IMG/VR virus record: IMGVR_UViG_3300008448_000045
Span: 1 to 64,000 of that record
Length of the DNA stretch: 64,000 nt
Reading direction: 5' to 3' (one strand)
DNA from: a virus
The notes beneath the pieces were generated by a model. That model was not told the origin of the DNA. It saw only the letters and a list, made by a program, of their open reading frames with translations, and did not search any database. Position numbers and translations under genes: made by a program. Positions 1 to 64,000 of the stretch are shown in pieces (within the stretch, counting starts at the first letter, position 1; every line of letters begins with the position of its first letter).

Positions 1-660
1 AGCAGCGGGATATGCGTTGCTCTTTGGCATTTGTCCGCCAACTGCACCGTAGCCACCCGAGCCTCCCATACCACCGGTTCCCTGTCTAGGATTAATATTA
101 GGTGTTATTTGTGTTGCTACTAGATGTTCAAAATTTGGTGCAAGATCTTTAATTATATATTGCTCGGGTCGTTTACCTTCGCTTTCGTTTACAATAATTT
201 TTACAATTTTGCTAGGATCAACATAACTCCATTTTTGATTTTCTGGATCACGAATAAAGAATGCATCACCATATTTGAATACATTACGTAGAATTCTAAA
301 TATCCGTGTGTCAAATTTTTGCAGCTTACACCATTGTTGTAGATATTCACCTAGTATTTTAATTTCTGTATTAGTTGCTCGATGTCTCCATTGTACACTA
401 AATGGAGTTTTACCGTCTTTTAGTTTTTGTGTGGTAAATTCTGCTAGAATATCTAGTGCAGCATTTACTTCTGGATCGCTGTCCATCACTTCGTATTGTT
501 GATATCTTTCAATACGATTTGGACTACCTGTATAAACATCAGGCAAGTAGCTTGAATAGTTTGACTTTGCAGGGCCTACTTTATTTCCAGAGTTCATTCC
601 AGATATTGGACTCAATTGAGTTCCAATTGGTGCAGGAGTAAAATATTTTTTCCAACTCAT
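1..660 (-). CDS. gp20: Portal vertex protein, T4 gp20-like (N-terminal part; runs off the left edge, absent from the ORF track)
   Basis: ATG at 660; frame translated by hand at both ends, MSWKKYFTP...PNRIERYQQYEVMDSDPEVNAALDILAEF. The RY..Y..MD.D.EV..A.D.I pattern matches gp20-type portals. Confidence 0.85.
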   Translation of the reverse strand, partial: MSWKKYFTPAPIGTQLSPISGMNSGNKVGPAKSNYSSYLPDVYTGSPNRIERYQQYEVMDSDPEVNAALDILAEFTTQKLKDGKTPFSVQWRHRATNTEIKILGEYLQQWCKLQKFDTRIFRILRNVFKYGDAFFIRDPENQKWSYVDPSKIVKIIVNESEGKRPEQYIIKDLAPNFEHLVATQITPNINPRQGTGGMGGSGGYGAVGGQMPKSNAYPAA

Positions 661-677
661 TTAAATTTAACCTTTTG

Positions 678-3107
678 TTATCTCACAGATATGTTTGGAT
701 CTAAACGTCTAGTTGCCCTAACCTGCCTTTCTGTTACACCAACCAATTCTGATAGTTGACCTACTACAGAAGATCCCATAGTTGTATTTAATTGATTTAA
801 TAGTTCTTTGAGTTCATCTAGAGCAACGTTGTTAATAGGATTTTCTGCTGGAGTAGCTGGCTGAACTGTAGTTGGTTCAACTCTTCTTCTAGCTTCTTCT
901 TGTCTTTGGTTTTCGTATCTAGCCTGTTGAATTTCTGTAGGAATTATCCTTACCAGATCTCTAGTTTGATTTTGTCCAATTGTAGGAATAATAGTTGTTA
1001 GGTCAGACATTCCTCTATTAAACGCATCGGCAATTGTTGGCATCACACGCTGGAACTCAACAAATGCTGTGTTAATAGTATCGTCAAAGTTAGTTTCTAC
1101 GGTAGGTTGAACTTCGAGCTTGTTTTCTTTCATTGATGCAGCTATAGACTCAACGGTTGATGATAGTTTTTCTCCTAGTGTGTCAATTGATTGTCTATCA
1201 AATGTTACAGTATTTGGTATATTTGCAGGAGATATTTTTGTTTGTATATCTTTAAACATGTCTGTAAACAAATTAATATAAGTCATATCAGATTTGTCGC
1301 CTGGTGATACTGCTGTTTCTAAAGAACTAGCAATATTACGCATAGCATCTAGACTACTTCCTGCAGAATTTCTAGCAAAATTCATTAATTGTTCGTCAGT
1401 GAACACAGTTTCTTTATCTTTAAGTTGAACAATTGGGTTTCCGACTTCTCGCAATCGTCCTGTTTCTCCTATTGTACCACCGTGACGAGGTGGTACATCG
1501 GGTGCAGATGCTCTAGCGGCCTGTTTTAATAAGTCGAGCATTGCATCGCCAAACCCTTGGGCAACCATTTTGCCCATAGTGAACGCTTCTTGTAGCACAG
1601 TACTTCCTAGATCAACACCCGATGTTTTAAGAAAGCTGGTAATTTCAGTTGTAATTTCTTTTAGTTTTCCGCTGATATCCTCTGGCTTTAATGTTCCGTC
1701 TTTTATCTTTTTCATTACATCGTCAAATTTGTCACCAAATCTGTCAGCGAACGGTTTGCCTCCTACTTCTTTGACATTTTGCAGAATATCTAAAGCCTTA
1801 GCAACTGTGTCAGTCTTGCCTAGTGCTGTGTTACCTGCATCGATCATCCTTGATAAAACTGTTTGTGCGTCTGCTAGTCTAGCTTGAGTTCTTAAAAAGA
1901 GTTCTGTTGTTTGGGCGCCTGCTATAGCTTGCCCTGAGCGATTTTGTCCTTGTGCATAGTTTTCAGCTTGAATCCTTAGATTATTAAGTGCTTCTCTCTG
2001 ATCAATGTGTCGTTTTTCAACTTCTAAAACTCTTGCTTGCTCAGCAGCAATTGCATCTCTTAAACCTTGGCTTTTAATAAACGTTTCGCCAAGAACCTCA
2101 AACGCGGCGCCTTGATTTTTTGCAATATTAGTTAAGTTAGGATCTGATTCCATTCGTTTTGCTACATTTGCTAGTGCATTTGTAACTGCATCTTGAGCTT
2201 CTTTTATCTTATCTTTGTCACCTGTTCGAGATGCTTCTTTTAGTTGAGTCATCACTGTACGCAATTCGCTACCGATATCACCGCCTAACGCTGATACTAA
2301 GTCTATTGATTTTTGTGTAAGCCTGCCACCTAAGAACATATCTCTTACAAGGTCTTCCATAGGTTTGCCAAATTGTCTAAATTGATTGGCTGCAATATCG
2401 TACTGTGCTTTTATGTTAGCGTTTCCGTTCTTTTGTTCCTGGAGTAATGTTGCCTGCAACCTTGCATCCTGTTGTCTTTCAAATACTGCATCTTGCTGTG
2501 CTTTTCTGCTTAATCCGGATATCTGTGCAACTTTATCCATTTCTGTTGCTAGGTTATAGGCTGCTTCTTGTGCTGCTTTGTTAGCTGCGCTACCTTCTGC
2601 ATACATACGTCTATTACCAGTATTGGCCAAGGCAAGCACTTCGTTATACTCTTTTACGGTAAATCCAGCTTTCATCAACTGGTCGCCAAAATTTGTACCA
2701 AATTCGTAACTTAGTTGATTAAATTTTCTAGCACTATCGCTCATAATACCGCCAAATGCGGTAAATCCTTGCGATGCTCTAGATAGTACTTGTGAATATT
2801 CCTCAACTGACAGTCTAGTAGTTCCAATACTACTACGTAATGCTACCGCATCAGAACCAAAATTTATACCAAGGTTACTGGCATTTCTCCACACATCTAT
2901 TGTGTCGCCAACAGCTTTAACCATTCCTGACACGCCAGATGTAAACAAGGTAACTACACCAGGCAGCTCAGGTAGTTTCATTCCCGTAGCTGGACCATTA
3001 GGTGTTTGCGGGCCCCCTAGATTAATTCGACTAGTAACCATAGCCGAAGCCATGGCTTTTTTCATTGAGTCTTCAAATTCTTGCGGAGTCATGGTAGGTA
3101 AAGTCAT
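678..3107 (-). CDS. Tape-measure-like / tail length determinator protein (809 aa)
   Basis: Ala/Gln-rich, helical-looking protein with a TMP-type HGG..GE.G....V...E.V motif; divergent from a frameshifting chaperone-like gene. Confidence 0.55.
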   Translation of the reverse strand: MTLPTMTPQEFEDSMKKAMASAMVTSRINLGGPQTPNGPATGMKLPELPGVVTLFTSGVSGMVKAVGDTIDVWRNASNLGINFGSDAVALRSSIGTTRLSVEEYSQVLSRASQGFTAFGGIMSDSARKFNQLSYEFGTNFGDQLMKAGFTVKEYNEVLALANTGNRRMYAEGSAANKAAQEAAYNLATEMDKVAQISGLSRKAQQDAVFERQQDARLQATLLQEQKNGNANIKAQYDIAANQFRQFGKPMEDLVRDMFLGGRLTQKSIDLVSALGGDIGSELRTVMTQLKEASRTGDKDKIKEAQDAVTNALANVAKRMESDPNLTNIAKNQGAAFEVLGETFIKSQGLRDAIAAEQARVLEVEKRHIDQREALNNLRIQAENYAQGQNRSGQAIAGAQTTELFLRTQARLADAQTVLSRMIDAGNTALGKTDTVAKALDILQNVKEVGGKPFADRFGDKFDDVMKKIKDGTLKPEDISGKLKEITTEITSFLKTSGVDLGSTVLQEAFTMGKMVAQGFGDAMLDLLKQAARASAPDVPPRHGGTIGETGRLREVGNPIVQLKDKETVFTDEQLMNFARNSAGSSLDAMRNIASSLETAVSPGDKSDMTYINLFTDMFKDIQTKISPANIPNTVTFDRQSIDTLGEKLSSTVESIAASMKENKLEVQPTVETNFDDTINTAFVEFQRVMPTIADAFNRGMSDLTTIIPTIGQNQTRDLVRIIPTEIQQARYENQRQEEARRRVEPTTVQPATPAENPINNVALDELKELLNQLNTTMGSSVVGQLSELVGVTERQVRATRRLDPNISVR

Positions 3108-3132
3108 AAAAAAAATCCAGAAAATATGCGTA

Positions 3133-3140
3133 TATAAATA
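3133..3140 (+). promoter_or_regulatory. T4-type late promoter TATAAATA
   Basis: Exact T4 late consensus 30 nt upstream of ATG 3171, with GGAG Shine-Dalgarno; a gp55-like sigma factor is encoded in the window. Confidence 0.75.
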
Positions 3141-3151
3141 CGATTATATAA

Positions 3152-3158
3152 TATTTAT
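3152..3158 (-). promoter_or_regulatory. Late promoter-like ATAAATA for the tape-measure/portal transcript
   Basis: TATTTAT on the plus strand, about 45 nt upstream of the 3107 start. Confidence 0.6.
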
Positions 3159-3170
3159 CCGGAGAAAATA

Positions 3171-3998
3171 ATGGCTGAAAACCCTTTAAAGAAGTTTTTT
3201 AGACAACCTAAGGTCTTTGTAACCTTGCCTAGTGGAGGCATTTTTAACAAACCCGGGAGTCTATCTGGTTCTCCTGAAAATATGCCTGTTTACGGAATGA
3301 CTGGCATGGACGAAATTATTATTAAAACTCCGGATGCATTACTCAGCGGTGAAAGCACTGTGCGAGTTGTTCAAAGCTGTTGTCCAAATATTGTTGACGG
3401 CTGGGATATTAACAATCTAGACATTGATGCAATTTTAGTTGCTATTAGGATTGCTACCTACGGTAATACTATGCCGGTTGTTCATGTTTGTTCTAACTGT
3501 AAAACTGACAATAACTACGACATTAACCTTAGCACTTATTTAGAACATTTTACACAATGTTCGTTTGACTCAGATGTAGTTGTAGGCGATCTTAAAATTA
3601 AAATTAAACCTTTAACTTATAAACAAGCAACAGAGTTTAACTTAGAAAATTTTGCTCTACAAAAACGATTAAATCAAATAGTTGAACTAACCACAGGCGA
3701 CGAGCGTACTACACTAATGACTGACATTTTTAACGAACTAGGTCTTTTACAAAATAAAATTACAGTTTCTAGTATTCAGCAAGTTGAAACACCTACCGGA
3801 GTAGTTACTGAATATAGTTTTATTAAAGAGTGGTTAGATAACTGTGACAAAACTATTTTTGATGCTATCAAAGAAACAATTAATAAAAACAGTGATGCAT
3901 GGCGTGTTCCAGATCAAAAAATTAAGTGTGATAGTTGCGGACACGAAGACGCTATTGCTGTTGAATTGGATCAAGCAAATTTTTTCGCAGGCGCCTAA
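3171..3998 (+). CDS. Baseplate hub / tail assembly chaperone, T4 gp26-like (275 aa, zero-frame product)
   Basis: FRQPK..V.LPS.G N-terminus, MT..DE, D.DA.L.AIR..TYG, two CxxC pairs; ends ANFFAGA. Confidence 0.65.
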   Translation: MAENPLKKFFRQPKVFVTLPSGGIFNKPGSLSGSPENMPVYGMTGMDEIIIKTPDALLSGESTVRVVQSCCPNIVDGWDINNLDIDAILVAIRIATYGNTMPVVHVCSNCKTDNNYDINLSTYLEHFTQCSFDSDVVVGDLKIKIKPLTYKQATEFNLENFALQKRLNQIVELTTGDERTTLMTDIFNELGLLQNKITVSSIQQVETPTGVVTEYSFIKEWLDNCDKTIFDAIKETINKNSDAWRVPDQKIKCDSCGHEDAIAVELDQANFFAGA

Positions 3999-4040
3999 CA
4001 AGACTCTCTAACGAAGAAATTGAAGAATATCTTGTTAGGC
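3980..4040 (+). promoter_or_regulatory. Programmed -1 ribosomal frameshift signal
   Basis: In-frame T TTT TTC heptamer (3980-3986), 6-nt spacer, then a perfect 11-bp stem GCCTAACAAGA (3993-4003) / TCTTGTTAGGC (4030-4040). Confidence 0.8.
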
Positions 4041-4219
4041 TAGATCGAGAAGTATTAGACTTTAAAACAGACTTGTTTAGAATAAGTTGGTTTATGCGTG
4101 GTGGTGTTAATATCAACGACCTATTCCATACTTACTCTGCTGAGGATATTGAAATTTTAAGTAAAATAATTAAAGAAAATATTGAAACTACTAAAGCTAC
4201 ACAAATGAATATTCTTTAA
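3980..4219 (+). CDS. -1 frame extension of the chaperone (GT-like fusion, about 349 aa total); absent from the ORF track
   Basis: Open frame FFRRRLTRLSNEEIEEYLVRLDREVLDFKTDLFRISWFMRGGVNINDLFHTYSAEDIEILSKIIKENIETTKATQMNIL*. It fills the gap exactly to the convergent stop at 4220 and has no ATG before its midpoint. Confidence 0.75.
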   Translation, partial: FFRRRLTRLSNEEIEEYLVRLDREVLDFKTDLFRISWFMRGGVNINDLFHTYSAEDIEILSKIIKENIETTKATQMNIL

Positions 4220-5092
4220 TTATCGAGAACTTGGCCCTAGTCCATCTCCCCATTTCTTACCGGGAGTTTGACTCCAATCGTCAGCTTTAGACGATGTAGA
4301 ATCAATATCTTGTTTGGCATTAGGATCTTGACGGTCAGGTGTGCCAGAATTGTTAGATGTACTAGATCCTGAACTAGACTTGCCCATTAGCCATGTAGCT
4401 AATTTTTCAGTTGCATTGAATCCAACTCCAACACCAAATACTAGAATTCCTAAATTTTCAGTAAGTACATCTTGGCCTGCTGGGGTTAAAAAGAAAGAAT
4501 AAGCAGCCGCGGCACCCGTTGTTGTTCCAATTGCTCTTGTAATTACAGCCGCGGACTTAGCGCCTGAGGCATTTAGTAGCCACGGAAGTCTTCCTAGTAC
4601 CCAGTTTACTCCAACCTTCTGGCCAAGTTTAAGAGCAATTTTAGGTGCAATAATTCTTGTGATCATAGCACCACGTAGTTCTGTTAGTTTTTCTTGATAC
4701 TGTGCAGCTGTCATGTTGCCTTTTTTATATTCACTGTCTAGAGCCGGTTTAGCTACACCCCAATACCAAGCAACATTACCAATAATGTTAGCCCATCCCA
4801 TCCAGCTGATTAATTCTTTTGAATAGTGCCCAAGTACTTTGGCCTTAAGACTGGCAGATAATTCTTTTTCTGCTTGAGCTAGTAGTTTGTCGTCAACACG
4901 CTTTTCCAACTTGGCCCACATGGACAACTCAGGAGTAACTTTTTCAGCAGCAACTGCTAGATCAGCAGCTCCCCTTTCTGCGCCAGCCATAGCTCGTTGT
5001 GCAGGTGTTGAAGATCTTCCGGCGCCTTTTTCAAAGCCACGCATAAATGCATCAAACACGCCTTCATTAGTAATTACGTCAAGGATTTTCAT
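4220..5092 (-). CDS. Hypothetical late protein with hydrophobic segments (possible virion-internal/ejected protein, 290 aa)
   Basis: Long ORF with upstream ATAAATA; Gly/Ala-rich hydrophobic stretches; low-complexity C-terminus. Confidence 0.5.
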   Translation of the reverse strand: MKILDVITNEGVFDAFMRGFEKGAGRSSTPAQRAMAGAERGAADLAVAAEKVTPELSMWAKLEKRVDDKLLAQAEKELSASLKAKVLGHYSKELISWMGWANIIGNVAWYWGVAKPALDSEYKKGNMTAAQYQEKLTELRGAMITRIIAPKIALKLGQKVGVNWVLGRLPWLLNASGAKSAAVITRAIGTTTGAAAAYSFFLTPAGQDVLTENLGILVFGVGVGFNATEKLATWLMGKSSSGSSTSNNSGTPDRQDPNAKQDIDSTSSKADDWSQTPGKKWGDGLGPSSR

Positions 5093-5112
5093 TATAGTAT
5101 TCTCTTACAGAA

Positions 5113-5119
5113 TATTTAT
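5113..5119 (-). promoter_or_regulatory. Late promoter-like ATAAATA
   Basis: 20 nt upstream of ATG 5092. Confidence 0.55.
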
Positions 5120-5199
5120 GCTCTTTCTAGATCGTCTACGCCGATCTGTTCTTCGCTATCGCTCGAACTTATCTCTTTTCTTTAATTATGAAAGTATTA

Positions 5200-5588
5200 T
5201 AAACGCGAAGCGTTTAAAGATATTATCTAGATTGTGTAGTCACACTTAGCCCTTGCGGGCTAAAAAATGAACATTATCTGAGTTGAGCAGTTCACTTAGC
5301 GTTAACACTACAAGCATTTAGCTAGCTTAGGCGGTTATCCGGTACCTAATCATGTCGTCTTATACAACGGCGGGTCTGTACACATACGCTAACACGCATA
5401 CAGCCGTGGGTTTTTCACCCTCTTTTAGCCTATTTAAAATTCTTTTTAAACAGCAAAACCAGTTGTATGTAGGCATATCTGATCATCGTCCTGTAAAGGA
5501 TAGTTGCTGAGTACTCTTAACGGCGAGAGATTTCCTTACCCTGCGACATCACCAGGGATTTGAGCGCACGAATTTAGCCTGCGCTAGC
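5200..5588 (-). ncRNA. Putative large structured ncRNA (about 350-400 nt; boundaries approximate) or RNA-primed origin element
   Basis: Largest intergenic gap in the window. At least 9 helices; a GCAA tetraloop and several G-U pairs form only on the minus strand. Confidence 0.65.
5221..5300. repeat. Imperfect ~30-nt direct repeat pair (5221-5250 and 5272-5300)
   Basis: tattatctagattgtgtagtcacacttagc versus cattatctgagttgagcagttcacttagc. Confidence 0.65.
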
Positions 5589-6032
5589 TTAGACCGTTTG
5601 TTTTGCCTGTAGTTGTTCTTGTAGGCGTTGCCTTAGGATATTTGACCCGCCAACTCTAACATTAATAATACCGTTATAGTATTCGTCTGTTTCGAGTACA
5701 CGACGTTCAAACTGTTCTCTTGCCTCTAGATAGGACATTTCTGCCTTGGATTTGCAAAGATAAAGTATTTCTCGTTGGAAGTTTTCCGGACCTAGTTCTG
5801 TGACGTCTGCCTGTAGTCTATCACTTGATCCCCAGTAGTCGCGCCAATCGCTTTCTACTGTAGATCTACGTTTAAGTTTTTTGCCTTTGAGTGGTGGTTT
5901 CGTGCGTTTAAACTGTGCTAGTTTTTTGCCTATGTATTTTTGTCCGGTTTTTAGATTTGTGATGAGATACACAAAGCCGATACAGCCTTCGGGTATTTCT
6001 TCAACTAAACGATTTTGATAGTGCCACGTCAT
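5589..6032 (-). CDS. Stand-alone GIY-YIG family endonuclease (147 aa)
   Basis: GFVYLITN...KYIGKK motif, a candidate catalytic Glu in SYLEARE, and YYN; Lys/Arg-rich loop; no appended DNA-binding domain. Confidence 0.8.
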   Translation of the reverse strand: MTWHYQNRLVEEIPEGCIGFVYLITNLKTGQKYIGKKLAQFKRTKPPLKGKKLKRRSTVESDWRDYWGSSDRLQADVTELGPENFQREILYLCKSKAEMSYLEAREQFERRVLETDEYYNGIINVRVGGSNILRQRLQEQLQAKQTV

Positions 6033-6047
6033 GTAATATATACCTGA

Positions 6048-6305
6048 CTACTGAGCACCACCACCCTTCTTTTGAGCCTGTCTGCGAGCCTCTTTAGCTG
6101 CTAATTCTTTTTCTTTTTCCACTGACCAATCACGAATAACCACACGCCTACGTGAACATATTCGCCTAATTTCACTTAGGCTCTTACGGAGACGTACAGC
6201 AGATGCTTTGGTCCCCTCGTTGATCCACTGTTGGTTTAGTTCAAAATAACGCCTAAACTCAGCTAGCAGCTCAGCATGTAGTTGTTCATCTTGATTGGGT
6301 AGCAT
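6048..6305 (-). CDS. Small basic helical protein, Hc1 (histone H1-like) family-like
   Basis: EG.KASAVRLRKSL.EI pattern resembles the Hc1 KGNKAAAQRVR motif. Confidence 0.5.
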   Translation of the reverse strand: MLPNQDEQLHAELLAEFRRYFELNQQWINEGTKASAVRLRKSLSEIRRICSRRRVVIRDWSVEKEKELAAKEARRQAQKKGGGAQ

Positions 6306-6732
6306 TTAATAATTTTTCCGCCTCTGTGTCTACAACCCGCTGTCTAAGCTCGGTAGTAGAAAATGTGTGTTGCCTTTTGTTAAAATAAAAATCTATGCCT
6401 TTGTTTAGACACTCTACCTTGCCAGTGAAGTGTCGATTTTCGTATTCCTCACCTAAAATCCTAATGTTTATAGGATATGCAAGAAATATGTCAACTAATT
6501 CTTTTTCTGTAGAGTAAGGTATTATTTCATCTACATACTTGCAGGCTTCAAGCTGCACATATCTTTCAAACATACTTTGTACAGGTTTGTTTTTAGTACT
6601 AGGGCGATCAATAGTGGGATCTGTTTGCAGTCCCACTATCAGTCGATCACAAACAGTTCGTGCTTCTTTGAGCATGATAATATGCCCTGCATGAAACAGA
6701 TCAAATGTTGAACAGGTAAATCCTATGATCAT
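6286..6732 (-). CDS. Cytidylyltransferase, TagD/glycerol-3-phosphate cytidylyltransferase-like
   Basis: TFDLFHAGH (HxGH), LIVGLQTD, CKYVDE and R...FSTT motifs. Confidence 0.85.
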   Translation of the reverse strand: MIIGFTCSTFDLFHAGHIIMLKEARTVCDRLIVGLQTDPTIDRPSTKNKPVQSMFERYVQLEACKYVDEIIPYSTEKELVDIFLAYPINIRILGEEYENRHFTGKVECLNKGIDFYFNKRQHTFSTTELRQRVVDTEAEKLLNATQSR

Positions 6733-6941
6733 TTTGTTTGACTCATGATAAACTCAGCGTGGTCTCCGTTGATCGGAGCACCTTGATAAACTAGATGATC
6801 GTGCATGGCCATCATAGCATTGGCAAACCAAGCTAGCATAATATCATCCTCAATATTACAATGGGGGTGAGTTTCTCTAAAGAAGTTAGTCCACGCCTGA
6901 GCATCAGGATTTGAATGTATGGTCATGTCATAGTTGTTCAT
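6729..6941 (-). CDS. Hypothetical protein (70 aa)
   Basis: ATGA-coupled to both neighbours. Confidence 0.65.
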   Translation of the reverse strand: MNNYDMTIHSNPDAQAWTNFFRETHPHCNIEDDIMLAWFANAMMAMHDHLVYQGAPINGDHAEFIMSQTK

Positions 6942-8716
6942 TCTGTAACCTCTAAATCTGTAGCATACGATGTAAAGCCGTTTTCTTTGATAACTTTCAG
7001 CACATTGTTCACGCGACCAATTAGTTCGTCTTTGTGTGAAATTAAGTAGATGTTCTTCTTGCGCTCTCGACTCATCTTCTTAAGAACACTTAGCGCACTT
7101 TCAACACCTGACGCATCTAATCCGTTGTCAATTAGTTCGTCTACAAACAATAGATTAATGTTTTGATATAGACTTTCCCAAACATCACGGAACGCCCAGG
7201 ACAAGCCTAAGATCAAGCGATTACGCTCTCCCCTACTTAGATTATCAAAGTCTAGGTCTTGACCTAGTTGTGTAATCTCAACATTAAGATCGTTTTGGAA
7301 CGTAACACTATGCGGTAAGCCCATGCGATCCAGGTAATAAGTTAGTCTATTGTTTAGATAGGCTAGATTTTGATCAATGATCTTTTTGCGTATAAAGCTG
7401 TCTTTACTGGTCAATAACTTGAGTAAGAACTCCTGATGTTCTTTAAGTGTAGACAGCTCGTTGACAGCATCCCAAGTAATTTCCTGTAGGGCAGTATTGG
7501 TTAATTCGTCAATCTGCTCTTGATAAGGGTCAGTTTCTCCGGCTCTTATAGCCAGCTGTTGTTCAAGAGTTTTGAGATTATTTTGGTGTTTTAACGCCTC
7601 TTCTACTGTGTCGTAGTAAGTGTTTGGCCTACCATTGATCTCGCCAATGCCGTCAATTTCTGTTCGGATTTTATCTAAATCCCCAGTAACCTTAGCTAGA
7701 TATTTTTTTGCTTCATCTAGGTTTCCCTGCGCTGTAGACGTCATTTCGCCGTGTTTATGGTCATGCAACTCCTGTTCACAAGCATGGCACCGCTTATTCG
7801 CTAACTTCATAAGCTCGCTGTCGTACTTCGTGACGCTTCGCTCTGCTTGCGCTATCGCGCTTTCTAACGTAGCACGTTCCTTATTCAAGGACCGCAGTCT
7901 TGCAGACTGTTCGTTGTAGATTTTTAGCGCGGCATGCGTTGCAATTTCTGCTTCAATGTCTACATTTTCAAGCTCGATAATTGCCCTAGCAATTTTTTCA
8001 AGATCAACTTCTTTTTGCTTGTTCCAAACGGTTTGTTTGGTAATTAAACTGTCGATGCTTTTTTGTATGCTTTCATTTGATCGTTTTGTTGCTTCAATTT
8101 TAGCTGTTTCTTGAGCAATATCTTCTTTGGTTTGTCTAATAAACTCTTTTAGTTTTTCTGATTTTTCACTGAGTATAGTAATACCTAATAGCTGTTCGAT
8201 AATTGCTCTTTGATCGTTTGCTTTCATAGAAAGAAACGGTTCGGTGTAAGTGTTTAACGCTACTACATGTTTAAACATATCGTGACTCATACCTAGCAAT
8301 TCGTCTAGGTCTTTTTGTGTTTCACGCATATCGCCCTGGGCGTCGTCTGTTTCTTCAGATTCTTGTTCAATATCGTTTACATAAAACTGTAGTATGTTAG
8401 GTTTACGTCCTCGCTCAATACGATAAGTTTGGCTATCTTTCTCAAACGAAAGTGTAACTAACATATTTTTATTATTAATCTTGTTGATTAAGTTATCTTT
8501 TTTAATGTTAGTTAATGCTGTACCAAATAATGCATAGCTAAGGGCATTTACAATAGTAGTTTTACCAGTACCGTTACGACTACCGCTGTCGTCGCCCCCC
8601 ATGTCTAAATTTTCTCCGAGAACAAGGGTAAGATGTGTTTTTTCAAAATCTACAGCTTGGGTTTGATTACCCACGCTCATAAAGTTTTTGACTGTAAGTT
8701 CTTTTATTTTTATCAT
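6938..8716 (-). CDS. gp46: Rad50/SbcC-like recombination ATPase, T4 gp46-like
   Basis: Walker A NGTGKTT, coiled coil with CHAC zinc hook, LSRGE signature, Walker B LLFVDE, ISH. Confidence 0.95.
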   Translation of the reverse strand: MIKIKELTVKNFMSVGNQTQAVDFEKTHLTLVLGENLDMGGDDSGSRNGTGKTTIVNALSYALFGTALTNIKKDNLINKINNKNMLVTLSFEKDSQTYRIERGRKPNILQFYVNDIEQESEETDDAQGDMRETQKDLDELLGMSHDMFKHVVALNTYTEPFLSMKANDQRAIIEQLLGITILSEKSEKLKEFIRQTKEDIAQETAKIEATKRSNESIQKSIDSLITKQTVWNKQKEVDLEKIARAIIELENVDIEAEIATHAALKIYNEQSARLRSLNKERATLESAIAQAERSVTKYDSELMKLANKRCHACEQELHDHKHGEMTSTAQGNLDEAKKYLAKVTGDLDKIRTEIDGIGEINGRPNTYYDTVEEALKHQNNLKTLEQQLAIRAGETDPYQEQIDELTNTALQEITWDAVNELSTLKEHQEFLLKLLTSKDSFIRKKIIDQNLAYLNNRLTYYLDRMGLPHSVTFQNDLNVEITQLGQDLDFDNLSRGERNRLILGLSWAFRDVWESLYQNINLLFVDELIDNGLDASGVESALSVLKKMSRERKKNIYLISHKDELIGRVNNVLKVIKENGFTSYATDLEVTE

Positions 8717-9726
8717 AGGCTGTTATAAATCGCCAGTAGCGTATTTTTATTATACGTGTCGCTTTCAATATTCACAAGCTGACTGGACACAATTTGATCA
8801 ACACTTTCAAAAGATTGGATGTCAATGTTAGTATCAATTTCAGCAGCTTTCTTTTCTGCAATTAACGTAAGCTCTCGAATCTCGTACTGAGACATAAAGT
8901 TTTCTTTGATGAAACTAGCTTCTTCGTAGGTAATATCGATATCTAAAGTTACTCGAAGATGTTGTTTTGGTAAAATAAGAGAATCAGCTTCATCAATTAA
9001 CCTACTCAGATTAACGGTGCGGAAAGTTGGTTGCCCTGGCCAGCTATGGTATTCGGGCTTACCGCCCCACTCTAAAATCATCATGCCGCGTTCGTCATCC
9101 CACGCATCTGCATAGTTGTGTGGAAATGCATTGCCAATATAAATCATATTGCTTTTTTGCTGACGCTTGTGAAAATGTCCACTAAAACCTAACTCGTAAT
9201 TTTTAAAACTATCTAAGTTAATTTCTCCATGGTCCGGCATTTGTACCATAGCGTTCATAAAGAAGTTAGGCAATTCAAAGTGTCCAAAGATGTACTTGCC
9301 ACCTTTTTTGCCCACAGTCTTCCATTCGTCTCCTACAAGCCATGGACACATAGTTACATCACCAACAGTCATTGGTTTATGTACAATAGTAATACCGGGG
9401 ATGTACTTGCCAAACTCTACAGAGTGGATATCACGCTTATCTTTATAGTAAAGATCATGATTACCAGGAAAGAAATAAAACTGATCAAAAGCCTGTCCGA
9501 GCTTCTCCAATGCTCGAAGGCTGTAGTCCATAGTAGTGATATTAAGACTATTGCGGTTGTGATGCCAGTCGCCCATAAAAATACCTGTGTCACAGCCTTC
9601 CTCCTTAGCTTTTGCAATATACCAATCTACAAAGTCTTCACAGTCTTGATTATGCACTTGACTGTTAGACTTTAGCCCAAAGTGGATGTCTGTAAAACAG
9701 GCAACCTTTTTAAACAAATTACTCAT
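8713..9726 (-). CDS. gp47: Mre11/SbcD-like nuclease, T4 gp47-like
   Basis: Metallophosphoesterase motifs DIHFG, GD, GNHD, GHFH. Confidence 0.95.
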   Translation of the reverse strand: MSNLFKKVACFTDIHFGLKSNSQVHNQDCEDFVDWYIAKAKEEGCDTGIFMGDWHHNRNSLNITTMDYSLRALEKLGQAFDQFYFFPGNHDLYYKDKRDIHSVEFGKYIPGITIVHKPMTVGDVTMCPWLVGDEWKTVGKKGGKYIFGHFELPNFFMNAMVQMPDHGEINLDSFKNYELGFSGHFHKRQQKSNMIYIGNAFPHNYADAWDDERGMMILEWGGKPEYHSWPGQPTFRTVNLSRLIDEADSLILPKQHLRVTLDIDITYEEASFIKENFMSQYEIRELTLIAEKKAAEIDTNIDIQSFESVDQIVSSQLVNIESDTYNKNTLLAIYNSL

Positions 9727-10549
9727 GTGTGTCCTCGTTGTGACGTTTTAGTGCAGCTTCGTGCTCGCCTTGCCCTGTACGTGAATAGCTTGGATTCATG
9801 CCGTTCATTTCTAAGATATCGTCTCTAATGTTTTGATTACGTTTCTCAATGTTGATAACTCTAACGAATGAATTAGTAACAGCAGCAGTAAAGTAAGCAA
9901 AAGGATTATCTGATTTACTTTCATCGAATTGTAGTCCTATTTGTGTTAGTTGAAGAATAGCTTGGCCTTTCATTTCATCATTATAGGTATAGCCTCGAAC
10001 GTTGCCCCTAGTAGCGTACCTCTCACAAAGTTTAATCATCATCCGGGCAAGTGTTGGGCTAATTTGTCCAGCATCTTTATCAAACTTTCCTTTTTCTAAG
10101 TCCCCACGCCAATGACTTTTACCAACACAAATTAGTTCGTCTTCTTCATTAAATTTCCAATGTTGGAACGGTGGAAAGTTAACTTTATCTCGTCCATCAG
10201 CCGCACTTTTTGGATTTTTTTTGCGAGTAGTGTTTACAGGTATATGATCATATGTCATAATTCTAAAAACAATATCGGTCTTTGCTATCTTTTTATAATC
10301 AACTTCGCAATCTGCTTGTTTAACTTTTTCACCGGCAGCTTTGCGTTTAGCATATTCTTCGTCGCCCATTCGTTTTGCACGATTTCTTTTGGCTTCTGCT
10401 ACAGTACGTATGTTAATTTTTTCAACATTTGGTAAAATAATGTCGTACTGATGGTATTCTGGCTTGGTAAAAATACAATATGAACTTTTGCTTCTATGTA
10501 TTTCAGCTAGCATATCCTTATTATTAAGGTAATTCGTTTTAGTTGTCAT
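9719..10549 (-). CDS. gp55: Late transcription sigma factor, T4 gp55-like
   Basis: NYLNNKDML, RGN..GYTY.DEM and FDESKSDNPFAYFT...NSF.R motifs; 55-47-46 gene order as in T4. Confidence 0.85.
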   Translation of the reverse strand: MTTKTNYLNNKDMLAEIHRSKSSYCIFTKPEYHQYDIILPNVEKINIRTVAEAKRNRAKRMGDEEYAKRKAAGEKVKQADCEVDYKKIAKTDIVFRIMTYDHIPVNTTRKKNPKSAADGRDKVNFPPFQHWKFNEEDELICVGKSHWRGDLEKGKFDKDAGQISPTLARMMIKLCERYATRGNVRGYTYNDEMKGQAILQLTQIGLQFDESKSDNPFAYFTAAVTNSFVRVINIEKRNQNIRDDILEMNGMNPSYSRTGQGEHEAALKRHNEDTHE

Positions 10550-10572
10550 TAATCACATCTCCGGATAATAAT

Positions 10573-10601
10573 ATTATAATATACGCACATTAAAAAGTCA
10601 A
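10573..10601 (-). promoter_or_regulatory. Sigma70 promoter for the gp55-47-46 operon
   Basis: TTGACT-17 nt-TATAAT. Confidence 0.85.
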
Positions 10602-10608
10602 ATAAATA
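10602..10608 (+). promoter_or_regulatory. Late promoter-like ATAAATA for the baseplate operon
   Basis: 22 nt upstream of ATG 10631, with AAGGA Shine-Dalgarno. Confidence 0.65.
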
Positions 10609-10630
10609 TATTACCAAAAGGAAAAAACAT

Positions 10631-11563
10631 ATGGCACTATTTGACAACGGCCCTGGTCTAGCAACTCAGGTTTCAGTAGCAACAAACGCTGCATCATCAA
10701 TAATGAATCTTGCTCAAGGCGCAGCTGCTTTTAAAACAGCAGCCCGGGCAGGAAATTTACAATCTCTAGTTAGCGGATCAGCTGATGTACTAAGTGCTGT
10801 TGCTATGTTTTCTAACATAGTAAATCCAAACGATTGGAGAGTTTCGTTAAGTATTCCAAATTGGATTAGCTTTATACAAAGCCCAGTGTTAAAGCCATTG
10901 AAAGATGCTGGCGCAATGGTATTTCCTTACACTCCTGAAGTTACGTTAGCTAGCAATGCAAAGTATTCCCCAATTGCTACCACGCATAATAATTATCCGT
11001 TCCAAGCCTACGAAGGAAGTAATCCCGGAACAATAACAATTACAGCACCGTTCTACGTTGAAGACCAAGAGCAAGCATTGTATTGGATAGCCGCTTTACA
11101 TTATTTCCGTAGTGTGACAAAAATGTTTGCTGGAACAGATATTAAGGCAGGTAATCCTCCGCCCATTGTTATGCTAAACGGTTACGGAAGTTATGTTTTT
11201 AAAAATATACCAGTGGCTGTTACACAATTTCAAACTACTTTGCCTAAAGATTGTGATTACATCAGTTGTAATACTGTTGGAAGTGCTTTAGGCGCCGTTG
11301 CTGGTATTTTTGAAGCAGGTGAAGATGTACTCAATGCATTTGGTCTAACAGCACCCGGCCTAGGTGGTTTAGGGTCGCTGACAGCAACTATAGGAAGTTT
11401 AGGTGTCGGGGGTTCTACATCAGCAGGCAAGGCATTTGTCCCAACTAAAAGTACTTTTACTGTTACATTGCAACCAATGTACAGTAGAACATCAGTAAGA
11501 AGATTTAGCCTTGAACGATTTGTTACTGGTGGCTATGTTTCAAACCCATTTGGATATGTATAA
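10631..11563 (+). CDS. Baseplate/tail-tube initiator-type protein (gp48/gp54-like)
   Basis: FPYTP and PPP.V.L.GYG.Y.F..IPV.V motifs; first gene of the baseplate cluster. Confidence 0.55.
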   Translation: MALFDNGPGLATQVSVATNAASSIMNLAQGAAAFKTAARAGNLQSLVSGSADVLSAVAMFSNIVNPNDWRVSLSIPNWISFIQSPVLKPLKDAGAMVFPYTPEVTLASNAKYSPIATTHNNYPFQAYEGSNPGTITITAPFYVEDQEQALYWIAALHYFRSVTKMFAGTDIKAGNPPPIVMLNGYGSYVFKNIPVAVTQFQTTLPKDCDYISCNTVGSALGAVAGIFEAGEDVLNAFGLTAPGLGGLGSLTATIGSLGVGGSTSAGKAFVPTKSTFTVTLQPMYSRTSVRRFSLERFVTGGYVSNPFGYV

Positions 11564-11865
11564 TGAAAGCTAATTACAATAACAGTAGTCCTTGGTATAC
11601 TACTCAGATAAGACAAGATTATCTTGACATACTAGCAATTCGTCCGGTAAGTGCTGAACCAGATGACTATCTATATACAATTGAATCTCAATACCAGTAC
11701 AGACCAGACTTGTTAGCCTACGACTTGTATCAAGATCCTGCCCTATGGTGGGTGTTTACTCAACGGAATCTCGATGTTCTCCAAGATCCAATTTTAGATT
11801 TTAAGACAGGGACACAAATTTATGTTCCAAAACCGGCAAGTTTAAAAAATATACTAGGAATATAA
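11563..11865 (+). CDS. LysM-like baseplate wedge protein, gp53-like
   Basis: YQYRPDLLAYDLY.DP.LWWV...N motif. Confidence 0.75.
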   Translation: MKANYNNSSPWYTTQIRQDYLDILAIRPVSAEPDDYLYTIESQYQYRPDLLAYDLYQDPALWWVFTQRNLDVLQDPILDFKTGTQIYVPKPASLKNILGI

Positions 11866-14117
11866 TGTCAGAAAACGGAGCAACATCAGCATCACAAGCA
11901 GCGAATGCTGTAAATTTTGTACAAACTGGTTCAGCGGCCCTCGGCGGAATAGTTGATGCATTTACAGGTTCATTTAATGCAGCCAGCGCAGCAATTGGAA
12001 ACATATTTACTTCGTTGGGATCGGGAGTACAGCCTTCGGGCTTTACTTTGCCCTTGAATAATCCTTTGCATAGTTATGCATCTTACAGTTATGTTATTAG
12101 CCTGTATTGTTTAGACACAGAAGAGCATAATTTTCCTGATACTAGTTACATTGCTGGAAAATTTAAAACTCCAGCGATATTAAAAACAGCCAGCTCAGAT
12201 CCAAATAACAGAATAAAAACATCAGCTGGAAAATACGATTTTCATATTGACAATCTAGTTCTTAACGGTTACTATGGATTTGAAAAAGGTACAGGCCTAA
12301 CTAACACAATGAATTTTGAGTTCACGGTTATTGAACCTTATAGCATGGGCCAGTTTATGATTGCAGTCCAACAGGCTGCTTACCAAGCAGGATATAAAAA
12401 TTTCAACGGCGCTCCTTATCTGTTAGTAATTGAATTCTTTGGCATGGACCAAGCAGGCATTCCTAAAAAAGTACCTAAGACAACAAAGTATTTGCCTTTT
12501 AATTTTAATAACATGAGTATGAAAGTAAATGGTGCAGGCAGCATTTATACTTGTACTACGATTCCAACAAATGCATCGTCTACAACAGATGCTGTTAGAC
12601 TTACTAAATCAGATCATACAATAAAAGGCAAAACAGTTCAAGAACTACTCCAATCAGGCCCACATAGTCTACAAGCAGCTCTAAATAAAAAACAACAAGA
12701 ACTTAAAACAGAAGGAAAAGTTGCTGTACCTGATGAGTATGTTATTATTTTTCCTACTAGTTTAGCATCGTCGCCTGCTGCAGGAGCCGACGATCAAGCA
12801 GGTTCTGCTTTATCTTCAACCGGAAAAGTTACGGGTGCAACAGATGATGTGCCTAATTCAATAAATGATCCTCAACTATTTTCTAAATTAGGAATTAGCA
12901 GAAGTCAAATTAATAAAACTTTAGTTCAAGCAGATGGTGATTGCAATGCTATAGGCAAAGCCCCAATGGGACACGACGCCTCAAGAGCTAAACGCCCGTC
13001 GATGGCAAACGATGACCAAACTTTTAATGCAAATACAGGCACACCAGACAAAAGCCAAATTAAAACTACACCAGAACTTGTTGATTATACTTTTAGAAAT
13101 GGCAGCGATGTATTAAAAATTATTAATGAAGTTATTGTAAAAAGCGGTTACGCTCAAATTGCGCTTGATAAAGATCAAGTTGATAGCAACGGCATGCGCC
13201 CAATGTGGAGAGTGGATGTACAAACTTTTGGAATTAAAACAGAAGCAAATATGAAACAAACTGGAGATTATCCTAAGTTACACGTTTATCGAGTTGTACC
13301 TTATAGAATGCACTCTAGTAAGTTGCTTCTTCCTGGAGCCGGTGCCCCTAATACAGAAACGTTAAAGACTCAAGCGGTAAAAGTCTATAATTACATCTAC
13401 ACTGGCAACAACAGAGATATTATAAAGTTTGATTTTGAAATTGCAAATGCTTTTTATGCGTTATTTGCAGTTAGTGATATTACAATTGGTGATGAGAGAG
13501 ATAGAGAAAATAGAAATTCTGCTGGTAATGTTCCTGAAGATGTTGCTCTTAAAAATCCGCAAGGTGGCCCTAATCCGGGATTAGGATTTTTACCAAGAAT
13601 GGCTAAGTTTGTTGGTATACAGTCAACCCTTGACGCTCAAGGAGGATCAATAGGTGATACTCAAGCTACTAGAGCAATGAAACTTTTTCTTGATGCACTA
13701 AAAGCAGATACAGACATGTTAAACATTACAATGGAAATAGTTGGAGATCCTTACTATATTGCCAACAGCGGCCTAGGAAACTATTCTGCATCTCCGTCAA
13801 CAAATATTAATATTCATGCAGACGGCAGCATTAGTTACCAAAACGGTGAAGTTGATATTGTAATTTATTTTAGAAGCCCTGTTGACATAAATCAAACTAC
13901 TGGATTGTATGATTTTACAAGAAACACTAACCTATCAACTATGTTTAGTGGTCTATATAAACTAACAAGCATTACAAGTTCTTTTAAAGCAGGAAAATTT
14001 ACACAAACACTTCAAGGATACCGTCGCCCAGGACAAGAAATAACAGATTCTAAATCAAAAGATAATCTGTTATCATCACAAGTGGAAAAACAAAAACCTG
14101 CTGAAGCAGCTGGTTAA
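11865..14117 (+). CDS. Baseplate hub protein (gp27-like, 750 aa)
   Basis: NPL..Y.SY.Y N-terminus, I.GDPY, G.Y....I.S.F..GKFTQ.L C-terminus; lies upstream of the spike gene. Confidence 0.55.
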   Translation: MSENGATSASQAANAVNFVQTGSAALGGIVDAFTGSFNAASAAIGNIFTSLGSGVQPSGFTLPLNNPLHSYASYSYVISLYCLDTEEHNFPDTSYIAGKFKTPAILKTASSDPNNRIKTSAGKYDFHIDNLVLNGYYGFEKGTGLTNTMNFEFTVIEPYSMGQFMIAVQQAAYQAGYKNFNGAPYLLVIEFFGMDQAGIPKKVPKTTKYLPFNFNNMSMKVNGAGSIYTCTTIPTNASSTTDAVRLTKSDHTIKGKTVQELLQSGPHSLQAALNKKQQELKTEGKVAVPDEYVIIFPTSLASSPAAGADDQAGSALSSTGKVTGATDDVPNSINDPQLFSKLGISRSQINKTLVQADGDCNAIGKAPMGHDASRAKRPSMANDDQTFNANTGTPDKSQIKTTPELVDYTFRNGSDVLKIINEVIVKSGYAQIALDKDQVDSNGMRPMWRVDVQTFGIKTEANMKQTGDYPKLHVYRVVPYRMHSSKLLLPGAGAPNTETLKTQAVKVYNYIYTGNNRDIIKFDFEIANAFYALFAVSDITIGDERDRENRNSAGNVPEDVALKNPQGGPNPGLGFLPRMAKFVGIQSTLDAQGGSIGDTQATRAMKLFLDALKADTDMLNITMEIVGDPYYIANSGLGNYSASPSTNINIHADGSISYQNGEVDIVIYFRSPVDINQTTGLYDFTRNTNLSTMFSGLYKLTSITSSFKAGKFTQTLQGYRRPGQEITDSKSKDNLLSSQVEKQKPAEAAG

Positions 14118-14128
14118 CAAGGGAAGCT

Positions 14129-15955
14129 ATGTCAGCACAAGATCAAAATACCGGCGACAAACCAATACTACCTGCGTTTCCGTGTTTAGCTAGAGTAGTT
14201 AGCTACGCAGATTCAACATTTATGGGGCGCCTTGAAGTAATGCTTCTTAGGCAAGGCCCTGGCAACACAGAATCAACTACACAAGTAGTACAAGTTGATA
14301 TGATTAGTCCATTTTGGGGTAATACCGGAAGAAAATTTGTTACGGCAGACCCAGATGATTACAATAGTACTCAAAAGTCTTACGGTATGTGGTTTATACC
14401 GCCGGACTACGGTTCTACAGTTGTAGTAATTTTCTTAAACGGTGATCCGTCGAGGGGGTATTGGCTTGGTGGCGTCCCTAGCGAGCATATGAATTTTAGT
14501 GTACCTGGACTAGCCGCAACAGAATTTGTAGTAGAACAAGACGGAGAAAAAGACAACAAAGGCAACGCACCTAGATTGCCAGTAGCCGAGTTTAACAAAG
14601 AAGTTAACAATCCAGAATTTAAAGTTGGCGATGAAACTAAAACAAAAAAACCAAAGCATCCTTTTGCTGATATACTAACAGAGCAAGGGCTAGTTCTCGA
14701 TGATATTCGAGGAATTACAACTAGTAGTGCAAGACGAGAAGCACCAAGCCAAGTATTCGGAGTATCAACACCGGGCCCAGTAGACTATAAAGACGGTGCA
14801 ACACGAGGTCCGGTAGGAAAAGAAGAAAGCGAGTATCCAAATGCATTTGTAAGTCGGCTCGGCGGCAGCACATTTGTTATGGATGACGGCGATACTACGT
14901 TTAGGAGAAGGAAAAAAGCATTTGAAGGCCCTCCAGATTATGCTGCAATTCTAAACAAAGAATTTGACGGCCTTCCAGATGTCCCTCATAACGAATTAAT
15001 TAGACTGAGAACAAGAACCGGGCATCAAATTTTATTACATAATTCGGAAGATTTAATTTATATTGGCAATGCCAGAGGTACTAGTTGGATAGAATTGTCC
15101 AGCGACGGAAAGATAGACATCTATGCAGAAGACAGCATTAGTGTACACACTAAACAAGATATTAATTTCTTAGCAGACCGAGATATTAACTTTGAAGCAA
15201 AACGAAATTTTAATATTAAAGTTGGCGAAGAGATGCATACTCATGTTATTAAAAATCAATTGTTAGTAGTAGACGGTGAGCAACAAACTAAAATTAAAGA
15301 AAATGCAAGTTTTACCTATGAAAGCGATTATTTGTCTAGTGCAATAAACTACCATGTTACTTCATCTAAAAATTATAATTTAAAAGTTGATGCAGATTTT
15401 AATCTTAAGGTAAAAGTCAACGGACAAATTGAAACTACTGGCAACTTAAATATTTTAACCACCGGTAATAATTTTATACAAGCAACTAAGAGCACAGAAA
15501 TCACGTCAGAGTTTAACAGACTTTATGCAAAAAAGATTAATCATATTAATGCTGATAGTCAAGTAAGAATTACTGCAAATAACGGCGCAGGTAAAGTGTG
15601 GATAAACTCGTCGGCAGAAGCAGAAAAGCAAACAATTGTTCCAAAAGTAGCAACAGTAGCTACAGAAATTGCCGACGAAGACGTTCCAAAGATATTAAAA
15701 ACTTTTAGCCTACCAGATGAAACTGGAGAAGAGTTGACACAAGCAATTGTAACTAGAGTTCCAACCCACGAGCCTTGGCCACATCATGAAAATTTAGATC
15801 CCTTAACTTTTAAAGCTGAAGAATTAGATAGGGACTCTAAGGGCAGGTATGAAGAAAACGACGAGTCGTTAGTTACTCCGCCTGACAGTTGGAAATCTTA
15901 CACTACAGTTTATGATACATTCAATCCTCCTCCTCCCGAGGAAGAAGAACAATAA
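14129..15955 (+). CDS. Baseplate central spike, gp5/VgrG-like, with no recognisable lysozyme domain
   Basis: OB-fold-type D...GRL.V and WFIPPD.GS.V.V.F; RT.TGHQI; beta-helix-like repeats; C-terminal PTHEPW.HH. Confidence 0.75.
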   Translation: MSAQDQNTGDKPILPAFPCLARVVSYADSTFMGRLEVMLLRQGPGNTESTTQVVQVDMISPFWGNTGRKFVTADPDDYNSTQKSYGMWFIPPDYGSTVVVIFLNGDPSRGYWLGGVPSEHMNFSVPGLAATEFVVEQDGEKDNKGNAPRLPVAEFNKEVNNPEFKVGDETKTKKPKHPFADILTEQGLVLDDIRGITTSSARREAPSQVFGVSTPGPVDYKDGATRGPVGKEESEYPNAFVSRLGGSTFVMDDGDTTFRRRKKAFEGPPDYAAILNKEFDGLPDVPHNELIRLRTRTGHQILLHNSEDLIYIGNARGTSWIELSSDGKIDIYAEDSISVHTKQDINFLADRDINFEAKRNFNIKVGEEMHTHVIKNQLLVVDGEQQTKIKENASFTYESDYLSSAINYHVTSSKNYNLKVDADFNLKVKVNGQIETTGNLNILTTGNNFIQATKSTEITSEFNRLYAKKINHINADSQVRITANNGAGKVWINSSAEAEKQTIVPKVATVATEIADEDVPKILKTFSLPDETGEELTQAIVTRVPTHEPWPHHENLDPLTFKAEELDRDSKGRYEENDESLVTPPDSWKSYTTVYDTFNPPPPEEEEQ

Positions 15956-15966
15956 GGAGAGACAAT

Positions 15967-16413
15967 ATGTCTTCTAATGCTAATTTATACGACAAAATAA
16001 CCTTAACAGGCAAACCAAAAACTGTTTCTAATATTACACCTAAAACATATAAAGGTTTTAGCACAGTTAATACATCAACAGAGAATTTTGGATTGTTTGA
16101 TTTTGAATTAATCAAACAAGATCTTATTAATATGTTTAATATCCGCATGGGCGAGCGTCTGATGCAACCTGAGTTTGGTACTATTATATGGGACCTATTA
16201 TACGAACCTATGACAGATGAAGTTAAGTATGCAATTCAAGAAAATGTTAATACAATTATAAATTACGACCCCCGAATAAGAGCAGAGCAGGTAATTGTAA
16301 CACCGTATGAAAGCGGAATACAAATAGAATGTGTGCTATCATATTTGCCCTATAACATACAACAATCATTGCAAATTAGATTTGACCAAGAAAACGGATT
16401 GTTGATGGCATAA
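15967..16413 (+). CDS. gp25: Baseplate wedge protein / sheath initiator, gp25-like
   Basis: GER.M.PEFG..I..LLYEP and YDPRI motifs. Confidence 0.9.
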   Translation: MSSNANLYDKITLTGKPKTVSNITPKTYKGFSTVNTSTENFGLFDFELIKQDLINMFNIRMGERLMQPEFGTIIWDLLYEPMTDEVKYAIQENVNTIINYDPRIRAEQVIVTPYESGIQIECVLSYLPYNIQQSLQIRFDQENGLLMA

Positions 16414-16435
16414 TATATGCACTTAATTGTATTCG

Positions 16436-16442
16436 ATAAATA
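16436..16442 (+). promoter_or_regulatory. Late promoter-like ATAAATA
   Basis: Intergenic, 20 nt upstream of ATG 16463. Confidence 0.6.
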
Positions 16443-16462
16443 TTGATATAATAGGATAAATC

Positions 16463-19400
16463 ATGAGTGTTACCAATAGACAGAATAGATTACTAGTTAC
16501 ACAAGACTGGAAAAAAGTTTATCAATCTTTTAAAAACGCAGATTTTCAAAGCTACGATTTTGAAAATTTACGTCGTACAATGATTGATTATATTCGAACT
16601 AACTATCCTGAAGATTTCAACGACTATATTGAGTCAAGTGAATATCTTGCACTTATTGATTTAATTGCTTTTTTAGGGCAAAGTATTGCATTTAGAGTTG
16701 ATCTAAATGCTCGCGAAAACTTTTTAGAATTAGCAGAACGTCGTGACAGTGTATTACGCCTAGCACGGATGATTAGTTATAATGCTAAACGCAATATTCC
16801 AAGCCAAGGACTTTTAAAGTTTACTACAATTTCAACAACTGAGAATGTTATTGACAGCAACGGTAGAAATCTTGCTAATCAAACAGTATCTTGGAACGAC
16901 CCAAGTAATTCAAACTGGTATGATCAGTTTATTAAAATAATTAATGCCGCACTACCCGGCACTCAACAATTTGGTAATCCAGCAGATAGCGGTAATGTCT
17001 ACGGCATACCAACAGAACAATATAGATTTCAAAGTTCAAATACTAATGTTCCGATTTATGCTTTTACTAAAATTGTAGATGGACGATCTATGAATTTTGA
17101 AATTACTAGTACAGTATTTTCAAATAACGGATACATTTACGAAGAACCACCAAAACTTGGAAACAAATTATCTTTCATATATAGAGATGATGGCCGTGGA
17201 TTAGGTAGTGCCTCTAGCGGATTCTTTTTAAACTTTACAGAAGGTACTCTGAATACAGGTACTTTTACTATTAATCAACCTAGTAGTAATCAATCTGTTG
17301 ACATAGATGCACAAAATATTAATAATAACGATGTTTGGTTGTATAGTTTAGACACTATTGGTGCAGAATCAAATTTGTGGACTCAGGTATCTAACTTTAA
17401 AGGTAACAACGTAATTTATAATAGTATTAATAAAGATATAAGAAACATTTATTCCGCAATTACTAGAGCAAATGACACTATTAGTTTGCAGTTTAGCGAT
17501 GGAATATTTGGTGATTTACCTCGAGGCACTTTTAGAACTTATTATAGAACTAGCAACGGATTGCAATATACAATTAATCCAAGAGATATAAGAAATGTTT
17601 CTATTAACATAAATTATTTTTCAGCTCAAGGCCAGCAACAAACTTTAACAGTTACTCTTGCACTGTCTTCAAGTGTTTCTACTTCGTCTGTTACGGAGTC
17701 AAACGAAAGCATAAAAGCAAATGCACCTGCAAACTACTACACTCAAAGTAGAATGATTACAGGAGAAGACTATAACATTAGTCCGTTAGCTGTAAGTTCT
17801 CAAATAGCAAAAATTAAAGCCGTTAACAGATCAAGTAGCGGTGTTAGCAGATATTTTGATCTAGCAGACCCTACTGGCAAATACAGTTCTACAAAATTAT
17901 TTGCTGATGACGGAATTCTATATACTGAAAACTACAATGGTAGTTTAAGATTTAGTTACAAGAATAAAACTGATATCGAAGGCATCGTATACAATGATGT
18001 TTATGATTTATTAAGACGTCCTAATCTAAAACATTTTTATTATTCTAATAATGTAAGTTTAATTACGGCTAGTTTAAATGTTGTGTGGAACATGGTGACA
18101 CAAGATACTGGCATGTCTACCGGGTATGTTGGAAATTTAACAGATGGAATCATTTATAAAGTTGGATCATTTACTCCAACTGATTTAAAATTTTTAAAAC
18201 CAAATGCACTTGTTAAATTCAACGCTCCACCTGGTTATTATTTTGATACAAATAAATCTAACAAGCTAGTGTTAGGGTCGTCTGCTGAAAAAGGCGCCTT
18301 AACGTCTATTTGGGCAGAAGTTATTAGTGTAGTCGACGACGGAACAGCATCGGGCAAAGGTGTATTAAATTCAGGATTTGGCCCAATAACACTTAATAAG
18401 ACAGTTCCTAGTAACTCAATTATTAGTGAAGTCATTTCTCCATGGAGAATGTCTATTGAAAGTAGTGTAATTACCACTATGATTGATTTAATCTTCAATA
18501 ATAAACCGTTTGGTTTGAGATATGACTCTTCAGTCCAACAATGGAAAATTGTATTTGAAACTAATTTAAACACGGTTTCAAATTTTAGCCTAGCCAATGC
18601 TGGCGATATTACAGGTAAATCGTTAGATGCAAGTTGGATGTTGTTGTTTACAACGGACAACGAGTTTTATACTATAACCACTCGAGAGCAACAGTATATT
18701 TTTGAAAGTGAAAATCAATTAAGATTCTTCCTTGACGATCAATCAGATATCTACGACAGCACTACACGATTAGTTATTAAAGATACGTTATCAGTATTAG
18801 GAATCAATTCTCAACCAGACACAAATATGCCTTATACAGTTGATCATATTTGGGAAATAGTGTCAGAGTTTAACGGATTAGATGGATATGTTGATAATAA
18901 AAAAATCATTGTAAGTTTTGCCGATTCAGACAATAACAGCGTTGTTGATAACCCTGACTTATTCTTAAATATTGTATCACCGTTAACTAACGTTACTAAA
19001 AAATATATTTTACAAGAAAAATATACAATAGCTGAAGGCCAGGATGATTATAGATATGTTTCTAATCACGATGATAAAGTTATTATTTTAGATAGCGAAG
19101 GGTCTGTTGGATCAAAACAAAAATACGTTGCAGGCCAACACTTTTATTTTATTGATAAAAAAGTTGTAAAACAATTGAACTCAACAAAAGACGAACTTAT
19201 TCCTAGTTTAAATTATAAACTTTTTGTTGGAAGAGATAGTTTAAAGTTTCAATATAATCATTATGCAAAGTATGATTCAAGAATTGACCCAGGCGTGAGC
19301 AATTTAATTGATGTATTTGTATTAATTAAGAATTACGATATTGCATTTAGACAATGGTTACTCAAACCAACACTCTCTAAACCATTGCCCCCTAGCTCGG

Positions 19401-19930
19401 CTGAGATATTTGACTCAATTTCACCAGAGTTAAACTTAATAAAATCAATAAGCGATGAAATAATTTATCATCCGGCAAGCTACAAGATACTTTTTGGATC
19501 AATGGCCGAGTTAGAATTGCAAGCAAGTTTTAAGGTTGTTAAAAATCCTTCACAGGTCATATCAGATAGCGATATAAAGTTACAAGTTGTTACAGCCATT
19601 AACCAATTTTTTAATTTAAGCAATTGGGAATTTGGCGACACATTCTATTTTACAGAGTTAGCTACCTACGTAACTTCTACTCTAGCACCAAACATAGCAA
19701 ATTTTGTTATTGTTCCTAGAAAAGAAGGTTTAAATTTTGGTAGTCTTTTTGAAGTTAAATCTGCAAGTGATCAGTTGTTTATAAGTGGAGCAACTGTTGA
19801 CGATGTTGAAGTTGTTACAGGATTAACATCAAGTTCTATTAAAGCAATAACTAGTACACAAGCAGATGCGGTTAACATCACCCAACAAAATGTTACAAGT
19901 TCACCCTACGGAGTAATGAATGGCAGATAA
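16463..19930 (+). CDS. gp6: Baseplate wedge protein, gp6-like (1155 aa)
   Basis: DFE.L, DF.DY, E.FL..A.RR.SV..LA....Y, F.DG.FG..P and ES.ESIK.NAP..Y.TQ.R..T.EDY motifs. Confidence 0.85.
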   Translation: MSVTNRQNRLLVTQDWKKVYQSFKNADFQSYDFENLRRTMIDYIRTNYPEDFNDYIESSEYLALIDLIAFLGQSIAFRVDLNARENFLELAERRDSVLRLARMISYNAKRNIPSQGLLKFTTISTTENVIDSNGRNLANQTVSWNDPSNSNWYDQFIKIINAALPGTQQFGNPADSGNVYGIPTEQYRFQSSNTNVPIYAFTKIVDGRSMNFEITSTVFSNNGYIYEEPPKLGNKLSFIYRDDGRGLGSASSGFFLNFTEGTLNTGTFTINQPSSNQSVDIDAQNINNNDVWLYSLDTIGAESNLWTQVSNFKGNNVIYNSINKDIRNIYSAITRANDTISLQFSDGIFGDLPRGTFRTYYRTSNGLQYTINPRDIRNVSININYFSAQGQQQTLTVTLALSSSVSTSSVTESNESIKANAPANYYTQSRMITGEDYNISPLAVSSQIAKIKAVNRSSSGVSRYFDLADPTGKYSSTKLFADDGILYTENYNGSLRFSYKNKTDIEGIVYNDVYDLLRRPNLKHFYYSNNVSLITASLNVVWNMVTQDTGMSTGYVGNLTDGIIYKVGSFTPTDLKFLKPNALVKFNAPPGYYFDTNKSNKLVLGSSAEKGALTSIWAEVISVVDDGTASGKGVLNSGFGPITLNKTVPSNSIISEVISPWRMSIESSVITTMIDLIFNNKPFGLRYDSSVQQWKIVFETNLNTVSNFSLANAGDITGKSLDASWMLLFTTDNEFYTITTREQQYIFESENQLRFFLDDQSDIYDSTTRLVIKDTLSVLGINSQPDTNMPYTVDHIWEIVSEFNGLDGYVDNKKIIVSFADSDNNSVVDNPDLFLNIVSPLTNVTKKYILQEKYTIAEGQDDYRYVSNHDDKVIILDSEGSVGSKQKYVAGQHFYFIDKKVVKQLNSTKDELIPSLNYKLFVGRDSLKFQYNHYAKYDSRIDPGVSNLIDVFVLIKNYDIAFRQWLLKPTLSKPLPPSSAEIFDSISPELNLIKSISDEIIYHPASYKILFGSMAELELQASFKVVKNPSQVISDSDIKLQVVTAINQFFNLSNWEFGDTFYFTELATYVTSTLAPNIANFVIVPRKEGLNFGSLFEVKSASDQLFISGATVDDVEVVTGLTSSSIKAITSTQADAVNITQQNVTSSPYGVMNGR

Positions 19931-22900
19931 AACAAATCCAAATGCAAATTTTGGAAACATAACATCGGCAGACTTTTTGCCAAAGTTTTATCAAACTACG
20001 GCAAATAAAAAGTTTTTACAGGCAACAGTAGATCAATTAATTCAACCTGGCACTGTTAAAAAAATTAATGGATACATTGGTCAAGAAAACGCCAAGGCTA
20101 CCTCCGGAGATGATATTTTTATTAAAGCTGCTAATAGTGTCCGACAGCAGTACCAGCTTGAACCGGGATTTATAGTAACTGACGAATTAGGTAATAATAA
20201 TTTTTTTAAAGATTATCAAGATTATATTAACCAACTAGGGGTGTTTGGTGGTAATACTAAAGATCATTCTAGATTAAATCAACAAGAGTTTTATTCTTGG
20301 GATCCACATATTGATTGGGATAAGTTTGTAAATTTCCAAAATTATTATTGGTTGCCGTACGGACCAGACGCTATAGAAATTTCCGGCCAACAAGAAAAAA
20401 TTGAAAGTGTTTATAAAGTAAGATTAGAATCACAGTTAAGCAATAATGCTTATATTTTTACTCCTGACGGCTTTGAGAGAAATCCTTCATTAAAACTTTA
20501 CAAAGGTCAAACTTATATTTTTGAAATTGATAGTCCTAGTAATCCTTTTGTTATTAAAACACACAGGTCTTCAGGTACATTAGACAAATATCTAAGTGAT
20601 CTTCTTGTTTATAAAACAGCAGACGAAAAAATTACAGAAGCTGTTGAAAGCGGAACTATTACATTTACTGTTCCGTTTGACTGCCCTGATATTTTATTTT
20701 ATGTTAGCACAACAGATGTGAATGTTGGCGGAGTAATCTATGTAACATCAATTGAAGAAAATACATCAATTAATGTTGAAGAAGAAGTACTAGGTAAAAA
20801 GAACTATCATCTTCCTGCCGGATTTAATCTTAGCAACGGCATGAAGGTAAGATTTGTTGGAAATGTTACACCGGAAAAATATAAAGACACTAACTGGTAT
20901 GTAGAGGGTGTAGGCAATGAGATATCTTTAATTAACGAAAAAGATTTAGATATTGTTGGCAAATATACAGATATAGAGTCTGTGTTATTTGATAGCACCC
21001 CATTTGATAGTTTACCTTTTAGCGATGCAACAACATTTGCAGGCCAAAAAGATTATATTGTTATTAATCGTGCAAGCTCTGATAGGAATCCTTGGTCAAG
21101 ATATAATAGATGGTTTCACAAAGACGTTGTTGAAACTAGTGCTAAAATAAATGGACAAAATACTGCAAACTTGGACCAAGATGCTAGAGCTGTTAGGCCT
21201 ATTATTGAATTTGAAGCAGGCTTAAAATTATTTAATTTTGGTTTAAATTCCATTTCAAATATTGACCTAATTGACACGTTTACAAAAGACGTTTTTTCAA
21301 ATATTGAAGGTCAATTGGGGTACAATATTGACGGTGTTCAAATAATTGAAGGACATAGAATTTTATTTGTTGCCGACGAAGATATTTTAGTTAACAACAA
21401 AATATATCGAGTTGAATTTTTAACCTACGAAGGCGAAAGAAGAATACACTTGCAAGAAGAAGTTTCTCCTAATATCAACGACGTATTGGTTATTGATGCT
21501 GGAGAAATAAATCAAGGGTTGGCCTATTGGTTTAATGGCACATCTTGGGATTTAGCCCAGCAAAAAAATACAGTAAATCAACCTCCTCTATTTGATGTTT
21601 TTGATAATAATTTAATTAGCTTTGGTGATGTAACAGAGTATCCAGGATCAACTTTCATTGGTACAAAAATATTTTCTTACAAAATTGGTCTAGGATCTAA
21701 TGATTTAAAATTAGGATTTCCTTTAACTTATAAAAATATTAGTAACATTGGTGATATTGTATTTGAGTTTAATCTTTCTTGGGATACATTTCAATATAAG
21801 ACAGACAGTAATCTGGTAACACAAAAAATTGATGTTGGATATTTGTATAAAAAATCTAATTACAGCCACAATTATATTAACGGTTGGCAAACTTGTAAGA
21901 CAACTACAACACAAGCAGCAATTAGAATATACAAAAATTCTAATATTACAAATAATTTTAAGTTAGACATCTTTGACAATGTTGATCAGCTAGAAGATCT
22001 CATAATTAAAGTTTACGTCAACGGAGTTAGATTAGATGGTGCTAAGTGGTCTTTAATTACAAATAATAGTTTTAAAGAAATATTGTTAAATGAAGACATT
22101 AAAACATCTGATGTATTGACAATAAAAGCATATACAGCTCAACCTGTAAACAACAATGGGTATTATGAAGTCCCAATAAATTTACAGAACAATCCATTAA
22201 ATGAACCAGTTCAACTGTTCACATTAGGTGAAGTTATTGATCATGTATCTTCGATAGAAAATAATGTTCCTTTTACTGGACCGTTAAGAGATTTAGGAAA
22301 TATTACTCAGTACGGAACACGATTTGTACAACACAGTGGGCCATTAAGTTTAGCAATTTACCATTTAACAAATGAGAAAAATAATATTGTAAAAGCAATA
22401 GAATTAGCTCGAGACGACTACGGTAAATTTAAACGACAATTTATTTTAATTGCTGACAAGTTTGGAGAAGATATTGATATACCTTCACAGGTAGATAAGA
22501 TTCTTCAAATTATGAATAAAGACAAGCCTAAAAATAGTCCTTACTATTTTAGCGACATGGTTCCTTTTATTTCTTGTGTTAGCAATGAGTATGAAGTTAT
22601 TGATTCAAGAATAAAAACATATCCATTAATTAATAATTTTAACCTAGATACTTTATCATCAAGAGCTGTATTAGTATACATTAACGGAACACAAAAACTT
22701 GCAAGAAAAGATTACACATTTAATGATCAAGGGTTTATTGTTATCACATCTTCTATTAATGTAGGAGATAAGATTAAAATTTGTGAGTATGAAAATACAA
22801 GTGGCTGTTTTATGCCACCTACTCCTACTAAATTAGGTTTGTGGCCTGCCTACGAACCAAAAATTTATCTTGATACTAGTTTAGTAACACCTAGGGTAAT

Positions 22901-25900
22901 GATACAAGGACATGACGGTAGTCAAATTTTAGCTTACGGTGACTATAGGGATGTTTTATTATTAGAGTTAGAAACAAGAATATTTAATAATATTAAAGTT
23001 ACATACGATACATCTATTTTTGACATATGGGATATTGTTCCCGGATATAATAGAAAAAATAATTATTCTTTAGAAGAATACAACAATGTTCTTGCTCCTT
23101 CTTTTTATAAGTGGAGTAGTTTAGTAAATAAAGATTTTACAAAACCTTTAAGTTTTGATAAAACTAATTCTTTAACTTTTAATTATAAAGATAACTTTTC
23201 ACTTAACGGAACTGATGTTCCAGGATACTGGAGAGGAATTTATAGATGGATGCTAGATACTGATCGTCCAAATATTGCCCCGTGGGAAATGTTAGGATTT
23301 TCAATACAGCCAACATGGTGGGAAGATGTATATGGTCCTGCTCCGTACACTAGTGACAATTTAATTCTATGGAACGATTTAGCAGACGGTATTATTAGAA
23401 AACCTAACAGTCCTGCTGTTTCAAACAAAAAGTTTCAAAGACCATTTTTAAAAACAAACATTCCTGTTAACGATCAAGGAAACATTATAAGTCCTGCCAC
23501 TTCAGGATTGGTCAACGGCGTTATTATGCCGTCAATCGTTGACAATTTTGTCTTTGGCGATGTTAGCCCAGTTGAAGCAGCATGGCGCCGTAGTAGTTAT
23601 TATTCTTTTAGTGTTATATTAGCAGCTATTTTATTACAACCAGCTAAAACATTAGGTTCTTGTTTTGACTTATCAAGAACTAAAAGGAATCTTGCAGGAC
23701 AGTTAATTTACTCAGACACTGGATTACGTATAGCACCGTCGGACCTTAAAATACCAAACGTCTACACAAGTACTGAACGAACACAAACAGCTGGCTTAAT
23801 TAATTACATAATTGATTACATCGTAAGCGATAATTTAAGTTTGTACAATGCCTACATTTACGATCTTAAAAATTTGCAGGCAAGACTTACTCACAGAATA
23901 GGCGGCTTTACTAGTAAAGAAAAATTTAATTTACTGTTAGACAGTAAAACTCCAACCAGTAAAGGAAGCGTGTTTATACCGCAAGAAGACTATTCAATTA
24001 TATTGAACAGTTCAAGTCCAATTAAAAAGTTAAGTTATAGTGGTGTTATAATTACAAAATTACCTATTGGGTTTGGCACTGGCTTTGGATTTGAAGTTAA
24101 GGGCTACAGCAAAACAACCCCATACTTTATCTATTACCCATATACACAACCTGGTAGTATAGTAAACGTTGGCGGGATATCAGAGGCATTTACAACTTGG
24201 TCAACAAATTCTCGCTATGCCGCAGGAAAGATTGTTTCTTATAATAATAATTTTTTTAGATCAAAAGTTTTACATACTACAACAGATGAATTTATCCCAA
24301 CCTTTTACGAAGTATTAGGATCCCTACCAGTTGTAGGCGGCCAAACAGCGTACATAAGAGATACATGGGATAAAACTAGTCCACAAACTATACCCTATGG
24401 TACAACATTTTATACGATTCAAGAAGTAGTTGATTTTCTATTAGGCTACGGAGAATGGCTAAAAGATCAAGGCTTTGTATTTGATGATTTTAATACGGCT
24501 ATGGAAGCAATAGCTAATTGGGAAACTAGTGCAAAAGAGTTTTTGTTTTGGACTACCCAAAATTGGTCTATAGGCAAGGATAAATGGAAAGAATGGAAAC
24601 CTAATACATTCATATCTGTGGGGTCAGTAGTTCGATATAATTCAGAGTATTACAGGGCAATTGTTGATGCTCAAGAATCGACAATTTTTGTTGAGCAAAA
24701 TTATGTTAAATTAGACTACTTAACTGACCTAGGAAGTTCAGTTATTAGTTTAAGTCCTAGTGCAAATAAAATTTCTTTCAAAGCTGAGTTGTCAATTGCA
24801 GAAGATATTAGAAATCCTTTTAATCCGTACGAAATCGTTAAGGTAGACGGAACGCCAATTTTACCAGAATTTATAAATTCTTACAGAAAAGAAAATAACA
24901 TGAGCTACTCGTCGACTAATGGCGACGGAATTTACGGTGCTTCATTTTACTTAATACAAAAAGAACAAGTAGTGGTGTTGAATAACTCTACTATGTTTAA
25001 TGATACTATCTATAGTACTTCAAGTGGTTATAGACAGCAAAGAATAAAAGCTGCAGGTTATGTAAGCACTAATTGGCAAGGGTCGTTTGACGTGCCAGGA
25101 TTTATTTTTGATCAAGCATACATACTTCCTTGGGAACCTTGGAAAGATTATGTGCTAGGAGATATTGTTAGATATAAAGAATTTTATTATACTGCCATAA
25201 CATCTTTGCCAGGAGCTGAAATATTTGATCTTGAAAGTTGGACAAAATTAGACAAAACTCCAAGCCCGGAATTGTTGCCTAATTGGAATTACAAAGCTAC
25301 ACAGTTTACTGATTTTTATAATCTAGACAGCGACAATTTTGATATTAGTCAACAAAAAGTAGCGCAACATTTAATAGGTTATCAAAAGAGACAGTACCTT
25401 GAAAATATTATTCAAGACGACGTAAGTGAGTTTAAATTTTATCAAGGAATGATAGGCGAAAAAGGCACTAATAATGCACTTAATAAATTATTTGATGTCT
25501 TAAGTGCCAGCAATAAAGAAAGTGTTGATTTTTTTGAAGAATGGGCTTTACGTGTAGGACAGTACGGTGCTAGTCAGTCTTTTGATTCTCTAGAGTTTAT
25601 TCTGGATGAAAGATTATTTAAAAACAATCCTCAAGGATTTGAACTAGTAAATGAAACTAACTCAAATACTTTTGATTTTATAATTCGCCAAACTCCGGCA
25701 GATGTCTATCTTAAACCGTTAGGGTATAATAGTAAACCTTGGAGATTATTAACAAATAATTCTTCTTATTTAAGATCTCCAGGATATGTTAGACCCGACT
25801 CTGTTAAACTGTTGTTAAGATCAATTGACGACATAGTTAATGAAGATGTGACAAGTTTTGTTGAAGGTGAGCATGTTTGGTGCGGCTTTGAAGGCGCATC

Positions 25901-28900
25901 GTGGAATGTTTACAGATACACTGAAACTAATCTACAAGTAACAAATGCTGTTTATAAGACTGATACTAAAGAATTAATAATTACTACAAAAACTAACGTT
26001 AATTTAGTTCCGGGTACTTACATTGGAATTAATCAAACTAAAAAAATTAATGGATTTTATAAAATAAATTCTGTTAATAAAGATTCTTTTACAGTCTCAG
26101 CAATAATTACACCGGCCCCTGCAAAGTTTGAAGATCAAAAAAGTATCCTTATTTTTAAGTTTGACCCTCAGCGAATATCGTCAATTGACCTAGCAGATGA
26201 AGTAACACCGGCGTATCCTAACGCTGGGGAAATAATTTGGACGGACGACGCCGGAAATGGTAAGTGGGCTTCTTGGAAGTATACACCTGTATATGACGAG
26301 AATAGAATTGCTAACATTTCTCCTGCATATAATTTGCAAGTTGGAAAACAGGTTGCTATAAATTCGGCCTCAACTATTGCAGCATCTTCTAGCTTAACTG
26401 GAACGGTGACAGTTTATGACAGGCCTAATTTACTTTCTCCTTGGATTTTAAGAGACGACATTGATCCACCTTTTATTTCTAATCAACAGTTAGGCGTGGA
26501 AACATCTAGATACGAAGGTAGCGTCCTTTCTATAACAAGTGATGCAAGATGGTTAGCAACCGGAACGCCAACAGCAAGTAGAGTTACAACAAAATATTTA
26601 GGTAACTGGAACCAATCAACATCTTATCAAGTAGATGATATTGTTTCCTTTAACAACACGTTTTGGAAAGCAATCCAAACATCGTCAGCGACCCAACCGT
26701 CTGCAACTGGGACTAAATGGGACGAGATTTATTATATTCCTGTAAATCGTTCTGGAAATAATTCGTCTTTAGTGGGACAGGGTATCATTTCCTTGTACCA
26801 AAAAGACAGTAACAACATTTTTACCTTAGTCGATAGTATTGTTAGTCCAGAGCCTAGTGCTAATGAAAACTTTGGTTCTACTATTACTTTTGGAAATAAT
26901 TGTTTGTTTGTTGGAGCTACTGGCTCAGATAACAGCAGCGGAAAGGTATATCAGTTTAACTACGAAACTATTGTAATGGCGTCGAGTCCTTATAATCCTA
27001 GCGGTAGCAACGGTACTAGATTAAAAGTATCATCTACTGTCGGTATATCAGCAGATATGCTAGTTTCTGGTATAGGTTTCAATAAAGGGCAATATGTAGT
27101 ATTAATTCTTGATTCTACAACACTTCAACTAAGCGACCCGCCAGATCAAACGCCTGACGGTATTTTAAATTTTACTGTTACTAAGTGGAAGTATGTAGGT
27201 AAAAAAACCGCAGGATCGCAAGCAAAAATTCAATTTGGCAAATCAATTGCAATTAGCAAAGATTCGTCTACTCTGTTGATTTCAGCACCAGGCACAACCA
27301 CCTTCTTGACAAACAACACAGTAGATGTTAACGGAATTGTTTTTGTTTATAAAAATATTGGAAATAATATATATGAACAATCTCAAGATCCAATTGTTGG
27401 TGCAGATGTAAAATTTGGTGAAGGATTGGCTGTTTCAGACACTGGAGAATATATAGCAATATCTTCGGTGTTGTTTGATGGTTTAAAATTAGATCAAGGA
27501 AAAGTTTTAGTTTATAAAACAACAACATCTACAACTGCGGTACATGCATCAGATCTTATTCCTGGCAGAGTATATAAAATTAATTCTGCTGGATCAACAA
27601 ACTTTATAAATGCCGGAGCATTTGAAAATAAAGTAGGCGAAACATTTACTGCTACAAATAATTTAGTAGTAGCTCAAGGAAATCTTGAAGTAGGAAAATC
27701 TTACAAAATTTCTTCAATTGGAACAACAGATTTTACTCTTATCGGAGCAGCATCAAATACACTAGGATTAGAGTTCATTGCAACATCTACTGGTACAGTA
27801 GGGTCAAGATTTTTAGTAAACGGAAAAACTTATAGAATAAAAACATTAGGAGATACTAATTGGGCTAGTGTTGGCGCAGTTTCTGCTACCTTCGAAGCAA
27901 GCATTATAAATGCAACCATGACAGTGTTTTCAGTAGCATCGGGAACACTACAGCCAGAGCAAGGTATTTCTGGAGTCGGAATCGTTGCGGGTACTTATAT
28001 TATAAATCAACTCACTGGCACACCAGGCCAAGCAGGCACATATACAGTTAGTATCAACCAGCCATCTTTAGTATCAAATACTACTGTAAAATCTTTTGCT
28101 GTTGGAATGACATTCCAAGCAACTGGCGCTAGCTCAGCCCTTGCAACCGGAACAGCCGTTCAAGGAACCGGCGTTGTTACTACAACAGGTATAGTAAATC
28201 AAATTTTATATACCCAGTATCAAGAAATTTTAAGTAAGACACCTGGGGTAGCAGAATTTTTTGGATCTAAAATATCATTCTTAAATGATTCAGAAAGCCT
28301 TGTAATTTTTAGTCCCAATGCTACAGTTAAAAACATTGTTACTTTTGATAATAATGGAACTACATTCGACGATGAGACAACGGACTTTTTATATAATAAA
28401 CCAAATACTGGTCGAGTAGATGTTTATGATAAGTATTCAGAAAAATGGATCTTTGCTGAAAGCCTTACGAATAAAACTCAAGGTTCAGGCTACGGACATG
28501 CAATAGCTGTTGGCTACAATACAGTATTAGTTGGAGCACCTTACGAGTATGATAGATTTAGTTTCTCAGGAAAAGTTTTTACATATCAAAAATTAAGAAA
28601 TTCTTATAGCTGGAAAATTTTAAATTCTGAAGGTAATAAGGTAGATTTAACTAAGATTAAACAGGCGTTTTTGTACAATAGCCGATCTAATAAAGTTATT
28701 ACACAGTTAGATGTTGTCGATGTAGTACAAGGTAAGTTACCAAAGATTGCCAACGAAGAAATCAAATATAAAACTTTTTATGATCCAGCAATTTACTCGT
28801 CTGGATTAGATAATGTTAATGTAGACGAAGGCGCCGCCTGGACTAAAGAATATGTTGGGCAACTATGGTGGGATTTAAGAACAGCTAAGTTTATTGACAG

Positions 28901-31900
28901 TTACGATAAAACTGATGTTGTATACAGAAATAGTACTTGGAATACGCTGTTTCCTGGTGCAAGCGTGGATGTATATGAATGGGTAGAAACTACACTAACA
29001 CCAGATCAGTGGAATGCTCAAGCAGACACTGATGCCGGGCTGTCAAACGGAATTAGCGGAACTTCTTTGTATAATAACACTACCTATAGCATAGTTAAAC
29101 GATACGATCGCATTTCAAAGTCTTTTAAAAATACCTATTACTATTGGGTAAAAAATAAAAAGACTATTCCAGCAAATAAATCTAGAATAATATCAGCTAT
29201 TGATGTGGCAAATTTAATTGCCAACCCTAGAGGTGCCGGCTATAAATTCTTAGCATTAACAAGTGAAAATAGTTTTAGTCTTGTTAATGTACAACCGTTA
29301 TTAGATAATAAAGATGTTATTTTAGGAATAGAATATTGGAATACAGAAAATATTGATCAGAACATTCATAGTCAATGGAAAATTATCAGTAATACTGACC
29401 GAGATGTAATTCCTAAAAACATAGAACAAAAATGGTTTGATAGTCTTTCTGGCAAAGACTTATACGGAAGGCCCGTGCCCGATCCGCTATTACCTCCAAA
29501 GTTAATGTTTGGAATTGAAAATAGACCCCGCCAGGGAATGTTTATTAATCGATTTGAAGCGTTAAAACAATTCATCGAAACTGTAAATTTAACTTTAGCA
29601 GGTTATCAATTAGTAGGACAAAAAAATCTTACTTCTTTTGATCAGTACGAACTAGAACCATCAAAAGAAACTACCGGACTATATGATGATGTTAAAGACA
29701 CAGATGCAGAGTTAAGATTTGCCAGTGTTGGCTTGTTTAAGAAACCAGTGTTAATTCCAGTTATAGAAGATGGTAAAATAACAGATGTTATCATCGAAGA
29801 AAAAGGCAATGGCTATTTAAATCCACCGTATCTTCAAATTTTTGGAACAGGACAAGATGCAAGTATTAGAACAATTATTAATAGTATAGGTCAAGTAGTC
29901 GACATTGATATTATTAATCCAGGAGAAGGCTACACTTCTAATACTATATTAAGTATTAGAAATTATTCTGTTTTAGTCCATGCCGATAGTCAAGCTCAAG
30001 GTGTATGGAGTATATATTCTTATGATTCTGATACTCTTTTATGGACTAGAGAAAGATCTCAGAGTTATGATGTAAGACGCTTCTGGAATTTTATAGATTG
30101 GTATGCATTAGGATATAATCAATTTACTTCTGTAGATTACATTGTGAATAGTTTTTCTGATTTAATTAGCCTAGATACAGCAGTTGGACAAACTGTAAAA
30201 CTTACATCGTCGTCAAGCGATAGTACATGGTTATTATTAGAAAAATATACTAATTCGGAATCAGTTGATTGGACACAAAGTTATAAAGTTATTGGAAGAG
30301 AAAAGGGCACAATACAGTTAAGTCCGGCTTTGTATAATTTTGAAAATACAGTATTTGGATACGATGGCTCTTTATATGATGGTACAGTTTTTGATAGCGC
30401 AGCATCAAAAGAATTACAAATTATGTTAGAGTCAATAAAAAATAATATTTTTATTGATGATTTAAGATCTAAATATTTAGAATTATTCTTTAATAGTATT
30501 CGATATGCATTTAGCGAACAAATTTATGTTGACTGGGCTTTTAAAACTAGTTTTGTACGAGCTCAACATAATGTTGGAGAATTAAGACAGCCAGTAACTT
30601 ACAAAAATGACAATCTAGAAAATTTTGAAGATTACATAGACGAAGTTAAGCCTTACAGAACAATTATAAGAGAATACATTAGCTCTTATGATTCAACTGA
30701 TGTTGTATCTTCTTCTGTAACAGATTTTGACTTAATACCTGCTAGCGAAGACAAACAATCACGATCAATAATAACAGAAGTTGTTAATGGTAAAATACTT
30801 GCCAAAGATAATTTAATTAATAGTTATCCTTGGAAATTTTGGCTTGATAATATAGGTTTTGTTGTAACTGAAATTAAAGTTACAAGTGGCGGATCTGAGT
30901 ATAAAACTGAGCCGACAGTTAGAATAATCAGCAACTCTGGAACGGGAGCATCAGCAAAGGCTTTTGTTGCTAACGGCCAAGTAACTAGAGTTGTTGTTGT
31001 TGAGAACGGTGCTGGATACCTAAGTGCTCCTCAAATTGTTATAGAAGGCGGCACCCGAGGCACAGTTGCTAAGGCAATCGCAGTTATAGGTGATTCTGTA
31101 GTAAGGTCTAACAAAATTCAAATTAAATTTGATAGAATAACTTATAATTATTTTCTCAATCAGTTAGAATCAGTTGACACACATACTGGAACAAATACTA
31201 AATTTCAGTTTCCGTTAACATGGGCACCCGATGTTAGAATTAATAAATCAACAGTTTCCATTAAGTTAGCAAACACAACAGAATTTAACGAAGTTCTTAG
31301 AGATACTTATAAATTATCTATCGTTACGTCTTTAGTAAACGGGTCTACACAATATAGCGGATCAATTACATTTAATTCAGCGCCACCTAAGAATTCAACA
31401 ATTAAAATTGAATATTTAAAGGATTGGTCTTTATTAAATGCAGCTGACAGGATACAGTATTATTACAATCCGTTAGACGGAATGCCGGGAAAAGATTTAG
31501 AACAGTTAATGGACGGTATTGATTACGGCGGAGTCCAAATTTTAGGATTAGGATTCGAAATTGGCCAAGGATGGGATAGTTTACCTTTCTTTAGCGATAG
31601 ATGGGATTCCTTTGATTCAGAGTATGACGATTATGTAACTACAATATCTGATATAAATGAAAATACATTTATCTTAAATTATGTTCCAAATGCAGGTACT
31701 AAATTAAATGTTTACCATGCTAAGTTAGTAGTTGATAATGTAGTATCCGATGGAGCAAATTTAAGATATCCGTATGATGCATTAGGTAGAAATCAAGTAG
31801 TAACAATTTTAACACCTACAACAAATCAAGCAATTGGCATACTTGTAAATTATGTTCCGACTGGCAGTAGCGGAACTACGTTAAAAGTTTCAAGCACAGT

Positions 31901-34900
31901 TGGAATCGAACCAAACATGACAGTAATTGGAGATGGATTCTTCTCAAGTCAGTTTGTGGTAGAGATTATTGATAATACAACCCTAAAACTTAGTAACGGT
32001 CCTAATATACAAATTGGCACTAACAGTCGCTTATATTTTACAAAAAATATTGCCGGCAGGAATATTATTCATGTACAGAGTACACACGGTGTTGAAGTAG
32101 GTGATACGGTAATAATTAATCCTTTAGTAAGTAACACAATTGCATTTGATACAGTAGTAACAAATGTCTTAGATAGTCGTAGAGTTGAAATTGATCAGAT
32201 TTTATTTAGAGATATCGCTCCTCCTTCTACCGATACTACTGATCCAATTCCGCCACTAATTTACGTAAATTTTTCTAGAACTTTAACGCCCGGAGTTGAT
32301 TATGTTCAAGGAATAACTTCTGAAATAAAATTAACAGAAGCAGCAGAAGTAGGAAGCGTAGTATCAATATCTTCATTATTAGCCCCAATTAGGATTGATG
32401 CTGAAGATTATGACGCTATTGAAGGTTCGCCCACAAATGAAAATGCTGTTATGGAAACAGTTATTTCAACTGGCGAACCAGACGCTCCTAACTCAACAAA
32501 ATATTCTGTTGAAATTCCTTCTGATTATGTGTTGTCTCAAGGCGACAAAATTATTATCCGTAAAGATACTAGTGATGGATCTATAAACCCACAAGAGGGC
32601 GATTACGATACATCCTTAGTTGGAGGTCAGTTTGCAGAATCAAGTTTAATTTCTGCACTTGGAATAGCAGCCGATGAAATTATAGTAGACGGTGATGGAT
32701 TTGTGACTACTACTAACAGTCATGCTCCTGAAGAAATAGTGCCTGGGCAGATAGTTGATGCAGTTGCAATTAAAGTATACGAAAGACCAAGTAGTGGATC
32801 TGCAACAATTAAGGTTGACAATTATCTAGCAAATGGTGATCAGAAAGAATTTGCTTTATCTCAAACACCAAACAGTCAAGAAGCTGTTATTGTAAAATTA
32901 ACTAAAAAGATAGAAGTTGATGGCGAGATAACAACAATATCTAGTATTATGAACAGGATTGAGGATTATGATGTATTGTTTAACAACCGATCAGTTAAAT
33001 TCAATGTTCCTCCTGAAGCCGGAAATACAGTTTCTTTATTCTCAATTGGGTTTAGTGGAACTGATATTTTAGATATCGATTATTTTGTTGGAGATAGTAA
33101 TAACATTGACTTTGTAACAAAAGCTTCATGGGTAGATCAGTTTGTAGCACTGGTATATATCAATGGTATTAAAGCTGATCCAAGATTCTTTAAAACTGAC
33201 GATTCTTACGAAGAACCAAACAGAATTGGTATAAGATTTGGTGTTGCGCCTGCTCAGTCAGATATTATCAATTATATTTTAGTTGCTAACTCTGAACAAA
33301 CTTTTGCTTTAACAAAAACAGAAAGACTCCAAACAGATGGATCATTGGTATACGATCTAAGTTATCAAGTTGGTGATTCTCTTCCTTACGAGTCTAATAT
33401 GATAGTTAGAGTAAATCAACAGATACTGCAAGGTCCTTCAAACTCTTATTTTACCATAGGAAGTAATAGATTAAACTATTCAATCGACCCAGCAAAGTTT
33501 CCTCCTAATTCTGTATCAATACAAAATATCGTAGTATTAGCAGATGGAAAACCTTTAATTTCAAATGTAGATTATACGATAGATTTATCAGGAATAACTG
33601 TTAAAATTAATAGGACAACCTATGCTAAGTATGTAAAGAAAGACTTGACAGTTAGCATTAAACCAGACACTGGATATGTTTATATACCAGCAACTCCTAC
33701 GGAATCTCCTAAAATATCATTTAGTGAATCATATGATGAAAGTGACATTGTTGAAGTTATTTCGTCGTATAAACATGATGTGTTAGACATTAAAAGAACA
33801 TCTATTCCTGTATCACCTAACTTGAGTCTTGAACCAGACACAGTTGAATTTTACTCTTATGTTGGTATTGCAGGCGGAATAGTACCTTTAGAAAGAGCCG
33901 TAAATAGTTCAGAATATATTTGGGTAATTAATAATGGAGAATTATTAGTTCCTGGTTCAGACTATATTTTGAATAGCGATAAAAAATCATTAAGATTATC
34001 ATCGCCTCCATCTTCAACTGACAAGGTTGACATTATCACTTACAGTTCTAACATTATTAGTACCGGTGTGTCTTATATGCAATTTAAGGATATGTTAAAT
34101 CGTGTTCATTATAAACGACTAAGTGCTAGAAAACAAACTCGTCTTGCAGCAGATTTAAAATATACAGATACTACTATCACAGTTGAAGATGCGTCTAACC
34201 TTTCAATACCTAATCCAGCAGGCAATAAACCTGGAATTATTGAAATTAGAGGAGAACGAATTGAATACTTTACAATTAACGGGACTGTACTCGGACAACT
34301 ACGAAGAGGTACACTAGGAACAAGTACTCCAAAGATACACAAACAAGATGCATTTGTTCAAGATATAAGTTCAAGTGAAACTATACCGTATAGTGATACT
34401 CTAATATCAGATAGTGTTGTAAGTTCAGGAACTAGCTCTGTTACTGTAGATTTTAGTCCCGCAGAATTTAACTCAACTTGGAATTACCAAGGAAAACCGT
34501 TAACAACAGAAGTTATAAATTCTATTAAGAATAATGTTGCAGAAGTGTTTGTAAGCGGTATGCGATTAAAGAAAAAAAATTATCTAATGTACGATAAAGA
34601 TCTAGGCCCTTACAGCCCTGCTGCAGATAGATCATATCCTGCAGAATTTACAATTAATAATCTAAACTCTCAAATTTTGTTAACTGAAAGTCCAACCTAT
34701 GGGGATACAGTAACAGTTGCAAAGAAAATAGGTGTTGATTGGGACGGAGTTACAAAAGTCACAAATACAGAGTCTAATATTTCTAGCTTCTTAAAAGCAG
34801 AACAAGGTATTTGGTATAATAGCATCGGTAAATATCCAGAAGGTCAATCTACGTTTGACAACAACACTGGAACATTTGACAACGATTCGATAACATTTGA

Positions 34901-34910
34901 TCAAGGATAA
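19920..34910 (+). CDS. Giant multidomain baseplate/virion protein (4996 aa; gp7 position)
   Basis: Uninterrupted ORF after gp6. Contains CBM5/12-like W....Y..G.IV.Y modules, FG-GAP-like propeller blades and G.GY...P repeats. Confidence 0.8.
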   Translation: MADKTNPNANFGNITSADFLPKFYQTTANKKFLQATVDQLIQPGTVKKINGYIGQENAKATSGDDIFIKAANSVRQQYQLEPGFIVTDELGNNNFFKDYQDYINQLGVFGGNTKDHSRLNQQEFYSWDPHIDWDKFVNFQNYYWLPYGPDAIEISGQQEKIESVYKVRLESQLSNNAYIFTPDGFERNPSLKLYKGQTYIFEIDSPSNPFVIKTHRSSGTLDKYLSDLLVYKTADEKITEAVESGTITFTVPFDCPDILFYVSTTDVNVGGVIYVTSIEENTSINVEEEVLGKKNYHLPAGFNLSNGMKVRFVGNVTPEKYKDTNWYVEGVGNEISLINEKDLDIVGKYTDIESVLFDSTPFDSLPFSDATTFAGQKDYIVINRASSDRNPWSRYNRWFHKDVVETSAKINGQNTANLDQDARAVRPIIEFEAGLKLFNFGLNSISNIDLIDTFTKDVFSNIEGQLGYNIDGVQIIEGHRILFVADEDILVNNKIYRVEFLTYEGERRIHLQEEVSPNINDVLVIDAGEINQGLAYWFNGTSWDLAQQKNTVNQPPLFDVFDNNLISFGDVTEYPGSTFIGTKIFSYKIGLGSNDLKLGFPLTYKNISNIGDIVFEFNLSWDTFQYKTDSNLVTQKIDVGYLYKKSNYSHNYINGWQTCKTTTTQAAIRIYKNSNITNNFKLDIFDNVDQLEDLIIKVYVNGVRLDGAKWSLITNNSFKEILLNEDIKTSDVLTIKAYTAQPVNNNGYYEVPINLQNNPLNEPVQLFTLGEVIDHVSSIENNVPFTGPLRDLGNITQYGTRFVQHSGPLSLAIYHLTNEKNNIVKAIELARDDYGKFKRQFILIADKFGEDIDIPSQVDKILQIMNKDKPKNSPYYFSDMVPFISCVSNEYEVIDSRIKTYPLINNFNLDTLSSRAVLVYINGTQKLARKDYTFNDQGFIVITSSINVGDKIKICEYENTSGCFMPPTPTKLGLWPAYEPKIYLDTSLVTPRVMIQGHDGSQILAYGDYRDVLLLELETRIFNNIKVTYDTSIFDIWDIVPGYNRKNNYSLEEYNNVLAPSFYKWSSLVNKDFTKPLSFDKTNSLTFNYKDNFSLNGTDVPGYWRGIYRWMLDTDRPNIAPWEMLGFSIQPTWWEDVYGPAPYTSDNLILWNDLADGIIRKPNSPAVSNKKFQRPFLKTNIPVNDQGNIISPATSGLVNGVIMPSIVDNFVFGDVSPVEAAWRRSSYYSFSVILAAILLQPAKTLGSCFDLSRTKRNLAGQLIYSDTGLRIAPSDLKIPNVYTSTERTQTAGLINYIIDYIVSDNLSLYNAYIYDLKNLQARLTHRIGGFTSKEKFNLLLDSKTPTSKGSVFIPQEDYSIILNSSSPIKKLSYSGVIITKLPIGFGTGFGFEVKGYSKTTPYFIYYPYTQPGSIVNVGGISEAFTTWSTNSRYAAGKIVSYNNNFFRSKVLHTTTDEFIPTFYEVLGSLPVVGGQTAYIRDTWDKTSPQTIPYGTTFYTIQEVVDFLLGYGEWLKDQGFVFDDFNTAMEAIANWETSAKEFLFWTTQNWSIGKDKWKEWKPNTFISVGSVVRYNSEYYRAIVDAQESTIFVEQNYVKLDYLTDLGSSVISLSPSANKISFKAELSIAEDIRNPFNPYEIVKVDGTPILPEFINSYRKENNMSYSSTNGDGIYGASFYLIQKEQVVVLNNSTMFNDTIYSTSSGYRQQRIKAAGYVSTNWQGSFDVPGFIFDQAYILPWEPWKDYVLGDIVRYKEFYYTAITSLPGAEIFDLESWTKLDKTPSPELLPNWNYKATQFTDFYNLDSDNFDISQQKVAQHLIGYQKRQYLENIIQDDVSEFKFYQGMIGEKGTNNALNKLFDVLSASNKESVDFFEEWALRVGQYGASQSFDSLEFILDERLFKNNPQGFELVNETNSNTFDFIIRQTPADVYLKPLGYNSKPWRLLTNNSSYLRSPGYVRPDSVKLLLRSIDDIVNEDVTSFVEGEHVWCGFEGASWNVYRYTETNLQVTNAVYKTDTKELIITTKTNVNLVPGTYIGINQTKKINGFYKINSVNKDSFTVSAIITPAPAKFEDQKSILIFKFDPQRISSIDLADEVTPAYPNAGEIIWTDDAGNGKWASWKYTPVYDENRIANISPAYNLQVGKQVAINSASTIAASSSLTGTVTVYDRPNLLSPWILRDDIDPPFISNQQLGVETSRYEGSVLSITSDARWLATGTPTASRVTTKYLGNWNQSTSYQVDDIVSFNNTFWKAIQTSSATQPSATGTKWDEIYYIPVNRSGNNSSLVGQGIISLYQKDSNNIFTLVDSIVSPEPSANENFGSTITFGNNCLFVGATGSDNSSGKVYQFNYETIVMASSPYNPSGSNGTRLKVSSTVGISADMLVSGIGFNKGQYVVLILDSTTLQLSDPPDQTPDGILNFTVTKWKYVGKKTAGSQAKIQFGKSIAISKDSSTLLISAPGTTTFLTNNTVDVNGIVFVYKNIGNNIYEQSQDPIVGADVKFGEGLAVSDTGEYIAISSVLFDGLKLDQGKVLVYKTTTSTTAVHASDLIPGRVYKINSAGSTNFINAGAFENKVGETFTATNNLVVAQGNLEVGKSYKISSIGTTDFTLIGAASNTLGLEFIATSTGTVGSRFLVNGKTYRIKTLGDTNWASVGAVSATFEASIINATMTVFSVASGTLQPEQGISGVGIVAGTYIINQLTGTPGQAGTYTVSINQPSLVSNTTVKSFAVGMTFQATGASSALATGTAVQGTGVVTTTGIVNQILYTQYQEILSKTPGVAEFFGSKISFLNDSESLVIFSPNATVKNIVTFDNNGTTFDDETTDFLYNKPNTGRVDVYDKYSEKWIFAESLTNKTQGSGYGHAIAVGYNTVLVGAPYEYDRFSFSGKVFTYQKLRNSYSWKILNSEGNKVDLTKIKQAFLYNSRSNKVITQLDVVDVVQGKLPKIANEEIKYKTFYDPAIYSSGLDNVNVDEGAAWTKEYVGQLWWDLRTAKFIDSYDKTDVVYRNSTWNTLFPGASVDVYEWVETTLTPDQWNAQADTDAGLSNGISGTSLYNNTTYSIVKRYDRISKSFKNTYYYWVKNKKTIPANKSRIISAIDVANLIANPRGAGYKFLALTSENSFSLVNVQPLLDNKDVILGIEYWNTENIDQNIHSQWKIISNTDRDVIPKNIEQKWFDSLSGKDLYGRPVPDPLLPPKLMFGIENRPRQGMFINRFEALKQFIETVNLTLAGYQLVGQKNLTSFDQYELEPSKETTGLYDDVKDTDAELRFASVGLFKKPVLIPVIEDGKITDVIIEEKGNGYLNPPYLQIFGTGQDASIRTIINSIGQVVDIDIINPGEGYTSNTILSIRNYSVLVHADSQAQGVWSIYSYDSDTLLWTRERSQSYDVRRFWNFIDWYALGYNQFTSVDYIVNSFSDLISLDTAVGQTVKLTSSSSDSTWLLLEKYTNSESVDWTQSYKVIGREKGTIQLSPALYNFENTVFGYDGSLYDGTVFDSAASKELQIMLESIKNNIFIDDLRSKYLELFFNSIRYAFSEQIYVDWAFKTSFVRAQHNVGELRQPVTYKNDNLENFEDYIDEVKPYRTIIREYISSYDSTDVVSSSVTDFDLIPASEDKQSRSIITEVVNGKILAKDNLINSYPWKFWLDNIGFVVTEIKVTSGGSEYKTEPTVRIISNSGTGASAKAFVANGQVTRVVVVENGAGYLSAPQIVIEGGTRGTVAKAIAVIGDSVVRSNKIQIKFDRITYNYFLNQLESVDTHTGTNTKFQFPLTWAPDVRINKSTVSIKLANTTEFNEVLRDTYKLSIVTSLVNGSTQYSGSITFNSAPPKNSTIKIEYLKDWSLLNAADRIQYYYNPLDGMPGKDLEQLMDGIDYGGVQILGLGFEIGQGWDSLPFFSDRWDSFDSEYDDYVTTISDINENTFILNYVPNAGTKLNVYHAKLVVDNVVSDGANLRYPYDALGRNQVVTILTPTTNQAIGILVNYVPTGSSGTTLKVSSTVGIEPNMTVIGDGFFSSQFVVEIIDNTTLKLSNGPNIQIGTNSRLYFTKNIAGRNIIHVQSTHGVEVGDTVIINPLVSNTIAFDTVVTNVLDSRRVEIDQILFRDIAPPSTDTTDPIPPLIYVNFSRTLTPGVDYVQGITSEIKLTEAAEVGSVVSISSLLAPIRIDAEDYDAIEGSPTNENAVMETVISTGEPDAPNSTKYSVEIPSDYVLSQGDKIIIRKDTSDGSINPQEGDYDTSLVGGQFAESSLISALGIAADEIIVDGDGFVTTTNSHAPEEIVPGQIVDAVAIKVYERPSSGSATIKVDNYLANGDQKEFALSQTPNSQEAVIVKLTKKIEVDGEITTISSIMNRIEDYDVLFNNRSVKFNVPPEAGNTVSLFSIGFSGTDILDIDYFVGDSNNIDFVTKASWVDQFVALVYINGIKADPRFFKTDDSYEEPNRIGIRFGVAPAQSDIINYILVANSEQTFALTKTERLQTDGSLVYDLSYQVGDSLPYESNMIVRVNQQILQGPSNSYFTIGSNRLNYSIDPAKFPPNSVSIQNIVVLADGKPLISNVDYTIDLSGITVKINRTTYAKYVKKDLTVSIKPDTGYVYIPATPTESPKISFSESYDESDIVEVISSYKHDVLDIKRTSIPVSPNLSLEPDTVEFYSYVGIAGGIVPLERAVNSSEYIWVINNGELLVPGSDYILNSDKKSLRLSSPPSSTDKVDIITYSSNIISTGVSYMQFKDMLNRVHYKRLSARKQTRLAADLKYTDTTITVEDASNLSIPNPAGNKPGIIEIRGERIEYFTINGTVLGQLRRGTLGTSTPKIHKQDAFVQDISSSETIPYSDTLISDSVVSSGTSSVTVDFSPAEFNSTWNYQGKPLTTEVINSIKNNVAEVFVSGMRLKKKNYLMYDKDLGPYSPAADRSYPAEFTINNLNSQILLTESPTYGDTVTVAKKIGVDWDGVTKVTNTESNISSFLKAEQGIWYNSIGKYPEGQSTFDNNTGTFDNDSITFDQG

Positions 34911-34914
34911 AAAA

Positions 34915-35520
34915 ATGACAAAGCAAGTTATTCAAGTAGGCAGCACAGTCAACGATGGCACGGGCGATACGTTACGGCAAGCCGGGATAAAAATAAATTC
35001 TAATTTTAGTGAGTTATATACAGCACTTGACAATGTTGGGTACACACTACCTATAGCATCTAACAATGTTCTTGGCGGGGTAAAAGTAGGTACTGGTTTA
35101 AGTATAGTCGATGGGACATTAAATGCACTAGCAAATAGCTATGTCTTACCAACATCGACTACTCAATCGCTTGGCGGCGTAAAAATTGACGGGTCTACAA
35201 TAGTTATTAATGGCGCTGGCACTATTAGCGCCATTCAGTACGCTTTGCCAACAGCAACAACTTCGATCAAAGGCGGCGTAAAAGTTGACGGAACATCAAT
35301 TACAATTGATGGCAATGGCGTTATAAGTGCTAACTTAATTGCTAGTAGCAATCAACCTTTTAAGTTGCCGTCGTTTACAACAGTACAGCGAGATGCGCTG
35401 TCTGCTCAAAATGGAGACGTAATCTATAATACTTCTGCTGGTAAATTTCAAGGTTATCAAAACGGAACATGGGTTGATTTAGCGCCTACAATTTTAGATG
35501 GTGGCGCTGCCCCCCAATAA
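34915..35520 (+). CDS. Baseplate-fibre connector, gp9/gp10-like N-terminus plus three LP.A....GGVK repeats
   Basis: I.VG...NDGTGD.LR.A..KIN.NF.ELY motif; start moved to ATG 34915. Confidence 0.75.
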   Translation: MTKQVIQVGSTVNDGTGDTLRQAGIKINSNFSELYTALDNVGYTLPIASNNVLGGVKVGTGLSIVDGTLNALANSYVLPTSTTQSLGGVKIDGSTIVINGAGTISAIQYALPTATTSIKGGVKVDGTSITIDGNGVISANLIASSNQPFKLPSFTTVQRDALSAQNGDVIYNTSAGKFQGYQNGTWVDLAPTILDGGAAPQ

Positions 35521-35549
35521 TTTATTAAATTAGCAGATTATAAGACTTG

Positions 35550-35556
35550 ATAAATA
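35550..35556 (+). promoter_or_regulatory. Late promoter-like ATAAATA
   Basis: 20 nt upstream of ATG 35577. Confidence 0.6.
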
Positions 35557-35576
35557 TAAGATAAAGAGAGATTATT

Positions 35577-36185
35577 ATGCAGAGTAAAGACGTTACTGGA
35601 GTTCATATTGAAGGGCATATTAAAATATATGACCCTATTTCGGCTGAAGTTTACATTAATAAACGAAACGCAATACACTATGAAAATATTAGTATAGCTC
35701 TAGCAAGCAGCCTAGCAAATAGTGGACAAGGATTTATTTACGAAATGGCTTTTGGTAACGGCGGCACCGCGGTTGACCCAACAGGAATAATAACATACTT
35801 AACTCCCAACAGTTCGGGGACAAATGCTAGCTTATATAATGAAACTTATTCAAAAGTAGTTGATGATCGTTCAAGTAACAACGTTGATCCTACACGAAAC
35901 TTTATTGAAACTAGGCACGTTACAGGAATGAATTACACTGATATTTTTGTAACATGTTTATTAGATTACGGCGAACCGCCTGCTCAATCAGCATTTGATA
36001 ACACAACTAATAATCAAAATGATTTTGTATTTGATGAACTTGGATTAAAAAGTTATAGCCAAATTGGAACTCCATTATTGCTTACGCATGTTATTTTTCA
36101 CCCTGTGCAAAAATCTTTAAACAGATTAATACAGATTGATTATACGGTACGTATTCAGAGTTTAACAGGTTTAATGGGGGTATAA
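35577..36185 (+). CDS. Virion structural (baseplate) protein, 202 aa
   Basis: Position in the late cluster; FDELGL...LLTHVIF.PV.K C-terminus resembles fibre-attachment domains. Confidence 0.6.
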   Translation: MQSKDVTGVHIEGHIKIYDPISAEVYINKRNAIHYENISIALASSLANSGQGFIYEMAFGNGGTAVDPTGIITYLTPNSSGTNASLYNETYSKVVDDRSSNNVDPTRNFIETRHVTGMNYTDIFVTCLLDYGEPPAQSAFDNTTNNQNDFVFDELGLKSYSQIGTPLLLTHVIFHPVQKSLNRLIQIDYTVRIQSLTGLMGV

Positions 36186-36188
36186 CAA

Positions 36189-38429
36189 ATGGCATCATAT
36201 AAAGTTACGTATACAGAAACTACAAATCCTGCTAAGCCACCAATAAATGTTAATGACCAAGAACTAAACACAAGCACAAGTCTTACTTTTCCTGGAAAAA
36301 ATTATGCAGGTTATGGTTCTATAATTGCAGAAAATTTTTTACATCTACTAGAAAATTTTGCTAGAGGAACAGCCCCAGGAACACAACCCGGCGAAGGGCA
36401 AGCTGTCCAAGGTCAGCTATGGTATGACAATACACCCGGTATAAATTTATTAAAAGTATATGATGGCACATCTTGGGTAGCTGCTGGCAATATTAAAAAA
36501 GCAACTCCTGCAGAAATAAATGCATTATCGTCTAGTAGTTTTAAAGGGGATTTGTGGGTAGATACTACTAACCAACAACTATACATCTTCTCAGGATCAA
36601 ACTGGTTGCTAGTTGGTCCTCAATTTAGTGACGGAACTAAAACAGGACCGTTAATCGAAACAATTACAGATGCAAGCAACGTTGATCATACTGTTACATC
36701 AATTTGGGCCGAAGATACTAGGGTAATGATTATCAGTAGTAGTCCTTCGTTTACGCCAAAGCAAACAATATCTGGATTTAGTAGTATCAATAAAGGGATT
36801 AATCTTAACAGCGTTGATATTTCAAATACAACATCCCCAATTAAACTTTGGGGAGTAGCACAATCTGCAGACTCATTGATTGTTAATGGAAGAAGCGTAG
36901 CGTCTGCTAATTTCATGCGTAATGATGATATTGCTACTACAGATTTTCCAATTAACATACGAGCAGCGGGCGGAGTTACTGTTGGAAGCCAGTTAAATTT
37001 TATTATTGGTGCTGAAGAAAAAAATGGAAGTTTATATGCCTCAAGTCCGGGCGGAAGTATTCAATTAAAAGTTAATAATTCTGGTACCTCTCTTATTGCA
37101 ACATATATTTCGTCTACTGGAAAAGTTGGTATTGGTACTAATAATACAAATCCTAGCGAAGTTTTAGATGTATTAGGAAATATAAAAGCAGACGGAGTCA
37201 TATACACACTTTCAGATGCTGAGTCTAACATATTAGGCACAGGTAGCATTGTAACTAACGGTGGCGTATCGGTTTTAAAAAGTGCAAATATTGGTGGAAG
37301 CATAACTGTTAATAATAAAGTTTTATTAAACAATTTAGATATCAACGGAACTCCTGTTAACGGAGCTGTTGTATTACCCCAGTATACTTCTTTACAATCT
37401 GAATCAAACAGCAAAGTCCAACTGGTAGCTCAACCGTTATATGACATTGGAACCCCAACAAGAAAATTTAGGAATATTTACGCAGAATCGTTTGTTGGAA
37501 ATTTTACAGGAACACTATCAACAGCTGAAACAATACAGGGAAGTATTTCTGGATCAGCATCTAAATTAGCTAGTGCAACAACTTTTAGAATAGGCGACAG
37601 TACAAACCCTGCAATTCCTAGAAGCGAAGTTACAAGTAATATTGTATCATTTGACGGACAAGGCGACGATCCTGTTATTTTTACAGCAACAGTAACACAA
37701 GATGTAATTGCTAATAAACCAGTAATTACTGATTCTAGTGCTACTGATATGTTTTTAGTTTATAGAGGTTCAGGAGCAACTCCGGGTTTAAAACAAATAA
37801 GCAAAGCTTCTATTTTTTATAATGTTGCTACAGTGCCAACTGGTGCAATTTTTCCATATGCAGGCACTATTCTTCCTGCAGGGTATTTGTTATGCGACGG
37901 ATCCGAAGTAACTCAAGCTGAATATCCAGAACTATTTGCAATTGTTTCATTTACATATAAAGCATCATCACAACTTAACGGATTAGGCACATTTGCTCTC
38001 CCTGATCTTCGAGGCAGATTCCCGTTAGGATTAGATAACATGGACAATAACAACCGTGTACCAAGTAGAGATAGTACTCCTGAAAATCCGGTTAACATTG
38101 ATGCAGGCGGCGGTCCTGTTGGGAGAGTAATAGATCCTACCGCATCAAATTTAGGAAATCCTGGCGGAGCTGATCGAGTTTCGTTAGAAACAAAAAATAT
38201 TCCAGACCATAGACATACTCTTAATAGCGGGGTTGCTCAATATTATGCAGCAGGCGATCCTACAACGGTAGGAGATTCAGCTAGTCAACCGGGGTACGGC
38301 TTTGGAACTAGTGTAGGATCCGGTGTACCAAATACAGGAACAGTGATTAGTTCAGAAACTTCTGTTGCTTTTAGTGTGATGAATCCATATCAAGCACTAA
38401 ATTACATTATTTTTACTGGTAAGATATAA
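36189..38429 (+). CDS. Tail fibre protein with a C-terminal tail collar domain
   Basis: Shared N-terminal GKNY.GYG...ENF..LLENFA domain; collar motif P.G.I..YAG...P.GYL.CDG...LPDLRGRF. Confidence 0.85.
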   Translation: MASYKVTYTETTNPAKPPINVNDQELNTSTSLTFPGKNYAGYGSIIAENFLHLLENFARGTAPGTQPGEGQAVQGQLWYDNTPGINLLKVYDGTSWVAAGNIKKATPAEINALSSSSFKGDLWVDTTNQQLYIFSGSNWLLVGPQFSDGTKTGPLIETITDASNVDHTVTSIWAEDTRVMIISSSPSFTPKQTISGFSSINKGINLNSVDISNTTSPIKLWGVAQSADSLIVNGRSVASANFMRNDDIATTDFPINIRAAGGVTVGSQLNFIIGAEEKNGSLYASSPGGSIQLKVNNSGTSLIATYISSTGKVGIGTNNTNPSEVLDVLGNIKADGVIYTLSDAESNILGTGSIVTNGGVSVLKSANIGGSITVNNKVLLNNLDINGTPVNGAVVLPQYTSLQSESNSKVQLVAQPLYDIGTPTRKFRNIYAESFVGNFTGTLSTAETIQGSISGSASKLASATTFRIGDSTNPAIPRSEVTSNIVSFDGQGDDPVIFTATVTQDVIANKPVITDSSATDMFLVYRGSGATPGLKQISKASIFYNVATVPTGAIFPYAGTILPAGYLLCDGSEVTQAEYPELFAIVSFTYKASSQLNGLGTFALPDLRGRFPLGLDNMDNNNRVPSRDSTPENPVNIDAGGGPVGRVIDPTASNLGNPGGADRVSLETKNIPDHRHTLNSGVAQYYAAGDPTTVGDSASQPGYGFGTSVGSGVPNTGTVISSETSVAFSVMNPYQALNYIIFTGKI

Positions 38430-38430
38430 T

Positions 38431-40242
38431 ATGAGTTATACTATTAACAAGACCAACGGCGACTTACTAACTAATGTTGTAGATGGCGAAATCAATCAGA
38501 TAGCAAGTAGTCTTTCTTTAGTAGGAAAAAATGCTAGTTCTTACGGAGAAATAATGAATGAAAACTTCATAAGACTACTTGAAAATTTTGCAAATGGGGA
38601 TAGCCCCATTAAGCCATTAGCAGGACAGTTATGGTACGATACTAATCAAAGCCGTTTAAAGATTTATGACGGCACAAGCTGGAAAGTTTCTAGTGGTACT
38701 ATTGTAGCTAATCCTCCCCAAACATTATCTAGGGGCGAATTGTGGATTGATAGTCTTCGTCAACAACTATATTTTAATGATGGTGCTGCTACAGTTCTTG
38801 CTGGCCCAAACTATACAAAGGATCAAGGTGTATCCGGTTTTCAAACTTTAGATATAGTAGACATTAATCAGATTAATCATACAGTAGTATTTTTATATGT
38901 TGCTAAAGTATTAATTGGAATTTTTAGCCAAGATACCTTTACACCTTTAACTAAAGTTGTTGGATGGTCTGGAGACACATGGGATCCAACTAAGTCAGAT
39001 TACATACTTGGCGATCGAGTAATTTATCTAACACAAGGTAAACCTTTAGTTTATGAAGTGTATACTGTATCACAAACTAGTCCAAATATAAATGTTGTTC
39101 CAGCTGGGACACTTCCTACAAATACAGTTTATTGGAAAGAAATTAAAATTAATCCAGGATTTAATTCTAGTCAGTATAGACCAGTGTTTGATGTTTTAAC
39201 TTCCCAAGCATCTAGCTTAAGAGCTGCCGACGGAACACTACGAACAGCTGAACAGTTTTTATCTTCTACTCAGAATTCTACAGCTATTGGTAGGTTAGAA
39301 ATTCAAAATAGCACCCCGCTTATATTAGGCCCGGATTCAAATAATACGATTACTGTTAGTAATAGTTTATTTAAATTAAGTTCGGCAAGTAACAATCAAG
39401 ATTATCAGATTAGTGTTTTTGCTAACAATCAAGAAACATCAGCTCTTTTTATAAATGCTGAAACAAACCAAGTTGGAATATTTACAGGATTACCAACAGC
39501 AACTTTAGATGTTAACGGCGATGTTCGAATAAGAGGTAACATTGTTATTGAAGGTGCTACAACTTCAATTAATGCGACAAATTTATTAGTAGAAGATCTA
39601 CTTATTGAAATTGGAAAAGTATCTTCTCCAAGTAACACTACAGCTAACGGTGGCGGAATTAGCCTTGAAGGTGGCGGTGATGGAGATAAAACATTAACAT
39701 GGAACAGCACTACAGAAGCATGGACGTCTTCAGAACACATAAATTTAGGCGCCGGAAAGTCATATCATGTTGAAGGATTTTCAGTTCTTAGTAAAACAAC
39801 GTTAGGACAGACAGTAACTAATGCTCCGGGATTGACAACTATTGGTCAGTTAGATGAACTTAGAGTTGACTATTTAAGGTTAAACAACAATGCAATTTCT
39901 TACGTTAATCCAGTAGTTTCTGATGGCGACATAGTATTGCAACCTAAAGGAACTGGGTTAGTTAATGTAAGTAATGCTAGAATTACAGGAGTATCTAATC
40001 CAGTAGCTGTCGACGATGCTGTTAATTTAACAACATTAGTGTCAACAGTTAAATCTGCTCCTTTAGGACTTTCTGCTAATTTTACTGGGTTAACTGATAA
40101 TCAGATAGCTGGAAACATTGTAGCCGCTGTTTATCTTCCAGGAGAGCACGAAGAAGGCACAAAAGTAAGAGTTTGGGGTGTGGATACTAGCACATTAAAA
40201 ACTTTTGTGTTAACTAGCGGTTCTTGGACAATTGAAATATAA
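38431..40242 (+). CDS. Tail fibre-like protein (paralog 2)
   Basis: Same N-terminal domain (GKN..SYG...ENF..LLENFA...GQLWYD). Confidence 0.75.
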   Translation: MSYTINKTNGDLLTNVVDGEINQIASSLSLVGKNASSYGEIMNENFIRLLENFANGDSPIKPLAGQLWYDTNQSRLKIYDGTSWKVSSGTIVANPPQTLSRGELWIDSLRQQLYFNDGAATVLAGPNYTKDQGVSGFQTLDIVDINQINHTVVFLYVAKVLIGIFSQDTFTPLTKVVGWSGDTWDPTKSDYILGDRVIYLTQGKPLVYEVYTVSQTSPNINVVPAGTLPTNTVYWKEIKINPGFNSSQYRPVFDVLTSQASSLRAADGTLRTAEQFLSSTQNSTAIGRLEIQNSTPLILGPDSNNTITVSNSLFKLSSASNNQDYQISVFANNQETSALFINAETNQVGIFTGLPTATLDVNGDVRIRGNIVIEGATTSINATNLLVEDLLIEIGKVSSPSNTTANGGGISLEGGGDGDKTLTWNSTTEAWTSSEHINLGAGKSYHVEGFSVLSKTTLGQTVTNAPGLTTIGQLDELRVDYLRLNNNAISYVNPVVSDGDIVLQPKGTGLVNVSNARITGVSNPVAVDDAVNLTTLVSTVKSAPLGLSANFTGLTDNQIAGNIVAAVYLPGEHEEGTKVRVWGVDTSTLKTFVLTSGSWTIEI

Positions 40243-40271
40243 CTACGGGTAATTTAACTTTTTGAAATAGA

Positions 40272-40278
40272 ATAAATA
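40272..40278 (+). promoter_or_regulatory. Late promoter-like ATAAATA
   Basis: Intergenic, upstream of ATG 40302. Confidence 0.6.
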
Positions 40279-40301
40279 CTAGGACCTAAGGAATAACGGA
40301 A

Positions 40302-41822
40302 ATGCCATATCCAATAAAGAAATATAACGGAGATTTGTTAACAACAATCCCGGACGGTACAGTAGATACAACTACTAGTCTAAAATTAATCGGTAAAAAT
40401 TACGCCGGATACGGTGAAACTCAGAACGAAAATTTTGTCTATTTGCTAGAAAATTTTGCAAGTAGCAGCGAGCCTTTGAGGAAAACTACTGGACAGATCT
40501 GGTATGATTCATCTGCAGGCGGAAAATTAAAATTCTATGACGGCGCCAAGTGGAGAACAACTGGGGGCGCTGAGATTAGTGATCTTCAACCGTCGGGCTT
40601 AACTGTTGGAGATTTTTGGTTTAATACTGAAACACAACAACTGTTTGCTTTTAACAGCCAGAATACATTCACTTTAATTGGCCCACAGGCAGCTGCAGGT
40701 GCAGCTACTACTGAGATGGTTTCTAGAACGGTTGTTGATGCAGAAAATAGTGCTACTCATGCAATTATTGAAGCAAAGGTAAACGGAACTACAGTTTTTG
40801 TAATAAGTGCAGATGGTGATTTTACTCTTAAATCGCAACAAGGTAATACCATTACCGGCTTTAACAAAATTAGACAAGGTGTTACTCTTTACGAAACTAC
40901 AAACGAATCCCAACCAGGTCAAACAACTAGTAATCATAGATTCTGGGGTACGGCATCAAATTCTGATAGATTAGGCGGCCTAGGTGTAAACAGTTTTATT
41001 AGATCAGATAATGCTATTTTTAGTAATACTGTAAATTTTGCTCATACAGGTTTTACTGTAGGACAAACTCCAATTTTAAGAATTTATAATTCTAATCAAA
41101 CTGATCCAACGATTCAAAATCAATTAAACGATAACGGTATTACCTTCCAAACTACACAAGGTGTAACTACTCTTACTCCGTTAAAATTAGTTGGATTACA
41201 TACAGTTCCTGGCAGCGACGGAGTGTCTGACATAGGAACTGCGTTAGTTAAATTTAGAAATGTATATGCAGGTAATTTTTATGGCGTAGCAGAAAAAGCT
41301 TCTACAGTTAATGTAGGAGGAACTTATTATACGGCCAGTACAGCGGTTAGCGTTGGAACTATTGTAGCAAGGACTAGCGTAGACGAGACAATAGCAGGGG
41401 GATTAGTAATCTCTTCAGGATCTGTCAAAGCAAACTACTTTGTTGGTACAGCTACAACAGCTAACTATGCTGACTTAGCAGAAAAATATCTTACTGATTC
41501 TAATTATGAAGTTGGTACAGTAGTATCTGTCGGTGGCGCTAAAGAAGTAACAGCATGTAATTACGGACAACGTGTACTCGGTGTAGTTTCTGGAAAGCCA
41601 GGACTCATGATGAACAGCGAATTAGAAGGCGGCACATTTATTGCATTAAAAGGTAGAGTACCTGTTTTTGTAACAGGCCCAGTTAATAAGGGAGATGAAC
41701 TAGTAGCAGGTCCAAACGGTACCGCAGAAGCAGCTGTTAGTGGAGCATCCCGAGTTTTTGGTATAGCCTTAGAATCAAATGCAGATGCTGGTGTCAAACT
41801 CGTTGAATGCGTTGTTCTTTAA
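40302..41822 (+). CDS. Tail fibre-like protein (paralog 3) with a C-terminal peptidase G2-like autocleaving chaperone domain
   Basis: Shared N-terminal domain; ADLAEKY...G.VV...GVVS..P...GRVPV.V.G...KGD.LV. Confidence 0.75.
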   Translation: MPYPIKKYNGDLLTTIPDGTVDTTTSLKLIGKNYAGYGETQNENFVYLLENFASSSEPLRKTTGQIWYDSSAGGKLKFYDGAKWRTTGGAEISDLQPSGLTVGDFWFNTETQQLFAFNSQNTFTLIGPQAAAGAATTEMVSRTVVDAENSATHAIIEAKVNGTTVFVISADGDFTLKSQQGNTITGFNKIRQGVTLYETTNESQPGQTTSNHRFWGTASNSDRLGGLGVNSFIRSDNAIFSNTVNFAHTGFTVGQTPILRIYNSNQTDPTIQNQLNDNGITFQTTQGVTTLTPLKLVGLHTVPGSDGVSDIGTALVKFRNVYAGNFYGVAEKASTVNVGGTYYTASTAVSVGTIVARTSVDETIAGGLVISSGSVKANYFVGTATTANYADLAEKYLTDSNYEVGTVVSVGGAKEVTACNYGQRVLGVVSGKPGLMMNSELEGGTFIALKGRVPVFVTGPVNKGDELVAGPNGTAEAAVSGASRVFGIALESNADAGVKLVECVVL

Positions 41823-41824
41823 AA

Positions 41825-41831
41825 ATAAATA
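41825..41831 (+). promoter_or_regulatory. Late promoter-like ATAAATA
   Basis: 19 nt upstream of ATG 41851. Confidence 0.6.
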
Positions 41832-41850
41832 TCAAACTAAAGGATGACAG

Positions 41851-44800
41851 ATGGCGGGCCAATATTCACCAATTTTAGCAACTGACTATAATATCATACA
41901 AGCAAAGGTTGACAAAGTTTTAGGTTCCGGCCTTGAAAACTTTGGATACGGCCAACCCGTTAAAAGTGGTCAAGTTTTAAGAAGAACAAACATTACTTCT
42001 AATCAATGGAATAACTTAAGAAAAGATTTAATTAAAACTCGGTTACATCAAACAAACATTGATTATGCAAACACATTAAAAGAAGCCGGCAGAGTCGATC
42101 CCGAAGATAGCAATAAAAAAATACCTATTAATGACAGTGATTTTCAAGTTTTTAGCCAAATGGCCGAAGATGTCATTAACGATAGATTTAATTTACCAGC
42201 AGGCCAAGGCACAAGAGAAGCATTAGTTCCGACTCAGCAACTATCAACAGCATGGAACGGCACTATAACTCAAGTAATAACAATTACGTTTTCAAGTGTA
42301 GAAGCAACTCGTTATTTTTTCAATAGCGGTGGAAAAATAGAATTTAGCGGAAATAGAACCGGGGGAACATCTAGTACTAAAAACACTACTTGGTCGAGCA
42401 TGTTAGGCCAAGGAGCTAACGGTATGGGCGTCATTCAATTTGGACACAACTCTACAACTTGTTCAGGTACCGGCCAACCAGCAGCCATCGGATATTATAA
42501 TCTATTAGAAACAACTACAACTGATCAATTATTGTTTACTAAAGGCCCTCCAGAAGGTCCGTATTCCACAGCTTACTATTACATTTATGGACGCTCACCT
42601 GTACCTAATCAAATAGTTTTTACTATTCAATGGCAAGATGGTCAAGAAGAAAATTCTCAAGATGAGAATGTTGATGGAACATTATCTAGTTATGTACAAG
42701 TTTTTAGAGCATCGTCGGCTACAGATAGCGAAGGCGAATACATTAGTGTAAACATTCCTAAACCGCCAGCAATTACAACAGGACTAGCCGGGGGTATTCC
42801 AACACCAGCTCCAGAAATTGTTATTGGTCCTTCACAAAATAGTATCGCTCAACCACAAGTGGGGGTGGCGTATACACTAGCGTTTGGTGCGATCAACGGT
42901 ACAAGTCCTTATACTTGGAGTTCAATTGGAACTTTACCAGCAGGCTTGACTCTTAATCCTACAACTGGAGTGTTAAGCGGAACACCAACAACAGCATTAA
43001 GTTATCTATTTTATGTAGTTGCACAAGATGCAGATGGATATACTGGATCTGCTCAATATAATTTAATCGTAGAAGCTGGTGTTAGCCCAACAATTACAGT
43101 TACTCCAGTTACTTTAAATCAAATGCAAGTTGGATCAGCATTTTCACAAGTGTTTAGTGCCACCGGCGGCACCGGTCCCTATACATGGACGACTCTTGGT
43201 AGCGTACCGTTAGGAATAACATTAGGGACAAATAATAATGGATTCCCAACATTAAGCGGTACTCCTACCGCACCTCAAGCATATAGTTTTACAGTAAGGG
43301 CCACTGATGTTAATAATTTCTTTGGAGAACAGGCTTTTATTATTACTGTAGCCGCTGCCCCAACAATAACAATCAATCCAGGGTCTCCGTTAGCGTCACA
43401 GAGTGTTGGACTAGCTACAACCCAAAGTTTTACAGCTACTGGCGGCACTTCGCCCTATACTTGGTCTAAGACAGGTACCCTACCCGCCGGCCTAACTTTA
43501 TCGTCAGCTGGTGTATTGTCAGGAACCCCAACCACAGCAGCAACATATAACTTTACAGTTATAGCAACAGACTCAAGAAGTTATACTGGCGAAAAAGCAT
43601 ATTCTCAAATTATAACAGCTGCACCAACTTTATCAGTATCTCCAACTACTTTAACTATGCAGGTGGGCGTGTATTATACACAACAATTATCGGCAATTGG
43701 TGGAACAACTCCCTACACGTTTGAGCTATCAAGCGGATCATTACCAGCAGGAATAACTTTACAAGGTAATGGTTTAAGCGGTACTCCTACTTCGACAACA
43801 GCTGCGTCATTTAATATTAGAGTTACTGATGCAAATAATTTTACTGGTGTTACTCAGTATCTTGTTTCTCCAGCCCCTGCACCGCAATTTGCAACAACAA
43901 TAACACCAGCAAGCAGTAGTACAACTGCTGGAACTTATGCCGACACTTATAGATTTAGTAAAACTGGTTCAACTACCTTTACAGTTAATTGTACTTCTGG
44001 ATCAGGGCAAGTTACCTTAACTACTCAAAGTAATTCTGAACTGACGTCAGCATACACCTATTTTGGTGCAGGTGAAAATGCATTCGGTGGTGAATTTGAT
44101 ATAGCATCTACTGGCGACATTGGACTTGCAAAAACTATAGGTGATTATTTTTATGCTAGCAATAATGCTTGGTATAAGACAGAAACTGTTGCAGGTGTTG
44201 ATCGAACAGTTTATAATAAATCTAATAATGCTTGGACACAGTTCCTTAACAATTATGCAGTATGGCCTGACTCAGGCGACGGCCCCGTTAATTCTTGGGT
44301 TGGAGTATCTTATAACGTAAATATTGCAACAGCAGGTAATTATGTATTAAGAATTAGTTCAGATAATCAATTAGAAGTATCCGTTGATGGGACACTAGCA
44401 GCTAGTATTTCAAGTTATACAACAACTTCTGATACAACAATTAGTTTAACACAAGGCTTGCACACAATTACTTGTAGAGGAAAAAATACAGGAGGTCCTG
44501 CAGGCTTTGCCGCAGCTTTGTATGCACAAGGTAATTTAAGTAGTGCAGTTTGGACAACTAGAAATACTAGTGACATTACGGTACAGGTAGTTAAGTACGG
44601 CCTTTATAGAAAACCGGATGCTCAAGGACTAAAATCTTGGTTAGACTATGCAAAGAACAATAATATAAGCGACCCCATAACTTCTCAACAATTTAAAAAT
44701 GCTTTTGCAGCAGTTTTAGACAATGGTTCTAGATCAGCGGATAGCGATTGGGCAAGAAGCACAACAGCTACAAAAACATTTGCATCTGGAACAGGTAATG

Positions 44801-44991
44801 GAGATTTTTATGACAGGCCCGTAGCTGTTAATGCTACTTGCTCACCTGCGTCCTTTAGTTTAAGTGCTGGTAATTCACAAGTAGTAACAATGAATTGGAC
44901 TGTACAAGCCGGATCTGCTGTTAATCCGTGGCAATTCACAGCAATATCAAGTGCCGGTGGAACGTACCTATTTACAATTTATAGAACATAA
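41851..44991 (+). CDS. Virion protein with four putative Ig (He_PIG-like) repeats and a PA14-like module (1046 aa)
   Basis: Repeats of VG..Y...F.A.GGT.PYTW...G.LP.GL.L...G.LSGTPT; C-terminal G.Y.L..SSDN.....VDG...L..G.H. Confidence 0.8.
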   Translation: MAGQYSPILATDYNIIQAKVDKVLGSGLENFGYGQPVKSGQVLRRTNITSNQWNNLRKDLIKTRLHQTNIDYANTLKEAGRVDPEDSNKKIPINDSDFQVFSQMAEDVINDRFNLPAGQGTREALVPTQQLSTAWNGTITQVITITFSSVEATRYFFNSGGKIEFSGNRTGGTSSTKNTTWSSMLGQGANGMGVIQFGHNSTTCSGTGQPAAIGYYNLLETTTTDQLLFTKGPPEGPYSTAYYYIYGRSPVPNQIVFTIQWQDGQEENSQDENVDGTLSSYVQVFRASSATDSEGEYISVNIPKPPAITTGLAGGIPTPAPEIVIGPSQNSIAQPQVGVAYTLAFGAINGTSPYTWSSIGTLPAGLTLNPTTGVLSGTPTTALSYLFYVVAQDADGYTGSAQYNLIVEAGVSPTITVTPVTLNQMQVGSAFSQVFSATGGTGPYTWTTLGSVPLGITLGTNNNGFPTLSGTPTAPQAYSFTVRATDVNNFFGEQAFIITVAAAPTITINPGSPLASQSVGLATTQSFTATGGTSPYTWSKTGTLPAGLTLSSAGVLSGTPTTAATYNFTVIATDSRSYTGEKAYSQIITAAPTLSVSPTTLTMQVGVYYTQQLSAIGGTTPYTFELSSGSLPAGITLQGNGLSGTPTSTTAASFNIRVTDANNFTGVTQYLVSPAPAPQFATTITPASSSTTAGTYADTYRFSKTGSTTFTVNCTSGSGQVTLTTQSNSELTSAYTYFGAGENAFGGEFDIASTGDIGLAKTIGDYFYASNNAWYKTETVAGVDRTVYNKSNNAWTQFLNNYAVWPDSGDGPVNSWVGVSYNVNIATAGNYVLRISSDNQLEVSVDGTLAASISSYTTTSDTTISLTQGLHTITCRGKNTGGPAGFAAALYAQGNLSSAVWTTRNTSDITVQVVKYGLYRKPDAQGLKSWLDYAKNNNISDPITSQQFKNAFAAVLDNGSRSADSDWARSTTATKTFASGTGNGDFYDRPVAVNATCSPASFSLSAGNSQVVTMNWTVQAGSAVNPWQFTAISSAGGTYLFTIYRT

Positions 44992-45000
44992 AGGTATCTT

Positions 45001-47655
45001 ATGGCAGCTGGAATAGGTAGTAAAATAGAATGGTCAGATTATCAAGCAATTCAAACATTAGCCGCTAAAGTTCTTGGAACTGGTACAGGATCATACGGCT
45101 ATGGACAAACAATATCTAGTAGTGCAACGTCTCAACAGTTTCAAAAAATTACAACACAACAGTGGTTAGATGTTAGAAGAGATATTTTAAGATGCCGTAT
45201 GCACCAAACAGGTGTTGACTATTCGGCAAGTTTAACCTCACCGACTACCGATATAAAATTACAAGAAGCTGATAGACTTGCCTACTTAAATATGGCAACC
45301 CTAGCGGAAACAAATGCTTTAGTAGTAGCATCTACTCAAGCTACTCGAGCAACTATTGTTTCCGCTGTATTTGAAGATACATGGTACACTTCAGTAGGAC
45401 TAACCTATACAGTAGAATTTCCTACGTACGATGACGGCCGGTACTTTTTTAATGCTGGCGGCCAGATTGAAATAAGTTCTAGTAGAGCCGGCGGAACTAG
45501 CCCATCCCCAAAGAATTCAACTTGGTCTACAATGCTTTCTACTATGGGTAATATAATTTTTAATTACACTTCTACTACAAAAACAGGCACAGGCGGAACA
45601 GGATCAACTATTGGATTTTATGATCTTACTACAAGCGATCAAAAAATATTTGAACAAAATGCTCCAACTGGAGGATCTTACTCTTTAAATAAATTTGTTA
45701 TTAATGCTAAAAAGAATGTTAGCGGAACACAAATAATTTTTACTATTCAATATCTTGACCTTGCTACATATACTAATACAACTGTTTTTGGGCCTGGACT
45801 AGGTCCGTACGGTCTAGACGAAGCTGTTGACGGCACACTAACTAATACAGTAAAAACTTATAGAGCTACACAGCCTACTGGTGTAGACAGTGTAGAAGTA
45901 AGCAATCCTTCAATTTTTGTTTCTAATAACTGGTCAATAATTGAAGGAGGTGACGGGTCAACTATAGCACCTAGTGTAGTTATTACTCCTGCAACACTGA
46001 CTAATCCTCAAGTTGAAATTGCATACAATCAAACATTTACAGCTACTGGTGGAACATCTCCGTATACGTGGAGTTATACAGGACAGTTGCCAGCTGGTTT
46101 ATCTTTAAGTACAGGTGGAGTATTGAGTGGTACTCCTGCAACAGCACAGGGCTACAGTTTTGCAATCACCGCCACTGACTCAACTGGATATATTGGAGTT
46201 AAAGGCTATACGGTTACTGTATCACAACCTACAATTACAGTTTCGCCAACATCATTAACTGCTCCTAAAGTAGGAACAAGTTATGGAGTGTCTTTTAGTG
46301 CTACAGGCGGAACCGGACCATATTCTTGGCAAAGTTCGGGAACACTTCCTCCAGGTCTTTCTTTAACTACTGGCGGCGTGTTAAGCGGAATTCCTACAAC
46401 GTCAGGCACATATTCATTTACTATACAAGTGTTTGACAGATTTGCTGCACCTGGCGCAAGAGCCTTTAGTGTAACAGTTGCAGCAGCATCAGTAATTACT
46501 ATATTACCTAGTACAATTTCAAATTCAGCAATGCAAAAAGGTGTTGCTTATTCTCAAACATTTACAGCCAGCGGTGGTACAGCACCGTACTTATGGACAA
46601 GCGGTGGAGCTGTTCCTTCTGGATTATCATTAACTACTGGCGGCGTGTTAAGCGGCACTCCGACAGCAGATACAACATATACATTTACAATTAAGGCTCA
46701 AGATAGTTCAGCAGGAGCATATAGCGCCACAAACAGCTATACTGTCACAGTACAAGCCCCAGTCCTTCCTCCTGTTCCAACAATTACAGTTACACCTACT
46801 ACGCCTAGTACAATGGCTGTCGATTCTGCCTACAGTAGGCAATATTCAGCAACTGGCGGCACCGCACCTTATACATTTAGCCTAGTTAACGTTTTACCAC
46901 CTGGAATAGGATTATCACCAGGCGGCCTTGTAAGCGGCACTCCTAGTTTTGATGCAGGCGGAAAAACTTATAGCTATGGAATACGGGCTACTGATCAAGG
47001 CGGCTATTCTGGAACAAGAGCTGTGTCAATTACAGTTACAGCAGCTCCTCCCCCAACTACTAATATTAGCCCAGCATCGTCTACTGAATATGTGTCCTAT
47101 GGAGATACCTTTAACACCGCTTCAAGTGGTAGTAGCGGATTCCAAGTTAACTGTACAGCAAACTATGGACTAGTTGACATGTCTGGTAGAGTTTTATCAG
47201 GACAAACTGGCGGAACCGCAACAACAAACATTGATCAATTTAGTATTAGTTCTGGTAACTCAAGAACTGTAGTATTAAATTACACACAGGCCAGGGGAAG
47301 TTTACAAAATCCTTGGAAATACTATGCTGATGCAAATACAGGCGGCACTCACGAATTAATAGTCATGCGATCAGCATCAAATATTTCAAGTCCAGCTCCG
47401 GGCAATTATAGTTTACGAGTTGGAGTTGCACAGTCTTTTCAATTTACCGGTTCCGGTGCATATTCGCCGTTTACAAATTGGGAAGTATCTCAAGGAACGT
47501 TGCCAACAGGATTAAATCTTAGCAGCAGCGGGCTTTTATCTGGGACTATTGTTGGATCAGCTGTAAACCAAACTTTTATTTTTAAAGTTAGATCTCTTGA
47601 TAGTGTTGGTGTTTATATGACTGAAGGTACATATACAGTTACCACAACAGCGTAA
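45001..47655 (+). CDS. Paralogous virion protein with five Ig-like repeats (884 aa)
   Basis: N-terminal ~300 aa clearly similar to the 41851 protein (RYFFN.GG.IE, KN.TWS.ML, E.VDGTL); He_PIG-like repeats. Confidence 0.8.
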   Translation: MAAGIGSKIEWSDYQAIQTLAAKVLGTGTGSYGYGQTISSSATSQQFQKITTQQWLDVRRDILRCRMHQTGVDYSASLTSPTTDIKLQEADRLAYLNMATLAETNALVVASTQATRATIVSAVFEDTWYTSVGLTYTVEFPTYDDGRYFFNAGGQIEISSSRAGGTSPSPKNSTWSTMLSTMGNIIFNYTSTTKTGTGGTGSTIGFYDLTTSDQKIFEQNAPTGGSYSLNKFVINAKKNVSGTQIIFTIQYLDLATYTNTTVFGPGLGPYGLDEAVDGTLTNTVKTYRATQPTGVDSVEVSNPSIFVSNNWSIIEGGDGSTIAPSVVITPATLTNPQVEIAYNQTFTATGGTSPYTWSYTGQLPAGLSLSTGGVLSGTPATAQGYSFAITATDSTGYIGVKGYTVTVSQPTITVSPTSLTAPKVGTSYGVSFSATGGTGPYSWQSSGTLPPGLSLTTGGVLSGIPTTSGTYSFTIQVFDRFAAPGARAFSVTVAAASVITILPSTISNSAMQKGVAYSQTFTASGGTAPYLWTSGGAVPSGLSLTTGGVLSGTPTADTTYTFTIKAQDSSAGAYSATNSYTVTVQAPVLPPVPTITVTPTTPSTMAVDSAYSRQYSATGGTAPYTFSLVNVLPPGIGLSPGGLVSGTPSFDAGGKTYSYGIRATDQGGYSGTRAVSITVTAAPPPTTNISPASSTEYVSYGDTFNTASSGSSGFQVNCTANYGLVDMSGRVLSGQTGGTATTNIDQFSISSGNSRTVVLNYTQARGSLQNPWKYYADANTGGTHELIVMRSASNISSPAPGNYSLRVGVAQSFQFTGSGAYSPFTNWEVSQGTLPTGLNLSSSGLLSGTIVGSAVNQTFIFKVRSLDSVGVYMTEGTYTVTTTA

Positions 47656-47680
47656 ATCAATATCCCCAACTATATACCTC

Positions 47681-47709
47681 TTGACAAGCTAATTATTGTA
47701 GTGTACAAT
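47681..47709 (+). promoter_or_regulatory. Sigma70 promoter of the glycosyltransferase cluster
   Basis: TTGACA-17 nt-TACAAT, followed by GGAGG Shine-Dalgarno and ATG 47730. Confidence 0.8.
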
Positions 47710-47729
47710 AGATTGTCTGGAGGTTTCTT

Positions 47730-48080
47730 ATGGATGAAAGAGTTGAAAAAGCATTCTCTGTTGCTAATCATATGGCAACATTATCAAATCAACGAAGAAT
47801 TATTTTAGAAGAATTTAACCAAAAACGGGTATATTATGTTAATGGCGGCACATTTAACATAACCCCGGAGTTGATCAATTTTACTAAAACAACATTAGAT
47901 TTAGGTTATACAACTGACGTTGCATTTATTGATGCAAATAATTTTCCAGTTGTTATTTCAAACGTACAAGAGTTTTTAGATAATATTGTAGGAGTATACT
48001 ACGAAGTTCTTAATGACTATAGTGCTAAGTTTGCAGAATTAAAATCAAAAAGAAAAATAAAGGATATTATTGATCTATGA
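47730..48080 (+). CDS. Hypothetical protein (116 aa)
   Basis: Strong Shine-Dalgarno; translationally coupled to the next gene. Confidence 0.75.
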   Translation: MDERVEKAFSVANHMATLSNQRRIILEEFNQKRVYYVNGGTFNITPELINFTKTTLDLGYTTDVAFIDANNFPVVISNVQEFLDNIVGVYYEVLNDYSAKFAELKSKRKIKDIIDL

Positions 48081-48922
48081 CAGTTGGTGCTGTATTTTTT
48101 GCTCAAAATAACGGTGCAATTGATTATGTAAAATTAGCAAATTTCGCCGCTATTAGAGTAAAAGAATTTTTAGATATACCTGTATCGATAGTTACAGACA
48201 GCCCAGATTGGCTTAATAAATCGTGCCCTAATCATCCTTTTGAAAATATCATTGTTGTTCCAGAAGAAGAAAGTTATAAAAAAGAATTTTATGACGGATC
48301 GCTAACATCAAAACCGTACAATTGGAAAAACTTGTCTAGACCAAAGATATACGAAATTACCCCGTACGAAAAAACACTAGTGCTTGATAGCGATTATATT
48401 ATAAATTCAAATATTTTAAAGATTGCTCTTGACAGAGATGTTGAGTTTCAAATATACAAGAAAAGTTTTGATCTATCTACCTGGAGAGATCCAGCACCAT
48501 TTACAAGAATTAATAGTTATAGTATACCGTTTTATTGGGCAACTGTCTTTATCTTTGAAAAATCTCCAGTTAGCGAAGCATTTTTTGATTTAGTAAACTA
48601 TATAAAGATTAATTGGGTATATTTTAGAATGTTATACAACATAGATCCTCCTATGTTTAGAAATGATTTTGCTTTTAGTATAGCTATTCATATTATGAAT
48701 GGAAAAACTAATGGGGGGTTTGCTACAGAACTCCCTGGGAAAATGACTTATTCTCTTGATCGAGATGTATTAGTAAGTATGAATCAGACAGAAATGAAAT
48801 TTTTAATTGAAAAGAAAGACCATCTTGGAGAATACATCTTAGCTAAAACTAATGGCCTTGATGTACATGTTATGAATAAATTTAGTCTTTCAAGGTGTGT
48901 TGATAGGAGCACAGGTGTCTAA
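48077..48922 (+). CDS. GT-A fold glycosyltransferase-like protein
   Basis: TPYEKTLVLDSDY (DxD) and later ND..F motif. Confidence 0.7.
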   Translation: MTVGAVFFAQNNGAIDYVKLANFAAIRVKEFLDIPVSIVTDSPDWLNKSCPNHPFENIIVVPEEESYKKEFYDGSLTSKPYNWKNLSRPKIYEITPYEKTLVLDSDYIINSNILKIALDRDVEFQIYKKSFDLSTWRDPAPFTRINSYSIPFYWATVFIFEKSPVSEAFFDLVNYIKINWVYFRMLYNIDPPMFRNDFAFSIAIHIMNGKTNGGFATELPGKMTYSLDRDVLVSMNQTEMKFLIEKKDHLGEYILAKTNGLDVHVMNKFSLSRCVDRSTGV

Positions 48923-49748
48923 AGGTTTTTTAGTTTTTGCTCAAAATACCGCTGATGTTGACTATGTTAAACAGGCTTATGCATTAGCCTTGTCTATAAA
49001 ATTTAGTCAAAAACAAATTAACAATATTTCAATTGTAACTAACGAATTGTTAGATGACAAATATCGTTCTGTATTTGATCAAGTAATTCCTATTCCTTGG
49101 GTTAAGGACGGCACACGATATCAGGCCGAGAATAGATGGAAGTTATATCATGCCACGCCATATGAAGAAACTATAGTTCTTGATACTGATATGTTACTAT
49201 TAGAGGACATTAGTAGTTGGTGGGAATATTGCTCTAATCATAATTTAAAATTTTGTTCTAAAATAACTAATCATAAATTAGATCCAATTGTTGATACTAT
49301 ACATAGGAAAGCATTTGTAGTTAATAATTTAACTAGCCCTTATTATGCATTACACTATTTTAAAAAGCATCAGTCTACACACGAATTTTATAAAGTTTTA
49401 GAGTTTGTGTGCAACAATTGGGAGTGGTGCTGGACAAAGTTTGCGCCTAACGAATATCAAAATTGGTTAAGCATGGACCTTGCTGTTGCAATAGCTATAG
49501 AAATTACCGGTAGATATGATTCAGTTGATGATGTTTGTTCTCCGTTAGAGTTTGTTCACATGAAACCTAGTATCCAGCAATGGATAATGACTCCTGGGCA
49601 ATGGCAAGACGGAGTTCAAAGTTTATTAACAAAAAAAGGCGACCTTGTTGTTGGAAATATTAAACAATCAAAGTTGTTTCACTATATCGATAAAAATTTT
49701 ATTACAGCAAAGATACTTGAACGGCTTGAGGATTTAGCAAATGCCTAA
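48915..49748 (+). CDS. GT-A fold glycosyltransferase-like protein (paralog)
   Basis: TPYEETIVLDTDM (DxD) and FVHMK; GTG start at 48915 with AGGAG Shine-Dalgarno. Confidence 0.7.
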   Translation: MSKGFLVFAQNTADVDYVKQAYALALSIKFSQKQINNISIVTNELLDDKYRSVFDQVIPIPWVKDGTRYQAENRWKLYHATPYEETIVLDTDMLLLEDISSWWEYCSNHNLKFCSKITNHKLDPIVDTIHRKAFVVNNLTSPYYALHYFKKHQSTHEFYKVLEFVCNNWEWCWTKFAPNEYQNWLSMDLAVAIAIEITGRYDSVDDVCSPLEFVHMKPSIQQWIMTPGQWQDGVQSLLTKKGDLVVGNIKQSKLFHYIDKNFITAKILERLEDLANA

Positions 49749-50331
49749 TAAAATTAAAGAACCAACTAGATATATTCCTCAGTGTTATGTTTACTATAAC
49801 AAGAAAACAGGAGAGATACTGTCAGTTACTAATAGAAAAGACGATGCTTATGAAAATGGTATTGAAGTAAACTTTGAAGATGTCGAAAAATTTTTAACTG
49901 GCGAATGGCATTTTAGCGACTTCCAAGTTGGATACCATAAAGATTCAAATAAGACAACTATATTATCTATTACAAATGAATTTTCCGGATACTCATTTAA
50001 AAATAATATTTTTGAGTGGATATCTGCATCAAATGAATATGCTGAATGCATAGTTGAATGGAATAGTAAAGACCAAGTATGGAATTTTTTCTTAAGTAAT
50101 GATTTTAAAAGAGAATACAATACAATACTATCCCCAAAGTTAGTATTTTTTGTAACTTTAGAGAATGACCCTGATTTTTTAATAAGGACAGTTTTTATTA
50201 ATACACAAGATCTTTTAAAATTTGATTGTGTCACTGTTCCTTTTGAAAGTACTTTTGAAAAATATATAGATAAAATTTCCATAAGCTCTAAATTAGTGTT
50301 TAAAACTTATAAATTAAAGGTAGTTGAATGA
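49741..50331 (+). CDS. Hypothetical protein (196 aa)
   Basis: Overlap-coupled within the cluster. Confidence 0.7.
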   Translation: MPNKIKEPTRYIPQCYVYYNKKTGEILSVTNRKDDAYENGIEVNFEDVEKFLTGEWHFSDFQVGYHKDSNKTTILSITNEFSGYSFKNNIFEWISASNEYAECIVEWNSKDQVWNFFLSNDFKREYNTILSPKLVFFVTLENDPDFLIRTVFINTQDLLKFDCVTVPFESTFEKYIDKISISSKLVFKTYKLKVVE

Positions 50332-51224
50332 ACAACATTATAAAAATTATTGATCAAGATATCGTATTTTTAAGTTACGATGAACCTAATGCAGAAAAAA
50401 ACTATGCAGATTTATGCAGCAAAGTGCCGTGGGCTAAACGAATTCATGGAGTTAAGGGAAGTGATGCCGCACACAAGGCATGTGCTGCGGTAAGTGAAAC
50501 AGAATATTTTGTTACAGTAGATGCAGATAATATAGTAGATCCAAAATTCTTTGAAGTTGAAATTAATCTAAACGGCCTTGGACTGTCAAGTGATAATGTT
50601 TTTAGTTGGTGCGGCAAGGTACATGTTAATCACCTAATGTATGGCAATGGCGGCCTTAAGCTATGGACTCGCAAGTTTGTAAATGAAATGAAAACTCATG
50701 AGAACAGCGATCCTAATGATGTTAAGGGAAAAGTCGAATTCTGTTTTGATGAGAGATATTATCAGTTTAATGAAAACTACAGTGAGAGCTTTACAAATTC
50801 TACACCATTCCAAGCATGGCGAGCAGGTTTCCGTGAAGGTGTGAAGATGTCGTTAGACCAAGGAGCAAAGATACAAGATGTGCGTAAAGTCTGGTGGCAA
50901 AATTATCAAAGATTACTTATTTGGTGTAATATTGGTGCCGATGTTTCTAACGGCTTTTGGTCAATGCTTGGTGCAAGAGAGGGGTGTTATCTAACTAATT
51001 GCACTGAGTGGGATTATGCAAATGTTAGAGATTTTGAATATCTTACAGAATATTGGAAAGAACATTGGGTTGACAAAGACGATAATTACTCAAAAGAAAA
51101 ATTTTTATTTTTTGGTAATGAGCTAAAAAACAAATGCGGTTTACCTATTTCTAATTTAGATGTAGAAGGTAGTAAGTTTTTTAAGTCAGTTTACAATAAT
51201 ACCCCAAGAATAATTAGAAGATAA
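50328..51224 (+). CDS. GT2-like glycosyltransferase
   Basis: SYDEPNA..NY, GVKG...AH, FVTVDADN (DxD), YG.GG.KL, AWR..FRE..K. Confidence 0.65.
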   Translation: MNNIIKIIDQDIVFLSYDEPNAEKNYADLCSKVPWAKRIHGVKGSDAAHKACAAVSETEYFVTVDADNIVDPKFFEVEINLNGLGLSSDNVFSWCGKVHVNHLMYGNGGLKLWTRKFVNEMKTHENSDPNDVKGKVEFCFDERYYQFNENYSESFTNSTPFQAWRAGFREGVKMSLDQGAKIQDVRKVWWQNYQRLLIWCNIGADVSNGFWSMLGAREGCYLTNCTEWDYANVRDFEYLTEYWKEHWVDKDDNYSKEKFLFFGNELKNKCGLPISNLDVEGSKFFKSVYNNTPRIIRR

Positions 51225-51225
51225 T

Positions 51226-52938
51226 ATGTACGATATCTTTTTTATAGGAAACAATAGCTCAGACTTTGAACAATTAAAGTTACGGTTTCCTACAACAAAA
51301 TATATTCCTGTTGACACAGACATATACGATGCGCTATGTACAGCAGCTAAACGATCTTTTACGAAAATGTTTTGGGTAGTTTGGGATAATTTATTAATTC
51401 AGAATAATTTTAATTTTGACTATAAAGTTCCTGAGTGGGATACTGGATATAATCATATTTTTCGAAATGGTGAATTCTTTGATGGAGTTTGTCTGTTCCC
51501 CAAAAAAATAAAAGTCAGTAAACGAGAAGCTGACTACAGATTCTTTACTAATAAAAAAGAAATTGATATACAAGCTAGCTTTTCAAAACCTTATCAACGA
51601 TTTAAAATTAGTAATTATGATCAGTACCTAGATGCACTTAAGACTAGTGAAACTGACATGTTTTGGTGTGTATGGCCTGAGATTGAAATTTTAGATAATA
51701 GTATATTTAAAACTGTTTTTAGTTTTCACAATACTTACGATCGACAAGAAAATCATGTATGGAAAAACTTATGTAATGAAAACTCTTCATTTATAAGTGG
51801 ATTAACACTATTTTCTAAATTTAAACCTGTCTCAAAAAGAGAAGTAAATTATAAGATGTTGATAAATCGAAAAGAATACGATTTAGCAGTATCAAGGTAT
51901 CGGTATCCAAAATATTTTATCAATACTTACGAAGAATATTTAGAGATACATCAAAAAGAACATCAACCTCTTTTTTGGTGCATATGGCCAGAGATTGAAA
52001 TTTTAGATCAAACAATTTTTGATTTATACTATGATCCGTTAGATGGAACATTTAATTATGATAGAGAAGAAAATCATGTATTTCAAAATCAAGATATTAG
52101 TGAAATAAAATATAACGGTCTAATGTTAATGTCAACTTTAAAATCTCCAGTTTCGAAAAAAGAAATAGATTTTAGATATATTATTAATAAAAAAGAGCAT
52201 CAAACTTTAACAAGCAAATTAAAATTATATGATGTAGTTTTTATCAGCTATAACGAAGCTAATGCAGATCAAAATTATCAATCTTTGCTTAATATCTGTC
52301 CTCGAGCTAAACGAGTTCATGGAGTAAAAGGTATTCATAACGCACACATTGAAGCAGCAAAATTAGTTAGTACTCCTATGTTTTGGGTTGTTGATGCTGA
52401 TGCAATTATAGAAAAAGATTTTAATTTTAATCTTTTGCTTCCACATTATGATAGAGATGTAGTCCATGTTTGGCAAAGTCAAAATCCTATAAATGATTTA
52501 GTATACGGATACGGAGGAGTTAAATTGTTGCCAACTAAGCTAACTTTAAATATGGATGTTAATAATCCTGATATGACAACTAGTATTAGTTCAAAATTTA
52601 AAGCTGTTGACGCTATATCAAATATAACAGTATTCAATACAGATCCGTTTACCACTTGGCGGTCCGCATTTCGAGAGTGTGTAAAGTTATCTTCGAGAAC
52701 TATTGCAGGACAAATTGATAAAGAAACTATTGATCGATTAAACACCTGGTGTACTAAAGGCAAAGAGAAACTTTACGGTGAATTTGCAATTTTAGGCGCA
52801 CTCGCTGGCAGACAGTACGGACATAAAAATGCCGGTAATAAACCGGCACTGATGAGAATTAATAACTATGCTTGGTTACAAGCCGAGTTTAATCGCCAGA
52901 CACAAACTCTCCAGCCATTGGAAATATTTCAGCAATAA
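51226..52938 (+). CDS. Multi-repeat GT2-like protein: three degenerate repeats plus an intact C-terminal domain
   Basis: C-terminal domain parallels the 50328 protein (FWVVDADA); the repeats read FWVVWDN, FWCVWPE and FWCIWPE. Confidence 0.65.
   Translation: MYDIFFIGNNSSDFEQLKLRFPTTKYIPVDTDIYDALCTAAKRSFTKMFWVVWDNLLIQNNFNFDYKVPEWDTGYNHIFRNGEFFDGVCLFPKKIKVSKREADYRFFTNKKEIDIQASFSKPYQRFKISNYDQYLDALKTSETDMFWCVWPEIEILDNSIFKTVFSFHNTYDRQENHVWKNLCNENSSFISGLTLFSKFKPVSKREVNYKMLINRKEYDLAVSRYRYPKYFINTYEEYLEIHQKEHQPLFWCIWPEIEILDQTIFDLYYDPLDGTFNYDREENHVFQNQDISEIKYNGLMLMSTLKSPVSKKEIDFRYIINKKEHQTLTSKLKLYDVVFISYNEANADQNYQSLLNICPRAKRVHGVKGIHNAHIEAAKLVSTPMFWVVDADAIIEKDFNFNLLLPHYDRDVVHVWQSQNPINDLVYGYGGVKLLPTKLTLNMDVNNPDMTTSISSKFKAVDAISNITVFNTDPFTTWRSAFRECVKLSSRTIAGQIDKETIDRLNTWCTKGKEKLYGEFAILGALAGRQYGHKNAGNKPALMRINNYAWLQAEFNRQTQTLQPLEIFQQ
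52825..52849 (-). terminator. Intrinsic terminator of the thyX transcript, embedded in the opposite-strand CDS
   Basis: Minus strand reads GTGCCGGT-TTATT-ACCGGCA-TTTTT, 40 nt past the thyX stop. Confidence 0.6.
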
Positions 52939-53581
52939 CTTGAGCACATGCTCGAGCAACTTCCATATGCTCTTTTTGTGTACCGTTGCCAGAACGTAAT
53001 TGAATAAAGTGAATCCATGAACGTAATGTACCATTCATGTATAAACGACTTACTGTAAGACCTTCTGGTAATACAGCACGAGCTTGTTCTTTAGCGATAC
53101 CGTTATCAATAGCCCATTTATATTCTTGTTTGACTGCAAACAATACACGTTTTTGAGCACGTTCCCATTCGTAAGAAAGTTTTCTTTGAGTTTCGTCTTC
53201 TAAGTCTAATGCTACACTATTTTGTCTATTTTTAGTATCTTGAAAACGAGCTTCTCGTAATACAAACGCATCATCAAGTTCTGCTGTTGGGTCAGCATAA
53301 CGCTGGCTAAATTCTTGGAAACTAAAACTACGATGTCTAAGAATTTGACGAGCAATGTCTCTAGTAGTTGTAATTTCTAAGCAGGCACTTACCATTTCTA
53401 AAGGAGACCAGTGCTGGTGTTTGATTAAGTACCTAATTAGCTTTTCGCTTGTTTCAGTGTTAAATTGGTTGCTTGGATTACTTACTCTAGCACAAAACGC
53501 AATAAGTTCTTGTGCATCGTAAATACCTTCGTCCGCCATATCTCTACTAGCTTTAGAAGAATTAATTAATTTAACTTTCAT
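52889..53581 (-). CDS. thyX: Flavin-dependent thymidylate synthase
   Basis: H.SPLE, RHRSFSFQEFSQRY (RHRx7S), ARAVLP and LRSWIHF..LR motifs. Confidence 0.97.
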   Translation of the reverse strand: MKVKLINSSKASRDMADEGIYDAQELIAFCARVSNPSNQFNTETSEKLIRYLIKHQHWSPLEMVSACLEITTTRDIARQILRHRSFSFQEFSQRYADPTAELDDAFVLREARFQDTKNRQNSVALDLEDETQRKLSYEWERAQKRVLFAVKQEYKWAIDNGIAKEQARAVLPEGLTVSRLYMNGTLRSWIHFIQLRSGNGTQKEHMEVARACAQVIAEIFPMAGEFVSGD

Positions 53582-53902
53582 TTATAATTTTCTTTCTTTT
53601 AGAAATTTATTTGTTGTTTTTTTAACATCTTTTTTGACTCGTTCGGTGTCAAGTTTAAAATCGATATTATCAATTTTGCGTTCATATGTTTTAAAAAGCT
53701 CAGCAAGAGACCTTTCAAAAGAATCCCAACCTTCTTTTTTCGTTTTGGCTGTTACTTTAATTTCCCAAGTCTTGCCGTCTCTGAACGTAATTAGCACAGC
53801 ATGAAGATACCTAAGAGGTACTACTTTGAGTTTTATGTCCTCAAACACTTCTGGCCAACAATCAATGACATCTCTGGGAAGTGATTTCCCTGAGTCTGTC
53901 AC
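53582..53902 (-). CDS. Hypothetical protein (106 aa)
   Basis: Packed ORF in the minus-strand operon. Confidence 0.7.
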   Translation of the reverse strand: MTDSGKSLPRDVIDCWPEVFEDIKLKVVPLRYLHAVLITFRDGKTWEIKVTAKTKKEGWDSFERSLAELFKTYERKIDNIDFKLDTERVKKDVKKTTNKFLKERKL

Positions 53903-54525
53903 GCTACTTCTTTAGCTTTTTTCTTTGTTGGTACTAATTCTTCTGCTTTGCGACGAAGTTCTGCAGCTTGTTTACTAAGTTTGTCTGCTTCGCTTCGGAA
54001 TTGTTTAGCTTGATCTTCTGAAGTTAAATTTACAGATTCGCTAGTAGACTTAGTGTTAGTAGTCTTTGTTGTAGTAGCTGCTGTTGCGTTTTCTGGTACT
54101 TCACTAATTAGCTGTTTCTTTTTATCTTCATCGCTTGGCTGAACATGTAGTTCGTCAACAGCAATGCCTCTTTGTTCTGCTATTAGTTGATTAAGCTCTG
54201 ATAGCACTACCGCTACACCAGGAACTGGAGTCATTTCTACTGCAGTAGTTGGCACTTTAATTAACCGACCTGTTGCATGTAAGTTTGGTAACATTCGACT
54301 TCCGTCTGGAAAGAATGATCGATCTAATGCTTCGCCAAATTCGTAAGATTCCTGTGCCATAGGCCCATCGACTAAATTAATAATTGCATTATGTAATTCG
54401 TCTGGTAGGCTTTCTGTTGCAACAACTAAACAGCTATATGCATCTCCAGGTAAAGTACGAAACGCTACAAGAACTTTTTTTCCTGAAGCTATAATTCTAC
54501 CTACGTGTTTTAAATTTTGGGCCAT
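53899..54525 (-). CDS. Hypothetical protein (208 aa) with a C-terminal coiled coil
   Basis: Packed ORF with GGAGG Shine-Dalgarno. Confidence 0.75.
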   Translation of the reverse strand: MAQNLKHVGRIIASGKKVLVAFRTLPGDAYSCLVVATESLPDELHNAIINLVDGPMAQESYEFGEALDRSFFPDGSRMLPNLHATGRLIKVPTTAVEMTPVPGVAVVLSELNQLIAEQRGIAVDELHVQPSDEDKKKQLISEVPENATAATTTKTTNTKSTSESVNLTSEDQAKQFRSEADKLSKQAAELRRKAEELVPTKKKAKEVA

Positions 54526-54526
54526 A

Positions 54527-54766
54527 TTAGCCTCCTGTTTTATTAGCTTCAGCTTGTTTTGACACTTGGTCTAAAAATGCTGTTAGCTTGTTATATGTTT
54601 GCCCCACGGCCATCATTTCATTTGGTTTAAAAGCACCTCTTGAACTAGCAATATCAATAATCACTTTCATAGCTTGAAGGTCACTAATGCTTAAATCGTT
54701 AGATTCTGCTGCGGGCTGCTGTTGTTCTGTGCCCGCTGGGGCCTGCTTTTCTGTTTGTTCAGACAT
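54527..54766 (-). CDS. Hypothetical protein (79 aa)
   Basis: Start moved to MSEQTEK, preceded by AAGGAG. Confidence 0.7.
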   Translation of the reverse strand: MSEQTEKQAPAGTEQQQPAAESNDLSISDLQAMKVIIDIASSRGAFKPNEMMAVGQTYNKLTAFLDQVSKQAEANKTGG

Positions 54767-54797
54767 AGTCTCTCCTTTGAATAAACTGCTATTATAA

Positions 54798-55085
54798 TTA
54801 TCTCGTTTGTAAATACGGGCAAGCAATCGTGAAGAAACTGAGTTCCTTCTCACTTTCAAACCCTATATTAATTACGTAGACAAACGAGTTAGAATTATCT
54901 AATTCTAATCCTTGGCCAATATAATACCTATTGTTTAGATTATTTTTAATCCAGGAATTAACATTCTTAACTAAACTTGGCGTATATCTATCTATAGAAA
55001 TGTATTTAAAGTGCGGAGCAGCATAATTAACCCTCCGCACTTCAAAATAATTTAATGAATTTGGTTTTCCGTTCTTTAAAGCCAT
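54798..55085 (-). CDS. Hypothetical protein (95 aa)
   Basis: TAATG-coupled to the upstream gene. Confidence 0.7.
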   Translation of the reverse strand: MALKNGKPNSLNYFEVRRVNYAAPHFKYISIDRYTPSLVKNVNSWIKNNLNNRYYIGQGLELDNSNSFVYVINIGFESEKELSFFTIACPYLQTR

Positions 55086-56272
55086 TACGCTGACTCTTTA
55101 ATTTTTTCGTAGTAAGCGTACTCGCCAAATGGAGGAACAACGGTATTATTTCCATGAATAATGAATACAGTATCACAATAGTTTTCATCACCCCAGCTAC
55201 CCCAAGGGTAACCATCAGTAAACATGATAAACTTCTTAGGTTGGATATTATTTTCCTTCATGTAATCCCAGTTAGCATCAAACTCGGTTCCACCCCCGCC
55301 GATAACTTCATAGTCGTCAAACTCGTCGGAATTGTATCCATTAAAGTCTGCTTCGTTATATACCCTAGTATCAAAACACCAAAGTTTCATATTAAAGTCT
55401 TTAAACTCTTGCATAATACCTTTGATTTCGCTAATGAAATCTTTAGCTTGCTCGTCTCCAATTGAACCTGACATGTCAATTCCTACACAGATGTCAATAG
55501 TAGTATCAAAATTTTGACCAGGCAAGACAGCGTTCATATGCCAACCTTTACGATTAGGCCGCATAAAAGTATAGTCATTTCGAATAGTACTTTGAATTTG
55601 CTGACGAAGAATTTCGCGCCAATTCATTTTAGGTTCGGTTAAATCTTTAATCATTCGAGCTACACTTGCCGGTACATTTCCTGCACCAGCGGCTTGCGCA
55701 GCTTGAATAACAGCCTCACGCATCTCGTCTCGAATTTGTTTAAGTTCTTCTTTGCTATATGAAGGCTTGTTACTTTTATTATCGCTATTACCCCAATCAA
55801 CGTGTTCGTCTAGAAGTTGGCCTAATGCAGCAAGTTCTTCCTCATCCATTTTGTCATAGATTTCGTCATACACTTGTTCAGCGCCCCAGCCGTAATACTT
55901 AGGGTCGTGAAAGATTTTAATGTCGGGGAGATTGTGGTCACCGATTCTATCTCGGACTAATTGTCCGTTAACACAATAATCGGCTGCAACATTCCAAATT
56001 TGACGATGCCTGCCTTCGTTTCTTCCCATATGGTCAAATACAGCATGGAGAATTTCGTGTGCAATAACAAATTCTACCTGCTTGGTAGTAAGAGGCTCAA
56101 AAAACTTACGGTTGTAAAAAATATGACGACCGTCAGTAGCAGCTGTTGGCAACCAATCGTCTGCTTCTTTAATTTGAAGTCTAGTAGCAAGATTACCAAA
56201 AAACGGATGGCGAAGCAATAAGCCAACCCTTGCAACAATAATTTTATCTACGACTGGATCTGAATGTCCCAT
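55085..56272 (-). CDS. Metallopeptidase-VWA protein (DUF2201-like)
   Basis: TAATDG, HEILH (HExxH), MIDAS DMSGS, GGGT.F, FTDG. Confidence 0.9.
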   Translation of the reverse strand: MGHSDPVVDKIIVARVGLLLRHPFFGNLATRLQIKEADDWLPTAATDGRHIFYNRKFFEPLTTKQVEFVIAHEILHAVFDHMGRNEGRHRQIWNVAADYCVNGQLVRDRIGDHNLPDIKIFHDPKYYGWGAEQVYDEIYDKMDEEELAALGQLLDEHVDWGNSDNKSNKPSYSKEELKQIRDEMREAVIQAAQAAGAGNVPASVARMIKDLTEPKMNWREILRQQIQSTIRNDYTFMRPNRKGWHMNAVLPGQNFDTTIDICVGIDMSGSIGDEQAKDFISEIKGIMQEFKDFNMKLWCFDTRVYNEADFNGYNSDEFDDYEVIGGGGTEFDANWDYMKENNIQPKKFIMFTDGYPWGSWGDENYCDTVFIIHGNNTVVPPFGEYAYYEKIKESA

Positions 56273-56300
56273 AGCATTTCCTTGTTTTTACAATGTATAT

Positions 56301-56329
56301 ATTGTAACAGGACCCGTAGGTCCTGTCAA
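56301..56329 (-). promoter_or_regulatory. Sigma70 promoter whose spacer is a perfect hairpin
   Basis: TTGACA-17 nt-TACAAT; ACAGGACC-TACG-GGTCCTGT at 56307-56326. Confidence 0.75.
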
Positions 56330-56345
56330 TTGGTTTAGCACCAAA

Positions 56346-57437
56346 TTATTGCTTTTCAGTAGCGGCGGCAATGTACTTGCCAAACTTAGAATGGAACTCG
56401 TCAAAGCACTTAATCTCGTCCGGATCTAACGGCAACTTGTAAGTACTTAGGGCAAGTTTAGTGCCCATAATGACAAGCTCAGTTTCAAAATTATCCATCA
56501 TAAACTGGAAGAAGTTGTTAACTTGATCATTCCAATCTTTAGCCTTTTTGTCGCAACTATCTTTAAGCTCGTAACACAGGCTAACAGTCAAAGAGTACAT
56601 GGCACTAATTTCTTTAGTATCCATCTTCTTAACTTTGCCTTGAAGAATATCGCTAGGATTAGGCATCTTACTAGCTATCTTACGATGAGCCATAAATTTG
56701 ATAGCAAGCCCTTCACCAATAGCACCAGAGGTTAGGTCGGTTAGTGTATCAGCATCAGTATCGTCATCAATGAGCAATTCGCTAACAAATGACCAAGAAC
56801 GTGGAGTAGCAAATGCACGTGAGCTAGACTTGGGATCAAAGTCATACAAGTCTTTCTTAGCGAAGCTCAAAAATCCAACTACATCTTTATGGATCTTGTT
56901 CTCAGTAGCCCATTCAAACCAGTCATCCCAATCAACTGACAGTTCCAAGTGAACAAAACGGTTAGCCAACGGAGCAGGCATACGATATGTAACACCCTTG
57001 TCAGTTTCACGGTTACCGGCCGCAACAATCGCAACATTATCTGGCAATTCATAAGTGCCAACACGACGATTAAGAACAAGTTGATAAGCCGCAGCCTGTA
57101 CGCTAGGCGCCGCCGAGTTCATTTCGTCAAGGAACAAAACAATATGCTTATGCTTAGATGCAAAATCTTTGCTTGGCAATTCTGAAGGGGGTGCCCAACG
57201 CATAGTGCCGTCGTTTGAATCAAAATATGGAATACCTTTAATATCTGTAGGTTCCCACAAGCTCAACCGAACGTCAATAACGTGAGCATCTAGCTCAACA
57301 CCGAGTTGCTTGATAATATCGGATTTACCAATACCTGGGGGGCCCCACATAAAAATAGGACGCTTGTTTTTAAACGCCTTGCGTAGAGACTTTTTAGCGG
57401 CCTTGGGCCCAACGGTGCGGCTAATAACTTCGCTCAT
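56346..57437 (-). CDS. MoxR-type / dynein-related AAA+ ATPase
   Basis: GPPGIGKS, LFLDEMN, AAGN, LANRF and TPRSW motifs. Confidence 0.92.
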   Translation of the reverse strand: MSEVISRTVGPKAAKKSLRKAFKNKRPIFMWGPPGIGKSDIIKQLGVELDAHVIDVRLSLWEPTDIKGIPYFDSNDGTMRWAPPSELPSKDFASKHKHIVLFLDEMNSAAPSVQAAAYQLVLNRRVGTYELPDNVAIVAAGNRETDKGVTYRMPAPLANRFVHLELSVDWDDWFEWATENKIHKDVVGFLSFAKKDLYDFDPKSSSRAFATPRSWSFVSELLIDDDTDADTLTDLTSGAIGEGLAIKFMAHRKIASKMPNPSDILQGKVKKMDTKEISAMYSLTVSLCYELKDSCDKKAKDWNDQVNNFFQFMMDNFETELVIMGTKLALSTYKLPLDPDEIKCFDEFHSKFGKYIAAATEKQ

Positions 57438-57487
57438 TTGATTTCCTTTAAAAAGTAAGGGGGGTTGAAATAACTTGCTATGTGCTT

Positions 57488-57516
57488 ATTATAAGCGAAG
57501 AAGTCTTAAAAGTCAA
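57488..57516 (-). promoter_or_regulatory. Sigma70 promoter
   Basis: TTGACT-17 nt-TATAAT. Confidence 0.85.
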
Positions 57517-57524
57517 CTAGAATT

Positions 57525-57920
57525 TTAACGATCTAGCTCTTTTTGGCGTTCGTTCATTGCTTTAACTAGTCCAAATTTTCTAATATCGTCCGAGAACAAG
57601 TAAAGCTCAAAACTTTTACGTTCAGAAAATACAGTAATACTTTGGTTTGTTAAATAATATGGACAGTCTATATATCTTTCCAAAAAGATAATAGTTTGCG
57701 GACTTAAATCAATTGGCTCGGTAAACGGAACTTCATACATTCTAATGTTAAGCTCGTTGGTTAAAAACTCAAAACCATCTTCACTAAGTCTAAACGCATT
57801 CTTTTTGTTTACTCTATTGCTTTGCCACCATTTATGAGAGTACAGTTGTACATTGGCATCGTCAACACTCTTCCCCCATTCTTTTAAAAAAATTTTAGTT
57901 AGAGCATCTCGATTTATCAT
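57525..57920 (-). CDS. Hypothetical protein (131 aa)
   Basis: Packed ORF. Confidence 0.7.
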   Translation of the reverse strand: MINRDALTKIFLKEWGKSVDDANVQLYSHKWWQSNRVNKKNAFRLSEDGFEFLTNELNIRMYEVPFTEPIDLSPQTIIFLERYIDCPYYLTNQSITVFSERKSFELYLFSDDIRKFGLVKAMNERQKELDR

Positions 57921-57921
57921 A

Positions 57922-58206
57922 TTAAGGTATGATAGTTCCAGTGGTTAATTTTACTACTTGAAAATCTTTGCAGCCAAATGTAAGGTTTAATTTTTTTGCT
58001 AAATTATGTGCGTGGCCTGGATTTGAAAAACTTACTTTTTTATATTTAGGTCCGGGGTAACTTGTCAAACTATTAGAACTTTTTAAGTTAAAAGGTTCGC
58101 CTTTATAGAAAACAGCCCAAATTGCATCAGCCTCTAAAATTTGTTCACTTTTATAGGTCTTTTTATCAATATGTTCTAATAGTATCTTAGGCTTTGGTCT
58201 ACTCAT
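57922..58206 (-). CDS. Hypothetical basic protein (94 aa)
   Basis: Start moved to MSRPKPK; CTAAATA late-like motif at 58239-58245. Confidence 0.7.
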   Translation of the reverse strand: MSRPKPKILLEHIDKKTYKSEQILEADAIWAVFYKGEPFNLKSSNSLTSYPGPKYKKVSFSNPGHAHNLAKKLNLTFGCKDFQVVKLTTGTIIP

Positions 58207-58248
58207 ATATACATAATCTCTTTGATTAACTACGTATATATTTAGCAT

Positions 58249-58497
58249 TTATTTGTTGGTTTCGAAACCACCACCGTCCATAGAAACAGATATAGTTTCT
58301 GTATTTGACGTTTGTTTTAATTGATTAAACATGGTTTCGTAGTCTTTATTAGACTTTTCTAACATTTCTAATAAAGCCAAGTTTAATAGCCGTGCTTGAA
58401 CAATTGGAATTCTTACTTCTTTAGATTGACTCAATTCTGCTGATCTTAATAACTGAGCAAATTGTGATAAAGGTAAAGTATTAATTTGATTTTGCAT
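58249..58497 (-). CDS. Hypothetical protein (82 aa)
   Basis: Packed ORF. Confidence 0.65.
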   Translation of the reverse strand: MQNQINTLPLSQFAQLLRSAELSQSKEVRIPIVQARLLNLALLEMLEKSNKDYETMFNQLKQTSNTETISVSMDGGGFETNK

Positions 58498-58960
58498 TTG
58501 ATAGAATTGCCTTCATCTCAATTTCATTTTTAAAAGGTCCTTTAAACGGATACCGTTCAATAGTAATTGCTTTTGGGCAAAAACTTTTAACCCAACCTTT
58601 GTTAAATTTTATAATGTAATACCCTGCACAGTATAAACTTTTGCTAGCATTAGATTTAGTAAACAGCGGAAGTTTTCTTCTAACATCATACATAGAGTTA
58701 TAGGGTTTACAAACAGTTGGATACCCATGACACTCCTTTGGTTCAAGAGTTGTAACTTTAACTTTATCATTGGATAAAAAGAACCCGTTGCCAAACTGTT
58801 TTACAAGATCATCTTTTTTATTAAACATGACTTCGCCAGTAGTACTACTCAACACAAATTTATTATTTTCTTTTTTGTGTAAGGTGGCAACTTTTTCTCC
58901 GTCTTGTTCAATGATCCAAAACTTTCCTTCAACGATTGGTTTTGCATAAATTTCTGTCAT
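58481..58960 (-). CDS. Hypothetical protein (159 aa)
   Basis: AAGGAG Shine-Dalgarno; coupled to the upstream gene. Confidence 0.75.
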   Translation of the reverse strand: MTEIYAKPIVEGKFWIIEQDGEKVATLHKKENNKFVLSSTTGEVMFNKKDDLVKQFGNGFFLSNDKVKVTTLEPKECHGYPTVCKPYNSMYDVRRKLPLFTKSNASKSLYCAGYYIIKFNKGWVKSFCPKAITIERYPFKGPFKNEIEMKAILSNAKSN

Positions 58961-59454
58961 TGTGTTTCTCCTTTGTTAGGAAATGGCCATGCATTGCTAG
59001 GTTTTGGTCTAGTTTTAAGTTTAACATTTTCTTCGATAACTGTACCGTCGTCTTCACATAGATTGACTTGATATGGAGCAATGATATGTACAGCAGAATC
59101 TTCTTCCATCCAATCATGATCAGCATCATACACCCAACTTGCACCACCTTCATAGTATGAGTTTTTAATGTCTTCTTGTTCTTCTTCGTCGATATCATCA
59201 CTAAACTCAAACTCAATATTAATGCTATCGTCAAACTCACAACCCCAACCTGCATCTTGTCTAGTATACGCTACAGGATCACCTTCCCAAGGCAGATTAC
59301 AATCTAAATCTGCTTCAATAAAACCTTGTCCCCATCGATAGGTTTCGTCAATATTAAACCAGCTAATAGAACCATCTGCATTATTACGGTACATTTCTAC
59401 ATGCCATACAATGCTTTTCTTTTCAAGCGGTTTGATGAGATATACTTTAGACAT
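58957..59454 (-). CDS. Acidic hypothetical protein (paralog A)
   Basis: Start moved to MSKVYLI; Asp/Glu/Trp-rich. Confidence 0.7.
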   Translation of the reverse strand: MSKVYLIKPLEKKSIVWHVEMYRNNADGSISWFNIDETYRWGQGFIEADLDCNLPWEGDPVAYTRQDAGWGCEFDDSINIEFEFSDDIDEEEQEDIKNSYYEGGASWVYDADHDWMEEDSAVHIIAPYQVNLCEDDGTVIEENVKLKTRPKPSNAWPFPNKGETQ

Positions 59455-59599
59455 CGTCGTATCCTTTCCCAAATCCAATATAAACAGTAAAGAATCCAAT
59501 TAACAAATTAATCGATACTTCGTGCGGAAATCTATCAAAATATACTGCTAATCCAAGTCCTTTAGTAGTACTGATGCTAAAACGTGGCCCGCTTCCCAT
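59447..59599 (-). CDS. Small protein (50 aa), absent from the ORF track
   Basis: MGSGPRFSISTTKGLGLAVYFDRFPHEVSINLLIGFFTVYIGFGKGYDDV; TAATG-coupled, with AAGGA Shine-Dalgarno. Confidence 0.65.
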   Translation of the reverse strand: MGSGPRFSISTTKGLGLAVYFDRFPHEVSINLLIGFFTVYIGFGKGYDDV

Positions 59600-60093
59600 T
59601 ATTCTTCCTTAAATTCTATGCATTTTCCGTCTTCGTCGGCAATAACAATTTTAACTTGATTACCATTTTCGTCTTCAATAAGAATAGGACCCCAGCACCA
59701 TGCTTCGCTTTCGTCTAATATCCAACCTTCTTGATCCTCTAGAACTTCGTAAGCACTTTCTTCTGCAATGAGATCTTCTAATCGTTGAATTTCGTCGTCG
59801 TCCATTTCTTCAGGCCAGTCATAATCTTCCCAACAGCCGTCATTCATTCCTTCAAGTTCAGAACTTTCAATGTTAGGGCCTGATAGATTGTACATATTGA
59901 CACTATCTTTTCGACCATCTCCGCCCGGTACAAACTCGAACTCAAACTCTGGAGGATTATCATCAGATGTTTCAACATAAAAACTAGCCCAGCGGAAACC
60001 AGTTTTACGTCGAATAGTCATTCCATCTTTAGTATAAAGTTCGTGTTCTTCGCATGATTTTTTATAATAAGTAGAAATTTTCCAGTTAGCCAT
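59599..60093 (-). CDS. Acidic hypothetical protein (paralog B)
   Basis: Start moved to MANWKIS, with AAGGA Shine-Dalgarno. Confidence 0.7.
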   Translation of the reverse strand: MANWKISTYYKKSCEEHELYTKDGMTIRRKTGFRWASFYVETSDDNPPEFEFEFVPGGDGRKDSVNMYNLSGPNIESSELEGMNDGCWEDYDWPEEMDDDEIQRLEDLIAEESAYEVLEDQEGWILDESEAWCWGPILIEDENGNQVKIVIADEDGKCIEFKEE

Positions 60094-60104
60094 ATTAATA
60101 TTCC

Positions 60105-60296
60105 TTAGTTGTCTAAGTCCATAGAATTCCATTCTTTGATCAGCGCAATTAATTCTTCTTCTGTATTGCACATAATCTTAGCGGTTTTCCAATCTTCTTT
60201 TTTGTCTCTGCCACCTATCTCAACCATCCAACCGTTATCATATCGATAGAGACTGATGTTCTCATTTACTTTTGTTAGTTTAGTTAATTTTGCCAT
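60105..60296 (-). CDS. Hypothetical protein (63 aa)
   Basis: Start moved to MAKLTKL, with AAGGAG Shine-Dalgarno. Confidence 0.7.
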   Translation of the reverse strand: MAKLTKLTKVNENISLYRYDNGWMVEIGGRDKKEDWKTAKIMCNTEEELIALIKEWNSMDLDN

Positions 60297-60297
60297 A

Positions 60298-61281
60298 TTA
60301 TTCTCCTTGGTATTTGGCTTGGAATGGTTCTGCATATTGCTGAACATTGTCTGCAACCTTTTTCATATCCCATGCATTACAGAACTTTAATAAACGAATA
60401 CCAACTTGTGTTACATCCTTAGGAACACAGTCGACTTTAATAGTTTTACTAATAAGTTCTTTAATGTTTTCTGGTTGATATTTTAGGTCAATTAATCGAC
60501 GATTGCGTTCGTAGTCATCTAAGACGCGATGCTCTGCACCTTCGTGGTCAACCCATCTCTGCAGCATGAGATTATTCCACGAATAGCCTTTGCTTTTACG
60601 ATCTTCGAACGCTTCAGTAAGACCCACTTTGTTTTTTGTGCCTTTAACACGCACACCCGGATACGCCGAGAAGACATTATCACTGGTATCACCACGCATA
60701 CACTTCTCAAACAATAACCATTCTGGGTGAACTTCTTTTGGTTCTTTTGTTTTTTTATCAACAACACGTTTACCCTTTGCATCAAAAATACCTTCGTGTG
60801 TAATATGATGTTCTTGTACACCATTATACTGGCTAACATTTGGAGCAATTAATTGATAAAAGTCGCTGTCAGTTGAAATGATTACGTGATTGTCATCGGT
60901 ATGACTTTGTATAAATCCAGCAATTAAATCATCTGCTTCTAGTTGTGGATGATGTAAAACTGTACAGTTAGTTTTTTCAATGATAAAGTTTTTAAATTCA
61001 TCAAATGCTTCCCAGAACAATTTATCTTCTTCTTGTTCTTTAACAGTCATAGCTGCACGAGTTTCGCTGCGATTACGTTTATAAGGCTCGTAAAAGTCCT
61101 TACGCCACGAACGACCTTCGAGGCAGAACACTACATGTTTCCCCTCAAAGTCATTCCATGCTTTTTTAATACTATTAAAGGTAATATGAAAAGCCATTCC
61201 TAGCTTAATATCACTAGATCCTTGAACAACATGTCTAGCACGAAAAAAAGTATTGGCTGTATCAACCAAAATATATGTCAT
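60298..61281 (-). CDS. rnh: 5'-3' exonuclease / T4 RNase H-like flap nuclease
   Basis: LVD..N, WRK..Y..YK.NR, EADD.I, STDSDF.QL and GD.SDN motifs. Confidence 0.93.
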   Translation of the reverse strand: MTYILVDTANTFFRARHVVQGSSDIKLGMAFHITFNSIKKAWNDFEGKHVVFCLEGRSWRKDFYEPYKRNRSETRAAMTVKEQEEDKLFWEAFDEFKNFIIEKTNCTVLHHPQLEADDLIAGFIQSHTDDNHVIISTDSDFYQLIAPNVSQYNGVQEHHITHEGIFDAKGKRVVDKKTKEPKEVHPEWLLFEKCMRGDTSDNVFSAYPGVRVKGTKNKVGLTEAFEDRKSKGYSWNNLMLQRWVDHEGAEHRVLDDYERNRRLIDLKYQPENIKELISKTIKVDCVPKDVTQVGIRLLKFCNAWDMKKVADNVQQYAEPFQAKYQGE

Positions 61282-61856
61282 ATGTAATATTCCATGTCTG
61301 CAGCAAAAACAAATCTGTAATCATCTGAGTCTATGATTCCAGGCCTATGCCATATTTTACTAGGATATATGACCCAAGTCAACTCCTTTGGTTTTAAGTA
61401 AAAAATATCTTTTTTGGTTGGCCAATCCATACAAAATTCTGTGCCAGCTGTATCTTGATTAGTAATTGACTTAGGAATATCCGCATACCAAACACCGCTA
61501 ATTGAATTAGTTGTTCCGTTATTGTTACTCAAATGGTGTGTGTGCCAAAGGTCGTCTCTATCCTCAACTTCGTTTTGACTGGTCATAAAACACCAAGCCA
61601 TCATGTTTTTAATTTTAACTTCACCGCCTAAAAATTGAAAAACAGAATAAATGAAACTTTGTCTCATTTTTAAAAAAACTGCTTCGTTGCGAGCAAACAA
61701 GTTTTCTTGTGTTTGAAACTTTGGACTATTTTTAAAATAATTGCCAGAGTCAATAATTTGTTTAACTACAGAAGTTAATTGATTCATATCTTCTTGTTTA
61801 ATTAAAGAAGACCAGTCGTATAAATCAATATATTCATTCTTATCAACAACTACCAT
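61278..61856 (-). CDS. Putative 2OG-Fe(II) oxygenase-like protein
   Basis: WH.H, ISGVWY, GTEF, IYPS..WH.P and R.V.A.D, typical of a double-stranded beta-helix fold. Confidence 0.65.
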   Translation of the reverse strand: MVVVDKNEYIDLYDWSSLIKQEDMNQLTSVVKQIIDSGNYFKNSPKFQTQENLFARNEAVFLKMRQSFIYSVFQFLGGEVKIKNMMAWCFMTSQNEVEDRDDLWHTHHLSNNNGTTNSISGVWYADIPKSITNQDTAGTEFCMDWPTKKDIFYLKPKELTWVIYPSKIWHRPGIIDSDDYRFVFAADMEYYI

Positions 61857-62284
61857 TAGCTAGCCTCTGATTTATCTTTAGTTATTTTGTTTATATTAAT
61901 GAATCCTGCTCCACGACTAGCATCCATACCTTCGTCGGTTAGCATATTTCTAACAATGTCTCGAAACCATCGATCTACAATTTCTTCTTCAGGATCTCCA
62001 TCAAACCCGTACCCAGCTTTTTTTAAATCTAAAATAAAGTGTGCATTCCAATCAAGCTCAAAAAAACCGTTACGAGGATTATCCTTATTAACTTTAGTGT
62101 CTAATACTGAAACCCACGGTTCTCCTTTTTTAGTAGCACGTTCTTTTGGAGTTAGTTTTGCAAGCTCTTCTTTTTCTTGTGCTAGAACTGTTTCTGCTAT
62201 TGCCTTATCTCTAGCGTCTTGAAGATTTTGTTTTTCTAATTCTATTTTATCAATGCCAAACAACTTTCTAATTATTTTTTTCAT
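61856..62284 (-). CDS. Hypothetical protein (about 142 aa)
   Basis: TAATG-coupled start MKKIIRK; GFFELDWN motif. Confidence 0.7.
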   Translation of the reverse strand: MKKIIRKLFGIDKIELEKQNLQDARDKAIAETVLAQEKEELAKLTPKERATKKGEPWVSVLDTKVNKDNPRNGFFELDWNAHFILDLKKAGYGFDGDPEEEIVDRWFRDIVRNMLTDEGMDASRGAGFININKITKDKSEAS

Positions 62285-63150
62285 TAAGTACCCCACTCAT
62301 TTTTAAATAATGGCACTTGCAAGCGGTCACTATAACGTAAACCTGCATTCATTGCCATAATAGCCACTGCTCGATTGTTTAATGCGTAGACACTTTCTAC
62401 TCCGCCGACTGGCATAAGATAAACATGTCCAGCAAATCCAGCCGCACGATATTCTTCAGTTGCACGTTTAGCATCTTCGAAGTCTTGCTCTGTGGCAATA
62501 ACAAATTTTAGATATGCTGTACCAACTTGTTCATATTCGCAAACAACTTCTGGAAGTATTGCTTCTTCCCATTTCTCACCACTACACGGAAGTTTGGCAC
62601 TAACACTAAATGTTAATGCATTATATCCTCTTGATTCAATACCCCAATTGAGTAAGTATTCTTTAAATTCCGGAGTAAGTTTTTGAGTACCGTTTGTTTC
62701 AAATGTAATTTCTTTTAATCCTGCCATTTTAGGATGATCTAGCAAATCTGGATAAGCACGTTGCCAACCTAGTAAAGGTTCTCCGCCAGTGATGACTAGA
62801 TGTTCATCTTTCCATTCGTGGAAAGGAATAATTTCCATAATGCGATCTACAATAGCATCACTAGTAAGCATTGGACTTAGTTCTTTAAAGCTAGGATGCC
62901 AGCTAGCATAACTATCGCAACCTGTACTAACTAATGGAAGGTCTTCATATTTTTTAAATGGAGGCTCATCGTGAATGTCTTGCAATAGTGCAAGATTGTT
63001 TGCCTCTTCGCTTAGTTCACCTCTAGGCATACCAAAGCCGGCACATTTAAAATTACAACCGAATGTACGTAAGAAAACGGACGGTACACCCATGTAACGT
63101 CCTTCGCCTTGTACGCTATAAAATAATTCTGCAATTTTTAATTTACTCAT
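62284..63150 (-). CDS. queE: QueE-like (7-carboxy-7-deazaguanine synthase / NrdG family) radical SAM enzyme
   Basis: E.FYS.QGEG..G.P.VF.R..GCN..C, CDS, ITGGEPLL, ETNGT, S.K, LKFV and RLQ motifs. Confidence 0.8.
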   Translation of the reverse strand: MSKLKIAELFYSVQGEGRYMGVPSVFLRTFGCNFKCAGFGMPRGELSEEANNLALLQDIHDEPPFKKYEDLPLVSTGCDSYASWHPSFKELSPMLTSDAIVDRIMEIIPFHEWKDEHLVITGGEPLLGWQRAYPDLLDHPKMAGLKEITFETNGTQKLTPEFKEYLLNWGIESRGYNALTFSVSAKLPCSGEKWEEAILPEVVCEYEQVGTAYLKFVIATEQDFEDAKRATEEYRAAGFAGHVYLMPVGGVESVYALNNRAVAIMAMNAGLRYSDRLQVPLFKNEWGT

Positions 63151-63373
63151 TTTCGTTTCTTTCTAAAAACATCGATACTTGATCTTCTGCATCAACATAG
63201 CTCTCCGCCCATACTGTAAACGTAGCAATACCATTCTTTGCACTTATATCAAACGGAACAACTCCGTTGGGTAACCAATTTTCTCCAACCTCTCTTTTAA
63301 TTTCAAATTTTTGCAAAGCGGTGGTTTTCATTCTATATATTAGTTCATCGGCAAGTTGCTTTGCGGTTGTCAT
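63143..63373 (-). CDS. Hypothetical protein (76 aa)
   Basis: Coupled ORF. Confidence 0.65.
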   Translation of the reverse strand: MTTAKQLADELIYRMKTTALQKFEIKREVGENWLPNGVVPFDISAKNGIATFTVWAESYVDAEDQVSMFLERNENE

Positions 63374-63654
63374 ATGATTTCCTTTTCATAAATCTTTGAC
63401 CATATTTTAAGCTTCTCTGATTTTTTTTGGCTTGCTTCTAATAGCTCTTGTTGGCTAAAAACTCCATGGTCGACTAACAGTTGTATCATTAACATAACAT
63501 CACCGGCTTCTTGAGTCAAGTGTGCTCTCTGAGTACCGCCGTCTTTATAACTATTGTCTAAACCGAATCTACGAATTTTACTAGCAGATACAATTAATTC
63601 TCCACATTCTTCTTGCAGGATATCTAAGATTTCTTGTATCTTGTTCATACACAA
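63370..63654 (-). CDS. MazG-like NTP pyrophosphohydrolase
   Basis: LQEECGEL....SK and L..E.GDV motifs. Confidence 0.8.
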   Translation of the reverse strand: MCMNKIQEILDILQEECGELIVSASKIRRFGLDNSYKDGGTQRAHLTQEAGDVMLMIQLLVDHGVFSQQELLEASQKKSEKLKIWSKIYEKEII

Positions 63655-64000
63655 TCTCCTTGCTCTGCTAATTTAGATACTTCTTTATTGCTAGCTTTTA
63701 CTTTTTTTTGCTTTCTAAATTCTGCTACATCATTAACAGCAGAGCGTAATGCTTGGGAATAATTAAGAGCTTGTTGTTCATTCATTATAGTACTAACTTC
63801 AGTTTCGATATAACCCTTAGTAAGCAACTTCCAAATTATTTGCCAACGATTTAACCCCCACCAAAGAGATTTCTGTTGTGTGTATATAGTTACAGTAACT
63901 CCAGCATCTTCAGCTTCTATCCACACATTTTGCATATGGTCAGTACTTGTACATTCACACATAATTGAATAGTGTTTGGCATCGCCGTAATCTCTGTGTA
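63645..64000 (-). CDS. Hypothetical protein with a CxC...H motif (5' end probably outside the window)
   Basis: The frame stays open upstream of 63962 to the window edge (HRDYGDAKHYSIMCEC). Confidence 0.65.
   Translation of the reverse strand, partial: HRDYGDAKHYSIMCECTSTDHMQNVWIEAEDAGVTVTIYTQQKSLWWGLNRWQIIWKLLTKGYIETEVSTIMNEQQALNYSQALRSAVNDVAEFRKQKKVKASNKEVSKLAEQGDCV

What the first reader, a model, noticed from the sequence alone, without database searches (positions are those of the whole stretch)
5200..6032. Minimal GIY-YIG nuclease immediately followed by a ~400-nt structured minus-strand RNA: candidate nuclease-ncRNA system
Seen in sequence: the only large intergenic region in this compact window starts folding 3 nt after the GIY-YIG stop. 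Minus-strand helices, 5' to 3': AGCGCA/UGCGCU (5563-5585); CCCUG/CAGGG (5539-5557); CUCU/AGAG (5514-5529); CAGCAA/UUGCUG closing a multibranch domain (about 5451-5509); CUGUUUAA/UUAAAUAG; GGGU-GAAAA-ACCC (5408-5420); a 12-bp stem CUGUAUGCGUGU-UAGC-GUAUGUGUACAG (5376-5403); UUAGG..CGG-AUAA-CCG-CCUAA (5327-5349); UUAGCCC-GCAA-GGGCUAA (5246-5263). The 12-bp stem has five G-U pairs that would be A-C mismatches on the plus strand. That, with the GNRA loop, points to selection on an RNA in the same sense as the nuclease gene. The protein is a bare catalytic domain with a basic KRTKPPLKGKKLKRR loop and none of the DNA-binding extensions of homing enzymes such as I-TevI. Established: HEARO/OMEGA RNAs partner HNH/RuvC nucleases; I know of no GIY-YIG equivalent. 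Inference: a ribonucleoprotein in which the RNA guides or scaffolds the nuclease, or a nuclease that processes a replication-primer RNA. Chance adjacency cannot be excluded, since similar small GIY-YIG genes occur in many T4-like phages.
Basis: partly seen in the sequence, partly recalled or inferred. Interest (0 to 1): 0.88.

Follow-up and report, generated by a model that had tools for sequence, protein, structure and literature searches.

The report
Orphan twin-box RNA behind nuclease gene
The gene-free stretch behind a small nuclease gene of this uncultured freshwater T4-like phage encodes a real, knotted non-coding RNA of about 465 bases. Its first third is the catalogued but unexplained Polynucleobacter-1 motif, and nothing shows that it guides the nuclease.

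Summary
The stretch 5129-5589 (minus strand) is one structured RNA of about 465 nt. Its 5' 142 nt are a full-length match to Rfam RF01718 (Polynucleobacter-1, 92 bits against a cut-off of 37). The rest is conserved in more than 100 phage contigs. On 45 sequences, 53 of 99 pairs show compensatory changes. One 7-bp pseudoknot is well supported. Two 'twin boxes' always carry the same 7-8-nt word.

The guide or ribonucleoprotein reading is not supported:
- The homologous RNA sits in Polynucleobacter and Limnohabitans chromosomes without any GIY-YIG gene.
- The GIY-YIG family is common in phages that lack the RNA.
- One phage has a PD-(D/E)XK nuclease in the same slot, and four have an extra gene between nuclease and RNA.
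- GIY-YIG alleles are reshuffled relative to the gp46 backbone, while RNA similarity follows gp46 and not the nuclease.

Weinberg et al. 2010 had already noted that this RNA lies behind this gene family (PSSM2_218-like).

Best reading: an independent backbone RNA gene at the 3' end of the gp46/GIY-YIG gene row, function unknown. The twin boxes are most likely read by base pairing.

This scan has met the same RNA on other DNA several times, with the same conclusion. It is a new member of a known orphan family.

The parts
5589..6032 (-). Stand-alone GIY-YIG nuclease gene, 147 aa, catalytic domain only
   Evidence: Pfam PF19835, E 4e-35. PHROG 447, whose 'NAD synthetase' label is a misannotation. 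The catalytic motifs are invariant in 65 homologues of 141-159 aa. 43% identical to PSSM2_218 of cyanophage P-SSM2.
5129..5589 (-). Full-length structured non-coding RNA (extended Polynucleobacter-1, 'twin-box' RNA), about 465 nt
   Evidence: Conserved from the stop codon to a terminal hairpin in 45-100 non-redundant phage sequences. 88.7% of cells paired against 78.3% in shuffles (0 of 500 reach it). 53 of 99 pairs have changes on both sides. Slid controls give 34-45%.
5448..5589 (-). 5' domain = Rfam RF01718 Polynucleobacter-1
   Evidence: cmscan 92.2 bits, gathering score 37, model positions 1-141 of 141.
5376..5403 (-). 10-bp hairpin whose 8-nt loop (5393-5386) takes part in a pseudoknot
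   Evidence: Helix 13: 12 of 12 pairs have changes on both sides. High mutual information.
5296..5302 (-). 3' strand of the pseudoknot (ACGCUAA), pairing with loop 5392-5386 (UUAGCGU)
   Evidence: Helix 14: 99.3% paired, 4 of 7 pairs compensatory, for example GC:26/AU:18.
5329..5347 (-). Nearly invariant mid-domain hairpin AGGUACCGGAUAACCGCCU
   Evidence: Invariant columns in A1. Used as the probe that retrieved 76 true RNAs out of 80 hits. A homologous AGG..ACCGCCCUU motif is present in the bacterial RNAs.
5272..5285 (-). Twin box 1 (CAACUC-AGAUAAU-G)
   Evidence: Identity covariation with box 2 at offset 51: same = 0.80-1.00 with 2-4 states per column.
5246..5263 (-). Hairpin UUAGCCC-GCAA-GGGCUAA between the boxes
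   Evidence: Helix 20: 98% paired, 2 pairs compensatory.
5221..5234 (-). Twin box 2 (CAAUCU-AGAUAAU-A)
   Evidence: The same design (GAACUC-W ... GAAUCU-W) is found in the bacterial homologues.
5201..5215 (-). Hairpin with invariant GCUUCGC top
   Evidence: Helix 21: 100% paired, 3 of 4 pairs compensatory.
5148..5168 (-). Hairpin GUUC-GAGCGAUAGCGAA-GAAC with conserved GAGCG..GCGAA interior
   Evidence: Conserved in phage type 1, phage type 2 and the bacterial RNAs.
5129..5147 (-). Terminal hairpin. Most relatives have a U-run after it (intrinsic terminator); this window does not.
   Evidence: Helix 22: 95% paired, 7 of 8 pairs compensatory. Alignment A1.
5113..5120 (-). T4-type late-promoter-like box CATAAATA of the next gene (4220-5092). 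It marks the 3' limit of the RNA and is not part of it.
   Evidence: ATAAATA is nearly invariant at this place in 45 loci.

Best explanation
The gap holds a self-contained, trans-acting structured RNA gene. It is the full-length form (about 465 nt) of the orphan Polynucleobacter-1 family.

Shown:
- The 5' third is RF01718.
- The whole RNA is under structural selection: hairpins, a three-way junction and at least one pseudoknot.
- It ends in its own terminal hairpin, just before the late promoter of the next gene.
- A homologous RNA of about 640 nt, with the same modules, lies in mobile islands of Polynucleobacter, Limnohabitans and other freshwater Burkholderiales. There it has no GIY-YIG gene beside it.
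- In phages the RNA behaves as a backbone gene, while the GIY-YIG gene upstream is an exchangeable occupant of a fixed slot.

Inferred:
- In the phage the RNA is made by read-through from the gp46/GIY-YIG gene row, because no terminator or promoter lies between the stop codon and the first helix.
- It works without the nuclease.

Most likely mode of action (inference, low certainty): the folded body displays two identical single-stranded 7-8-nt words, the twin boxes A-CUC-W and A-UCU-W. These are read by base pairing with a nucleic-acid partner that is specific to each lineage.

The GIY-YIG protein is most likely an ordinary free-standing, horizontally exchanged nuclease gene of the Seg/phrog_447 kind.
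For: RNA and family:
- Rfam match at 92 bits.
- Covariation: 62 predicted pairs with 36 compensatory; 53 of 99 pairs compensatory, 0 of 500 shuffles reach the observed values, and slid controls give 34-45%.
- Pseudoknot 99.3% paired with 4 of 7 pairs compensatory.

Independence from the nuclease:
- 27 bacterial loci carry the RNA (six tested by Rfam score 86-97 bits). None has a GIY-YIG gene. The context is DUF6641 on one side and often a 188-aa tyrosine recombinase on the other.
- Melnitz, phiN3 and S-SRM01 carry the GIY-YIG gene but have no RF01718 anywhere in the genome. In P-SSM2, PSSM2_218 abuts the next gene.
- 776 phage records hold the protein family, most of them cyanophages and FelixO1-like phages.
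- L141 has a PD-(D/E)XK nuclease in the slot. Four loci have an extra gene between GIY-YIG and the RNA.
- GIY-YIG alleles (85-91%, 73-76% or 52-60% identity) are uncorrelated with gp46 identity (rho -0.05). RNA identity follows gp46 (rho 0.39, p 5e-4) and not GIY-YIG (rho -0.07). All four combinations occur.
- Type-2 RNAs, with a different 5' domain, occur behind GIY-YIG proteins of 74-85% identity to the window's, and type-1 RNAs occur behind proteins of 75% identity.

Twin boxes:
- Identity covariation in phages and in bacteria.
Against: Within this phage clade the RNA nearly always begins 0-15 nt after the stop codon of a nuclease gene. About 62 of 66 RNA-first loci with room upstream show this. 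The one clear replacement is again a nuclease. A functional tie is therefore not excluded.

No transcript ends are known. Metatranscriptome assemblies hold relatives of both the ORF and the RNA, but as contigs only.

No partner of the twin boxes was found, so the base-pairing mode is an inference from the pattern alone.

The correlation tests use related sequences and are not independent samples.
Confidence: 0.65

Rival explanations
1. Nuclease-RNA ribonucleoprotein. The RNA guides, scaffolds or inhibits the domain-only GIY-YIG nuclease, which has no DNA-binding domain of its own.
For: - The protein is always a bare catalytic domain of 141-159 aa.
- The adjacency is tight and conserved across GIY-YIG proteins of 50-94% identity, and across two RNA types.
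- A different nuclease sits in the same slot in L141.
- In bacteria the RNA often precedes a catalytic-domain-only tyrosine recombinase.
Against: - The RNA occurs without the nuclease in bacteria.
- The nuclease occurs without the RNA in hundreds of phages.
- Extra genes are tolerated between the two.
- The protein allele and the RNA do not co-vary.
- There is no hypervariable guide. The only variable words are 7-8 nt long, take few states, and have no matching target.
- Five large phage contigs, one of them 99% complete, have the RNA but no recombinase.
Confidence: 0.07
2. Cis-acting 3' untranslated region. The structured block stabilises or regulates the gp46/GIY-YIG operon mRNA and has no function in trans.
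For: It starts at the stop codon, with no terminator or promoter in between. It ends in a terminator-like hairpin.
Against: In bacteria the homologous RNA stands alone. It has its own conserved upstream box and follows no ORF. Pseudoknots, invariant single-stranded motifs and twin boxes go beyond what a protective 3' end needs. The upstream gene varies.
Confidence: 0.1
3. Primer or origin RNA of the ColE1 RNA II or T4 R-loop kind. The transcript folds so that the upstream box pairs with template DNA at the downstream box, starts a persistent RNA-DNA hybrid, and primes replication. Host islands carry a copy so that they are replicated during infection.
For: - It would explain why two direct words must be identical: RNA word 1 is complementary to the template DNA under word 2.
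- An A/T-rich spacer of variable length follows box 2.
- The RNA is shared by phages and by mobile islands of their likely hosts.
Against: - The fixed CUC/UCU difference would mismatch in such a hybrid.
- Cumulative GC skew turns at about 11-12 kb, not at the RNA. This is weak evidence for a T4-like phage.
- The RNA ends in a terminator.
- No origin data exist.
Confidence: 0.08
4. Mobile homing cassette. The GIY-YIG gene is a homing endonuclease, and the RNA gene is merely its conserved landing site or a co-converted neighbour.
For: - GIY-YIG alleles are reshuffled relative to the gp46 backbone.
- Another nuclease family occupies the same slot in L141.
- The genes around the slot vary.
Against: - Almost every genome has an occupant, so no empty sites were seen.
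- The protein lacks the DNA-binding tail of Seg and I-TevI enzymes.
- This explains the adjacency but not what the RNA does. It is compatible with the best explanation.
Confidence: 0.35

Closest known systems
Polynucleobacter-1 RNA motif (Rfam RF01718; Weinberg et al. 2010, Genome Biol 11:R31, PMC2864571)
   Same: The 5' 142 nt match the whole model at 92 bits. The RNA lies downstream of a PSSM2_218-like gene, as the authors noted. It occurs in Polynucleobacter and in freshwater samples.
   Different: The Rfam model covers only the first third. The remaining 320 nt or so are not in Rfam: the pseudoknot, the ACCGCC hairpin, the twin boxes, the GAGCG hairpin and the terminator. The authors found no copy in a purified phage and did not name the neighbouring gene a GIY-YIG nuclease. 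Function unknown.
OMEGA/HEARO RNAs of IscB and TnpB (RNA-guided nucleases)
   Same: A large structured RNA encoded right next to a compact nuclease gene, in the same sense.
   Different: There the RNA and the nuclease always co-occur and co-evolve, and the RNA ends in a variable guide that matches DNA beside the element. Here each occurs without the other, they do not co-vary, and no guide or target was found. The nuclease fold is also different (GIY-YIG).
Free-standing GIY-YIG homing endonucleases of T4-like phages (SegA-G) and I-TevI
   Same: A GIY-YIG catalytic domain of the SegE type. The gene sits between conserved genes, and its alleles are exchanged between phage backbones.
   Different: There is no C-terminal DNA-binding domain (141-159 aa). 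The gene is almost universally present rather than sporadic.
Large ornate phage and bacterial RNAs of unknown function (GOLLD, ROOL, raiA, OLE)
   Same: Several hundred nucleotides, multiple pseudoknots, found in phages and in bacterial mobile DNA, with no known protein partner.
   Different: No sequence or model match to any of them. The twin identical words have no counterpart that I know of in those RNAs (from my own knowledge).
ColE1 RNA II pre-primer
   Same: About 500 nt and highly folded. An upstream RNA segment must match DNA further downstream. This is the only known mechanism I can name that predicts direct-repeat identity (from my own knowledge).
   Different: There is no evidence of an origin, of a hybrid or of RNase H processing here. 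The RNA ends at a terminator.

Membership tests
Rfam RF01718 Polynucleobacter-1 RNA | Covariance-model score above the curated gathering score over the whole model | tested here: met
   92.2 bits against 37, model positions 1-141 of 141, minus strand 5448-5589.
Rfam RF01718 Polynucleobacter-1 RNA | Consensus helices kept by compensatory changes in relatives | tested here: met
   Helices 3, 7 and 9 of the 5' domain have 3-4 compensatory pairs each.
Rfam RF01718 Polynucleobacter-1 RNA | Location downstream of a GOS11034 / PSSM2_218-like gene, as described by the authors | tested here: met
   Authors' text. The window's protein is 43% identical to PSSM2_218, E 4e-25.
RNA-guided nuclease systems (IscB/TnpB with omega RNA) | Obligate co-occurrence of the nuclease gene and the RNA | tested here: not met
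   RNA without the nuclease in 27 bacterial loci. Nuclease without the RNA in Melnitz, phiN3, S-SRM01 and P-SSM2.
RNA-guided nuclease systems (IscB/TnpB with omega RNA) | Variable guide segment complementary to a DNA target | tested here: not met
   The only variable words are the 7-8-nt twin boxes. No complementary site was found in the RNA, the loci or the window. At 7-8 nt a genome-wide search has little power.
RNA-guided nuclease systems (IscB/TnpB with omega RNA) | Co-evolution of the protein and the RNA scaffold | tested here: not met
   RNA identity against GIY-YIG identity: rho -0.07. All allele combinations occur.
RNA-guided nuclease systems (IscB/TnpB with omega RNA) | Physical ribonucleoprotein and RNA-dependent cleavage | not testable with these tools
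   Needs RIP-seq and cleavage assays.
Seg-type free-standing GIY-YIG homing endonucleases | GIY-YIG catalytic domain with conserved catalytic residues | tested here: met
   PF19835, E 4e-35. The motifs are invariant in 65 sequences.
Seg-type free-standing GIY-YIG homing endonucleases | C-terminal DNA-binding domain | tested here: not met
   The domain spans residues 3-123 of 147. Homologues are 141-159 aa long.
Seg-type free-standing GIY-YIG homing endonucleases | Sporadic presence or horizontal exchange among related genomes | tested here: inconclusive
   Alleles are reshuffled relative to gp46 and once replaced by a PD-(D/E)XK nuclease. No empty site was seen among about 66 loci.
Type III toxin-antitoxin RNA (ToxI-like) | Array of fully identical tandem repeats followed by the toxin gene | tested here: not met
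   Only two partly similar units, embedded in a large unique fold. The nuclease gene lies upstream, not downstream.

The most novel reading that the evidence does not exclude
The twin-box RNA is a programmable nucleic-acid reader that supplies target recognition to DNA enzymes lacking a DNA-binding domain of their own. Its two identical words each pair with a copy of the same DNA sequence. The enzymes would be the bare GIY-YIG or PD-(D/E)XK nucleases in phages and the 188-aa catalytic-domain-only tyrosine recombinase in host islands. This would be a new class of RNA-guided DNA enzymes.
Probability: 0.04. Interest if true: 0.95.

Novelty: new member of a known kind. Interest (0 to 1): 0.45.

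Why it matters
A 465-640-nt RNA with pseudoknots is conserved in hundreds of freshwater T4-like phages and also in mobile islands of their likely hosts. It is one of the larger orphan RNAs still without a function, and the public model covers only a third of it.

The twin boxes are two words that are always identical within one RNA but differ between lineages. They give a concrete, testable handle on the RNA's function. They imply that one reader sees both words, most simply by base pairing.

For annotation, three points follow:
- The 'NAD synthetase' label on this protein family is wrong. It is a GIY-YIG nuclease.
- The nuclease gene behaves as an exchangeable cassette beside a backbone RNA gene.
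- The attractive idea of an RNA-guided GIY-YIG enzyme has no support here.

Tried and rejected
- blastn of the locus against cultured phages: no match.
- tRNA scan of the window: none.
- Sequence search of the GIY-YIG protein against PDB chains: no hit.
- Sigma-70 promoter and terminator scan of 4900-7000: no more sites than in shuffles, and none placed to drive the RNA.
- Pairing of box 1 with box 2, as proposed by RNAalifold: no compensatory change, broken in the AG and GC word variants. Rejected.
- Search for a sequence complementary to both boxes. Covariation partners: none. Within the loci: 9 scattered hits with no common place. In the 64-kb window: none. Inside each RNA: one peak at about 5456 in 25 of 79 sequences, which is a U/G-rich strand pairing by wobble and does not covary.
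- Covariation of the mid-domain loop with the boxes: none by inspection.
- Metatranscriptome runs: contigs of relatives cover the ORF and the RNA in four studies, but they give no ends, strand or level. Flanks without cover only reflect lack of conservation.
- DUF6641, the bacterial neighbour: AlphaFold model with pLDDT 85, but no fold match in the PDB with E below 0.001. No paper mentions it. It is absent from this phage record and from five large phage contigs.
- Tyrosine recombinase: absent from this phage record and from five large phage contigs.
- GC skew: no turn at the RNA.
- L114's 175-aa and L105/L149's 257- and 283-aa neighbour proteins: no Pfam or PHROG family.
- Single-sequence folding z-scores do not separate the strands.
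Full report
WHAT IS THERE

The window is a fragment of an uncultured T4-like phage (an IMG/VR record of 76.8 kb). On the minus strand the genes run in this order:
- gp47-like gene (8713-9726)
- gp46/Rad50-like gene (6938-8716)
- three small genes: a 70-aa ORF, a cytidylyltransferase and an 85-aa ORF
- a 147-aa GIY-YIG gene (5589-6032; Pfam PF19835, E 4e-35)
- a gene-free stretch
- a late-promoter-like CATAAATA box (5120-5113)
- a 290-aa ORF (4220-5092)

With ORFs of 70 aa or more on either strand, 5250-5588 is the only ORF-free gap of 300 nt or more in the 64 kb.

THE RNA IS REAL, AND ITS FIRST THIRD IS CATALOGUED

cmscan places a full-length Polynucleobacter-1 RNA (Rfam RF01718) at 5448-5589 on the minus strand, at 92.2 bits against a gathering score of 37.

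A search with the GIY-YIG protein in viral contigs gave more than 593 relatives, and the best 80 were kept. In 66 of these the roughly 450 nt after the stop codon match the window at 67-83% identity. Most of the rest are cut short by the contig end.

An alignment of 45 non-redundant copies (A1) shows conservation from the stop codon to a terminal hairpin and an ATAAATA box.
- RNAalifold finds 62 pairs, 36 of them with compensatory changes.
- My structure of 99 pairs is 88.7% paired, against 78.3% in column shuffles (0 of 500 reach it) and 34-45% when the partners are slid by 1-3 columns. 53 pairs have changes on both sides.
- The 8-nt loop of the long hairpin (5393-5386) pairs with 5302-5296. 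This 7-bp pseudoknot is 99.3% paired, with 4 of 7 pairs compensatory.

Folding energy of the single sequence is not distinctive on either strand, so the case rests on comparison. The minus strand is the right one: the Rfam match is on it, the long stem has five G-U pairs, and terminal hairpins followed by U-runs occur on it in relatives.

THE TWIN BOXES

Two units follow each other. Each unit consists of the 3' strand of a helix, then GUGUGAC, then 5-6 nt, then a box, then a hairpin.
- Box 1: 5285-5272, CAACUC-AGAUAAU-G.
- Box 2: 5234-5221, CAAUCU-AGAUAAU-A.

The boxes lie 51 nt apart. Across 100 non-redundant sequences the variable positions are the same in both boxes (same = 0.80-1.00, with 2-4 states per column). 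The CUC/UCU triplet differs in every sequence. This is identity covariation, not complementarity.

I found no complementary partner in the RNA, in the loci or in the window, and the two boxes do not pair with each other. L023 is a natural deletion of one unit.

IS THE RNA TIED TO THE NUCLEASE?

Searching with the RNA alone (the invariant mid-domain 17-mer) gave 80 loci. 76 of them hold the RNA.
- Of those with room upstream, all but two have a GIY-YIG gene, now at only 50-89% identity.
- In 58 or so it ends about 250 nt before the probe, that is, right at the start of the RNA. In four it lies one gene further up.
- The exceptions are L141, where a PD-(D/E)XK endonuclease (PF24608, E 6e-30) takes the slot, and L114, with an unassigned 175-aa ORF.

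All loci share the order gp46, slot, RNA, so the adjacency is conserved synteny within one phage group.

Weinberg et al. 2010 had already written that most Polynucleobacter-1 RNAs lie downstream of genes of family GOS11034, with possible homology to PSSM2_218. PSSM2_218 is indeed a homologue of the window's protein (43% identity, E 4e-25).

FOUR RESULTS AGAINST A WORKING PAIR

(1) The RNA occurs without the nuclease. A pattern from the published alignment found 27 loci in genomes and MAGs labelled mostly Polynucleobacter, Limnohabitans and other freshwater Burkholderiales. Six of them, tested by Rfam, score 86-97 bits. None has a GIY-YIG gene. These RNAs are homologous to the phage RNA over their whole length: the RF01718 domain, the AGG..ACCGCC hairpin, twin boxes GAACUC-W and GAAUCU-W with the same word W, the GAGCG..GCGAA hairpin and a terminator. 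Their neighbours are a divergent DUF6641 gene and, in 13 of about 21 loci, a 188-195-aa tyrosine recombinase. One 20-kb stretch between two copies carries island-type cargo and a second integrase.

(2) The nuclease occurs without the RNA. The family (PHROG 447, mislabelled 'NAD synthetase') is present in 776 phage records. Melnitz, phiN3 and S-SRM01 have no RF01718 in the whole genome. In P-SSM2 the gene abuts the next one.

(3) There is no co-evolution. GIY-YIG identity to the window falls into classes (85-91%, 73-76%, 52-60%) that are unrelated to gp46 identity (rho -0.05). RNA identity follows gp46 (rho 0.39, p 5e-4) and not the nuclease (rho -0.07). All four combinations occur: 14, 12, 37 and 12 loci. 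These are related sequences, so the p-value is only a guide, but the reassortment is plain.

(4) The 5' domain can be swapped. L046, L068, L074 and L076 carry another 5' domain (type 2) with the same 3' modules, behind GIY-YIG proteins of 74-85% identity to the window's. L058 and L072, at 75% identity, have type 1.

Five large phage contigs, one of them 99% complete, have one RNA copy each and neither a tyrosine recombinase nor DUF6641. So the bacterial neighbours are not needed either.

WHAT IT MOST LIKELY IS

It is an independent RNA gene of the phage backbone. It is probably transcribed by read-through from the gp46/GIY-YIG genes, because nothing that looks like a terminator or promoter lies between the stop codon and the first helix. 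It ends at its own hairpin.

The GIY-YIG gene is always a bare, catalytically intact domain. It behaves as an exchangeable cassette in a fixed slot, as free-standing homing nucleases do, although no empty slot was seen.

How the RNA acts is not known. Two words must stay identical while they drift between lineages, which is most simply explained by base pairing to one kind of nucleic-acid partner. A ColE1-RNA-II-like RNA-DNA hybrid is the only known mechanism I can name that predicts direct-repeat identity, and it has no direct support here.

COMPARISON AND NOVELTY

This is a member of RF01718. Its uncatalogued two-thirds were partly visible in the authors' raw alignment. It does not meet the defining features of omega-RNA nuclease systems. 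No paper in the library other than the 2010 survey mentions the motif.

Earlier reports of this scan describe the same RNA on other DNA and reach the same conclusions: real RNA, twin boxes, no tie to the nuclease shown, and a bacterial island copy. I reached the twin boxes and the bacterial context before reading them. I reuse their term 'twin box'.

VERDICT

- Observation: confirmed.
- Interpretation: partly supported. There is an RNA, but no guide.
- Novelty: new member of a known orphan family.
- Interest: moderate, because the RNA itself is a good open problem.

Noticed in passing
window 5113-5120 (-), and column block 606-616 of alignment A1: A T4-type late-promoter box ((C/A)ATAAATA) stands directly after the RNA's terminal hairpin in all 45 aligned loci. 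It precedes a downstream gene that differs between phages.
   Followed up: partly
L046:3726-4250, L068:752-1300, L074:3347-3895, L076 (after an extra ORF): Type-2 variant of the RNA. It has a different 5' domain (GUUGGCGGGCCAGUUU..ACCGCUGUGGAAAAACC) with no Rfam match. It keeps the twin boxes, the GCUUCGC-type hairpin, the GAGCG..GCGAA hairpin and the terminator.
   Followed up: partly
L141:8819-9385 (+): A PD-(D/E)XK endonuclease (PF24608; PHROG 244, labelled 'RusA-like resolvase') occupies the slot between gp46 and the RNA in place of the GIY-YIG gene.
   Followed up: partly
L203-L229 (for example L221:3626-5640); L236 = G007:C1:400300-420299: In freshwater Burkholderiales chromosomes a homologous RNA of about 640 nt lies between a divergent DUF6641 gene and, often, a 188-aa catalytic-domain-only tyrosine recombinase. 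One Polynucleobacter genome has two such units 18 kb apart. Between them lie island cargo (ArsR, rhodanese, MFS transporter, a restriction-enzyme fragment, an AAA ATPase) and a second integrase.
   Followed up: partly
bacterial loci, about 100 nt upstream of the RF01718 domain (alignment, columns 45-75): A conserved upstream box, CTTTTATTAGGTTTNGCTAAATAA. Its TAAATA core resembles the phage late-promoter box. If phage late transcription reads it, the island RNA would be switched on by infection. Not tested.
   Followed up: no
L023:3442-3964: Natural deletion of one repeat unit (box 1, the hairpin and the pseudoknot strand), leaving a single box. It looks like recombination between the GUGUGAC repeats.
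   Followed up: no
window 5589-6032 and 776 phage records: This small GIY-YIG family (PHROG 447) is annotated 'NAD synthetase' in many RefSeq and GenBank phage records, including PSSM2_218. Pfam assigns it to the SegE-type GIY-YIG domain, and the GIY..YIG motifs are invariant across homologues, so the label is wrong.
   Followed up: yes
window 5577-5591 (-) and the P1 loop 5566-5578: The few bases between the stop codon and helix P1 (AGCU here, GGCU or CGCC in relatives) change together with the P1 loop (GGCU, GGCC or GGCG). This suggests a further small pseudoknot at the very 5' end.
   Followed up: no
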